A stretch of 60,193 nt of DNA, filler included, from Sphacelaria rigidula (Eukaryota): assembly GCA_964200075.2 (NCBI GenBank). It is 10 parts of 10 records of this genome, joined end to end, with 100 filler letters (N's around TTAATTAATTAA, not from the genome) between each part and the next. Parts side by side here need not be neighbours in the genome. Positions count along the whole stretch, not along the records: positions 18,091 to 24,019 come from CAXNAA020023411.1; 9 more parts are not named here. The stretch is one strand, 5' to 3'. Below the pieces are notes generated by a model. That model did not search any database and was not told the DNA's origin. It worked only from the letters and a program-made list of their open reading frames with translations. Each line of letters begins with the position of its first letter. The first letter of the stretch is position 1. Below are positions 1 to 60,193 of the stretch, one piece after another. Both the position numbers and the translations under genes were made by a program.

Positions 1-429
1 AATAGTAGTTTTCTTACAACCCCCCCCCCCAAAAAAAAAAAAAGAGACAAAAAAAAAAATACGGCATGCAAAACCATGAGTACTCCCCCCTTCCCTACAG
101 GATGAGCGTGAAACGTAGCAAGGTTCAAATTACGGTCTCGTCGAGGAGGAGTTGATAAAGTCACGGTAGAGTTTTTCCAACAAAAAAGACGGTTCTGTCT
201 CTCCCCCGACATGATGAAAGGTGGCCCGGGAGTAGTGAAACGAACCACTGTTGAATTCTTCATCATTGCCTCTTGGGAAGAGTATGGTGCTGTCACAGAA
301 TAATGGCTCGCGCGAGAAGCTTGCAAGGGTCGGACGAATTGATGATTCGTCTGGAAATAACTTGATTTTAATGTAATCAATTCGTACCGTACGCATCAAT
401 CCTTAGTCTTTGTTTCCAACGTTGCAAGC

Positions 430-600
430 CAGGTTCGCGCAGCCCAGGCACGTGGATTGGCGCAAAGATTGCGTAGAGACCTTCTTGACCAGCGGTCGAT
501 TTGTTTTCTCTCTTTCGAGTAACCAGGCCTGAGAAATCGTGGATTTGGTGATTCGAACCGGCGATGATTCGTCCGAACTGTGGAAGCTTGTGCCCAATGT
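430..600. repeat. Interspersed repeat or degraded TE fragment, homologous to about 18880-19040
   Basis: Colinear shared blocks on different contigs: cccag(g/a)cacgtgga(t/a)tggcgcaaa, cagcggtc, gtggatttggtgattcgaacc, gatgatt(c/t)gtccgaac.gtggaa. Confidence 0.7.
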
Positions 601-837
601 TTCAGTGTTGAAGTGAAATCCCTCGGGCGCAGGTTGTTGGTGAGGTCACATTGAAGCCCTGGGCACATATTTTTCTACGATGCTAAACACTGTGATAGCT
701 ACGTACTGTAACAGCATCGCCACTTGTTGCTTCGTCGAGCTCTACTCTTCGTCGAAAGCTTGTACCAAAAGGTCCGCATGCATCAAATCACATCCGACGT
801 TCACGTACAAAACCATGTAACATGATACCGTCATATA

Positions 838-886
<49 letters not shown>

Positions 887-1186
887 CTCTCNNNNNNNNN
901 NCGCCGCGCCCACACCACCCCCCGCGCCCACATCACCCCACCACATGATATCCTTCACCTGTTCCCCCCCCCCCCCCCCCCCCCCCCCACTGCCTATGTG
1001 TCCTTGTCACGAAGTATCTTCACCGCCATGTCTCAACCCTCCCCGTCCCTCTTTCAAATAAAGTTTGTTCTTGACATGAGTCGTCATCCACAAGACGTTT
1101 TCAGGTTATTTTCCGAGCACACCGCAGTTTTTACCCAAAAACTAGTTTGAAACCCGAATTTTGGCTTTCCCCGTTACAGATATTAT

Positions 1187-2301
1187 GTGCTCTTGTCTAT
1201 GAAGCGAGTTCCAGCGAATTTTCTTGCTCAATCTTATTCCCCCCCCGTCGTCGTCCTTTCCACAACTCCACGACGAACAAAACACAGGAATAGCTATCCT
1301 TACAAAAAACCGCAGCCACAGCAGTGTCAACTACACCAGGGCCCCGCTTCTGTCTCCCGGCGACGGTCTATTTCCAACTTCCTGCTGCACGCGAGGCGTC
1401 GCTCATTGTCGCCGCAGAGCGTCCAGAGCGTCCAGAGCGTGCCGGGCAGCGGCGTGCAAGGATGGGGGGAAGCGTTTCGCCTTCCTCGAATGCCCACCCC
1501 TGTAGGCGGCGGTGACGGAGGAGAGGCGAGCCCGGCTAGTGCAGTAACACCATCGGCATCAGCAGTGACTACCGCGACAGGGACAACTTCAAACAAGGCA
1601 GGAGAGCGGGCGCGCGCTGCCACGACGGGCGGTGACAGCGACGATTGGAAACTCGACGAGGATTTTTTGAAGGTGAACAGGAAGCATCGCAATGCCGTCG
1701 CTGCCGCCGATGGTGTTGATGTTAGTGATAGCAGTATTGCCAGTGGGAATTGTGATTGCGGTAGCGGCGCCGGCAGTGATCGTACCACGGCGGGGATAAG
1801 CAGGGAAGTCAGAGCGGCAGTAAAATCTCCAGGAGGTGCTGCTGCTCCTGATGCGCACAGTCCTGCCCCGGCGGCGGCGGGTGGGCCCGACGAACAAAAG
1901 CGAGAAGCTCGTAATAACAGTGCTGATGGTGATAGTGGGGTAGAAAAAGGCGAGGCGAGCGGGGGTCCAAGAGGAGGTAGCAGTGTCAAGAGTTTCGGGG
2001 AGGCGAGCGTTTGCAGTGGCTCGGGGAACAGACTAGACAGGGCGAACACGAGCACGTCGTTGGTGTCACCCGCCCGCCCGGCGGAGGCGATGGCAGCGCG
2101 CGAGCAGCACCTGCCGCGACTCAACTCGGTGTCGTGGCGTTTTTTTCGACGTGCACCGAGCTTGTCATCGGACGCTTCCAGCTGGGGGCCGAGCACTGGG
2201 GGCGGTGTTGCGGGGAGCTTGAGCTCCGAGGCGCAGGAAGGCGTAGGGGCGGAAACAAGGGGCAGGAACAAGGGCGGTACTGACGACAGTAAAAATCGTG
2301 T

Positions 2302-2338
<37 letters not shown>

Positions 2339-3007
2339 ACGACGCAAACACGGCACGAAACCACAGATCCGCATCACGGCAACCACCAGGACCGCCAGCA
2401 TAGCCGTCGAAGCGCTGGAGGAGGAGGAAGCTGTGGTCAATATGATATTGTCTTGAAGGACGGCTTGGAGTTCGACGTGCCCCTTGTCAAGCACGGCCTC
2501 CAGCGAGGCCGCATCAACGGACGGTGTAGATTGGTGACGGATCGAAGCTCCCCTCTTGGCTCCGCCAAAGGGGGCGGCGGAGGGAGCAGCATAGCCGAGG
2601 GAGACAGCAGCGCGGGGGAGCGGGGTGAGCGTCGCGCCGGCCTCCGCGTTATTGGCAGCACCCGATCTTTCCGGGGATTGATGAGCGCTTCTAACGGTAA
2701 AAAGGGAAAAATGAAGAAGGGCAGGCGATTTTTCAAGAAACGGCGAGGTAAAGAACGGACGCTGGATAGTGATGGAGGTGGAGATCGAGGGGGATTGACC
2801 AGAGGAGTGGATGAGCTGAGCGGTGGCGTTGGGATGGCGGCCGTGGGCGCCGACGGAGAGAGTACGGCGATCGTAGCGGTGACTGCTCGCGCGGGGGAAG
2901 AATCTGACCGCGAGAAGAGTAAATCGGATATCAGCTCGATAAGGAGTAGTAGTGGGAAGCGCGGCCTTGGTCGCAGCCCCGTCGAGGGAGAGTGCTCTTG
3001 CATGTAA
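1187..3007 (+). CDS. Large low-complexity (G/S/A/R-rich) coding exon of an uncharacterised protein; true ends probably spliced
   Basis: 606-codon stop-free GC-rich frame; candidate acceptor ccgttacag near 1179; basic NLS-like stretch KKGKMKKGRRFFKKRRGK; no confidently recognised domain. Confidence 0.6.
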
Positions 3008-4019
3008 AACTAAAGTTGTGTGTGTTGGATCAAGGAATTGTTGGGTGTTTTTTTTGTCTCTGGTACAATGTTTCTGAGGTGTTTTTTAGAGACAGTACTG
3101 TATGATGAAAGAAAAGAAATGTTTTGAATACTTGCTTCAATGGGTGAGGAGGAACCCGGTGTGATATTTGGTCCCAACAACAGGTGATTGACTGTGGATA
3201 GTGACCGATGCCGATAGGGAGAAGGGTGAGGCGAGGGGTAGCGACAGCAACTTCATCGAATTTCACCCGCCGAGACTTTCGCCTACTTTGTGTGGGAGGA
3301 AGTGTGCGCTTTGTTTTTTTGTATTTTTTTAGTTGCTGTTAAGGGAAAACGCTGCATGCCTTCGTTCTTGAGAAAAGATGCACTGCACGAGCGCTGGGGT
3401 ATTAGGCCCCCTAGCCGTGCCTTTGTGCAGGCCCATCCACACCAGAGTTGTCTCTGAATTGGTGCGATATGGTTCTGATCGTAGATCGCTTCTTTTGCTC
3501 TCGTGAGTTTTTTTTTCAACCCTTCCGGTGACCGCAGGTGGGGAGAACTACATATCATCATCATTTTGCAAGAGAAGGATGATGCTGACTCAACAGCTGT
3601 ACGAACCTGCGTGGTGTGTGAGGGTTCGCTCCACAGACAGACCGATAGACAGACAGACGAAACTGCATGTATATTTACCAGCGCTATCACTTTTTATCCA
3701 CAATTTTCTTTCTCACGGTTGTTGGTGGTGATGGTGGTGGTGATGGTGATGGTGATGGTGTTGGTGTGTTGTATTCGATATCCAGATGTGTGGTGTTGGT
3801 GTTGGTTGTAGTGGTTTTCTGAGACAAGAAGCAACGAGGGGAAAACACGGCCGTTTTCGATTACAATCTGACTCTGATTGGGCTACCGTCATGTATATTA
3901 GTCAGTGCCAAGACAACCGGAAGAGTCACTCTCTTAGCGTTTTCTGTATTTGTTTTGTACTTGCGGTGGTATTCCGAGCGGTGGTGGACACTGAAAAAGG
4001 TGTTGCGCATCTCGTACAT

Positions 4020-4450
4020 GATACGGGATCTTACGAATTGGGGATGGATATTTTATTGGGGATGAGAAACCCGGAGAAATAACGTCTTCCTATACACACC
4101 AAATCTTCGAGTCACGGTTCCATTTCTTCACCTACTGATAGCTATTGGTAACTGCTACACGCAACAGAAATTTGGATTTCGATCACCTAAATGTTGGGGT
4201 CCTAGGTGAAAAAACAATTTTGGGGAACTTTGCGTGTCCGAACCGAGGCCAAAATGGTTCCAAAATTGGTTTTTTACATAGAACCCCAACGGTTCGAGAG
4301 TAGAAATCCAAATTTCTGTGGCGTGTAGCAGTTGTCGATAGCTATCAGTACGTGAAGAAATGGAACCATATTTCAAAAATTTGGTGTGGATACGAAGATT
4401 TTAATTCTTCGGGTTTGTCATCCCCAATTCAAGATCCATCCACACTCTGT
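4020..4450. mobile_element. Foldback/MITE-like palindromic element; second copy at about 15060-15490
   Basis: Long imperfect inverted repeat (ttccatttcttcac..tactgatagctat..gctacacgc..cagaaatttggatttc / gaaatccaaatttctg..gcgtgtagc..atagctatcagta..gtgaagaaatggaa); homologous palindrome in contig 3. Confidence 0.7.
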
Positions 4451-5164
4451 AAGATCCCGTGTTACATGAGGGAAGGACGTTCGCTTCGAGCCTATATTTC
4501 GTGGATATATAGAGTTTTTTTCCGTGATCGAAAAGAAAAAAATGAAACTCCGGTGGTGGGGTCTTGATAGTATATACGGCCATGACGTCACTGGCCGACA
4601 ATATTTCCTCCATGTTGTTGTCATGAGTAAGCCACGTCTGGGTGAGTTGTTGAGGTTATGAACCGTTTCGCTTTTTCGTACCTGTTCATTGCGAATCCGT
4701 GTGTCTTGATATCTGAAACCTGGGTTTGGTTTGGACCGGACTGGTTCGCTGTGTGAAACCGACTCTTTGTGTAGAACCAACCCTTATCTTTTACGCCAGT
4801 CAGTATTTTTGCGTTTTTTTTCTTTTGGTTCTTGTTTTGTGAGAGGTCCGATCGCTGATGGCAGATTTCGGTGGGGTGATGTAGTGCTTGTATGTGCGCG
4901 CATCTTGATTTTTTTCCATACGCTTTGCCACGAATGAACAATTAATGGAGTGCCTCTAATTGTATTATATTGTATCGAATTTACCAGATTTTGTTTTGTG
5001 CTTTGAATTTGCAAGCTTCATAGACTTGGCCAGGTGCGCTCATGTGCGAGGGGGGGCGGGCTGATGAACACGAAAAAAAAGAAAGCGAGCGTGGTATGAT
5101 AAGCTCAATATACGTCGAGTTTTTTCCTCGTTTGTAGCTTGTTTCTTCCCCTACTGTTGGTGAG

Positions 5165-5410
5165 TGATGCTACGGTAGGGTTGCACTTTTTGAGCGAAAA
5201 TGTTTCTCGCGGTGTTGCATGAATCATTTTGAGAATCGGCATCATTTTCACTTGAAAAAGACTGAAAATGATGCCGATTCACGAGAAGGCCCCCATGTGC
5301 ATCTCCATGTCCTGTCCCCGGAGATGTGGGTTGCACAGCAAGCCCCATATATCTGGGCTCCTACAAAAACGAGACTCAGAAACAAAAAGTGCAACCCCTA
5401 TCGTAGCATT
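5165..5410. mobile_element. Small MITE-like element with about 25-bp terminal inverted repeats
   Basis: atgctacggtagggttgcactttttg ... caaaaagtgcaacccctatcgtagcat. Confidence 0.55.
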
Positions 5411-5930
5411 GTTCTGGTGATGAAAAAATCAGGCACCAATGTTCCTCTTGGCAGCGCCCACACGTGGAGATGGATACTTCTGGTGAGGCTGGCTTCTTGC
5501 TTTTTCCAGCAGCCCGCCACGCCCACTTTTTTTGGGGGGGGAGGGGGCGTTGAAAACAGAGGCGGGGCTATTTTCACCAGGACTCTTCACATGACCGGCC
5601 TTCCGCGCACGTGTCCTTCCCATGTTCCCATGTTCCTGAACAGATTCGAACATGATGGGGTGAGATTTTCATGCTTCATTTCGGGCCGTTCTAAGGTGGG
5701 CATGTGAGTTTCGTTCTCGGTTCAAGGATCGCCATATCCGTTGCTTGGATGTACCGCGCCTCCCTCTTCCTGGCAATTAATTGCGACAATATATCTTGAG
5801 CTGCAGGATGCTTACGGGGTTTTTTTTCCCCTCACACTTTGAACCTCTCCCCTTCCTCGGGATGAGTCCGTGGTCTCAGGGGATTAACCCATTTCTGCCC
5901 CGGTACGCGTCTTTCATTTTGGTCTCGCGG

Positions 5931-6030
5931 NNNNNNNNNNNNNNNNNNNNNNNNNNNNNNNNNNNNNNNNNNNNTTAATTAATTAANNNNNNNNNNNNNN
6001 NNNNNNNNNNNNNNNNNNNNNNNNNNNNNN
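5931..6030. other. Artificial contig linker (N44-TTAATTAATTAA-N44); same linker at 11961-12060, 17991-18090, 24020-24119, 30049-30148, 36078-36177, 42107-42206, 48136-48235, 54165-54264
   Basis: Nine identical 100-nt spacers with stops in all six frames separate segments of 5930, 5930, 5930 and then 5929 bp (length-sorted contigs). Confidence 0.98.
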
Positions 6031-6925
6031 CCCGGCTGATGCGCCCACATATACCGAAGGGTGTAGACTGGTGCCCAGAGTAAATGGGACGACAACACAC
6101 AATACAGCAGTGCACAGCAATACATGACTGCATCGAAACTCACTCTATTTATGCCGCAGTTTACTACAGCGTTGCTCACATTTCAATTTCGCCGACTCTA
6201 CCACCAAACATGCATGCAAACATTTGCTATGCTCATTCTCGCGCAGGCACCATTTGACATTATTCTTTTTCAGATGAACTATATACACTGTGGATAACCC
6301 TCTGCGCCTCGCCAAAGCGTGGGGTTTACATCCATTGCCGACGCCTGGCGGCGTACCATCGCGGTCGCCACGCAACAATGCAAAGCAACACGATCCATAC
6401 CATATAACTCCGGAAACATTCACCTTTGCAGCCAGATGCCACTTGCTCCTACCCCTCCGCCGGGGGCGCAACCACCACGCCAACTGTGCGTGTTCTGCGT
6501 CTGATTTGAGCTCAAACGTTGTACAATGACTTCTGAACGCGACCATTCACACTTAAAATTGTTTGTTCTTCTTCACGCGCAAGACTGAACAAGGAAAGTG
6601 ATCATTATTTCGTGATATAGCAATGATAGTGACGTGACGGTTCACAATTTTATCATCACGCGAAATCACACGCCGTTCCAATGTAGGGGGAAAGACGAGT
6701 AATGCAATGGCAGTAGCATCACACAAATAGACCAGCAACTTCAGGCAGGGCGGCAATCACGCGCAAGGATGTATGGGCATCAGCGCCAGTCAAAACGCGG
6801 ACGGCCTCCCGCTCGAGAAGGAGAAAAAGCAATGGCAGCAGCAGCAGCATCTTCACGACCAGTGGATATATACGGCTGCGGGTGGGTCTGAATCAGCGGG
6901 TGCCGATACTCCTGCTACTGCTGCT

Positions 6926-7335
6926 TGTGCAATTGTGAGGTGTTTGGTGTGGCCGTGGCGCGCTTCCTCGCGGTGCACCGTTTTATAGTGGAGCAAGGCC
7001 CTTGTCGCGAGAGATCTTGATGGGTTGAACAGACGATGTACCCGAGTGGGGCGCTGCATCGCCAGGCTTTTCGTTATTCATTCAGACGTCACCCGCTGGT
7101 GTACAGCTCTACCTGAACCTTCGCTCCCTGAATCTCAGCCCTGAACCTCAACTATGGAGCATATAATATAGAGCCGCGGAGCCGTTCTGGCTAGACTGAA
7201 CACTGGCTACAGTACTGGTTCCCGGACCGTTCCTGTCGGTACTTTGTACTGAACCGCACTGGCTCCTACCACGCCGGTTGACTGTATGCCCGAGAATCTA
7301 CGTATGAGATCTATGTCCACTACATAATCTGCACA
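6926..7335 (-). repeat. 3' LTR of the copia element
   Basis: TGTGCA...TGCACA termini; about 17 substitutions versus 10643-11052 by manual comparison (about 4%). Confidence 0.95.
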
Positions 7336-7344
7336 CTCTCCCAT
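7336..7344 (-). other. Polypurine tract (PPT)
   Basis: Minus strand ATGGGAGAG lies directly before the 3' LTR start TGTGCA. Confidence 0.7.
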
Positions 7345-7976
7345 GATCGTATAGCGGGGACACCAGAGAGCTGCTACAATCACACCCAACGTGCTAGATA
7401 CGAGGCAAACGAATCGTTCCATTGAATGCCATAGAAGCCACGTGGCGGGCCTGGACCTTCCAGACTCGTCCTGACTTCCGGTGCCTTTTCCGTTTTGACA
7501 CCCTTGGTCGAGAACGGCAACTTGAACGTTTGTTGGCTGGGTGCGAGGTTGTCCTTGCTCGACATGCATCCCGCACCCTCGGGTGGTCCATCCACTGTCT
7601 TTGTCGTTTACTTCACCGCGGGCTGTGGCTTTGCTTCGTGGTCAAGATCAGAGCCGTCCGTGCTCGGCACGAATATTTTCTCGAGCTTCGCTCCTTCGTT
7701 ATCGCCCAGCGTCTCCGGTGGTTCGGTGATTCGGCCTCGTTCACGATCATCTCCGTTCGAGGAGGCTTTATCCTCAAGTCCGACCTGCTGCTCGTTTCTT
7801 GTGTGTGATGCCTTGGTCTTTGGACCGTCGGAGCGCTCGTCTGCGCTTGGAGTCGTATGAGTTACAGACGCCGCCGGTGGCCCCCGCGGTCTCAGCGGTT
7901 CACCGGCCTCTCGGCTGTGAGGCTCGTTGCCTTCCGTTGGGTTCCCTCTTCCATGACCACTTTCCATCTGTCAGCA

Positions 7977-10621
7977 TCAGGTTCTGCCAGGGTTTCTTTC
8001 GCTGTCGACGGTTCCCATGGTCCAATGACGATTCCGCCCCCGAGCATGCAGAATGCGCCTTTGTCCTGATCTTGTCAAAGGGTGGCGAGGAACTTTGAAA
8101 TTTCTGCTATCAGAACTGCTGTCGCCAGAACTTCCGAAGCGTTGTTGTGCATTGTCCCCTCGATGCCGTTGCGCTCGTCGACTGGACCTGCGCAGTCCAC
8201 TGTCCGGAGAAGAGCGCTTCGATGATATCGAGTCCTGTGGTGGCTGTCCACCTGGGCCATCATCGCCGTCGATTGGCGCTGCTTTCTCTTCTTCCGATGG
8301 TTTGTCCTCGCCATCACTGAGTTCGACCGCCTTCAGCACCCCCACGATGGCTAGGATCTTGGCCTCTGATTCAAACGTGATGTGTGAAGACTTGACGAGC
8401 TTTGATTCCTGTATCAGCCATACATACCACCAGAGAGAGTGCCGATCGTGCCCCACCAAGATGCCCCGCTTCGCATATGGGTGGAACTTCGCAGCGGCGC
8501 CGCGTTGCTGCTTGTGCTGATGCACGAAACACTCCGATCTCCAAGTACGAAGCCGGTCGTAGTTGGAAGGCTTTCCTGTCAGCCTCGCACATGGGGTCTC
8601 GCCCCCGAGGTAGTCGTGGGGCATCCCTGCGGTCTTGAATTCCGCGTCCGCCACAGCGAAGAACCAGTTGTCCTCTCCGCGCCCCACTTTCACTAGTTGG
8701 CTGCGTGCTATCCTCATCATTTATTGAATTGCACGTTCAGCAATTCCATTACTCTGCGGTGTCCTTGACGGTGAAGAGCGCCATTTGATACCGCGATTGG
8801 TCAGCATGCGTTGAAATGTGATTCACCGCCCAAATTCCCCAGCGCCGTCTCCGCTGATGCATTTAATGACCACTCCCTCACGGGCCATTTCGTCGATGCA
8901 GGCTCCCGTGGCGTCAGTGGCCGCATCTCGTGTCTTGAGTCAAACAACGTGCTTGTCTCGACTGGCCTCGTCCACGAAAACCTGAAAGTATTTCATGCCC
9001 GTGACATCGGCGTGGAAAGGGACTTCAAGATCAGTGTGCACAACTTCACCTGGTGCTTTGGGACTCCTGCCGCCGCGGCCGCAGCTGAGCGCCTCGGACT
9101 TGCATCCCTTGCACACGCTGCATCGCACCTCGGACGCCACCGTGGTATCAGTGACATCGATCAGCCCACGCTTCTCGAGGTGTTTTATGGCAGCCGGATC
9201 GATGTGTCCTAGGGTGCCGTGCCACTCCTTCAATGTGAGGTGCTGCTTTTTGTTTGCAAACGAAGCGTGTGCCGACGCCGCATGTTTGCCATCCACCTGC
9301 AGCGATACCGACAGGGTCAGGAACCTTCTATTCCCGGCTAGGGGGATCTTCGGTCCATCCTTTCTGAACCGAAGGTAGCTCTCCTTCCTGCCGGAATCCA
9401 CGAATTCTCCTCCGTCACGCCGAATCATTCCGGTACTCAGCAGCCGGCAACGCAGTCCAGGGACCCAAAGTACGTCCTTCAGTGTGACCTTTGCCGGAGC
9501 CACCTCTCCCCGAGCACCCACGTGCAATGGCATCTCTCCCATTGCCAGTGCCTGCAGTTGTCCCTTGTTCCCAAATGTACAGCTTCGTTTGACCGTACGT
9601 GTATTTTTGAGATCCCGTATCCAGGGAGTCGCGTGGACATTCGCTCCCGAGTCGCAGAGAATCGACACCTCTGTGTCACTGTTGGTCGACGTGCACATGG
9701 ATACTGCTCGCTCATCTTCGGCTACCTTGTTCATCGTCATGAATGCCTGCGGTCTGTCCCTCCTCCCATTATTTCTGTCGTTCTGTGGAGGGGGTGGGAA
9801 CGTTCGTGCGGGGCTCATCCCCGGCGGTCGTTTAGCTGGAGGTTTGCCATTAAGGTAGGAGCGACACTCCCGCCACTTATGATTTCGCTTCAAACAGTAG
9901 GCGCATTGATTTCTATCGAGTCCCGAGTCGGTTTTGTTGCCGTCGGTTCTCGATTGGAACGCTACTGCCTCGTCGCGGCGTTCCATGTCAGACGTTAGAT
10001 ATGCTGATGATGCTACGACTGCCCGTTTTAGCTCATCGTATGTCATACCTGGCTAGGTTGTTAGCTGGATGAATACTTGTGGAAGCGCCTCCTTGATCCG
10101 AGTAGAAGGGCTGCCCTCTTGGTCTCGTCAGCTTTGGCGTTTCCAATCGCTTCGAATTCCCCCCAGATGGTGTCCAGCTTCACCATATAATCTGCTGATT
10201 CTTCTGCAGAACTGCATTGGAGATCCCGCAGTCTTCGTTCCAATGCAAGTAGTTACACAGGCCGCTCGTCCTGTGCACGTCCTCCGTAAATCCGTTCCAT
10301 CTCCAGCCAGGCTTCCCTGCCGTCAGGGTTGCCGCCGTGCTCGCATCGTGCGACGATGGCTGCGGCTGACCCTCTCGTAGCCTGTGCCAGGAGGAACCAT
10401 AAGGACTGTGTATTGCGTTGGTGCGTTTCGTACGCTCTACGCTGATCAAGTGTTGTGGTAGCTGTCGGAACGGCTGGTGTGGTGTAATCCGGTCGCAGCA
10501 GGGGGTATAGTCCCTTTCCCCCTGCGTATCCAACGATGAAAAGTCTCCATACGTCCCATGTTTCTCGCGAGTGCCCACGAGCGCCTGTCCAGACTGGCAT
10601 CTTGCGTGAGTCTGCCTCCAT
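7977..10621 (-). pseudogene. Disrupted copia gag-pol: Gag, CCHC zinc knuckle, aspartic protease, integrase, SH3-like domain
   Basis: Pieces 10253-10621, 10061-10243, 8940-10046 and 7977-8720. Motifs: CAYCLKRNHKWREC, ILCDSGANVH, WHGTLGH..CSVC, VHTDL..FVDEASR, ISGDGAGEF (about 8830-8857), PQSNGIAERAIQ (about 8724-8760), KFHPYAKRGILVGHD. Stops or frameshifts near 10250, 10050, 8940 and 8722. Confidence 0.9.
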
Positions 10622-10630
10622 ACTCCTCGA

Positions 10631-10642
10631 GGCTCAGGAACC
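10631..10642 (-). other. Primer-binding site, degenerate internal initiator tRNA-Met type
   Basis: Minus strand GGTTCCTGAGCC directly after the 5' LTR; resembles the GGTTATG(A/G)GCC half-tRNA-iMet PBS of copia-clade elements. Confidence 0.6.
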
Positions 10643-11052
10643 TGTGCACTTGTGAGGTGTTTGGTGTGGCCGTGGCGCGCTTCCTCGCAGTGCACCGTTT
10701 TATAGCGGAGCAAGGCGATTGTCGCGAGAGATCTTGCTGGGTTGAACAGACGACGTACCCGAGTGGGGCGCTGCATCGCCAGGCTTTTTGTTAGTCATTC
10801 AGACGTCACCCGCTGGTGTACAGCTCTATCTGAACCTTCGCTCCCTGAATCTCAGCCCTAAACCCCAACTATGGAGCATATAATACAGAGCCGCGGAGCC
10901 GTTCTGGCCATACTGAACACTGGCTACAGTACTGGTTCCCGGACCGTTCCTGTCGGTACTTTGTACTGAACCGCACTGGCTCCTACCACGCCGGTTGACT
11001 ATATGCCCGAGAATCTACGTATGAGATCTATGTCCACTACATAATCTACACA
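10643..11052 (-). repeat. 5' LTR of the copia element
   Basis: Direct repeat of 6926-7335 with TG...CA termini. Confidence 0.95.
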
Positions 11053-12060
11053 CTGCTGCTGTTGCTTCTCTTCCTCGTGCGAGAAACGATCCGCGTCTTG
11101 ATGGTGCGACAACGCCCACGCACCTTGCGCGTGATAGCCGCTGTCCTGGAAAGCGCTAGTCCGTACTACCCGCCAATGGGCCCATACTTGCTCACTCGGC
11201 GAAGTGCTTGGAGATATAGCTGTGCGCATCTCTCTGTGGGAGCTGTGCACGTCGAGTGTCTTACGCGTGGCTACTGCTGGTGATGGGATCAAAGCCAGCG
11301 TGGCTACTGCTGTCAATGGAAACCAGTTGTGCGCCCATGAATAGTCACGTGAGTTTTATACTTCGTGTCAACAACATTGCATTTTCAACTTCGACAAGAC
11401 AGCACTGCCAGCCAACTGCAGTTGTTCGGAATGCAATAGCAGTACAGCAGCTCGGTATTCCAGCAGAGACCAGACGTGTTTGGCAAGGTTTGGATACGCG
11501 ATTGTGTACAGTAGTGACAAGTGCAGCACATGAGAGATCCGTGTTTGTGCGCTGCTGCACAACAAAACATGACATGTCCCATTTTACTTCTTGTGCCAGC
11601 TTTTGAACAGGTTCTCAAGCGTTCAGAATCGTCCCCCAATTCTGAGCGCTTGGCCGAAGTTTTGCCATTTTTCGGGTCCGTTCAGAATTTTGGGGGTCCA
11701 AGGCCAATTCTTATGGGAGTGTTTAGAATTTTATTTTGCAATAAGCTTAAACGACTTTTTTTTTCTTCTTTGCAGTAGCTGTGTGTTTTGTGCCCGTTCA
11801 TCATGACGACGAGGAAAAACAAATTCCTCTGAAATTGTTGCAAAATAAGATTTCAAACGCTCCCATAAGAGTTGGCCTGAAAGACCTGATGTTATGGCAA
11901 ACAGATTTTTGGCCCTCGGGTTGTTCACTTTTGGGACGTTTGAGCCACCTTTTGACCCCCNNNNNNNNNNNNNNNNNNNNNNNNNNNNNNNNNNNNNNNN
12001 NNNNTTAATTAATTAANNNNNNNNNNNNNNNNNNNNNNNNNNNNNNNNNNNNNNNNNNNN

Positions 12061-12545
12061 ACTTGTTCAATGGACAAACTGTTCGCTTCTTGAACAAAAA
12101 GAAATGCTGCGTGGTCCATCCCGGCATGACACATGAGGGATCTCCTGCGCCTCGTGCCCCTCGCAAGCCTCACTGTCCACATGTCAAACTCATTCCTTCC
12201 ACAATCGATCATGCCCGGATTCGAACCGCATATCTTTTGTTCACGAAGCGAACAGTTTATCCATTGAGCCAGTGGGCGCTCACTGGTAGCTCAATGGTCA
12301 AATGTTTGCTTCCTTCACAACAGATTTGGAGTTCGAGACTCAGCATGATCGATTGTGGAAGGAAGGGATTTGAATTGTGGACAGTGAGGCGTGCGAGGGG
12401 AAGAGGCCCTGGAGATTCCTGATGTGTCATGCCGGGATGGACCACGCAGCAAATCTTTTGTTCACGAAGCGAACAGTTTGTCCATCGACCTAGTGAGCGC
12501 TCACTGGTTTAATGGGTAAAGTGTTCGCTTCCTGAACAAATATAT
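12061..12545. repeat. Alternating-orientation palindromic array of about 220-bp units with tRNA-like (A box/B box) termini
   Basis: About 12068-12277 is the imperfect reverse complement of about 12278-12490; symmetry centres CCAGTGGGCGCTCACTGG (12269-12286) and AGTGAGCGCTCACT (12492-12505); minus-strand A box TGGCTCAATGG (12271-12261) and B box GGTTCGAATCC (12227-12217). Confidence 0.8.
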
Positions 12546-12969
12546 TTAGGCACAAAGAAGATATGAAGGAGTAGCTATTCTCAGAAAAGCATCTGCTGTT
12601 CAGGCACTGGCCGTGGGATCGACAACCAGCAAGAGCAGGGCAATGATAGAGGTATCCGTCCGGGCTGCTATAGGTGCGTGCCACTGACTGCAACTCAGTC
12701 GACGTGTGTGCGCCAATGTTTCCGTTCGAAACGCGGCGTGAAAGGTTGTGGTTCGCCCCAATTACACCTTTCGTTTTTTTTTTCGCGTTTTTTTTTTGCG
12801 GTCTCCGTTCATACATTAGACGCATTTTTCCGGCGTGATTGATCGATTGATTGACTGGTTTATTGTCGCACGTCGGCGTGAAGAGAGATGAAAGATGCCC
12901 GCAGTTGTATCTCACCAGGACGGGTCTGAGAGGAGGACTATCTGGACTTTACCAACGGGAACTTATATT

Positions 12970-13456
12970 CAGCGCTATACACGTTACACGTTACACGTTA
13001 CACGTTACACGTTACACGTTACACGTTACACGTTACACGTTACACGTTACACGTTACACGTTACGTTCATCACGTAAAACAAATTTAATGTTCACGTTAG
13101 GTTTCGGCTAAAACATAACTTAAACGTAACGTGTAACGCTATGGCACGTGTAACGTGTATAGCCCTGGCTATACACGTACACGTTCACGTTACGTTCATC
13201 ACGTGAAAAAAATTAAAGTTCACGTTACGTGACGTGTGTCACGTAAAAAAAATATAACGTTACATTGACGTTACATTTGAAAATTTAACATTACGTTCAC
13301 GTTACGTTCATCACGTCAAAAGATTTTAACGTTACGTCAACGTGACGTTTGAAAAATTGACGTTACGTTTACGTTACGTTCATCACGTATAACAAATTCA
13401 ACGTTCACGTGAACGTAACGTGTAACGCCATGGCACGTGTAACGTGTATAGCCCTG
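12970..13456. mobile_element. hAT-type MITE with ACGT-rich internal repeats and an (ACACGTT)n tract
   Basis: TIRs CAG(C/G)GCTATACACGTTACACG; 8-bp flanks CTTATATT (12962-12969) and CTTATGTT (13457-13464) match 7/8; 7-mer tandem about 12979-13062; an extra right end occurs internally at about 13140-13167. Confidence 0.8.
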
Positions 13457-13464
13457 CTTATGTT

Positions 13465-13620
13465 ATATACCCATGCTTGTGTACCCGGGAGAGATGGGTC
13501 GAGCCCTTGAGACCACGAACTTGTCCCGAGGAAGGGGGAGGATTCGAAGTGTGACAACACACAATAAATGCTTGGGATGTAGAAACCAGCGCTACATACT
13601 CGACTTGCTGTATGATGCTC
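13465..13620 (+). repeat. Interspersed repeat fragment; inverted copy at about 5830-5910
   Basis: gtacccggg..agatgggt..cccttgagaccacg..cccgaggaagggg..ttc.aagtgtga matches the reverse complement of 5832-5906. Confidence 0.65.
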
Positions 13621-14229
13621 TAGACGCGCTGTCGGAGGGTGCTGTATCGCAAGCGACATGAGCGCAGCATGGTTTATCAACTCACATTAAAACGCCGGGA
13701 GATGAGATAGCTCTCGTGCTGTCTGACGTGTTGAATATTCGTCGACTTTCGAAAAGAAGCAAGCACCGAATAAAGCTTCGAGAAGAGTTTTCATCACCTT
13801 TTTTCATAAACCAAGTATGGAAATATTCGGGCAACGTTTTACGGCGTTTGTACAGAACCACGCATCGAAAACGTGTAGAAATGTTCAACTACTTCGCCCT
13901 TGACATGTTGTCGAGATATCAAGCGAGCATATGAGAACGTTTGTAAAGAACAAAGTGTTAAAAACTTCAGGGATATTCGTCGGCGCTTGTAGAACACTAT
14001 AGCTCTAGGCGTCTAATACCTAAAAAAGAAGCTTCCGCCGACGTTTGTGAAGAGCGAAGTGTCGAAACCTTCCAATACAAAAATCAGTATTTGTAAAACG
14101 CGAAGTGTCCAAATCTGCACGATGAAACATTCGTCGACGACCCTAAAGAAACACGCGATAAAAGAAAGAACAATACAATGTTCAACATATACTTCCTCTG
14201 TCCCATAAGTAAAGGTCGTCTATGACTAA

Positions 14230-14420
14230 AGACACCCTTAACGTTGTTCGATGCCGTAGGCGGTAATTATTTTGAAATCTTCGGTGTTTTTTGGGATGGA
14301 ACCCGTATTTTATGTTTTTGCACGTATCACCCTGCATGCATGAACGGCCGAAAAAAAAACCGTCGGCCCCCAAAAGGCCGTATTTCGCCCCCTTTCCAGG
14401 GGCGAAAAAATGTCCTTAAG
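14230..14420 (+). repeat. Interspersed repeat; homologous to about 56050-56250
   Basis: Shared gaacggc.gaaaaaaaaac.gtcggcccc.aaa.ggccgt.ttt..c.cctttcc..ggg block. Confidence 0.65.
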
Positions 14421-16779
14421 GACACTTGCATTATAGTAAATGACTGATTATCCTGGTTGATCTTTCACAGTGCAGCGGATTTCGTCGGGGTAAAAAGTGA
14501 CGGCCGCAAACTACGAGGTTTTTTTGAGAGGTCGAGCTCCCCGGTTCCGTTGATCTGAGCTTTGCACTCGGACCAATGATTTTTTGGGGCAGCCAGCGCC
14601 ATCACCGTAACGCTCCGCGATGGGGGCTTGAACGCCCTTGGGCACCCTTGATTTGCCTGGTGGAATTGCCATCGCCATCTCCACCACCATGGCGTGACGT
14701 CGGCTCAACGATACTTCGGCGCCTCGTTTACTTTTTGGGGGGGGTATCCATCGTGGTTGTGGGATGCGGTGGGCGTCCAAACGCCGTAAATTACATACAT
14801 ACTCGAAAACAATCTCGAAAATATTCTAAACGAATTCCCCCAAACCCGCCAAATTTCCCAGTTCTTGACCCAGTAATTCTCACTACAATGAGTCCGAGTC
14901 GGATTTTTTATTTCATGAGCATCATCATATCAATAGTTTTTCAGCAAACCTAAGTTTAGGATCATAGGCAACTCCACTAGCGAGATATGATGTGCCCCCC
15001 ATAAGGATATTTACTTGTGGGACAGGGGAAGTACGAGCTGGGCCGGCCCATACAACCGATCATCAAAATTGAGGATGGAGCTTTTCATTGAGGATGATTA
15101 CCCGGCAAATTCAAACCTTCGTATCCACAACATCTTTCCGAAATATCGTTGCATATCTTCACCTCGTGGTAGCTATTGGCAACCACTATATGCCCTACAA
15201 GTTTGGATTTCGATAACCGAAATGTTGGGGTCGCAGGTGAAGAAACGATTCTGGGAAATCGGGCGGTCCGTTCTGATCACCTACATTCCTCAGAATTGTT
15301 TTTTCACCCAGGACCCCAACATTTCGCTCATCGTAATCGATAAATATTTATGGCGCGTAGTGGTTGTCAATAGCTACTAGGACGTGAAGGAATGCAACCG
15401 TATTTGGAACAACGGTTGTGGATACCAACATTTTGATCGTCGCGGGTTGTCATCCTCCATGAAAAGCTCCATCCTCACATTTGATGACCCGCCGTTCCTA
15501 CGAGTAGATGTGTAGGTCGCAGGCCCATTCTGACCTCAATTTCGAGAGTTGGGCTTTCAAATTTGGTTTGGAGAATGAACAAGTCATGATCAAAAAGGAA
15601 ATCTCGGAGTGGTGAGATCTTATTTGTCGTGTGTTGAGGGCAAACACCAACATTCAGTTTTTATTAAAATGCCTGTGAATCATGAAACGTAGAGAAAGCT
15701 CAACGTCCGAAGATATTTCATGTTTGTTCACTGTTTATTCCCTTTACCAAGTTTAAAATTCTCAGTACTGAGGTGAAAATAGGCGATTGAGAACCCCGGC
15801 CGGTCGAAGTTTGGAACAGAGTTTTGCAGGCCAATTTCCCATCCCAGGTTTGGTTCTTGTACCTTGAAATTCGCTTGAGGAATCGCCATGGCATAGTGGG
15901 AAAGAAAACAATTAGGGCACGTTGATTTTTTTTCTTTCTTGTCATGAGTTGAGGATGTTTTAGTGTTGCAAGGTCCATTTTTTCACTGCAACGCCCTTGA
16001 CTCACTCAAGAAAAAATGGGGGTCAACTTTTTGTTTTGTTTTCAGTACAGTACGCCCTTGCGATTTCTCATACCCCACTTGATCTAAGTCATGAGGTCGA
16101 TATGGAAATCACACAACATACGGTCGATTTTGTACCTTAGGCCTATTGCGGCCAGTGCACGGTCAAGAAATGGTGTATAATATGTTCGGGCATCACTCAA
16201 TATGAGGGGGGAAAAATGAACTCCAGAGGCTACCAAAATCGATTGGTGAGGGGGCCTGCTCCTACATGCCCCCATCGTCGAGGTAATCTAGCGGTGAGAT
16301 ACTGATTTCGCCCTACGCAGTGTGTGATGTGAGGTAACCATGAGGTCGGAAAACAGGAAAAATGCCAGAACTGACAATCCTGTGGGTGCCTCGAATCCGT
16401 ATTTTTGCTCTTCTCGAAAGTCACGGGAACGTCTCTCATCGGAGCTTCGAGTTGGGGTGGTGATTTCGGCCTGCTGCTGGTGATATGTAAGCACCACTTT
16501 TTAAAGCTAATCGAAAAAACAGCTGAATTGGCAGTCCCGCATGAGCACTTCAAATTTAGTGCAATGAACCTATTGAGAAAAATCGAAAAAGTGGCAGACA
16601 TATACGGTGGGACTTCCAAATCGATCTTATACATTGCATCCGCTAGGAAGTACTCAGTTTCGAATCACAACTCTGAAAAATGAGCTGAGAGACTGAGACA
16701 AGGGTCAAAAGGCAATGTTCACTTTTCACCGAAACGCGGCCCCAATGACATGAAACAAATATCGAGCTGGAGAATACTT

Positions 16780-17250
16780 TTTTTATTATCTTAGCGGTTC
16801 TCCATACTGTATCAATTTGCGAAGTACAACTATTGACACTGAAACGAAATCCAGATTTGGTGCATTTAGTCCCTCTTCTCGTAATATATTGAGTTTGGTA
16901 TATAATACAATGTGCGTCGTATCTCGGGAAAGATATCGAATGAGGAGGGTATCGATCATTTCCCAGCGCTTCAGGAAATCTTCACGCCAAAATTCGCCTT
17001 CATCTACTGTATATAACGCTCGGGGTTTCATATAGATTTTAGTATGGGCCATGTATCCGTACGGTATAGGAATTACTTGACATGGTGTTTGATCAACGAG
17101 AAACAAATGGCCCGGGATTTTGAACAGGTGAACATCTTCCCCTTATTATTGGACGATTATGAAGATATGCGGATCACGACCCAATTCGTATGTGTCGATC
17201 AAATATGGCGGCGATGGTATAATTCCGTTATAAGGCTGGTCCAGCTCTTA
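16780..17250 (+). repeat. Interspersed repeat (probable non-coding interior of a DNA transposon); homologous to about 55075-55530
   Basis: Colinear blocks atccagattt.g.gcat.tagt..ctct..tcgtaatatattga, ccgtacggtataggaattact, catcttccccttg/a, atatgcggatcacg.cccaa. Confidence 0.7.
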
Positions 17251-18508
17251 TTGAAAAGCATCCATCGAATATTCCAAAAACGTTTCATCGACATTCGTGT
17301 AAAACCTAAAGCGGAAAAAACATCATGGACTGTACCGCCGACGTTTGTGGAGAATAAATTGTCGAAATGTCGAAAAGAACATTCATCGACGTTTGTGTCA
17401 AGAACCAAGTGTTGAAAAATATCAGGAGTATCCGTCCACGTCCTACCAGGAACTATTTGTCGAAAACTTCAAGGAAATTTCGTCCACATCTGTGTCTGGT
17501 TAAACAAGCGCCGGGAGCTTCAAGAAAGATCCGACGACACTTTGTGAAAACCACAGGTCGCAAACAGTGTTGAAGGAGGGCACCAGTGGGCATGGTCGTA
17601 CAGTAAGCTGGAAGAGGAGTGAGTATGTCTCAGCAACAAAAAAACAGGGGAAGGTGCTGACGCGAGGACACTTCGTGTGATTGTCTGTTCAAATCGGCTC
17701 GATTGAAACACAGACAGTTGCTTTGCTGTGCAGCACTGTGCATTCGCAAGACGTATAACATGTACACGCGTTTTCATTGCTCTTCGGGCCTGAAAATTGC
17801 TGACAAATATCACCGCGATCGCATCTGGCGAAGGAGGGAGACCAGGAATATAGCAATAAGCCTGCACGGCGGTGAAGTCAGCGTCAACCGTGCGGCAACC
17901 AGAAGACTCCAATTCTCGAACACTTACATGAATGCACTGTTTCTTAAATTCCCTGCACTTGCCATTGTATTTCGCATTGTACGAACTAACNNNNNNNNNN
18001 NNNNNNNNNNNNNNNNNNNNNNNNNNNNNNNNNNTTAATTAATTAANNNNNNNNNNNNNNNNNNNNNNNNNNNNNNNNNNNNNNNNNNNNCATGACTATG
18101 GCATGCATGATCATGAGTACACCCCCCTCGCGAAAGTGGCTGGTTCAGAGTAGCAAAATCTACACGTGAATCGAAATGAAAACAGCCGAGCGCAACGATC
18201 AGCTGGGAATTCCCATGAGTCGGGTCGTTTTTGCAAATGCCGCCCACCTGAGGCGCTTCATGCTGCCTGAAACCAAACATCAGGCGCTGTATGATTCTCT
18301 CCGTAACAGTTATGGGCTGTTTTTTTGGGCGGGGTGGGGGGGGGGGGCTATCGTAGAAAGACTCAACACACCGTACTCCTGTAATATGTAACCCAAACTT
18401 TGCGATCCCCCAAGTATTGTACTACAGTAGTGGGCGTCTAACTATTCATTTTGTGGGATTTTGTGATTTTTTTGCAATTGGCGATCTTCTTGGGCTCTTT
18501 TCGCTTAA

Positions 18509-18757
18509 GACTGCTGCCGAGATAGCCCCCCCCGAACCGGCCAAAAACGTGCGCAGAGGAGATAATCACAAATTCCTTTAGAGCTGATTTCGTGCTGCAC
18601 GACGCGGCTCATTTTGGAGTTACAGCTGATCTTGAACTGCTACACGCCTCTCATGTGGGCGAAATTGCTGCGAACGATCCCAATAGTGAGATCGCAGCCG
18701 GTTCGTTGGTCGGTTTCCGGTGCACTTTTTGAGGGGGGGGCTATCTCGGCATTAGTC
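18509..18757. mobile_element. MITE with poly-C-containing TIRs
   Basis: gactgctgccgagatagccccccc ... ggggggggctatctcggcattagtc; TIR related to the elements at 41821 and 49370; no clean TSD. Confidence 0.7.
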
Positions 18758-19959
18758 ATTACATCATCCCTCACATTGGGGATCTGAAGATGTTTGTATC
18801 CGCTCTACATTCCAAGGGAAAAAATCATTTGTACTCAATGTGGAGCGACTTACGGACTGACCGGCCATGGGGGGTCCCACGTTTCAGCCCAGAGCCCAGA
18901 CACGTGGAATGGCGCAAAAGTTGCGTGGATACCCCTTCCATCAGCGGTCAAGCTTTATCTCCCTTTTGGGCAATCAGGCCGAACGAACCGTGGATTTGGT
19001 GATTCGAACCCGTGATGATTTGTCCGAACCGTGGAACGTTTCGTCGCACCACGGCGCGGTGCAGGGAAGTGATGTCAGGGATTACGCTAGTCCGTCTATC
19101 CTAGCCAACGAACACTTCGTAGCACATGTACTTGAGAATATGAGTGTATCAAATCTTGAGTATAGAAGTAGTTAGAACTTCGATACGTTTCTATAATAAT
19201 CGAGAAGACGGCTCTCGTGAAAACGACTGATACATAATTGTATTCACGCAGCAGAGTTCTGAAAATGAACGGTTTCCTGAAATACCCCATACTCCTGTAG
19301 TATGAACTGTTTTTCTCCATAACTTGTATACGATTTCTCCAAGTGTAAATGCCTTGTTCCATTTTTTTAACGTAAAGGCAGTGTGGTGGCCCACCCCTTC
19401 CACTCTTCTCTTCCCCCGGACTTATAAGGCCTATTATTGTCGAAGAAATGTTTGATTGGAGAAGTCTTGAAAGTTTGAAGAGTTCCAAACGGCTCATAAC
19501 TCTTGAGTTCTGCCGTTGCTGTTAGATAACTCATCTCGGACACGGGTGTCGGTCTCGTCGTTGGCTCCCCTTCGCTGGCCTGATGACGCAATGCTCGCCA
19601 ACCCACGACGCCTTTTATTGTCCGACATGGCCCAGAGTGTCACTGGCAAGATACTTGATGGCTCTCGAACGCTTGCGAGCGCCACGGCATACACACAGGG
19701 CAGCTCTCCGGAGTGCTTCATTACAATGCGACTTTTTCGAACGTCTCCAAAATGAAGCTTCGGAGAGAAATCAAGGCGCTCAAGCAGTGCCCGTATTCGT
19801 CACCTACCTCTCTGCTAGATTCAAACATTTTGCCGTCTACTATCTCAACCATACCCAGAATAACGACATCCCCTGCGCTGACCGGTGCACGTATCCCACC
19901 TTACTTTGGCGGGCTGTCGCTTGCGTATGCCCTTATGTTTCTGGCGTCCTAAACACAAG

Positions 19960-21591
19960 GTTCATCACGTGCTCAAGGACCACCCGTACCGCAAGCTGGC
20001 TTTGAGTCTTCGCCGTCAACATCAGCAGCATCGACCTCGTGTGATCGGCCTCACCGCCTCTTACACATATGCTATCGGGGAGAAGAAGACCAAGGCTTCC
20101 CTGGAAGCGTTATGCCGCGAGTTACATGTCGTTCAGTGCGAGAGTGCCACGCCGGAAGAACTGCACGCCGACGGCTACTACGCCACGGGCGCCCGCGCCG
20201 AAGTTTCGTTGCCCTCGCCTTCAGCATTCACATCATCTGCGGTAGCTGGCATCGTGCCAGAGGCCCTACGAAAGCCGCACGAGATGGGCAAGGTATTTTT
20301 CCAGCGAGAGAAAGAAGGTCGCAGTACTCCCTTCGCCGCCAGGCTGATGGCCTGCGTTCGCGCCATGGAGGAAACGATTGCTGAGTCTGACGAGGTTGAA
20401 TCATTCGCCTCACCGCTGCCCCCTGCAGGGTCGCCCGCCCCCAGGGAATGGGGAGCCTACGCCCATGAGCTCGCTCGCGACGGTGTGGTCGCGCGCAAGG
20501 GCGACAAAGGTGGTTCTCCCTCCAGCGGCCCCAAACGAAGGCGAGAGCGCGATCGTCCCATGCTCGCCCAGCTTGAGCACTGGTACGAGGCTGTCAAAAC
20601 ACTGGTTGTTTCGTGGGAAGAGGACGTGGATATCGCGGCAACCATCCTCGATATGGGCGGCTGCGGGAGATCTCACAAGACGGCAGTTGGGGTGTGGCCG
20701 AGAAAGGTTCGACAGCTAGTCTCCTTCTTCTGGGGGGAAGTTCCGACGGAATTCGCTCGCTTCGAGCATCTCAAGCAGGTGCTCAAGGACAAATACAAAA
20801 AGCACGGCTGTGACGGGAGCAGTGGGACCGACGGAACTGGTTTTCGCGGCATCGTCTTTGTTCAGCAACGCGTGACAACGCATGTCTTGCAACATGTTAT
20901 CTCCAGCGACCCAGACCTGAAGCCGCTCATCTCGCCAGCCTGCTTGTACGCCCACGGGTCTCGCGCAACAGCCTCTCTTTCCGTTTCCAAGGCGGTGGGA
21001 GAGACAAACCTGGGATTGTTTCGCGCGGGCCTCGTAAACCTTCTCATCTGCACGGTTGTAGCAGAGGAAGGCATGGACGTGCCAGCCTCGAACTGCGTGA
21101 TCAGATTTGATCCCGTACACCACGCCGTGTCTCTCGTGCAAGGGCGAGGTCGTGCCCGCCAGGATGGCAGCAGCCACGTAGTCCTCAACGAGCGCCCGGA
21201 CCGTCCATCTCACGTTCTTGAACGCGAAGCGCAACAACAACTGCGTTTTGTACGTGACTTCAAGCCTGACACGCGCAGAGATGCCGCCGCAGATGCCGCT
21301 CTGTTGGCCGCGCAGCGGTCGCGCGAGCGAGGAGCTCGAAGTGTTCTGGAGAAGATGCAGTCGCCGACGTTCGGCGCGCTGAGTGCAGTCAACACTTTCG
21401 CAAAGAAGACAAAGGTGGAACTAGAGGAGAGCTTGTGCAAGGTAGCAAGCGGTTTGTGGAGGTGCACCTTCACGTACGAGTCCTCTCTGCGCAAGCTCCA
21501 TGCTTTCGGAGAGGCTCCGGGAAAGAAGATTGCGAGGAAGCTGGCCGCAGCACAGCTTGTCGCAGATCTCTTGGAGGTAGTGCCGGCGTAA
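19960..21591 (+). CDS. Dicer/RIG-I-like (SF2 DExH) RNA helicase, apparent 3' exon, with C-terminal dsRBD/DUF283-like domain; 5' exon(s) with motifs I-II not found on this contig
   Basis: Candidate acceptor acacaag|gtt at 19959/19960 opens VHHVLKDHPY (tail of the Dicer-type DExHH..KDHPY). Motif III IGLTAS; motif IV GIVFVQQRVT; motif V FRAGLVNLLICTVVAEEGMDVPASNCVIRFD; motif VI VQGRGRAR. C-terminus ALSAVNTFAKK..WRCTFTY..GEAPGKKIARKLAA fits a dsRBD fold. TAA at 21589-21591. Confidence 0.88.
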   Translation, partial: VHHVLKDHPYRKLALSLRRQHQQHRPRVIGLTASYTYAIGEKKTKASLEALCRELHVVQCESATPEELHADGYYATGARAEVSLPSPSAFTSSAVAGIVPEALRKPHEMGKVFFQREKEGRSTPFAARLMACVRAMEETIAESDEVESFASPLPPAGSPAPREWGAYAHELARDGVVARKGDKGGSPSSGPKRRRERDRPMLAQLEHWYEAVKTLVVSWEEDVDIAATILDMGGCGRSHKTAVGVWPRKVRQLVSFFWGEVPTEFARFEHLKQVLKDKYKKHGCDGSSGTDGTGFRGIVFVQQRVTTHVLQHVISSDPDLKPLISPACLYAHGSRATASLSVSKAVGETNLGLFRAGLVNLLICTVVAEEGMDVPASNCVIRFDPVHHAVSLVQGRGRARQDGSSHVVLNERPDRPSHVLEREAQQQLRFVRDFKPDTRRDAAADAALLAAQRSRERGARSVLEKMQSPTFGALSAVNTFAKKTKVELEESLCKVASGLWRCTFTYESSLRKLHAFGEAPGKKIARKLAAAQLVADLLEVVPA

Positions 21592-22861
21592 TCGAAAGTT
21601 CGTATTGTAAATCCTATGTGTTCCGAGCGTTAGAAGTTTACGACGCACTGGCGCGCCCTTCTTTGCCTTGTGTTGTGTACTCTTGTTCTCGACGTCAACA
21701 TTGTGTACGTGTCTGGGACGGACGGGGCGTCCAAAGAGGGCTTGTTTTTTGCTTCTTGTTTTTCGTTCGGCTGAAACGTGTGCCTTTTGTCAGCTATCTC
21801 AACCTCCACTTCAGCACCTATTGAGATAGTCGAGGCTTCTGTCGTCAGACATTGACTTCGCGTATTGTCAGGATTCTGGTCCTGCAGAATCGAGCCCGCG
21901 CTGCCTCCATGATTACGTCACGATTGTTGTTATTTTCTTGCGAGGGTGTTTGACTTCGCGTTCTCTATGCCCCCCGTGTGGTATTGCGGAGGTTGTTTAT
22001 GGGCAGAGCAAGGACATCCTTGTAGATTTGAATGATCGATCGAGTGTCGTGCTGCGTGCGTTTGCGAAGTCATTGTTCAAAGTAGAAACTAGCTTGTTAC
22101 ATGACTGCTACAATGTAATACGGTGTGAATTCTCGATTGATGGTAAATTTCGTGTCATAGACTACTTGGTTTTAGTGCATCATAAATGACCTCTTGGTAT
22201 CTATGATACAAGTGCCATACGTAAGTCCCTGATTCCAGTACGTTGATGCCGCGAACTAGTACTGTGGTGTCGTTGTTGGTGTTGAGGTTTACTCGATTCT
22301 CAACTCGAAAAGGGCCTTATTCCAACATTGATTCATTCATTTGGTTTGTGTTTGTCTTCAGTATACGGTTACCCTTCTTGGTCAAGGTGAAACTGTGTGA
22401 ATCTCGAATGATCCCAATATTCAATGTTGCTCTGTCAGGAAAACAATGACAAGTAGCATAGCCCGAATGAAGACTTGCGGTAAAACTGGAATTGCGACGT
22501 GTTCGGGTACGATTCATACGGTACAATCACTCGTAAATGCATTTCTGGAATACATACATTTAGGCTATGACTCCATCTGCGGCCGCAGAAGAAGCAGAAC
22601 TCCAGATTTTTGCGCAGAAAAATGTCCGCGAACAAAACAGCAGTGATTCCGAACTATGTCGCAGATTTTCAGAAACTAGAGCAGATTATAAAGAGGATTG
22701 AGCATCACTGGGATTACCTGGCGCAGATTTCCAATAGGACAGCGCAGACTTGCTATTTCCCCAGGGAAAACACCTGCAGACAGACAGACATCCCTCCTCC
22801 TTTCAGGGCCCTATTCGTTACTCGTTCATGTTTCACGTTTCACGTCGAAAGCGAAGCCAGG

Positions 22862-22958
22862 CTAGTACTACGGTGGGGGACAGGGACCACGTGAGGAGCT
22901 CTGTTCAAAAGTTGAGTCAAATCAGAGCTCCCCACGCGGTCCCCTACCGTATTACTAG
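22862..22958. repeat. Imperfect hairpin (inverted repeat)
   Basis: ctagtactacggtgggg..gggaccacgtgaggagctctg / cagagctccccacgcggtcccc.taccgtattactag. Confidence 0.6.
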
Positions 22959-24759
22959 CCTAGCTTAAGTTTCGACGTACAAAAAGTAGGGGCAGAAAAA
23001 TGAATTAACAAAAGACGCAGGAAAAAATTAAATCGTAGGAAAACAAAAAAAAGGCGCAGAAAAAGCGAAAAAAACGCAGGAACAGAAAAAAACGCAGAAA
23101 CCGAGGAAAGAAATGAGCAGATGGGGTCAAAATCTACATACAATGCAGGGCACCTCGCCCACTCTACCACTTTTCTCCGGAAACCATCAATACAAAGATG
23201 TTCACTATCTGTCCCTAGCTTTCTACGCGCTGAGCCTATCAGCTACCAACGCTACCCCCTGCGGCACGTCAGGGTGTATACAGCAAAATCCCTGACAGAT
23301 TCATGAGCCCCGTGTGTTCGCAGAGCGTGAAACACGAGCAGACGCTGCACTGTTTGAGACACGCGCGCTAAGTCACTCTCAGGCCTGATTCAAGCTTGAT
23401 CATCCTGGACTTTTCCTGCCTGGGAGAGCTAAAGCCCGCACTCGTGGCGGTAGATATACACCGCATCCGTTCCGGCCGGTGAAGCCCGCACCCGTGCAGC
23501 AGGAGAAGCCCGCATCCATTGCGGCAGGTAAAGCTCGCATCCGTTGCGGCAAGATACTCTAAGCCCGCATCCGCTGCGGTACCTCTGTAACACATAACAG
23601 ATTACCAAAAATCCATGTTCGACATCACAAGGAAATTTGACGGCCCAAACGTCGTCGACTACCGCAAGTGGAAAGCAAAACTACGAGCTATACTTCAAGT
23701 ATCCGCGCACGCAGTCCTCGAACTCCTCGGGTGAAAGGGCTTCATCTGCCCAGTAACATGCGCGCAACCGCCAGAATGGCGATGTGTATTATTCGCTTTA
23801 TTGTTTTTGCTTACCGAGTCATCCCACATCGTACGGTAGGGGGCGAGGGGAGGAGGGTTACTCATTTCTTGCTTGCCTTTGTTGTTTGACCATTGACCCC
23901 GCATCCCTTTCGAGACGGAGCACCGTTCCTACTCCTATTAGAGACACCTTCAACATTCCGGCGCTCACAACGTCTCTTCCATACTTTGCGCAAAAAGCTT
24001 ATAATAGTGGATCCTAGAGNNNNNNNNNNNNNNNNNNNNNNNNNNNNNNNNNNNNNNNNNNNNTTAATTAATTAANNNNNNNNNNNNNNNNNNNNNNNNN
24101 NNNNNNNNNNNNNNNNNNNCTATCACATAATCATCATCCAGAATCCTACATGATAAACGCAATGGCTTGGCACCATTTTGGGCTACAGGCAAGAGCCATG
24201 GATTTCCAGAGACATTTCTCTGTCCAGGAATTGACGTTCCATCACACACTCCTCGCCTAAAAGTGTAGTACAGTCGGTCCAAAAGTAGTCGTGCATGTTG
24301 TATGTACAGTACGGTGGGGACAGACATTACAGTACAGTGCTTTTTTCGTCGACAGCTTTCCCACTCTAAAAGAGCACGATGGCGCTCATGCTGGCTGTGT
24401 TGACTGCTCGCATCGTGTCGTACTCGTCGTGCCCGCCATCGATTTCGAACCCTGTAGTATTCTGTGTACTGAGACGGTTGCTACCGCACTATTGACTGCC
24501 ACGTGAGTATCTTGTGTGCGTCATGGCACAAACCGTATGCTGCATACACTGCACCGCTTGCGGCACTACAACTGTACCAAGCGGCGGTCGGCTGAAATAA
24601 GGGTTGATACGCCTGTCATTTCGATTATTTTAATACCTTTAGCTACTGGGCGTGCGTGCGAGCGAGCGCGCGCGCGAGTGTGTGTGTGTGTGTGTTACCA
24701 TCCCATCTATCCTGTACCTCGACGGGATTATTTACGTATTAGTTCCCCGCAGTTGGGAC

Positions 24760-25140
24760 GAGCACAAAATGCAAATGATGACCACGATACTATACCACCG
24801 TCTTCACGCGGGATTGATGATGGCCTCGGGTGTACAAATCCCCAGGAGTTTCTACAAACTAAAAGATAGGGTTTCGAAAACTGATGTCACTGAAATGTCT
24901 GAGAAAAGTAGTCCGGACTGACTTCTCTCAGAGACTTTTGTAAGTCTATGAGAAGCGGCCTCACAAAAATCATCATTTCTCAATAGATTCTGAACATATT
25001 TGGCAAGGTCACGCACAACGTGCACAGCTGATGAGCAGCTACGCATATGCCACACATGTCGAAATTATTGCCGCCCAACAATTGTACGATCTTCCATTCG
25101 TGTTACTCAAGTTGGTCAACCTTATCCGGAGCCACCGTCC
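24760..25140 (-). pseudogene. Possible hAT transposase fossil
   Basis: Minus strand, with frameshifts: WHMR..AAHQL..VVRDL (CxxH-like region), then AIINPA*RRWYS (TRWNS-like motif) about 80 codons later. Confidence 0.4.
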
Positions 25141-25202
25141 GATGTTTTGTAGAGCCACGATCACTACTATACATGGAGATACAACAGCCTATCTTAACCA
25201 TA

Positions 25203-25282
25203 TATTTTCGACTTGCATCGCCCCTGGGACGCCCGTACCAACCTCCCGAAGGGGAACCTTGTATATATATATATATATATAT
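25203..25282 (+). repeat. About 60-bp interspersed element abutting (TA)n; inverted copies at about 33850-33912 and 53864-53925
   Basis: tattttcgacttgc.tc.ccc..ggga.gcc.gtacc..c.tcccgaagggg.accttgta followed by TA-rich sequence in three different contigs. Confidence 0.8.
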
Positions 25283-27654
25283 TCTTCTACTGCCATAAGG
25301 GTGTGTGTGTGTGTACAGGAACGATGTAATGATCATGCCAAGTATCATTTTCGTCGATGAAAGCCCTCGTCACTGAAGCGGAGTATCAATCGCAGCAGCA
25401 GTTGTTCCTCGCACCGAGAAGTAAAGGCTACGGGTAGGTAGACACGGTTCCCCACAGGGCGGGATTGTGCACATATCAGCGACATAACTGCCTGCAATAT
25501 ATACGCCCGGCCCGCGAAAGTACTCTACAACGCAACATATCATCGGTAACAAAGCAGCAGTATGATACGCCACGGCAAGGCAAGTGCGTATGATAAGAGA
25601 GTGTGAGTGTAAGACCTTGCTTGGAAAAAGTAAGCATAAGATCGATGATCATAGCCCTTGGCAATATGAGATAAGATACGCAATTTTCAGTCACACCTGA
25701 CTGTTAGTCTTGTTATGTAAACAAAAGGCGTACCGGAATCATCCAGCCGAGAAAACGAGTACATGGTATTCGACTCGGACACATACCGCCATCGATGTAC
25801 CGTGCTTCCACGTCCCGGCGTGGCCTGTGTGGGGGATGAACGGTCGCTATCGCGTTTAGCGCCGTTTCTCTCATGATGAAACACATACCTAGGATGGGAG
25901 TGTGGAGTGAAGGTAGTAAGGTGTAAAGTTAGCACAAGTTGGGAGCACGGAGTACATGAAGATAAGAGCATGCCCTTGTCTTGTCACTCCCGTCGCGTAT
26001 CGACTCCTTCCGTGTCGAGTCCTGAATTCGATCATTTAACTTTCACATCAATAGGGGTACTAAAAGAGGTCCATAGTCCAATGCAACAAGTACAGACAAT
26101 TAATTTAGTAAGCGAGGCAATGTGTGTACGTAGGCTCACATGCATGGTAAATACTTGTCTGCTTGTAGTATATTTGTAGCAGTATAGCACTAGCAAAGCA
26201 AGCCGCATCCCAAAGAAGAGATGTGACAAGCTGATCCTGTGTTCGACTTGCGATATCAAAGCTGAAGCTTCTCTCTCAACCCAACAAACCAGCTGTTTGC
26301 AGCTGTACGCCAGACGCCACGCTCATGCGTACAGGTGATAGACAAAATCTGATCGAAGGGTTATGGCACACGTGACTTACGTGAGTCAGTCACGGCTCGA
26401 AGACCAGTATTGTTGGAGAGATCAGCAGGTGGGCGGTTTTGAAGGCTATTATTATATATCCAAGAGGTGTCGAATATCTGAGTCCGTGAGACAAGTAAGC
26501 TGGTAGGCGCTGGTCAGAGCGCTGCTCGCCCTTACCCTGCCTCGCATACAACCTTGTCATAATATACCGAATCCCGGCGTGTGCCTCCGACCAATCAAAC
26601 GTTGGCACGCGTGTGCCCAATATGAGTAACCTGGCACAGACCATGTCCGAATACAAAGTCAACTGAAAACGCCAATTAAACTGCGCGAATCGTCCAATTT
26701 CTACTGTACAGAAGCACACTTTCGACTAGGATCTCTTTATACCCGCCGATCGTTTGTGGATCGATCGTGAGATTCCACTGCGCTAGTTTATTTCTCGCAC
26801 GCGGTTTTATACCATCACATGAAAAGGAAGAGCATAGGGTACATTAGGGGCCAGAAAAAAAATACGGCGTGGGAGGTGCTTGTGGATGAGCAGTGGCGAA
26901 TGCAGCGACTTTTTCATGGGGTCTGGCAATTTTTCCGGTGGCAGCGGCTGCAGTTATTTTGTGCATTGCATGTGGGGTGTGTTTCGACATGTGGGCTAAC
27001 ATTTCGTGTTGATGCATTCCCCAAGTGTGCACAATGTGGATATCATGCGTAGGTTATACATCAGGTCTGCAATGAGCTTCGTTTCATGCGGAAGTTGATC
27101 GTCGCCGCTGCCTGGAAAATATGTTCATTAACTCGCACAACAAAAAGGGCACATCCGTTGTGTTCAGTCCGACCCAGCAACCAGAAATTTGCGTATTACC
27201 TGGGTAGTGTTCTAGGTTTCAAGCCCTCGGCACAATGTCCCAAAATCTACTGTGCACGGGCAGTCCTCATCATGCTGCCCTGTAATTTGCGTGGAGTCTG
27301 TAGTTGTACCACTCGCCGTTTGTTTCCCAGTCATGTGAGTGCTCAGATTTGTGGTTATTACTTACCAGCCTCCTGTGCAGACAATAATTCGGTGTTTCTC
27401 AGGACGGTGTGATCGCTACGGGTACATGTCTTGTGCTACAATCCGTACTGTACGGACCATCTGTATTCAGTAGTACAGAGGTGTACGGGTAATAGATACG
27501 GGTACCGCGGTGCCGGTGCCGGAGGGACAGGGTGGGGTGTTGATCCCACCGCCTCTGGTCAAGGGTAGTTGCTTGCCTTCGTTTGCTAGGGTGATGTGCT
27601 ATGCGACTACGTCCAAATCATGTGGGATAATTGGTGTATGTCTACCATGCAAGG

Positions 27655-28430
27655 AAGCCAACAACAACAGCAAAAAGCAATCGTGTTGCCCCTCCGACAC
27701 ACGCAAATCTGCGGACCCTGTAGGACAGTTTGCTAGGAGGTTAATAAGCAAAAATCTGGCACTGGGACCACACATTGTGCTGCTGTGAGGCAGACAGCTG
27801 CTACCACCAGTCACCGAGGATACAGCAGCTCCGTGCTGGGTCAATCTTTTTGCATCAACCTGCATGCACCTGCCTTGCGTGTCTTCTGTGGTACTATAGT
27901 TACTGCAGACCGAACAGACAGCTGCACACTCGTGTGTACCGATTACTCGTATCGATCAGTAACAAAGGATACATGAGCATTTGTGTGCAGGGAGACAATT
28001 GATTGTGGCAGTAGAACCTGATTCGTGCACGACACAGATACCAGCACCGCGATGTTGATGCTGGAGAAACAGGATGGTTAAAAAAGGTGACTCCACCGCC
28101 GCTGGCAAGGTTCGTTGTATGTCCATGTTTGCTGAAGCGATGTGCTTTACTGCGCGGCTTGAAGTCTCATGCATGTTGTGAGTACTGTACAAACATTCTG
28201 CGGACAAATCCAACAAAAAAACAGTCCTGGGAGTCTTCCTGGCTAAACACAAACCGCGGATCCTGTTGGAAAGTATGCTCAGGCATCAATAACAGCACAA
28301 ATCTGGCACTGGGCACACGCAATGCGCCGCTGCGCAACAGGCAGCTGATACCAGCAATCACCGAGGATGCACCAGCTCCCTGTCAGTTTGTTTGTCCCAA
28401 TCTGCACGCACTCGCCTTGCGTGTCTTCCC
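27655..28430. repeat. Diverged direct duplication, period about 540 bp
   Basis: agca.aaatctggcactggg..cac, cagctg.tacca..a.tcaccgaggat.ca.cagctcc and gccttgcgtgtcttc occur at about 27747-27887 and 28294-28427. Confidence 0.7.
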
Positions 28431-29858
28431 CCATCTCAACGCTCAACAATAACTGAAGTACCGGAGACAGCGAAACAGGCAGCTGCCCTGTCGTCACGTG
28501 ATTGTTTAAAATGAAAGCTATTTCGGAAGCATTTTGATGCCACTCCGATCGTGCGCGGACCGAAACAGAGCATGCAGCAGTACAACTGCTCACGCACTCT
28601 TCAGCGCACATCGCACCGAGGTGGCCGTAGAGAGTGTAGGTGCACAACAGAACGGCAACAGCTGCCGCATTGAGATGACGGGGTCGGAAAGCGCCTTACT
28701 TGATCACTCAATCCGCAACAGCAAACACCCGCTGAAGGTTTGAACATTTGAACAGAGAGTAAACAGCACTGCGTACCTTGCATTATTTCCCACAGAGACG
28801 AACGCAGTGACAAAAACAAAGCAGCTCATATGTAGCCTCAGCGGAGGTAAATTTGATGCTGAGTGATTGCGTTTGCCTCTCCTGCTCTTTCGGAATCTGG
28901 GCACCATGTCACACAAGCAAAGTTAAGCATAGATCAGGCGAGCAAGGTAGCCTCCAGATGGGTTGCATTGTGTACGCGAGGCACCCTAGGACCCCGCACC
29001 ATAGTTTACAACGGCTACCCTAATAACGCAGCAACTAGCCTGTAACGAGTCCGACGTAGTGGAGCGACGAGGCACGCACGCACAGCGTTCAGCATGTAGG
29101 TTATACTCGGTGAGGGGAGGGTGGTGTCGTATTCAGCGGTCAGCAAATGTGGAGTGCAGTTCATTATCAAGTGGCGAATATTGCTCTCAGAGACCGTTTG
29201 GGATTTGCTTTTCTTCTAAGTAGATAGGGATCACAGGCAGTCGCCTATCCCATGTTGTAATGTCTCATCCTCGAGCGGGTTAAGGTGTCAGGACCCGCAG
29301 TTGAATCACTTCATTGTCTTCTCTACAGGGGCATTATTTACCCTGTAACGTACCCGACCTATCAAATCGGCCGGCTGTTTTCGCATATCGTTGTTTGAAT
29401 GAGAAACAAAAAAATGCTGCACGACTGGATCATCACCCAAGCGTATTTAGCAAAACGTTGCACTCTCACCAACATGTACCGACAATGAACTCACGATAAT
29501 CGAGTTGGCTTGTCCGCATCATGCATATTTCGTTATTTTTTCAACGTATGGTTCTTGCGAGAAACAATTTTTTCCGCCACGAATCGACTGTGCGATGTTG
29601 GATTTTGCTGAATGACTGAGACGAGTGATTAGCAACAATCGGTGATTGAGTCGATATAAAGCCTTGGCGGGCTTGCTTGCTTGTTTTTCTACTAATGGAA
29701 GTAAACAATTCGGAATTGAAGAAATGAGGGAACTTCTCTAAATATGGTATAGTTATGGGAGTGTATGATGGTCATTTCGATGATGGGCCACCGATTTCCT
29801 ATTATTCTTTCTGAAATGCTCACGGCATTCGAGGAATGTCACTTTTTGGGGCAATATA

Positions 29859-29993
29859 CAAAAAAGGGTACACCCTTATGCTTTTGAAGCAAAAAAGGGT
29901 ACATCCTTATGCTTTTGAAGCAAAAAAGGGTACATCCTTATGCTTTTGAAGCAAAAAAGGGTACACCCTTATGCTTTTGAAGCAAAAAAGGGT
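29859..29993. repeat. 31-bp tandem minisatellite, about 4.3 copies
   Basis: CAAAAAAGGGTACA(C/T)CCTTATGCTTTTGAAG repeated head to tail with no spacers. Confidence 0.95.
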
Positions 29994-31824
29994 GGCGCAT
30001 TTTTTTCTTTGGGGCGCAGCGCTGCACGCTGGCTGAACACCTCGAAAANNNNNNNNNNNNNNNNNNNNNNNNNNNNNNNNNNNNNNNNNNNNTTAATTAA
30101 TTAANNNNNNNNNNNNNNNNNNNNNNNNNNNNNNNNNNNNNNNNNNNNATTTTGTTTTTCAACCCCATTTTCAAAAATCGGCTGTTATAACGAGTGATGG
30201 CCTACATCGTCAGTGGCGCGCACTACCCCTCCTGATGTATATTATTATGATGCATCGTACATCTGCATCCGCCATGGCATCGATCCTTTGACCGCTTCGT
30301 ATCCATGTATTTCATCATCATATTCTACATACCCACCACAGTATTTGTAGTAATGTTGAGTGGTATCGATCCCTGGTTGTACTAAAAAAGAGGCTCCGCT
30401 GGCCTTGTCAAAGGCAGCCGGAATATGTGTGAGAAATCTCTCTCCTGCCGCTCCCCCGCAGAATACTACGTGATCCGTGTTTCGGCGAGAAACGGCATCA
30501 GAAACCTTCCCAACAACTCTTCTCTTTAACAGTAGTCCCTCACACAGCTAGCTTACCACAACGTCTTCCCTCGACGCCTACCGTGAGTCTCGTCAGAAAA
30601 AATGCTGTGCGCGAGGATCAGGGCTCTGTCAAAGTCGGATACATCGAAAAGCACACGGGGATGATGTACAACGGCGTCCGATGGTTTCAAGATATTGATA
30701 CAGCATTGTTACGAGCATTCTGCATGCATGATATTTTGAGCGTCCAGTTTTGACTGGAGTGATGCCGCGTCCACTGCATCATTTACCTCGGTCCTCGTAG
30801 AGGCCCATCGGATCTCGTGGGCAATGACGGCAAGCTCTGCCGCTGAGACATTGCCATCAAGGTGTGCCCCGCTGGCCGTAGTGTAATGCGTGAGAGGACC
30901 GCGTGCCTAGAGGACCGCGCCGTAGTTCAAAACACCCCAGGATCGACGTTTTTCAAAACCAATCGGGTCAGTCCCTGCAGGTACCACGTCCCTGACTACA
31001 ACCCTAACCCTAACCCTAACCATGGGGATGTTCAAATCTCGATTCAGTCCTCTAAGCAATCGGTCCTCTCACGCATTACAGTAGAGGTACACCGTGAAAA
31101 ACGAGACGCCTACTCGCACTATTTGCTTTTGTTGAAATACTGACCGTATCGTAAGGCACTGTGAGAGCAGAGGTTCCGATGTCGTAATGACTAAGCTTTG
31201 GGTCGTCGCGATCTCTTGACGGACGATGCAAGGGACCAGCAGTGTCTAGGTCGCACGATTGGTTTCACGAACCACATTGCAATTACATGCGCACGACTAG
31301 TTGGAGCTGCTTTGAAGGACTGCTTCTTCCGCGAGAAGTACTTCCTTGGAATTGGCTCCACGAACGAGGTATGTCACTTGGAGGTCGCACCTACGTGTGT
31401 AGATCTGTTCACAGGCAAGTCGTATGGGTGGCATAACAAGCTGGGTTAGACACACATGTGTACAAGCATCGGAAGCTGATCTGACACAACCACAGGTGTT
31501 GTCGGGAGAGGCACTCCCGGGGCTGGTCCTAGAAACCAGCCTCGGCCAATGTGCTGTTGCACTTGCCACAGCATGTATATCTTTCATGCGGAATCATGCA
31601 CATACGTCGCTAGCCCTTTAAGCACGAGGGTAGATTACCGGCTGATTTGGGATCGATTTTACTCGAAAAAGTATGAGTGATCCTAAAGGCCTATCTGCAT
31701 TGCGGTCTAAGGGTTGAGCCCTTCACCGTAAGGGTGGGCCACCCTGACTCATGCAACACATTATCTATGCTGGCACCTGAAGGGTCATCTATTTCACCGC
31801 TGAAAGTGGCCCATTTGTGAGTCA

Positions 31825-32013
31825 GGGCGTGTCTTAGCACATTTTTTTTCGATCGAAAATATGCGGTGGAAAAGGAAAACTCCGATCTGATAGGTCGCTA
31901 TATCAACCATCGTCGTTTATTTTGAAGACGGTTGAAATCACAACCAATCAGATCGGGATTTTAGTTTTCCACCGCACTTTTTCGATCGAAATATGATGTG
32001 CTAAGACACGCCC
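31825..32013. mobile_element. Foldback MITE (about 190-bp palindrome)
   Basis: gggcgtgtcttagcacat..ttcgatcgaaaa..gcggtggaaaa..ccgatctgat / atcagatcgg..ttttccaccgc..ttttcgatcgaa..atgtgctaagacacgccc. Confidence 0.75.
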
Positions 32014-33941
32014 CCAGCATCATTTTCTGTAACCGTCAAATGATGATGATGCTGATTCACAGATGGATAACTCCCGGCGGGCAAAGGTTTGATATTCACT
32101 GCATCTGCCAACATCAAGTGCAACCACATAGCGTTGCTGGGTAGATTCGAGTGCAGGGCAATCCGGCGGTTTTCCGATGGCTACTCACTCACCCCACCTC
32201 CGGCTACTCCTAGGTGGCATGCTGGTCGTGTCCGACGTTCCTCGTCTCGTCATAGATGAGGAAGTTGTTATATGTTGTTACCACGCTGACCAGTGTGGGA
32301 GACGGATAGTATCCGCGACGTTGTTCGTTCAAACAGATTGGCGGGTGCAATAGATGAAACATAATGCACGCTTAGTTTCCCGTGTATAATACGGGCTCGG
32401 ATGGATATTTCTTCGACACGAGGGACTCACAGCATGCTTTCCGTCATCGAGGACATCGTGGACCCGGCGGAAATTCTGATTTCCCGTACAGACAGAGGCT
32501 ATACATATATATATATATATATATGTCCAGCACTATATTGTCTGTATTTCTGCCTTAAATCTTTATATCAGAGCTTTCGGAACAGTGAGTCTACTGTTGA
32601 TTGATGGTGGGCTTCATGATTCACCCAACGTTCTCAAGCGTTCCGTGTAGTGCGTGTTTTGTTATATTGCACGTGGCAAGACTGTATGCTTACGGCTGCA
32701 CGACGTTACCCTGGCCGGGGAAATCAGGGCCTTTGATCGCGAGTTACCACAGAATGCGTGTAAGGTTTCGTCTCAGGTCTGGAGGAGCACATCTAGACTG
32801 AGAATGTTCCGGCATGAATGCATAATTTCTGGTAATTGGGGCTGTAGAATCTGCTGATCGACGAGGTCGATGCAATGCATATATTCGATTCATCCAACGG
32901 CTGAGATCTCACAGTCGAGAAGCTCCCAGGCCAGGCTGGCGAGGTGTTCCCCCGAAAACACTAGTCGATTGACGGATAAGGAATTCTCATCATTCGGTTT
33001 TCGCTGCCAGGCGCACATATGGATGTTAACGTAGTACAGAACCGTGAAATAAGTTTCGTGTACGAAAATGCGGAGCTGGTAAAAATAACCGCTTTTCCAA
33101 AATCGACCACGGCTTACATATTGGTCTCGCGCCGCTATTCCACCACCGAGGTGAGCTTGGACCCCACGTCGCACGCGGGAGCCCTCCCGCGAACCGTTTG
33201 GGGTACCGAAGGAGCTACGGTTAGCACCCCCAACGTGCAGACTGGTGCACGCCGGATGCTTACCACGGTTCGCATACCACTGCACGGAAAGCATAAAACC
33301 CAAATAGTTATGGTGCTAAAAATGGGAAGAACTGAATCTTCATGAGAGTAGATGCAAACTTCCCAAAAATACGAGTGATGTCAAAGGGCCTGTCGAGCGA
33401 AAATTTTCGGACACGTAGGCCCCCCCCCCACCCTCCTTCCGGAGGGCATTTTTTCCAAAATTGCCATGATATTTTCGATTTTGTTTTGTCCAGTTTCCCG
33501 CAAGGAATTGATGAAAAAAACTCTGTTTTGATTATTCCTGTCAATATCGCTCCAAGAAATTGATCAATAAACGCCAACACAAAAACGAAAAGTCTGGTGG
33601 GCTTTGTGGGGTTCGTATATCTGCTTCTGAACCTTGCCCGTTTTGTCCCGATGACCTCAGATGCCAGAGGGCATTCTCCCGAAAATTAAAATCATCCTGC
33701 TTTTTTTTTTATATTTTCTGTTAACTTTGTCGCAAGAAATTGATCAATGAACATTGACAAAACCCGAAGAGTTTGGTGGGCTTTGCGGAGTATATGCTTG
33801 CTTCTGCTCCTTTACATATTTATGTATATATTCATAATATATAATATATAATACAAGGTTCCCCTTCGGGACGCTGGTACGGGCCTCCCGGGGGTGACGC
33901 AAGTCGAAAATATATATGTCGTCGAGTTTTTCACGATCTGA

Positions 33942-33978
<37 letters not shown>

Positions 33979-34399
33979 CGCACTTTAACTGACCCCCCAG
34001 GGGTCCAGCCGTGGTCTCATGATAGACGTACCCGAGAAAAACGAAACTGAAACACCCTCTAAGAAAAAAAATAAGTTGAGGAGGCTTTTGTGGTTCGAGA
34101 TCGACACCGCGCGAACAAGAGCCAATTTTAGCGACTTTCGGTGACCAGAACACGCTCCACAGGTATCAGATGGCGCCCAAACCCGAACGGTAATGTACCG
34201 CTGAGCCTTCTTGGTGCGCTGCAATAGGCCGTGTGGGGGAAAATGCCTTGCCGCCAGAGGGAACTCAGCAAAAACGGTGAAAATATGGAATGATACATGT
34301 ACATAATATACATTGCGCGTAAAAGCACTGACAGCGCTTGCACGACCGTGCCTCCTGAAGTGAGTACCTCTACAGGCGATACCAAGGTAGGTATCGCGG

Positions 34400-35180
34400 A
34401 AGATGACATCATGCAGAGTGTACCCAATACGGATCAATGCTCGTTTGCCGGGGCAGGAGCCACCCAGCAGGTCATGATGTGGAAGTGAGCGCATCTGCGT
34501 GTCTATATATGCATCCACTGACGTTTCACACAGTGTGGGCCGAGGGGACTCCGTTTTGAGGGCGTATCGATGGCATTGCCCAGAATTCGTATTCACGTCG
34601 TGCGTCTGGCGCACCACGTAAAACGTGCCGCCGATCCGGGAATATGTGGTCTTTGTTGTGGTCTACCTCTGTGCCGATTTTCAGGCTGGTTAGTTCAGAC
34701 ACGGCGGACAAATCGACAAGCAAAGTAACGCTTGACTTGTACTGAAAATACAGCACCAAGCCGTCGAAAGATACATGAGGTGCGTACTCGTATGATTCTC
34801 CCTGTCATCCCTGTCACGAGGATATCCTTGCGCCAGTACTTCACAGATGCATCATACGGGTTGCATGATCACAGGGACTTCGGCACCCCGCTTTGCTGGT
34901 TTTACACAGTTGACCCACAGTGGGGACGTTTGCCCACGTGTGTGCCTTGTTCAACTCGTCAAAGGCTCACCGCACGGTCTGGTGTTTGCTGCTGACTGAG
35001 GCCAACACACGTGGACAGATAGCACCCAGTGGGGCGCACTGTGCAGGGTCCGTGCAAGACCCTCCACAGTCTTTGTGAAAGAACCCTGACAGTGAAATGC
35101 AAAATCTGTACCCATCGCAGCGTTTTGATAGGGGATTCCCCAGGGTTGGATTTTCAGCCCTGCGTAGGCACGTCGGCAAA
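34400..35180 (-). pseudogene. Possible CACTA/EnSpm-type transposase fossil
   Basis: Degenerate minus-strand peptides LSKRCDGYRF and SELTSLKIGTEVDHNKDHIFPDRRHVLRGAPDA weakly recall Tnp2 L.L.TDG..PF and EL..L..G...D....F..R......D.PA; many disruptions. Confidence 0.25.
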
Positions 35181-35304
35181 GCCCTGCACAGTTATGTGAT
35201 GGTGTTTTGGTGAAAAAGCCTCAAGTTGTTTTTTCGAAAACTCCAAATATTTTGGTACAAAATCTGTAAATTCATATATCTTCAATACCTTGCCCTCCTC
35301 TCCA

Positions 35305-35520
35305 AGTTAAATTCCTCTTCACCCGATTTGAATCGAGCGAAGAGGATTTTATTTTGGACAGCAGGACAAGCTAGATCCAAAACAGATCCTCTTCTCGCCC
35401 ATTTATTTCGGCAAAAAAAGGATTTATTTAGAAGAGCAGAAGAAGCTGTTCAAGATCGATCCGTTTTTCGTCCATTTTTGAGATGAGCGAAAAACGGATC
35501 TATTTCGAACAGCTTCTTCT
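35305..35520. repeat. Two adjacent imperfect hairpins (foldback element fragment)
   Basis: gcgaagaggat..ttttgga / tccaaaa..atccttctcgc, and agaagaagctgttc..gatccgtttttcg / cgaaaaacggatc..gaacagcttcttct. Confidence 0.55.
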
Positions 35521-37021
35521 GCTGCGCAAATCCCATGCACACTGGCAGATTCGGAATTTGAATAGCAGGAGAAGCTCGAAATAGGTATTTAGTTTTATCT
35601 CCAATTCCATCCAGAGATTGGGGGAAAATAAATTCATATCGCGAGCAGCGTCAGCTGCTGGGCAAATCCCGCATACTGCATCGTCACCGGCGCATGAGAT
35701 CCGACACGCAGAAAAAGTTGCTGAAATGTATTCATCCTTTTGCCCCCCAGTCCATGTGTGCATGGGCTAAAGGATGAATAGCTTTCAACCGCTTTCGCTG
35801 AATAGAGATCCCACACGTTGGATACGTGTGTATGTCCACACCTGTGCTTCGTCAGAATCTCTTGGGAAGGTGGGAAAATGTCAGATGATCGGGTATACCT
35901 CGTCGATCTAGGTACATTTTTCACAAAACCCCGTCTTCCGTTCTCTACCAACACGAACCATGTTGAAAAAATATCACTTAATCAATCGTATTTTATTACA
36001 TTACCTTATTATATCCATCACATTAGCTCGATCTCTCGAACCCGTGGTCACAGAGTGCAGGAGCATACCACCAATATNNNNNNNNNNNNNNNNNNNNNNN
36101 NNNNNNNNNNNNNNNNNNNNNTTAATTAATTAANNNNNNNNNNNNNNNNNNNNNNNNNNNNNNNNNNNNNNNNNNNNAGGGATGCGAGGTCAATGGTCTT
36201 ATGACTATGGCATGCATGATCGTGCGCTCCCTCCCCACGGGTTTCGATATCCAGGTGTTTCGCTGGAAAACGACGTTACAAACCGCGGGTTCTTCGGGCG
36301 GGTGGGAGGCTGTAGGCACGCTTCGCGAACCGGTCCGGAAGATCCCGTTCGACGGTGGCCTGTATGATCAGGTGAAGGAAAGCGAGTGGGCGCCCCTACG
36401 TGTGCATTGTTCGGTAATGAGGCGTTTGAAGAGCACGGTGATGTGGTCAAGTAGAGATCCGCCTAAAAAAGTAACATGGAACAGGAAGTATTGCAGTTGG
36501 TGATGCTAAGAAGCTGAGAGATCACGTGTCTATATAGCTACTGATGCTCGCCCATCATTGTTTGCGATGGGTTGAGCCGTAGGTCACAATATTCTTCCAG
36601 GCGTACCCGAGGTAGAAACAAAACGAAATTCCCTACACTACCTGCTACTTGCTGGGGGAACCCGAGAGAGGTGGAGTAAAAATAGAGGAGAAAAAGACGA
36701 ACTGTTAATAACATACTAAAAAACAAGTGGTTCATGGGACATGGCATTTTTGAAGTAGCCCTACCATGCCAAACACACCACTGAATGAAATCATCCCGTC
36801 TAGTATGTAGTTGGCACCTAGTCCGCAGTTGCCCCCTATCTGCCACATTTTGCGTGTCAACGTCCAAGCGACGTGTCGAATCTGAACCACTCGGATCACC
36901 TGAAAACACACACAAACCATCTCCTGCTGGATATTGCATGTGCATGTCGGCGTGTGTTTTTTTTCTTGCCAATGTGGAGATCGCCATTTGGGCATGTGCG
37001 GACAGATTTCCTTTTATGACG

Positions 37022-37342
37022 TGTAACCTAGTGAACGGCTGTTACAAGGGTTATTTTCCCAGGAGCCCCGAAATTCCCATATCTGTACAGCCGGATCTGG
37101 GACCCCAAGGTAACAGGGATCTTCCCAGCGAACTGCTGGCTATCCCTGGGGGATCACTCTTGACTTAGACTCTCGGACTTCGTCATCGGGCTAACTCGCT
37201 CGCGCTCGTCGAGCTTTTCCGAGTGATCCACTGTGCCCCAACCCCCATGACTTACGGTCAATCCTTGACTACATAACCCGAGGAAAATTATCGGCCACCT
37301 TCGACGGTTCCTACCGTCACCGGGAGTCTCACGACTTCCACA
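37022..37342 (+). mobile_element. Probable orphan LTR (TGTAAC...CCACA) followed by a tRNA-Ser PBS
   Basis: Ends in CA, one nt before TGGCGACACC (PBS-type); the 5' boundary is tentative; no internal domains follow. Confidence 0.45.
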
Positions 37343-37343
37343 T

Positions 37344-37399
37344 TGGCGACACCAGTGAGATTCAAACTCACGCGTGCGAAGCACATTGACTTAGCAGGC
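37344..37399 (-). pseudogene. 3' part of tRNA-Ser(GCT) including an encoded CCA
   Basis: Minus strand gc-CTGCTAA-gtcaa-tgtgcttcgcacgc-gtgag-tttgaat-ctcac-tggtgtcg-CCA: anticodon loop GCT, long serine variable arm, T arm, G discriminator, CCA; D arm and 5' acceptor strand absent. Confidence 0.8.
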
Positions 37400-40300
37400 T
37401 TGCACACCATTTTTTTTTTTCTTGCCAAAACGTCTGAAGCAAATTTGCAACGAGAGACGGTACCGCGCGCGTGTTTCCAAGCACGCCACTTGAGTGCGAT
37501 CAGTGTACTGCATATCGTGCTGTGGATCTTGTTGGATGCTGTTTGCGCTGCTTGACTAAAATATGTACGTGGAGCAAAAACGGACACCGCCTGTGTGCTC
37601 GTGTGCGTTCTATTGATGAGGTTAGGTAATTCCTGTGGAAGTCGACTCTGCATCGCGAGGCTTCCTGTGTTTCCAGCTGGGCGTCAACCGTGGGGATGAT
37701 CCGTCCACATTGGCGCGCGCGTTTTGCGACAAGCACCATCTGGGTCCAGAGTGAGTTGTGCGCATACTGAAGAACCGTTGGAGACTAGGACTCCTTCCGG
37801 AATAACACAAAGGGGGCGGCGGGGGGGTACTCATTTGTTGCTTGCCTCAGTCGTTTGATCATTGGCCACGTATCCCTTTCGAGATGGAGCAATGGTGTGT
37901 GTGTGTGTGTGTGTGTGCAAAACAGAGCAAGCGGACAAAAAGCTTCCTCCATGTGAGTGCACATGGGCACATTATGCAGCACAGACCGTTTCTAATAGTG
38001 TGCTCGACTCTAGAATGGCGCGTTCATGACGAGGTGTTGATGTTTACTAGGACTGTGTGTTGGGATCACTACACAACGGCCAATGACAGTATTTTGCAGT
38101 GTGTCAACAGCTGATCATCAGCGGCGTCAATATACCAACATATTGTTGCTCATGCTGTAGGTCGTTATCCACCGAAATTTACTCATGTTACGGTTATTTT
38201 CCGGGAATATTTCCACGTAAATATCATATATGGGTGTGATCCATTTGTTAACTGGCGTCGTTTTTGAGTCGGCTCTCAAGCGATTTACTATAGGCTTTCA
38301 TCCCTGGTTGGTGGGGGTCCGATCCCAGAAAGGGTGAGACTGACTGCGAGTACAGATTTCTCCGAAATCTCGCGTCAGATTTTTTATAGCTTCTTATTTT
38401 ACCTGAAAAGGTGAGCAAAAAAATGCATTTTTCCGGGAGATTTTTTTTTTTTAAATAAATTTCTCCGCTGACTGACCCGTCATGAGTGATGTATTTCGAA
38501 GTTGGAAACTCAGCCAGCTTTATCTCAGCTTGAGGATGGTTTCATAACTCCTGCGATGCCCGTGTTCTCGCCCGGCGTGAGCATGCTCCTTGTGTCCGCA
38601 GTGTTGTGTCTTTTTGGCTCGTTTGCCCACTGTTTTATTTGCTCATGGATGCATCTGTATCCCTTGTATCCCAGTATACCGTCCGTGACGTATATCTACA
38701 CTGAGAAATGACAAGTGAAGCAACCGTACAGGGGTAGCGCTTCATTCACTCTCCGGATTGGCCTACACTGACCACATGATCAGCATGCGGTTGAGGTGAA
38801 GTTGATTGGGTTCGAATCGTTGAGATATTTGGCAGCACAACCCGAAAAAGCTCACTTCAAGATAACACCAGGGTGGACTGCTCTTGATGTTTTTTTGTTT
38901 GTTTTTTTCAGTGCGTATTGGGCGTGTCATTTCTTGTGTCGTTCATGCCTTGGAGTAATGAATGGTGTAGTGATTGATCGATTAAGTAGGTTTTGGATCG
39001 TCTCATATGGCCTACTCCTCCGCTTGGAATCTAGATGTGGGCATAAGAAAAACGTTTCGAAGCAGGTAGTGCCCCTAGCAGTTGTTGTGTGAAGGGGGAC
39101 TCGGGCATCACAACGATAAGGTAAGGAAGGAAGAGATAGAGGATAAAACGAAGAAAAACGACAAAATAATAAAACTGAGATGCCACGCTAGACTGCACAC
39201 CCTGGACAAACGGTTCCATTGTAAAAAAATGTACTGCGCACAGTATAGAATCTATTGTCTGTTGCAATAGACACAATAGTCGATACTGTACGCAGCACAC
39301 TTTTTGACTGTGTAGTCTTTTGTCCAGGGTGTGCTAGACTAACAAACGGCTCAGGGAAGGAATCGGACGAGACTCTCAATAGGGCACAAGACGGGAGACT
39401 ACACAAGAAGCAAAGCCGTCGGGGCAAGAAGATGGCCACTCAGCCATGCAGAAACCGAACAATTACTTCTTTGAAGGCAGGAAGGAATACGTAAATCCCA
39501 TTTCATCTTTGACAAATACGCCTCCGCCCGGCCTCGCCCTCCCTCCCCGCTTCGCCCCCTCTCGCGTGTCTGGATCGCGTGCTTTGATCAACACAGATAC
39601 GTGCCACAGATCGAGCAGTTCGTCGCCATGGTGGCGTTGATGTCATGAGCTCAAAAACAGTTCCGGAACGAAGTTGCAGAGTCTACGCTGCGTGGCTAGA
39701 CTTGAATCCCGACCATACGGAATCTTCGGAATGGATCCAAACCCACCCAATGTCTGCTGTAGTAGTATCATCCCAGGACATGCGTGACCGCATGCAAAAC
39801 AGTCGAACTTCAACGAACGGTGGAGGTTTAGGGGCCCGAATATTCATCAGCGGGCCGTGTTGGACTTTCAGGTGGATGGGTAAAGGAGATGTTCTAGCAC
39901 AGGCAGTACTGTAGATGCCGATATAGTGCCAAAAATACTATTTGTCCCCCCGTGGGCGAAGGGTTAAGGGGATGGCATTTAGCGTACGAGTGTCTTTCGG
40001 CACCTAATGAGTCACACACATGATTCCCCCGCGCCCCGGTAGTACTGAGGTGGTGAATATCAAAGCTTGTTGGGGTTTAGGGCGGATTTAAGGGTTCGAA
40101 TCTTAGCAGATGTGTTGCCTGATTTTTTTTTCTGTGGAGGATCTGATTTTCGTCGTTAAAAACGTGAGCACGTGAGTACCGAGGAAAAGGTTGGCGAGAG
40201 TGGACGCGTTGCGGGAGTAATAATATAATTGATGGTGCCGAGATGTTAGGCGTGTTGTGTGCCGGGGGGAAGCATGTTGACCCCTTGAGGGGGCTGACGT

Positions 40301-41064
40301 GTTTCGAAGAGGGAGAGGGGTTGAAAGCGTGGCGGGAGCAGGATAGGGGCCGGTGGGAGTACATACGATGTACGTCACATCGTTTTCGTTGCTTTGATTT
40401 AGCTTCTGTCGCTTCCGCCGCTGGTGAGCGCCATGCGGTGCCATGCCGTGTTCTTGATCTCTATCGCCGGCCGTGTACAGTACCGTGCCGGAAGCACCTT
40501 CCCTATCTCGGTAGTCTCGGTGAGCAATGCTGACTGAAGGTACGCAAGCGCGCCCTCCTCTGATGTCGGCGTGGTTTCTCGAGCTATCGCTCTTCTCTGG
40601 AGGCAACGAAGAAAACAAACCAAGAACGAAAAGACCCTGTGGACATGTGGTACCTTTCCCGATAGGGTTGGCGTCGGTTGGGCACGACGATGAAAAACAC
40701 GCCACTCACTGCGTAAGCTAGCCAACCCGGTTACCGTTTTTGCTCGCGCGCTTGCCCGTTTTTTGCGGTAACCGTGATGGTGGTCGAGGTACATCATATA
40801 TTGCGGCGTGGAAGAATCTCACTCCCGCGCAAAGGGGATGCTCATATTACGCTGTATTTGAATGATGGGACACCCATGAGGCAGTGTGTAAACCGTGATC
40901 GTCTCTGGAAGTGGCGATACAAGAAAATGAGGCAACTCATGCGAGGCTGTCATCCATATATGCAAGGTAATCAGTACGCTTCGGGCCGAACAATCTTAGC
41001 AGGATTCAGCTCATCCTACATACGACTCGCCGAACCCATCATGCCGCTTCACGCTGGGTCATTG

Positions 41065-41325
41065 ATTGTGAGCCTGGTCTGGCGAAAACCCGGTGTGCTC
41101 CGTCCCGGCTAGGGATGCGAGGTCAATTGTCATATGACTACAGCATGCAAGGTCACGAGTACCCACCTCCCCCCCCTCCCCCGGCTTCGTAGGGATGCGA
41201 GGTCAATGGTATTGTGACTGTAACATGCAAGACCATGAGCACACCCCCGTCTCGAAAGGGATGCGTGGTCAATGGTCACACGACTAAGGCAAGCAACAAA
41301 TGAGAACTCCCCCCCCCCCCTCCTC
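41065..41325 (+). repeat. High-copy composite repeat with about 75-80-bp subunits; copies at about 61-95, 18091-18130, 23845-23925(-), 36178-36240, 37815-37890(-), 42045-42106(-), 42265-42380, 46165-46260(-), 48315-48525
   Basis: Leader gcctggtc.ggcgaaaac..gg.gtgctccgtcc, then repeated (t)agggatgcgaggtcaatggt....gac.a..gcatgca...tc.tgagtac(C)n, ending with cgac..aggcaagcaacaaatgag. Confidence 0.85.
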
Positions 41326-41820
41326 AAAATATCTTGGTGCCGGACCCGTATAGGCTGAGGGCGATTACCGTTAGTTTTCTCGTTTTTTTTTTTTTCGGGG
41401 GAATGTAAATGAAGGCAGTACTGTATACCCGCGGCATATTTCCTTCGTGATGACTGACGTGTGGAACAGCCAGTGCCTTTGCCGGAGGCCTGTGTGCAGC
41501 AAGGAAGATGTCTTCATTCTTACTTTTCTTGTAACTCTTGTCGGGGGAGGAGTGAGGCCGCTTGCTCAACATCGGCTAGTCTCGAGGGCGGTGGCGTAGG
41601 AAACGGTACGATGCAATGGCCGATGGGCGTTACGGTGTCGAAGCTTTTTACCCAGGGAAACGTGTTTCGAAACCGTTCCAAGGTGACCTAAAGGAATCAG
41701 GTAGAGTCTTAAGTCGTGTGCTCCGGGCTGTCAATCGCCCAGACACTCTGGGACATACTCGGTGTTTTTGACGGTGTACTCGGGGGTACTCAGTACTTTC
41801 TTCGAACCCGTCGATGTATT

Positions 41821-42050
41821 GAGTGACGCCGCGATAGCCCCCCCCCCAAAAAAATCAGCTCAGACACTGTCGCGAAGACAATGGCCATATATCGCATTTG
41901 TTTCAGACTGCATGAAGCGCTTCATATGGGCGACATTGGCAAAAACAATGCCAAGCGTGGGAGTTCGTAATTGCTCGGTATGCTCGGCTTTCGTCATTTT
42001 GATTTACATTCAGATTTCACTTCCTTAAACCAGTCACTTTTCTTGGGGGG
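41821..42050 (+). mobile_element. MITE copy (same family as 49370-49628), right end truncated by the composite repeat
   Basis: gagtgacgccgcgatagcccccccc terminus and shared interior (ctgtc.cgaaga.aat.gccata, agactgcatga.gcgc.tcatat, gtgggagttc). Confidence 0.65.
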
Positions 42051-42533
42051 GTGTACTCGTGATCATGCATGCCATAGTCATCAGACCATTGACCTCGCAT
42101 CCCTACNNNNNNNNNNNNNNNNNNNNNNNNNNNNNNNNNNNNNNNNNNNNTTAATTAATTAANNNNNNNNNNNNNNNNNNNNNNNNNNNNNNNNNNNNNN
42201 NNNNNNAGCTCACCCTTCATGCGATCGCCGAACACACCACGGTGCTTTGCGCTCGGTGATTTGAATGCAAGCCTGGTCCGGCGAAAACCTGGCGTGCTCC
42301 GTCCGGGCATTGTAGGGATGCGGAATCAACGGTCTTATGACTATGGCATGCATGGTCATGAGTACACCCTCCCCCCCGAGCTATATGTACGTGAGGTGTA
42401 TGGCGAGTTGTGGGTACTGTACCCAAACCCGTTGAAGGACGACAGAGGCTTTGAACCTTGCTTTATCCTTTTGCCCCTCGTCGTTGCCCTATATGTGGTA
42501 GGCCCACAGCAAGATGTACAAAGGTGTTCGCAC

Positions 42534-42706
42534 CTGTGGCGGCGTTCGGCATACTTGAAGCAGGTAGAACTTGTCCCCAAAATAGGTGGACGCGAGGAAT
42601 ACGGCTACGAGCGGGTACAGCACCGGCAGAGCTGATGAGAAGGTCACGGCAACCGCCATCATCATGAGGGTGATGGGCAGTCGCAATGACAAATCAAAGT
42701 TTTTGC
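42534..42706 (-). CDS. TMC/CSC1-like (anoctamin superfamily) membrane channel, last of four visible exons
   Basis: cag|gc...cag|gt; G-KNFDLSLRLPITLMMMAVAVTFSSALPVLYPLVAVFLASTYFGDKFYLLQVCRTPPQ; phase-1 join with the exon ending at 44816. Confidence 0.85.
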
Positions 42707-43010
42707 CTGCTCGAGTGTGGAACAGCAAGCGGACGGGTGGGAAAGACGTACGCATGCGCGAAACACGAGCATTCCGTCGAACATGATGATCACACACGAT
42801 CACGCATATATTCTCTCACACACATACGTATCCACACCCACAACGCACACGACTCAAGACACGGGTAGGGTGATGGATGGCATAAACACGGTAAGGAAAG
42901 AGTCATCTGTGAAACCGGCCAGACAATAGGTGCAGGTTGCCTTGCAACATCGTTGCTTTGGTTTTGAACGGTAATCGCATGGTACTAGTGTTCCTTTCCT
43001 AAATATTTCA

Positions 43011-43135
<125 letters not shown>

Positions 43136-44815
43136 GTCTCGTTTTTGTTGCTGACCTGTCGCCGTCGTCGTTGTTGTTTCTCATGTGAAGTACTGGTATA
43201 GCGCTCCAGTTAGGGAGGGACCGACTGGTTATCTCCCTCCTATGGGTTGTTATTGGTTGGCAACGCATTCAACTACACTGCACGGCCATTGCTGTTTTTC
43301 GTGTGCACAGAGGCATGATTGAGGGGGACTCTGCGTACTGATACGGCACGATCTCTTTGTTCATGTCCTTATCTCTGAGGTTCCCAACCACGAGCTCCGA
43401 GTTTTCAATTGTCCAAGGATAGAACAAGCTGGCAAACACCTACACGTATTGAAAACGAGAGATAACTCATACCGCGAAACACCAACACCTGATTCGGTTA
43501 GCATGCAGGCTGTTTGTTTGCCTCTACTGAAAAATATTTTTTTCCCGATAGTATGTGCGGCATGGATGGAGAAAATGAAGTTAGCGAAAAAAAAGAACGT
43601 TTTTCAAACTTCTACTTCCTTGTCGTTTTTCACACCAGGTTTTCGATACAGCAGCAGGTAGCCTGCCATTGTTTGAAGAAAAGGAAAAAAAGGGGGGGGG
43701 GGGGAAATATACTCTTGTTTTGCGAGAAAGCCAGCTACGAACATCGGTAGAGTACACAGGGGAAAATACGCATGAAATAGAAATGAGCCCCCGACCCACG
43801 ATGGGTATGTAGGTACCGCTGATCAACACAAGCACATCAACTTATTTTCATCGACAGGAAACGTTTGCTGGCTAACCTTCACGTTAACTCTTCGATCGCG
43901 AGCAGTTGTAGCCAACATGACTGAACCAAAAAATCCATGGCACAAAGTAAGACGCAATCGCATCCTGCACCCCTGTATTGCATCTGTTGGCGGTGGCAGA
44001 GCACAACCTCGCGCGGAAAAGAATGAGACTGTCAGAAAGATTGCTGTTCCGAGACCGGGGCCCGCAGCCGAAGGGCCACCACGTCCACAGTCGATGTCCT
44101 CGTAGCACACACTCTATTGTACTCTAAATGGAGTGGCATCGCCAAGCGCAGAAACAGGAGACTTTTCCCCGACCAAGGACCGGGAGCGATCAGGAAGGAC
44201 ATCGGAGTCCGCCTATGCAAGCGTCTCTCTTACGTGCACGCATAAATATGCCCAGATTCTTCAAGTGGTCGGCGCCGTCTCATTGAAGCGCACGTGTTCA
44301 TGTTCGACATGAATATACTCCAAACAGATTACTTCTCCACGGTGTTTTCCCGTAAAGCAGTAACGATAGCCTTCGAGCAGGCTTGACTCTGAAGGTGTCC
44401 GCAAATAAATACCTGGGTCTGGCAGTGAATTCTTTTAATGAATGCGAGTATGCCTAATCAACGGATGGGCGTACCTGGGCGAGAAAATAGTGACATGCTT
44501 TTTTTCTTTACAAGCGCTCCGGTCCTCCGAGGGTCGGATGGTTGGTTAACCAGTTATAATTCTATGACGACATCTACTACTGTACCTGAGCCATTAAGGC
44601 TATGGTACCATGCCATTTACTTGTAGAAACCACCTGAATACACAACAGTAGCATCAGCAACTTATTCGAGAAAGTATTGAAAAAAATAGCGACAGTGACG
44701 ACAACGACAACGACGGCGACGACGACAACAACAACAGCAACAACGACGACAACCCACCCGCGAGCTACACACGCACAGAATGGACGCATACGAGGGTACT
44801 GAGGAGAACGCTCAC

Positions 44816-45050
44816 CCTTCCAACTTTTGTTCAACTCTTTCTGCGTCACCGCAGCCGCAGCACTTGCCGCCCTTCTCCTCCAAGGACCGAAAACAAAGTA
44901 TTCCAAGGCATCCGGCGTCCTTGGCGCGACAACGTTGATGGCTATTGTCGTCACCAAAGCTTCGCCCGTTGTGGTGTACCATTCCGCGCTCGCCGTTGCT
45001 TGGCTCGCGCTGTCCGTGGAGGCTTCCGTGCTCAACGGACCGAAAATCTC
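44816..45050 (-). CDS. TMC/CSC1-like channel, third visible exon
   Basis: catcag|gag ... aag g|gtgag; EIFGPLSTE..AEWYTTTGEALVTTIAINVVAP..TQKELNKSWK; 235 bp = 78 codons + 1. Confidence 0.85.
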
Positions 45051-45289
45051 CTGATGAACATATTAGATCGCGTGTTTCTGCAGTTGGTTTGCGAGGTGTG
45101 CTGCGGGCTGGTGCATGTTCGGGTTTTGGTGGTTGTCTCAGGTGTTCGGTAGCCGGATGTTTCTGGTGTTGTCGTGAAATTGATATTGATACTGATCGGG
45201 AAATGGTGGTGGGGATGGTCGGGGTACTCGTGTTAGGTGACGTTGTTGTATCTGCTGCTATTATTACTACTGTTAGGTTTTGTTGTTGC

Positions 45290-45362
<73 letters not shown>

Positions 45363-45660
45363 ATTGGCATTGCTGGTATTGGCGGTAGCGGTGGTGGTGG
45401 TAATGGGCGTAGTGTTTCGAAAGTCACCTGGACGGTATAATTTCCTAGATGTACCTTTCGGGCTAGTATTCAGAGTGCTCATCTGTGGATTGCTGGTGTA
45501 TCACCTCGTGAGCAGAGAGTATCCAGTGTGGGGAGGGCGAGTGTTTCACGATTTGAGTCGTTTTGTTGGATTATCATTCTCATATGTGACCACGGAAGGC
45601 GTCTGCATCAGATGCCCAGTACGAATGTACCGCGCAGATATCNNNNNNNNNNGTAAAGAC

Positions 45661-45734
<74 letters not shown>

Positions 45735-46512
45735 ATGACACGTACTTTATTCAACACAACTAATGGCTGTCTTGCCTGGCCTGATCATAGCGTGAATACG
45801 CGGCATGAAGTATGGTTTCTAGAACTTGGCGTGTACGACCGGGAGTAGATTGTTTTGTGCTCAGAGTTCAAGGTGAGTTTATACCGATGAATCGGTGGCG
45901 TGCCCAGTGCGAACTTGATGGTCTGTGTGGTACGTCTCAACACCGATCAGGGCGCCGCGGAGTGTTCGACTCCCAGCGTCTAAAGTTCTCGACGTTATTT
46001 TTCTTCATCCGGAGCGCATCTGATTTCCGTCGCTGAAACATGTGGACGTGAGTAGCAAGTTTGACGTAAGCCAACGCGGTGCAGGAGTGTTGATCCAATC
46101 TGCGGTAGTCAAATACCAGGCACTTACCGGGGATAGATGAGTTGATTCCTTCACAATATAGAGTCGTCTCGAAGAGGAGGGGGGAGAGGGGGGGGTACTC
46201 ATTTGTTGCTTGCCCTAGTCGTGTCACCATTGACCACGCATCCCTTTCGAGACGGAGCACGAGGGAGCACAGAGGGGGCGGGTAACATGCATGAAGGTAT
46301 AGATACTAAGAGTAATACGTCTATACCAAAACGTTTTCACTACTGGTTTGTGTCGTATTGCAAGTAAAATCATGTTGGCCGTGTCTTTTCTCGCCGTCAA
46401 TGTTCGGCCGTGTGGTCGTTCCTGCCAGCAGCTTGTGGCGAAGAGTTTAGTATCGGCCTCGTGCATTTGGTGTATACTGTATAGCAACAGCTAGCTGATC
46501 GAGTGTTCCTAC

Positions 46513-46656
46513 CTCGAACGATTGGGTCAAGTTGACCAGCAGCACCACGCAGGCCGAGTTCAGGAAAAGCGCGATGGCCGTCTTCCACGACGTACTCACG
46601 GCCCGCTCGGTCACGGACGGATGCCGCTCAAACGCACCCATCCCATTCATTGCATG
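46513..46656 (-). CDS. TMC/CSC1-like channel, second visible exon
   Basis: gcgcag|cat ... gag|gtagg; HAMNGMGAFERHPSVTERAVSTSWKTAIALFLNSACVVLLVNLTQSFE; 144 bp. Confidence 0.85.
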
Positions 46657-47789
46657 CTGCGCAAACAAGAAGCAAACGAAGAGATGAGAACGACTAAGAA
46701 TACATTATAAAGATCGTCACGCACAACATAAGATTAGTCGACGCCATTCGAGAGTAGGAGCAGTGGTAAGACAGAGACCGACAGAGGCCGACAGAGACAG
46801 ACAGAGACAGACAGAGACAGAGAAGGAGTAGAGAAACGTGGCGCTTTGGAGCCCGAATGGTGTGAAGCAGTAGGTAGTCGCCGCGCCCCGATCGTCGAAA
46901 TTGGCGCATCGATATTCCACTACAAGTAGTAGTTTGTGTGATTTTTGTTAGCTCGGGGTTTGTCCGAAAACGTGATAATGAGTGCCAGCGAATTTGACTT
47001 GATAAATCAACATGCTACGGGAGTAAATCGTGTTCCAATTCTCCGAATACTGTTCAAGGCAATTGCACAACGTACTGGAGGATGGTTTAATCGGTTCATT
47101 CCTAAGATGACGAAGTTATCCTTCCAATATTTGGACGCCCATTGCATCTTTTCCATACACTACACCCCCTTCCTGTTCCGCCGTCTTTTGTCACCATCAA
47201 TCTCCTAGGATAGCGATCATTTTCTCGCTGTTATCTAATGCACCAAACGTATTTACGTCATATTATTTCAGTTCCCTCATCTCCCCGGACACACCCCGTT
47301 CGTCCTTGCATGGTTCACTCTCCCCTGATATGAGTTTCGTTCTTTATTCCTTTGCCAAAAGGACTATTTTGTGTGAGGCGGGGGGCGGGGGGCGGGGGAA
47401 AGAGGTAGTGAGGAACGCGGGCGTAAAAACTGCGACCAAAAGGGAAAGGATATAACAACTACGAGGAGGCGTGGAAAGAGCAAAATGCAGCACTGCCCAA
47501 TGCGTCACCGCTCAACCAATGCATCACGCATGTCCCGTTACGATGTACTGTCATCACCTGGGCACAGGGGAAACGTACAAGCTTGTGATACTTTCTGATC
47601 TGAGTCGAGCGTAACCTCGGCTTCGGCTTCGACTTCGACAGCCAAGTCAATGAGTCCACACACCCGTACCAACACCAACAAGGATTTCGTGACTTGGGTT
47701 CTAGTGCACGAGTACTCGTAAGTAAAGATGCCGCCGACAGCGTCGGGGCCAAAGAGTTGGGCGTTCCTTTGGGAAGGTTGCGCTTTCAC

Positions 47790-47936
47790 CTTGAGCCCAA
47801 AGTTGATCAAGACGACGTTCGTGGAAGCCACAAGTGTCAAGAGTTGCCCCAAGTAATATGTGGAGGCGTACGTCCAGCACTCGCCGCCCGTTCTCTTCGA
47901 GAAGTCGAACGCGTCGAGACCCTCGTCCTCTATCTC
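47790..47936 (-). CDS. TMC/CSC1-like channel, first visible exon (alternative acceptor would start the exon at 47940)
   Basis: cag|gag ... aag|gtgaaa; EIEDEGLDAFDFSKRTGGECWTYASTYYLGQLLTLVASTNVVLINFGLK. Confidence 0.8.
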
Positions 47937-48670
47937 CTGCCTGCGATTAATCAGGGAAAAGTTCGGATTCTTCTGCATTTCTCTGTCTTTCTTCTCTCCA
48001 TTTTTCCTTCTCTTTTTTTCTTTCTGTGCTTGCTTTTACTTCAGGTCCGTTCGTTCCCCCTTGCGTTTTTCTCCTTCCGTGCTGCTTCTTTGCTCCCTTT
48101 TGCTGTTTTCTTTGACCGTCCTCTTTACATTTTCTNNNNNNNNNNNNNNNNNNNNNNNNNNNNNNNNNNNNNNNNNNNNTTAATTAATTAANNNNNNNNN
48201 NNNNNNNNNNNNNNNNNNNNNNNNNNNNNNNNNNNGTCGTCAAAACCTCCCCCTAGACTATTGAAAGATGCTGCAAATTGCCCTTCTCCCCCCCCCCCCC
48301 CCGCCCCCGGTTCCCCCTGATTGCGAGCCTGGTCCAGCGGAAACTTGGCGTGTTCCGTCCCGACTTAGTAGGGATGCGAGGCCAATGGTTAAATGACCAC
48401 GACATGCAGGATCGTGAGTACCCCCCTTCCCCCCCCTCCCCCCCTCTCTCCCGCTTTGTAGGGATGCGAGATCAATGCTTTCATGGATACGGCATGCAAT
48501 ATCATGAGTAGGTCCCCCGTTCCCCCAGCCGATTGTTCGAACGTAGCCTTGGCCTGGAACCGCCCCTACGTGTGAGGAGTGTGGAGACAATTGACAACTT
48601 TTCACGCTCGCGATCCCTAATTGTAGCACAAAATTCCAATGAAGAACGCGTTGAATGTTGCCTCACTGAC

Positions 48671-48772
48671 CTTCATAGCGTTGTATCGGTATGTGATCTG
48701 GTACTGGACCGTATCCTCTGGTGAGCGAGCATACTGAAGCGACATGAGCTCCACAAACTTGTACTCCATGTT
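48671..48772 (-). CDS. SAS6L: SAS-6-like protein exon 5 (later exon(s) off the contig)
   Basis: gcag|aac ... aag|gtcagt; NMEYKFVELMSLQYARSPEDTVQYQITYRYNAMK. Confidence 0.9.
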
Positions 48773-49013
48773 CTGCATCCGGCGTCATCGTACACGTGAG
48801 CGCTTGGGGTTGCATTCACACCATTCAAACGTTTGTTCTTGGGGTTCGTGGACTACACTCACCCGGGGAAACCCATACGCTGAAGAAACCATCACGATGA
48901 AACAAACACTATCCCCGGGTAAGTTGTTATTGAAGTGGATAAATATACCGCATGCAAATGACGATCACGCGAGTTAAAAAAAGGTAATTCTTGTTCTCGA
49001 ACATCAGGCTGAC

Positions 49014-49166
49014 CTGTATAAAATCCAAGCGGGCATTTACGTCATGCTGCATGACGAATACCGCCAAGTGGCTATGTGGCTCCTTTATGCAGTTGTTCAG
49101 CATGCGAATGAGAACATTAGGGTAGTCCTGGAATTCCACCATGAGCTTCTGATCTTCTTGCATCAC
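49014..49166 (-). CDS. SAS6L: SAS-6-like protein exon 4
   Basis: ttttttcag|gtg ... cag|gtcagc; VMQEDQKLMVEFQDYPNVLIRMLNNCIKEPHSHLAVFVMQHDVNARLDFIQ (SAS-6 head, PISA-like region). Confidence 0.92.
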
Positions 49167-49369
49167 CTGAAAAAAAGAGGGAAATGCGGCTCATTGCTGG
49201 AATTATTTCCCAGATGAGGACGAGCTGAAGTACTATTCCAATGTCTGAAGGTTGACATTGATCGGGAGACGCAAATCTCCGTGATTGAGCTTGGGTTATT
49301 CGTAACGTCGGCAAGCAACCATGATTATACCAATATGACCAGCATTGTTCGTTCCGCCTTCGCACTTTG

Positions 49370-49628
49370 GAGTGATGACGCGATAGCCCCCCCCCCCACC
49401 CCCCTCAGACCAATCCCAAAACTGTCACGAAGAAAATTGCCATACAGCGCATGACAGCGGTTGTAGACTGCATGATGCGCGTCATATTTACGACATCGGC
49501 GGAAACGATCCTGGGTGTGGGAGTTCCCAGCTCTCGGCTCTTTTTGTCACTGACTTTTCGCGTGTACATTTTGCCTCCTCAGACCAGCCACTTTTCTGGG
49601 GAGGGGGGGCTGCATCGCGGTATCACTC
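49370..49628. mobile_element. MITE inside SAS6L intron 3
   Basis: TIRs gagtgatgacgcgatagcccccc / gggggggctgcatcgcggtatcactc. Confidence 0.7.
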
Positions 49629-49884
49629 TTCAGAGCGTCATCGATATTGCGCACTCGGCGTGTTACGGAAGAACATCATCCATCGTACCACGTAGTATGT
49701 ATTTGTTGTCAACAAGAAAAGTAATCATACGCGGTTGTTGACGTACGCTCGTCATGCCAAATGCTATGCTGCCGCCGCTGGGGCCAGAAAGTAGAGCACA
49801 TTGCAGCCAACTGGGGTATATATAGGCCCTACCATATAGCTGGAAGATCACATGCAAATATAGATTAAGAATATTTCTCATCAC

Positions 49885-49983
49885 CTGGAAGGTCGCCTCG
49901 TCTGTACTGTGAGCATAGTGAAAGAAGAGGTCAGCTTCGCTGGAGAGCTCCACTCTGACACATTGAGGTGCAGCGTCATCCCC
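49885..49983 (-). CDS. SAS6L: SAS-6-like protein exon 3
   Basis: taacag|ggg ... cag|gtgatg; GDDAAPQCVRVELSSEADLFFHYAHSTDEATFQ. Confidence 0.92.
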
Positions 49984-50489
49984 CTGTTAATGGATGAACC
50001 CGCCGACCACGAGGGACACAGGCTGAGCCACAACGCTTGGGGGGGCTGACAATTTTACGTCCAAGCGATCACATCACTGCACCCGATGGTTTATTCACAA
50101 AACACAATCCATGCTGCGGCATGAGCACCATTAGATTCGCAGACGGTACAAGGCTGCATACGCAAAAATACATAACGAACTACCTATCCGGACGTCATTA
50201 TTATCAACACTGTGAACAGTTTCTCACATTTAAACTATTCGAAACCCAGCATGTACGCTCGCATGTTTCAGCTCAAACGCCACAGGACGCAAGAAATGCT
50301 GGTTGCATGCACCGGTACGCGGAGCGTCAATCCCATCATTGCAGCAAACGATCTTTGTGCATGTTCGATCGATCCGTCAGTTGTTCTCCGGTAAAACTTC
50401 GCAGAATTGAGCTTGAAATCGTCGTGGTACAACGTGGACCGTACCAGTATGACATTCATACACACGAGCTGTGATCATACGTGTCTCAC

Positions 50490-50611
50490 CAGCATCAAAA
50501 CCTTGACCTTAATAGCTTCCAATGTACCAACTTGTTGTGGCCCATCGCCCGCCTCCTGGACCCTCAACTCGAAGGGAACTTCGCGATCGTAAATCACCCG
50601 CAGTCCGCCGA
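50490..50611 (-). CDS. SAS6L: SAS-6-like protein exon 2
   Basis: tttag|tc ... ctg|gtgaga; (V)GGLRVIYDREVPFELRVQEAGDGPQQVGTLEAIKVKVLML. Confidence 0.92.
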
Positions 50612-51237
50612 CTAAATGACGCCGACATCCGGTGCAACGTACGGGGCAATGATACAATATCACCATTACGACTATCCATCATTGGTATTAGCGGTAGACA
50701 CTCGACGACCACGACGTCATTCTCGTAAAGAGCTATTTCATATGGTGCTAAGACCCCCCGGAAGGTCATGTGACACCGCAACTTTCTCAAATCTTCGAAT
50801 AATTATTTCAAGCTATGTTGATACGGGTACCATCTGTACACAACAACATGAGTACTCGCGCTCAATCAACGTCTGAAAAACGAGGAAAATGAAGAGTCCG
50901 TGTATCCTCCCTAACCCCTGGACCACCAGGGTAGGCCATCTAGGGTTCAAATACATTGAAATCAAAATGGTGCTCATTCAACAGGTGGCCGACCCTGGCT
51001 GTCAGAGGGTTGAACACGTCGATCGCCGCAAGTCAAGTATGTGTGCGGCAGGTGGTATTCACGAGTCAAGACTTTTCTTCCAGCACGTGTGTAGTTGTGA
51101 CATGAACTTGTGCCTATGCAGCAGCAGCACACCAGAGCATCCCTCTCTTCATTTGCTTCTTCACTTGTTGTTTCGTCCGGCAACTTAGCCCCACCGCAAT
51201 CTGTCTTTCAACGCCATACGCGCGGCGCGGAACCCAC

Positions 51238-51289
51238 CTATGGACGGATCCATATCCTCGATATTTTCTAAAACCCCAGGCTCGCCCAT
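51238..51289 (-). CDS. SAS6L: SAS-6-like protein exon 1 (start codon)
   Basis: ATG at 51289; MGEPGVLENIEDMDPSI g|gtgggt; phase-1 join to exon 2 gives DPSIVGGLRVIYDREVPFELR. Confidence 0.85.
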
Positions 51290-52904
51290 GATGATTTTTG
51301 TGATTTTCCTCTTTCACAAGTTGTCTGTACGGTGCAGCAGCATCAACACCGCAACGTAGCTCTCTGCGGAATTTTGCGGTTGACGAGTGCCACGACACAG
51401 TCCACGTTGGTGAGGGAAGTGCTCAATGCAATCGGGTAAACTGCTGCCCAAGTCTATCTTATGATGAGATGATGTCCTTTGATCGCGCCGCTTAGCTTGA
51501 GGAAGAATAGAGGGTGGTGCGGAAAATTGAGAGCGATCTACAGTACCATCTACTTTCACGAAAACGGACAGATGCTGCCTTGAAGCAATGAGTTTTTCGA
51601 TGAGAGTGGACCCGATCGATACGAACTGACGGTTACATGAGCCGCATGTTTTCCCTCCTTCATTTTACCCTTTCACTTTTCAGGCCCGCCGGCGAAAGAT
51701 AGACGATACCGATACCATACGTCAAGAACGAGGTCGGGAAGCATCCTGACCCCTGCACCTTTTTTCTCTCTGCACCAGGGGCATCCCAACTATACGCCAA
51801 AAGTAGTAATCTCAGGCAGAAAAAAACGACTTACAGATTTATACTGTAAGGAAAACCGCCATTCCTTACTACAGCTGCATTCCATGAGAAGACTCACACT
51901 AAATGTTTCATCCAGATGCTCTTGAATAATTAAGCCTACGTAATTCGGATAGCCAACGTGCTTGCTCACTGAGTGTCAAGCCTGACTCGGCACCTCATTG
52001 CGGCAAATGAAAATACTACAGGATGAAATCACGTAAACCACATTATTGTGCGAGGCTATAAACGCAATCTTGACCGCACACGATTGATTTTAGTATGTTC
52101 AACTCGTGTGGGTAGTGACAGCACGTTAGGGCGTGTAGCGTAAGTTTTGTGAGATCGCGTTTGGATACTAGAATGGAAAATGACTTTGTTAGGACAACAT
52201 TTGATGTATCATGTGAGCCGGCGTTGTACAGTATCCACTTATCAGTTTGTGCGCTGTGGTGGATATCATTGAACGGAATTCCTTGTAGAAAGTGGAAACA
52301 GAGGTTATCTAGTTTTCCCTCCCCTGAAGATACGTGATCGGATGCATTATCGAGTCTCCTGACTGCACCACGTCATAGTTTTGAGGTGTCGAGAAACATG
52401 ACGCTTGTTCAGGCGAAACATTGCTTCTTACTTTACATAATTTCACTAGCTCATTCCCTCAGACCCGTGGTCCAAAGATAATAGACTCCTTGGCAATGAC
52501 GTGGTATGACTTCTTCCATCCGTATGGGGTACCTCACAACAGTAGTGGGAATCTTCAGGTCGTATCTTGGAATGCTGGAAAAATATGAAATCCAAATGAA
52601 AGAGATCGGGTGGGGAAAAATCCGGGTAGCGGCATACTGTACCAGTAAAGCAGTCAGCGAACCGTGGCACATGACTTTCATGTACGCACCTGCGGAAAAG
52701 TGGAATAACTCTCTCGGATCGTACAGTAGTGTATCACAAGTAGGTGCTGGCACGGTGGAGACAGAGAAGCTGTCGATTGGCCGTGGACGAGGTTCGAGGA
52801 GAAGTTTAATCCTCGGTGACTGGTGAAGAGTTTCAGGGATTTCACCGCCATCTGAGGTAGGCTGGGGCTCGCTTGACGGTTGAGCACCGCGTCCTATATC
52901 AAGA

Positions 52905-53107
52905 ATGAAAGTTCTTCGAACGTCGCTGGCAGTCATCGGGTTGTTGGCTGCTCCTGTTGCACCTTTCCGCTACACCCTGAACGACACGTTCCCCTTAAAA
53001 GACCGCTTCACATACAGCGAAGGATGGATGTTTGCGTCGGAGCAAGGACCACCACTTGCACCTCAAGGCCAAAGCTACGTGCACGCCAATCTCAAGGTCA
53101 CTACGAT
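52905..53107 (+). CDS. First coding exon of a secreted or membrane protein with a signal peptide, divergent from SAS6L (possibly TMEM87/GPR107-like; tentative)
   Basis: MKVLRTSLAVIGLLAAPVAP signal-like N-terminus; consensus donor at|gtgagt at 53107/53108. Confidence 0.6.
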
Positions 53108-56100
53108 GTGAGTTCGACGGTAAATTATTGCGGTGCAATTGGGTAGTGGAGGAAGGCTACTGTACAACACAGGTTACAAGAGGCGGAATCGGCAACAACA
53201 CAACGAACACAAGGTGCATGGTCAGGTCATAACTTTCGTTCTTGGGCGAGTTGCATTATTCTGAACAGGCGTTTGGAATCCACACCGCATTTCTGTCGTG
53301 TATTTCTATCATGTTTTGATTTTTCACGTTCAAGCCGGCCTTTTCACATGTGCAACCACAACAGTACTTCGTTTATTTACGTATAAATAGCTGGTGGCTA
53401 TAATTGTTCCGATTTTGACACGGCACCACCGCCAATTCCGTATGCATTGTCAGCCTTTTTTTCGCCCAATAATTCTCTGCTTTCTTTATGCACTTCGAAA
53501 GTTCTTCGTATGTCCGTAGATGATGACCAGTGCCACGGGTAATCGAACCGGACGATGCACAATTGAAGGCATGTCCTAAAACAGAAGAAAATGGTGTCGA
53601 ATACGTGTGGTGGAATCGAATGAGCTCGTATCTGATACGTCCACGGCATTCATTTTCCAGGAACGAGCGATTATGATCGATTGTGAGAACCATTGCAAGT
53701 AACCGGCCGGTATGGAAAAATGTCAACGGGACCTTTCTCGATGAGGTTTAGGAGCAATGGCTTCAATATTTTGCAAGCCTCTCCGTACTCGCGAATTGTG
53801 TTTTTTTGGAAGGGGGGAAGGGGTGTATATATATATATATATATATTGTATATATACATATATATACAAGGTCCCCCTTCGGGACGTCGGTACTGGCCTC
53901 CCGGGGGTGACGCAAGTCGAAAATAGACCAGTATTATTCATTTTTCATATTATGAAGCCAATTGTGTGGGAGGATATGTACCTTCCAGTAGATGACAGTG
54001 GATTCTCGAAAATGGGGTTGAAAAAAAAATGAGGTCCAACTCAAAAGCCGTCCTTTCCCTGACCTAAATTCATGACAAATGGCCTTTATATGGACCACCC
54101 CATCCCTCCCGACTACCCTAAAACTATTTCGAGCGATTTCTAGCCTTCCGTTCCCCCAAAGGGTNNNNNNNNNNNNNNNNNNNNNNNNNNNNNNNNNNNN
54201 NNNNNNNNTTAATTAATTAANNNNNNNNNNNNNNNNNNNNNNNNNNNNNNNNNNNNNNNNNNNNGATCTTTATTTATGTTTGTCACAAGGGACGGCTCAA
54301 GAATTGAGATTCTGCAATATATATATATATATATATATATACGAGCTGGACCAACCTAGAAACGACTTCATGGTTTGCAGGTCCATGCGCCGGCCAATAT
54401 TTAGAGTTGGAGCGTGAAATTTGGCATGGACAATACATAGGACATAACAAAAAAACGAGTGTACCAAAAGTTATTTTTAATCATGAGTTGAGGGCATTTT
54501 ACTGATACCTGTAAACTGATTATTGCCCTCAACTCATGAAAAAAAATGGTACACTCGTAATCATTTTTTCTATGCCCACCTTGTCCACACCAATTTTCAC
54601 GCTCCAACTCTAAATATTGGTCGGCGCATTCGCCTTGTAAAAAGCGGCTCGGTGAAAATTCGGGACAGTATTTTGCAGGCCACTCACCGGCCCACGTTTG
54701 ATTTTCGTGTATTGAAATTTTGTGTGTGCCCTTGCTAGGAAATTATTTACAAAGCTCAGTGGGTCAGGTCGACTTTTTTTCATTATCTTCACTGGTTTAG
54801 GGAGTTCTAGTATGGTAAAGACCATTTTTTCACGAGTACGCCCTTACCTCTATGAAGAAAAAAATTGAAGGTCCATTTCGTTTCTATTTGGCACACCTCC
54901 GTTGTTCTTCATGCCAAGTTCCAAATCACAATTCTAAAAATTGAGCAAAAAAAGTCAGATAAGGCCTAGATCAATGTTTATTTCTTCTCAAAACTCCACT
55001 TAGAACACGAAAAAAAAAAGAAAAGAAAAGAAGAATTAAAGCTGTTTATTTTATTTTCATTACGCACTAGCGGTTCTCAATGCGAAATTTCATAGCACAG
55101 TCCTCCAAAATTGAGACGCGACGCGATATCCAGATTTAGGGCATCTAGTGCCTCTGGTCGTAATATATTGATTTTAGTATGGAAACTTATGTGCGCCATA
55201 TCTCGAAATAGGTTACGAATTAGGTGAACGTGAGGGTATCTATCATCTCCCCGTGGTCCAGGGAGAGTCCGCACCAAAAAAATCGACATCATCCGCTGAA
55301 TGTATCGTTTGGGGTTTCATATAGATTCTAGAGTAGACGCTATCTCCGTACGGTATAGGAATTACTATATACGGGTTTAATCAACAAAGAAATATTGGCC
55401 CAGGTGTTCGAGCAGATGAGCATCTTCCCCTTGATTCCACTATCAATACAATATGCGGATCACGGCCCAACTTATCTGTGTCAATGAGTTATTGCTTTGA
55501 GAGCTTACATCCGTTTTTAGGCTGGCCCAGCTCGTATATACACATATTTTTGGCTACCGCAACGATACTTTGCGTATTGACGTGTACAACGTACGAGCAA
55601 TTATCAGCTCAAAACTCGTAAAATTGGGGCGTGCCTTCCACTTTTTGTGTGACACCGTTGCATCCCGTCGTCCAGCTAGAATAAGAGATGTCCACAAGGG
55701 CGGAAAGTCAGGAGTTCGAATCCCGACAGATACATGGTTTTTCCAGCATCTGGTTCCGTCGTTGAGGGAATATACTATGCAGTACACTGAAAAAAAAAAA
55801 AGTGGCAGAGCGTGCATCAGCAGCTTGGTCTGCAATTCACAGCGGCAGAACGTACGCACATCAGGTTAGTTCGGGAAACTGAAAAAGTAATCGTGTGCTA
55901 GATATGTGAGCTTTCAGGCTGACCCCGCTCGTAGCTAGCTGTGAGCAACTAGAGGATTAACCTTGTGCAACTAGTTGCTTGCGGCCGATTCTCGGAAGAT
56001 AAATTTACAAAACCATTACTGTCTCTGTCTCATGAGTTAGGGTACATAAATTTGTACGTGCCCTCAACCGTGTCCGATCTACTCGTCGATTTTTTGTTAA

Positions 56101-57399
56101 AATCTTCGATGTTTTTCGAATAAAAATACATGTTTGTTTTTCAGCCGGTGCTTGAACCAACCATGCGGCCGAACGGCGGAAAAAAAAACAGTCGGCCCCA
56201 AAATGGCCGTTTTTCACGCCTTTCCCACGGGAAAGAAAGTCTCGAAAACAGTTGTCGCCATTACGTAGCGGCCACCAACCGATATCTCGACGCCCCGTTT
56301 GCGAGGTGGGGGTATGCAGGGGGGCGAGTCCATCGCTAGAATGGTGTAATGGGGAAGTAAGGTACTAAATTTGAACGCTCTTGAGATTTTTTCGAGAATG
56401 CTGAAAGACGTCCACAAAAAAATACTCCCAAAATAGGCCAAAACAGGGTATATTTCAACCCATTTGGGGTAAAGGAATAGAGCCCCGTCTTTTTCTTCTC
56501 TCTCTAGCTTAGTCTTCGTTTTATCTTTTCAACGAACCCGATCATACTACCCTCGCGAACACAGTTGTACCCAGACAACGTATTGCCCATAGGTACCCTA
56601 ACTTATGAGACAGGGGAACTATAATAGCCAGTAAATCGTGACGGCGGGCGCTGCGGATCCATGTACCACACTACAGCACAGTTATTTTATGTCGGTGTCC
56701 TGTCTGCGTGCCACAGTTCAGTGTAGTGCGAATGTATACGAAAAATGACGTCGCTTCCGCATATCTTGGGGCACCCACATGTGACATCGCTATTCTCCAG
56801 ACGCTTACTATAGTGCGTTCAGTGCAGTCCTCGCGGAGCTATAGTCACATGCAGCTTTTCCTCAGGTAAGCGCGTGCAGATAAAATCACAGTAGCAGCAA
56901 TAAACAAGAGAGCAAGAGCGCAGAGGCTGAAGTCGCTCTACACTCAGTAGTACGCTCCGCATGACGATGTCAACTCTCACGCGCTGTGCGAAGTTTCACG
57001 GGCTTGCGATGTTTGCAGCGAGCAGAGCAGTGAAACGAGGAACGTATTGGCTTGACACGTGATCGGCTGACGAAACCGCGTTTCACTTGTGGTTCGCTTT
57101 TCTCGTGTTCTTCCGTTGCCCTCGGTTGGAAAGGCACCCACCAGGGAATCGCTTGAGGTTCACGCACGCTTTTGCCCGATACTCGTCCTGTCGGGCGCCC
57201 TTCACCCGCTGTACCCAGGCTCATTCGACACATTTGCTCATGTTAGACACTGGAACAAGCTCGCTGACGGCTCGCTGATGGGTCGTCAGATGCCAAAATA
57301 TATTCCGAACAACGCAGACGTCGGACAGCTCATGAGCTACCTAGAGTAACGAGTGCAAGACGACTCTCGGATCTCTGGTCCAAAAAAACAAAATGCTTG

Positions 57400-57464
57400 A
57401 CAGCAGGGTCTGAGGAGCCAAAGCGCTGTCTCCTGCGCTGCTCCGGGTGCTCGGCGTCCAGGGC

Positions 57465-57495
<31 letters not shown>

Positions 57496-57848
57496 GTGTT
57501 ATCGTCCCATGTATTTTGGACGCCGGTCTACACCTTTCGGTATATGTGGGCGCACCAGCCGGGGTCACACAGAAAGAAGGCCGACACAGGAGTTCGTTCT
57601 TCCTTGTTTTGTTTTCATTCTCCACCTTCCTTCTGCAGTGCTTGCCTCTTCTTTATTATCGCGAGAAGGGTTCAGCTATCCCTTTGCCTCGTCGACCATC
57701 ACGTCGAATTGTGTGTACCCACGACATAATAGTCGCTCTCCGATGTTGGGCACTGTGTGAGAAAAAATCCCACATCGCTCCGAGATTTGAACCCACGACT
57801 CAACCGTCAGAAGGTTTCGAGGTTACCAACTAGAGCCACCGGGGCGAC
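57400..57848 (-). mobile_element. tRNA-headed SINE; another fragment at 6031-6120 (+)
   Basis: Minus head gtcgccccggTGGCTCTAGTTGG..gtgGGTTCAAATCtc (A/B boxes); body ccggctg.tgcgcccacatataccgaa.ggtgtagac..gggacga.aacacaca is shared with contig 2. Confidence 0.75.
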
Positions 57849-57899
57849 CTGCTACAGTAGGGATCAAATATGGAAAAAGGAAGGCAAATGAACGAGCTC

Positions 57900-58400
57900 A
57901 TGATCCGGGTCAGTAGACCAAGAAGACGTAATATTACAGTAGCCATGAGCTGTTCTACGTGTGGAACAATTGAATGCTGCACTAGATTTGTCCCGACAGT
58001 GGGTCGCACAAGGGTCCGAAGAGCCTGGCCGGCCCTCGAAAAAAGGGGGAAATCGCCTTCAAGAGAACCTGCGTGCTACCCCGCGTGGAAGGGGGAACGA
58101 AGGAGGTGGTGTGTCTACAGTATCGAGGTCGAAGACACGCAACACAGGCTCACTACCGCGAAGAACGCGGGCGAATGGTACCTCGAGGTAGAGAAACGGA
58201 CCCGGAGAGTTCGAACAGAAGTGGCGATGCGAAGGCATACGTCGCAAGCTCGAGGCTGTTGCCTCTAAAGTAGCGAATAGGAGCCGCCACACAGCTATAA
58301 CAGCACATTAACAGCAGCAAGAGCCCGGGAGGAATCCAAGATGGAAATAGTCGAGAGGGCCGCCCGCTCTGTCCATGGATAGGGATTAGGGGATGGGGGG
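57900..58400 (+). mobile_element. Degraded 3' end of a non-LTR (RTE-like LINE) element
   Basis: Frameshifted peptides GRP..NRLQENL..WKGERRRWCVYSIEVED..TTAKNAGEWYLEVE resemble LINE ORF2 C-terminal tails; no RT core is left. Confidence 0.5.
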
Positions 58401-58778
58401 GGTGGGGGGGGCTGCTGCCCTTATCCTGTCTCATTGGCTGTTGATTTATTTCAGTGGCTTGCAACCCCGGCGGCATTCCCTAGATTCTTGTTCTTGTTCG
58501 TATTCGGGTTTGTTTGTAGTTCCCTTCTCTTCCCTCATGTTGTGCTTTGTTCTTCCTTTTCATTTTTCCTCAACGTTTTCATTTCTACTCCATGTATAGC
58601 AGGACTCGTGAACGACGAGCACGGTCCATCTAATCCAGGACGGTAGTGGGTGTGTAGGCTGTAAGTTGTCACTCACTTCAAGTCGACGTAGCGTTCCCTC
58701 ACACATGTTGTGTTTCTTTTTTCGTTCTTGTTTTTCCGTTATGTTTTTAAACTGCTCCCTTACAAGGGTCGTTATAAG

Positions 58779-59852
58779 CAGGGATATGTACGGATTAAGA
58801 ATAAATCCGTGGAGCGGATTATCACGTTGCGGTTTGTCGAACCGCACCGCTCCGTATGGATTACAGCTACGCGGTTGGAACCGTGACACTCGGTTTTTCT
58901 ACGGAGCGGTTCTAGCCACTCCGTAGATCATCCGTGCGTTCTCCGTAGCATAACTTACAAATCGAACCACTGAAAAGCCACGGATTTCCACGGACTAAAT
59001 TGTTCCGAATGTCAGATAACTTGGAATTCGAAGTATTGAAAGAAAATTGTTTTGGATGAGCAATCCACCGATGCGGTTATGAAATTCTGCTGCGAATCAG
59101 GCAAACCGCCTTTTGCACGACACACACACACGCACGCACACACGCGCACCTCAAAGCGGAAAACGTAATCCAAACACGGCGGCGGTGCGCGGACCTCGGA
59201 TGGTTGATGCCATGGATTTCAATATCAAACGCAGTGCCGAGCAATCTCCCGCTTCAGAGGCTGAGGTGAAGGTGTCCACCTCTACACCCGGTTTTGATTC
59301 TTCTCCTTCTTCCCCACGTGAGAACTCTTCCCATTCTACTGTGCTCACCCCCACACCTCCCGCCAAAACCGTAGAAAGCGTTCGACGCACGGTGGTCAAT
59401 ATGGCGGTGGACGCTAGTGCCAGGGTAATCTCAGGGGTGTGGCTATACTTCCATCAGTTCGACAAGGTACGCGACGTTATATGTGGAGCATTAACCTGCT
59501 GTCCCCCCTGTCCAGGATCTGGAAGTCACAGCAAAACGACTCCTGTCGTACTTCTTGGTATTCATCCGCGGATATACATACAATTTTCGCGGATAACCGT
59601 GTCATTTTAACGGATTATTGCCACCGTGCACCGTGGGGAAATGCCGCGGCTTGTGCGGCTTGTCCCACGGAGGGGGACAATCTGCTCCGTGAAAAAATCC
59701 ATGCTACGGACATCCGCTCCGCAATAATCCGTGCTGATGTAGCGGGCGCATATTCGCTCCACTCCGTATCATATTCGAAAAACCCGCTCCGCTCCGTGTG
59801 GTTTGAAAAAATATATATGCACCGAGCGGGCTGTCCTCCGTACACATCCCTG
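58779..59852. mobile_element. Non-autonomous hAT-type element (about 1.07 kb)
   Basis: TIRs CAGGGAT(A/G)TGTACGG match 14/15; 8-bp flanks GTTATAAG and ATTATTAG match 6/8; dense CCGT/ACGG/TCCG subterminal motifs at both ends. Confidence 0.75.
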
Positions 59853-60193
59853 ATTATTAGCCGGACTTTTTCTCCAGAGTTTTTTTTTGCTTTCTCGGAA
59901 AAAAGATCGACTTTCAACAATATAAGATGCTGAAATAAAAATTCAACGAAATATTTTTTCGAGTTCTATACATTCAGTCTTCAATTGTTATATTCCTTGA
60001 CCCCGTTCGCCCCTAGACCAAGGTACGGGTAGTCCATCTGGATCACGAAAAATTTGAAACTTTTTTCAAGGGAATACTGATGACGATTCAGCAGGTGGCC
60101 TACCCTCGCGATCAAGGGGTTAACCCTTTGGGAACCCTCCCCTCCCGTCCCCGGGCCAGACGCCTCATTATTAGAAGCCCTGACAAAGAAGAA

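What the first reader, a model, noticed from the sequence alone, without database searches (positions are those of the whole stretch)
19960..21591. Stand-alone Dicer/RIG-I-type helicase plus dsRBD with no nuclease domains: candidate split-Dicer partner or dsRNA sensor
Seen: HH..KDHPY, GLTAS, GIVFVQQR, EEGMDVP.SNCVIRFD and VQGRGRAR motifs, a long insertion between motifs III and IV, a dsRBD/DUF283-like domain, then a TAA stop. No PAZ or RNase III sequence is recognisable in the remaining 2.4 kb of the contig. Established: this motif set is shared by Dicer, RIG-I/MDA5/LGP2 and nematode DRH helicases; Dicers continue into PAZ and RNase III, and RLRs end in a Zn-binding CTD rather than a dsRBD. 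Inference: the protein is the N-terminal half of Dicer encoded on its own, and could work in trans with a helicase-less Dicer or as an antiviral dsRNA sensor in an alga. Caveats: the N-terminus is missing, and possible donors at about 21577 (gag|gtagtg) and 21588 (c|gtaatc) could splice past the stop.
Basis: partly seen in the sequence, partly recalled or inferred. Interest (0 to 1): 0.72.

Follow-up and report, generated by a model that had tools for sequence, protein, structure and literature searches.

The report
Stand-alone Dicer-like helicase with dsRBD

Summary
Window 19960-21588 (+), with its stop at 21589-21591, is one uninterrupted terminal exon on a 5.9-kb contig. A source names the matching public protein as from the brown alga Sphacelaria rigidula. 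The exon encodes helicase motifs II (tail) to VI, an all-helical insertion, a two-helix pincer and a C-terminal dsRBD (model pLDDT 84; Z 12 to solved dsRBDs). No PAZ, RNase III, RIG-I CTD or RdRP coding exists anywhere in the window.

The protein is not a broken Dicer. It belongs to a sharply bounded eukaryotic family (186 clusters at E<=1e-30; median 626 aa; motif II DEVHH). In 140 of 143 members with a dsRBD hit, the protein ends within 20 residues of that domain. Brown algae also have paralogues with two or three dsRBDs.

The family is monophyletic, but its position relative to Dicer, RLR/DRH, RdRP-fused helicases and archaeal Hef is unresolved.

The missing N-terminus is an assembly artefact: a 102-aa N-terminal fragment lies on another contig of the same assembly.

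The same architecture, and the "works with a helicase-less Dicer" idea, were published for Thalassiosira (2009-2011) and Emiliania (2016). Ectocarpus is reported to have a canonical Dicer, which weakens the split-Dicer reading here. Function is inferred to be a dsRNA-dependent ATPase in small-RNA pathways.

The parts
18091..19959 (+). 3' part of a long intron. It holds no N-terminal exon and includes high-copy repeats (about 18091-18288 and 18487-19080).
   Evidence: tblastn of 4 full-length homologues found no N-terminal match in the window (best other hit E 0.2). Contig depth here is 1e3-1e6 against about 70-200 in the exon. 0 of 4 ORFs tested here have a Pfam domain.
19958..19959 (+). Splice acceptor AG, phase 0, between motif II 'DE' (upstream exon) and 'VHH'.
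   Evidence: Sequence read. Homology starts at 19957/19960. Contigs of runs X1-X3 start to lie on the window at 19958. Brown-alga models P0273 and P0274 run into an intron right after FDE(V), and P0002, P0003 and P0004 read out of it before VHH.
19960..21588 (+). Terminal coding exon, 543 codons: C-terminal part of Hel1, insertion domain, Hel2, pincer, dsRBD.
   Evidence: The window keeps the family consensus residue at 106 of 109 columns that are at least 90% conserved. AlphaFold2 model mean pLDDT 84.9, pTM 0.85.
19960..20061 (+). Motif II tail (VHHVLKDHPY, 19960-19989) to motif III (GLTAS, 20047-20061).
   Evidence: Aligned to residues 143-180 of the ancestral Dicer helicase (DECHHAVKNHPYR...GLTAS).
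20062..20841 (+). Insertion between the two RecA-like domains. It is all-helical in the model (eight helices between residues 132 and 309).
   Evidence: secondary structure. Structural alignments of 350-420 residues to MDA5, RIG-I, LGP2, DRH-1 and Dicers, against about 145 residues for plain DEAD-box helicases. No profile similarity to the inserts of Dicer, RLR, RdRP-helicase or Hef (prob 0.5-4.2%).
20482..20544 (+). 63-nt low-complexity stretch (21 aa) that the public gene model removes as an intron; it is probably coding.
   Evidence: Comparison of P0002 with P0001. The second copy P0003 keeps it. The X1-X3 contigs lay 2336-2339 of their letters on the 2333-2336 window bases 19958-22290/22293 as single pieces. 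Model pLDDT is 59-69 here.
20842..21159 (+). Hel2 RecA-like domain with motif IV (20842-20871), motif V (21052-21084) and motif VI (21139-21159).
   Evidence: Pfam Helicase_C 5.5e-9, residues 351-425.
21208..21351 (+). Two long helices after motif VI (residues 443-459 and 468-490), a pincer-like element.
   Evidence: RLR alignments end within the first helix, at about residue 465. The name 'pincer' is recalled from RLR structures.
21370..21588 (+). C-terminal dsRBD (alpha-beta-beta-beta-alpha) with KKxAK-type motif GKKIARK at 21520-21540.
   Evidence: Family profile against PDB: Staufen1 4.9e-10, Loquacious 1.1e-9, R2D2 1.2e-9, TRBP 1.5e-8. Model pLDDT 84.1. Foldseek TRBP dsRBD3 9.7e-5, TMq 0.77. 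VIA-align Z 12.2, rmsd 1.6 over 70 residues to Loquacious dsRBD3; nearly all of the 50 listed entries are described as dsRBD, RNase III or Dicer structures.
21589..21591 (+). TAA stop, conserved end of the protein.
21592..22293 (+). 3' untranslated region, at least this far.
   Evidence: One contig in each of runs X1-X3 (one study; RNA is only a guess) lies unbroken on 19958-22290/22293. No Pfam domain in the one ORF tested inside this stretch, 21830-22186.

Best explanation
Shown: window 19960-21591 is the last exon of a brown-alga gene. The public protein on a contig of identical length is named by its source as Sphacelaria rigidula. The gene encodes a stand-alone superfamily-2 helicase of the Hef/Dicer/RIG-I-like group. 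Its layout is RecA-like domain 1 (N-terminal part on another contig), an all-helical insertion, RecA-like domain 2, a two-helix pincer and one C-terminal dsRBD, followed by a conserved stop. It belongs to a distinct, conserved, eukaryote-only family (brown algae, dinoflagellates, green algae, an N-terminal fragment from a diatom, and many marine metagenome proteins). No member found carries RNase III, PAZ or a RIG-I-type CTD. Inferred: the protein binds double-stranded RNA through the helicase and the dsRBD, and uses ATP to clamp or translocate on it. It would act as an accessory factor of small-RNA or RNAi pathways, in the way DRH-1 and DRH-3 help Dicer and RdRP in nematodes, rather than as a nuclease or as a signalling receptor.
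For: Identity and boundaries. Intactness: 106 of 109 highly conserved columns are kept and all catalytic motifs present on the exon are intact.

Family: the family HMM scores members at 530-800 bits. Every Dicer, RLR, DRH, RdRP-helicase and Hef tested scores 90-205 bits. The family is monophyletic at 100* (57 rows) and 100/100* (31 rows). There are 186 clusters at E<=1e-30 among 1.84 billion representatives.

Architecture: Pfam on 63 members gives Helicase_C in 63, ResIII in 60, DEAD in 60 and dsrm in 12; PAZ, Ribonuclease_3, Dicer_dimer and RIG-I_C-RD are not among the 8 families matched. Of 160 family proteins of at least 550 aa, 143 hit the C-terminal dsRBD profile, and in 140 of those the protein ends within 20 residues of it. 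Paralogues P0122 and P0124 carry three dsRBD repeats.

Fold: the whole model has pLDDT 84.9. Best structural matches are MDA5, RIG-I and the LGP2:MDA5 filament at Z 19.9, DRH-1 at 19.1 and LGP2 at 18.9. DCL4 (17.9), Dcr-2 (17.0) and the ancestral Dicer helicase (16.8) align through to residue 569. The dsRBD model gives Z 12.2.

N-terminus: P0310, a 102-aa partial protein of the same species on another contig of 5686 b, carries motif I (PTGSGKT) and the N-terminal helicase sequence up to ..TPEAF. It is 61-64% identical to single-dsRBD orthologues and 55-58% to multi-dsRBD paralogues.

Link to RNAi, literature only: the same domain combination was proposed as an RNAi component in T. pseudonana (passages read in PMC2724275, PMC3155517 and PMC3145265) and noted in E. 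huxleyi (PMC4839659).
Against: No functional data exist for any member, so the role in RNAi rests on analogy.

The insertion domain has no detectable sequence similarity to Hel2i of Dicer or RLR.

The dsRBD lacks the usual GPxH loop (my reading of alignment A2). The window's own protein does not reach Pfam dsrm even at E<=1.

Its best structural ties include protein-binding dsRBDs (TRBP domain 3, Loquacious domain 3, Staufen domain 5). The domain could therefore mediate protein contacts instead of RNA binding.

The deep position of the family is unresolved. AU tests do not reject a grouping with RLR/DRH (p 0.22), Dicer (p 0.38) or even Hef (p 0.19). FANCM is structurally almost as close as the RLRs (Z 18.8).

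Expression is not shown: no run is on record as RNA.
Confidence: 0.6

Rival explanations
1. Split-Dicer partner. The protein supplies, in trans, the helicase and DUF283 half to an RNase III Dicer that has lost its own helicase.
For: The C-terminal dsRBD aligns with Dicer's post-helicase DUF283 region (prob 85.9, E 5.2e-6, 69 columns, 12 Dicers). The same test against 6 RLR/DRH gives prob 0.2. Dicer structures align over the whole model to residue 569. In T. pseudonana a helicase-dsRBD protein coexists with a helicase-less Dicer, and the authors suggested that the two act together (PMC3155517 passage).
Against: [quoted passage not shown] The family is a long-stemmed separate lineage, not a recent fission of a Dicer. 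True Dicers match the window protein only at E 1e-12 or weaker, over 15-29% of the query. I did not examine the Dicer of Sphacelaria or of any other carrier.
Confidence: 0.15
2. RLR-like cytosolic sensor. The protein detects viral dsRNA and triggers a defence response by signalling rather than by feeding RNAi.
For: The best whole-model structural matches are MDA5, RIG-I, LGP2 and DRH-1 (Z 18.9-19.9, 350-380 residues aligned). The profile score to LGP2 is 188 bits, second only to the ancestral Dicer helicase. LGP2 is likewise a helicase without a signalling domain (recalled).
Against: No member has a CARD or other signalling domain, and none has a RIG-I_C-RD (not among the families matched in 63 members). 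The C-terminal region does not resemble the RLR post-helicase region. One of the two trees places RLR/DRH outside a Dicer + RdRP-helicase + family clade (97/93*); the other tree leaves this unresolved.
Confidence: 0.15
3. Hef/FANCM-type DNA helicase acting on stalled forks or branched DNA.
For: Archaeal Hef-type genes are the only prokaryotic relatives found. The best NCBIfam hit is Hef nuclease. FANCM is structurally close (Z 18.8). One family member, P0127, is fused to an ERCC4 domain. The AU test does not reject family + Hef (p 0.19).
Against: Hef model scores are 51-113 bits against a cut-off of 610. PDB profile scores are 142 bits for Hef and 116 for FANCM, against 171-257 for Dicers and 142-188 for RLR/DRH. 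The conserved C-terminal domain is a dsRBD, an RNA-duplex module. The ERCC4 of P0127 is N-terminal, occurs in 1 protein only, and may be a merged gene model.
Confidence: 0.05
4. Dead gene fragment or assembly artefact with no function.
For: The N-terminal third of the helicase is missing from the contig. The contig ends in high-copy repeats. No RNA run is on record.
Against: The 543-codon frame is open and 106 of 109 conserved positions are kept. A second copy, about 94% identical in DNA, is present in the same organism's runs and also keeps the frame (P0003). An N-terminal fragment exists on another contig.
Confidence: 0.03

Closest known systems
Helicase-dsRBD 'Dicer-like' proteins of diatoms and haptophytes (T. 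pseudonana Tp3_20605; E. huxleyi models)
   Same: Same described architecture: DEAD/Helicase_C followed by a C-terminal dsRBD, with no RNase III, and a helicase most similar to Dicer helicases (passages read in PMC2724275, PMC3155517, PMC3145265 and PMC4839659). A diatom N-terminal fragment (Cyclotella, P0325) matches the family's N-terminal region at 49% identity. The Atlas's nearest cluster to P0040 is mostly diatom (lead only).
   Different: I could not fetch Tp3_20605 itself, so identity of family is probable but untested. Those papers called the combination unique to one organism. Here it is a family of 186 clusters spread over several algal and protist lineages.
Dicer N-terminal module (helicase + DUF283), e.g. 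the resurrected Dicer helicase AncD1D2, plant DCLs, fly Dcr-2
   Same: Best sequence match (257 bits for the family profile). A dsRBD-fold domain follows directly after the pincer. The motif 'HH..K.HPYR' follows DE.
   Different: No PAZ and no RNase III. Motif II is DEVHH rather than the DEC/A-H of most Dicers tested. The C-terminal domain is closer to canonical dsRBDs (about 1e-9) than to DUF283 (9.4e-4). It is a separate clade.
RIG-I-like receptors (RIG-I, MDA5, LGP2) and nematode DRH-1/DRH-3
   Same: Overall helicase fold with insertion and pincer (Z 18.9-19.9). Stand-alone proteins of similar size to LGP2. DRH proteins are the precedent for such a helicase assisting Dicer (abstracts listed).
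   Different: The C-terminus is a dsRBD, not the zinc-binding CTD. There are no CARDs. The family is not nested in the RLR/DRH clade.
Helicase-RdRP fusions (Dictyostelium Rrp type; here P0130 and P0133)
   Same: A Dicer-like helicase detached from Dicer and placed elsewhere in the RNAi machinery (PMC4791657 passages). They are sister to the family in one tree (90/89).
   Different: No RdRP domain is present here. The sister grouping joins two long branches under a simple model and is absent from the mixture-model tree.
Archaeal Hef / eukaryotic FANCM
   Same: Same helicase superfamily. These are the only prokaryotic relatives: 27-53% identity over Hel2 only, in 79 archaeal loci and 1 'bacterium' locus among the 80 kept.
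   Different: No C-terminal ERCC4 nuclease. Scores are far below the Hef model cut-off. The family carries a dsRBD instead.

Membership tests
Stand-alone DEVH helicase-dsRBD family (unnamed; brown-alga 'DEAD box helicase', Symbiodinium 'Dicer-like 2a') | High score to the family helicase profile, well separated from other helicases | tested here: met
   The window exon scores 530 bits although it lacks the N-terminus. Members score 530-800 bits; the Dicer, RLR, DRH, RdRP-helicase and Hef proteins tested score 90-205 bits.
Stand-alone DEVH helicase-dsRBD family | Falls inside the family clade | tested here: met
   It groups with the brown-alga members at 100* inside a family clade of 100* and 100/100*.
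Stand-alone DEVH helicase-dsRBD family | Motif II DEVHH | tested here: inconclusive
   VHH is the first codon triplet of the exon; DE lies on the missing upstream exon. 34 of 34 full-length family rows have DEVHH.
Stand-alone DEVH helicase-dsRBD family | Protein ends in a dsRBD with no further domain | tested here: met
   dsRBD at 21370-21588, then TAA. The same holds in 140 of 143 members with a dsRBD hit.
Stand-alone DEVH helicase-dsRBD family | Complete helicase with motifs Q, I, Ia and Ib | tested here: inconclusive
   These are absent from this contig. A matching 102-aa fragment of the same species lies on another contig, but its link to this exon is not shown.
Dicer / Dicer-like (RNase III class 4) | Two RNase III domains | tested here: not met
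   Ribonuclease_3 is not among the families matched in the 63 members. tblastn of 8 Dicers against the window hits only the helicase. The stop is conserved.
Dicer / Dicer-like | PAZ/platform domain | tested here: not met
   PAZ is not among the families matched in the 63 members; nothing in the window.
Dicer / Dicer-like | DUF283 (dsRBD fold) right after the helicase | tested here: met
   hhalign prob 85.9, E 5.2e-6 to the post-helicase region of 12 Dicers. Structural alignments to DCL4, Dcr-2 and AncD1D2 reach residue 569. Pfam Dicer_dimer itself is not matched in any of the 63 members.
RIG-I-like receptors | Zinc-binding C-terminal domain (RIG-I_C-RD) | tested here: not met
   RIG-I_C-RD is not among the families matched in the 63 members. 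hhalign to the RLR/DRH post-helicase region gives prob 0.2.
RIG-I-like receptors | Helicase with helical insertion (Hel2i) and pincer | tested here: met
   Model helices 132-309 and 443-490. 350-380 residues align to MDA5, RIG-I and LGP2 at Z 18.9-19.9. The insertion sequence is not similar.
Hef / FANCM | Hef-type helicase reaching the NCBIfam Hef model cut-off, with an ERCC4 nuclease domain after the helicase | tested here: not met
   51-113 bits against a cut-off of 610. ERCC4 is not among the families matched in the 63 members. One separate relative, P0127, has an N-terminal ERCC4.
dsRBD (Pfam dsrm, PF00035) | alpha-beta-beta-beta-alpha fold matching solved dsRBDs | tested here: met
   pLDDT 84.1; H10-20, E24-31, E37-44, E49-56, H59-77. 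Z 12.2, rmsd 1.6 over 70 residues. Profile E 4.9e-10 to Staufen1.
dsRBD (Pfam dsrm, PF00035) | RNA-contact motifs (KKxAK at helix 2; GPxH loop) | tested here: inconclusive
   The two lysines of the KKxAK motif are invariant or at least 90% conserved (K59, K60; window GKKIARK). No GPxH-like loop is seen in alignment A2 (my reading; the motif names are recalled). Pfam dsrm matches 12 of 63 members, but not the window protein.

The most novel reading that the evidence does not exclude
The family is a surviving free-standing form of the module that became Dicer's N-terminal half. It would be an ancient eukaryotic helicase-plus-dsRBD gene, a fourth lineage beside Dicer, RLR/DRH and the RdRP-fused helicases. 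Its dsRBD would be the still-canonical counterpart of Dicer's degenerate DUF283. Dicer would then have arisen by fusing such a gene to PAZ-RNase III. In algae the free form would still deliver dsRNA to RNase III or RdRP partners.
Probability: 0.15. Interest if true: 0.7.

Novelty: new member of a known kind. Interest (0 to 1): 0.38.

Why it matters
The gene itself is ordinary: a public but unnamed brown-alga protein with many relatives. What may matter is the family. It is conserved, eukaryote-only and uncharacterised, and it combines the Dicer/RIG-I type of helicase with a dsRBD in the place of Dicer's DUF283.

Between 2009 and 2016, algal small-RNA papers treated such proteins as one-off oddities. 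Here the family spans brown algae, dinoflagellates and green algae, with a matching N-terminal fragment from a diatom, and it has paralogues with up to three dsRBDs. If it is an RNAi cofactor, it is a handle on poorly known algal small-RNA and antiviral pathways, and on how Dicer was assembled from its domains.

Its deep placement could not be resolved, so the evolutionary claim remains open.

Tried and rejected
Own genome: none is held, so the Dicer of this species could not be examined.

Expression: no RNA holder is listed. Runs X1-X3 are only guessed to be RNA, so their contigs are a hint, not proof.

Viral origin: 600 pattern matches in viral contigs, and none encodes a relative.

Prokaryotic members: only Hef-like matches over Hel2. 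In metagenome contigs only L081 (38% identity, nearly full length) and L082 look like family members; the other 78 loci match Hel2 only.

Insertion domain: hhalign against the inserts of 13 Dicers, 6 RLR/DRH, 2 RdRP-helicases and 9 Hef gave prob 0.5-4.2%. Homology to Hel2i therefore rests on the predicted fold alone.

Deep phylogeny: the mixture-model quick tree leaves Dicer, RLR+DRH, RdRP-helicase and the family as an open four-way fork. An AU test on that 57-row set did not finish in two tries. On the 31-row LG+G4 set no alternative was rejected. The split 'Hef against the rest' (100*) only shows that Hef is one group, not that the family is nearer to Dicer than to Hef.

Earlier findings of this scan: nothing by sequence or by words.

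Literature: searches found no paper that describes this family beyond the diatom and haptophyte notes. Subscription journals and supplements (for example the domain figures of PMC3155517 and PMC4791657, and the Ectocarpus genome paper) were not seen.

Flanks: no tRNA, no Rfam family, and 0 of 10 ORFs with a Pfam domain.
Full report
SETTING. The window is about ten short contigs joined by runs of N with stop linkers. The finding lies on the contig 18091-24019, which is 5929 bases long. The frame 19882-21591 (+) is open for 569 codons. A search of the large protein collection returned P0002, a 533-aa 'unnamed protein product' that its source names as Sphacelaria rigidula. It sits on a contig of exactly 5929 bases and matches the ORF: 96% identity by BLASTP, and 100% over the matched stretches by phmmer. 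The window is therefore brown-alga nuclear DNA, and the gene already has a flawed public model.

Pfam finds Helicase_C at 5.5e-9. PDB sequences rank a resurrected Dicer helicase (4e-20), DCL1, MDA5, LGP2, Dicer, RIG-I and DRH far above Hef (1.8e-5) and FANCM (2.9e-4).

EXON BOUNDARIES. Four full-length relatives align to the window only from 19957 (three of the four; P0004 from 19930, because its own model reads into the intron) to 21585-21588. No N-terminal exon is found anywhere in the window; the best other hit has E 0.2.
- An AG lies at 19958-19959, so the exon begins at 19960 with V of 'VHH'.
- The 26 codons before that are intron read-through.
- The same intron, between 'DE' and 'VHH', is seen from both sides in gene models of other brown algae (P0273 and P0274 upstream; P0003 and P0004 downstream).

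NO NUCLEASE, AND THE STOP IS REAL. Twelve full-length Dicer, RLR, DRH and helicase-RdRP proteins hit only 19957-21279 by tblastn over the whole window. None of ten flank ORFs has a Pfam domain. Brown-alga orthologues end ..VPA or ..VAA exactly as the window does. Of 160 family proteins of at least 550 aa that I held, 143 hit the C-terminal domain profile. In 140 of those the protein ends within 20 residues of that domain.

Three runs from one study, whose kind is only guessed to be RNA, each hold one contig of 4341-4892 nt that behaves as follows:
- It begins to lie on the window at 19958.
- It runs unbroken through the two candidate donors and the stop, to 22290 or 22293.
- It continues at both ends with letters that are not on this contig.
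- It differs from the window at 148-152 positions.

A DNA run of the same organism shows both sets of letters at about half depth. So there is a second copy or haplotype, probably P0003 (88% identical protein). The pattern looks like a spliced messenger of that copy, but because the run type is a guess I count it only as a hint.

THE MISSING N-TERMINUS IS AN ASSEMBLY MATTER. The contig ends, and much of 18091-19080, are repeats of very high depth. A search with the first 125 residues of an orthologue found P0310, a 102-aa partial protein of Sphacelaria rigidula on another 5686-b contig. It carries motif I (PTGSGKT) and the N-terminal helicase sequence up to ..TPEAF. It is closer to the single-dsRBD orthologues (61-64%) than to the multi-dsRBD paralogues (55-58%). 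Whether it belongs to this copy or to the second one is not known.

The exon looks functional: at 109 columns that are at least 90% conserved in the other 62 aligned members, the window has the consensus residue at 106, and the three changes are conservative. The public model also removes 20482-20544 as an intron. The second copy and the laid contigs keep that stretch, so that intron is doubtful.

THE FAMILY. Relatives of 40-65% identity over 90-97% of the exon occur in the following groups:
- brown algae: Ectocarpus, Laminaria, Scytosiphon, Pylaiella, Choristocarpus;
- dinoflagellates: Symbiodinium, Effrenium, Alexandrium, Prorocentrum;
- green algae: Mesostigma and Cymbomonas; for Tetraselmis and Ulva only N-terminal fragments were found;
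- a diatom (Cyclotella): an N-terminal fragment only;
- many unnamed marine proteins.

Further family properties:
- An exhaustive search counts 186 clusters at E<=1e-30, 717 at 1e-10 and 2782 at 1e-3.
- Median length is 626 aa.
- A family helicase profile scores members at 530-800 bits and every outsider tested at 90-205 bits.
- Motif II is DEVHH in 34 of 34 full-length rows, while it varies in the other groups.
- Pfam on 63 members finds Helicase_C in 63, ResIII in 60, DEAD in 60 and dsrm in 12. PAZ, Ribonuclease_3, Dicer_dimer, RIG-I_C-RD and ERCC4 are not among the 8 families matched.
- Longer relatives are brown-alga paralogues with two or three tandem copies of the C-terminal domain (P0122, P0124), one protein with a low-complexity tail, and one (P0127) with an N-terminal ERCC4 domain that may be a merged model.
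- True Dicers match at E 1e-12 or weaker, over 15-29% of the query.
- No relative was found in viral contigs.
- In prokaryotic genomes only Hef-type genes match, over Hel2 alone: 79 archaeal loci and one 'bacterium' locus among the 80 kept.

DOMAINS. The AlphaFold2 model of the window protein (63-row alignment; pLDDT 84.9, pTM 0.85) has five parts:
- a disordered read-through (residues 1-31);
- the rest of RecA domain 1;
- an all-helical insertion (eight helices between 132 and 309);
- RecA domain 2;
- two long helices (443-459 and 468-490), followed by an alpha-beta-beta-beta-alpha domain.

Structural alignment gives the following:
- MDA5, RIG-I and the LGP2:MDA5 filament at Z 19.9, DRH-1 at 19.1, LGP2 at 18.9 and FANCM at 18.8;
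- DCL4 at 17.9, Dcr-2 at 17.0 and the ancestral Dicer helicase at 16.8;
- rmsd of 6-11 over 350-420 residues in all of these;
- plain DEAD-box helicases align over only about 145 residues.

RLR alignments stop near residue 465, whereas the three Dicer alignments run to residue 569, that is through the last domain.

THE C-TERMINAL DOMAIN. Folded alone, it has pLDDT 84.1. It matches solved dsRBDs: Foldseek gives TRBP domain 3 at 9.7e-5 with TMq 0.77. VIA-align gives Z 12.2 with rmsd 1.6 over 70 residues to Loquacious domain 3, and nearly all of the 50 listed entries are described as dsRBD, RNase III or Dicer structures. Its sequence profile finds Staufen1 (4.9e-10), Loquacious, R2D2, TRBP, RDE-4, PACT and PKR, and also residues 580-631 of the ancestral Dicer helicase construct at 9.4e-4.

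By hhalign it aligns over 69 columns with the post-helicase region of 12 Dicers (prob 85.9, E 5.2e-6), but not with that of 6 RLR/DRH (prob 0.2).

Three cautions apply:
- The lysines of KKxAK are conserved, but a GPxH-type loop is not (alignment A2; the motif names are recalled).
- The best structural ties include protein-binding dsRBDs.
- The insertion domain shows no profile similarity to any other group's insert.

PLACE IN THE SUPERFAMILY. With archaeal Hef as outgroup, a 57-row mixture-model quick tree makes the family one clade (100*, stem 1.7). It leaves Dicer (90), RLR+DRH (99*), helicase-RdRP (100*) and the family as an open fork.

A 31-row careful LG+G4 tree places RLR/DRH outside a clade of Dicer + helicase-RdRP + family (97/93*). 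It joins the family to the helicase-RdRP pair at 90/89. That pairing joins two long branches under the simpler model, so I do not trust it.

AU tests on that set reject nothing: family+RLR/DRH p 0.22, family+Dicer p 0.38, family+Hef p 0.19. The honest statement is that this is a separate deep lineage whose sister is unknown. It does not group with Hef in either tree, but that grouping is not statistically excluded.

WHAT IS KNOWN. The following passages were read:
- De Riso et al. [quoted passage not shown]
- Norden-Krichmar et al. 2011 (PMC3155517) suggest that it may act together with the helicase-less Dicer.
- Maumus et al. 2011 (PMC3145265) repeat this, and state that Ectocarpus has a canonical Dicer-like protein.
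- Helicase domains moved from Dicer to RdRP are discussed in PMC4791657.

Seven searches found no paper that defines this family or tests a member. Supplements and subscription journals were not seen.

VERDICT. The finding is real and well read. The gene is a new member of an already noticed but uncharacterised kind.
- Most likely role: a dsRNA-dependent ATPase that assists small-RNA biogenesis or amplification (inferred; about 0.6 together with the identity claims).
- Rivals: split-Dicer partner 0.15, RLR-like sensor 0.15, DNA helicase 0.05, dead fragment 0.03.
- Boldest reading left open: the family is the free-living form of the module that became Dicer's N-terminal half (0.15).

Noticed in passing
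window 19958-22293 (runs X1-X3 and X5): A second copy or haplotype of the gene, about 94% identical in DNA (148-152 differences over about 2336 bases, 15 gaps), is present in the same organism's runs. A DNA run shows both sets of letters at about half depth. P0003 (88% identical protein) is probably this copy.
   Followed up: partly
window 20482-20544: The public gene model (P0002) starts inside the intron (MPLCFWRPKHK..) and splices out 63 nt that the second copy and the laid contigs keep. The public model is probably wrong at both places.
   Followed up: partly
P0122, P0123, P0124, P0125, P0027 (brown-alga proteins, not in the window): Brown algae have a paralogue of the helicase with two or three tandem C-terminal dsRBD repeats separated by low-complexity linkers. 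In Ectocarpus it lies on the same 3.6-Mb contig as the single-dsRBD gene, and two consecutively numbered gene models in another data set (g12967, g12968) suggest a tandem pair.
   Followed up: partly
P0127 (1662 aa, unnamed eukaryote data set): One family member carries an ERCC4 nuclease domain about 500 residues upstream of the helicase. This is either a real fusion reminiscent of Hef/FANCM in reverse order, or a merged gene model.
   Followed up: no
window 7980-10052 (-), a different contig: Two ORFs carry retrotransposon polyprotein pieces (SH3_retrovirus 1e-13; Pol_BBD 2.5e-10; gag_pre-integrs 2.6e-4). This is a Ty1/copia-type element fragment.
   Followed up: no
window 1151-3004 (+), a different contig: A 618-codon open frame with no Pfam match.
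   Followed up: no
window 18091-18288, 18487-19080, 23833-24019: Very high-copy repeats (summed contig depth 1e4-1e6) lie at both ends of the contig and inside the intron. Many contigs join 18127 to 23921/23922 on opposite strands, so the two contig ends carry inverted copies of one repeat. This explains why the assembly broke here.
   Followed up: no
window 23430-23579: Tandem array of a 25-nt unit (5.8 copies, 71% matches) downstream of the gene.
   Followed up: no
L081 (metagenome contig, 7.1 kb): This is the only nearly full-length family member found in the metagenome contig collection. It sits between closely packed long ORFs (a PLD-like protein of 571 aa and a 763-aa protein with a phosphoribosyltransferase domain), which suggests a compact genome as carrier.
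   Followed up: no
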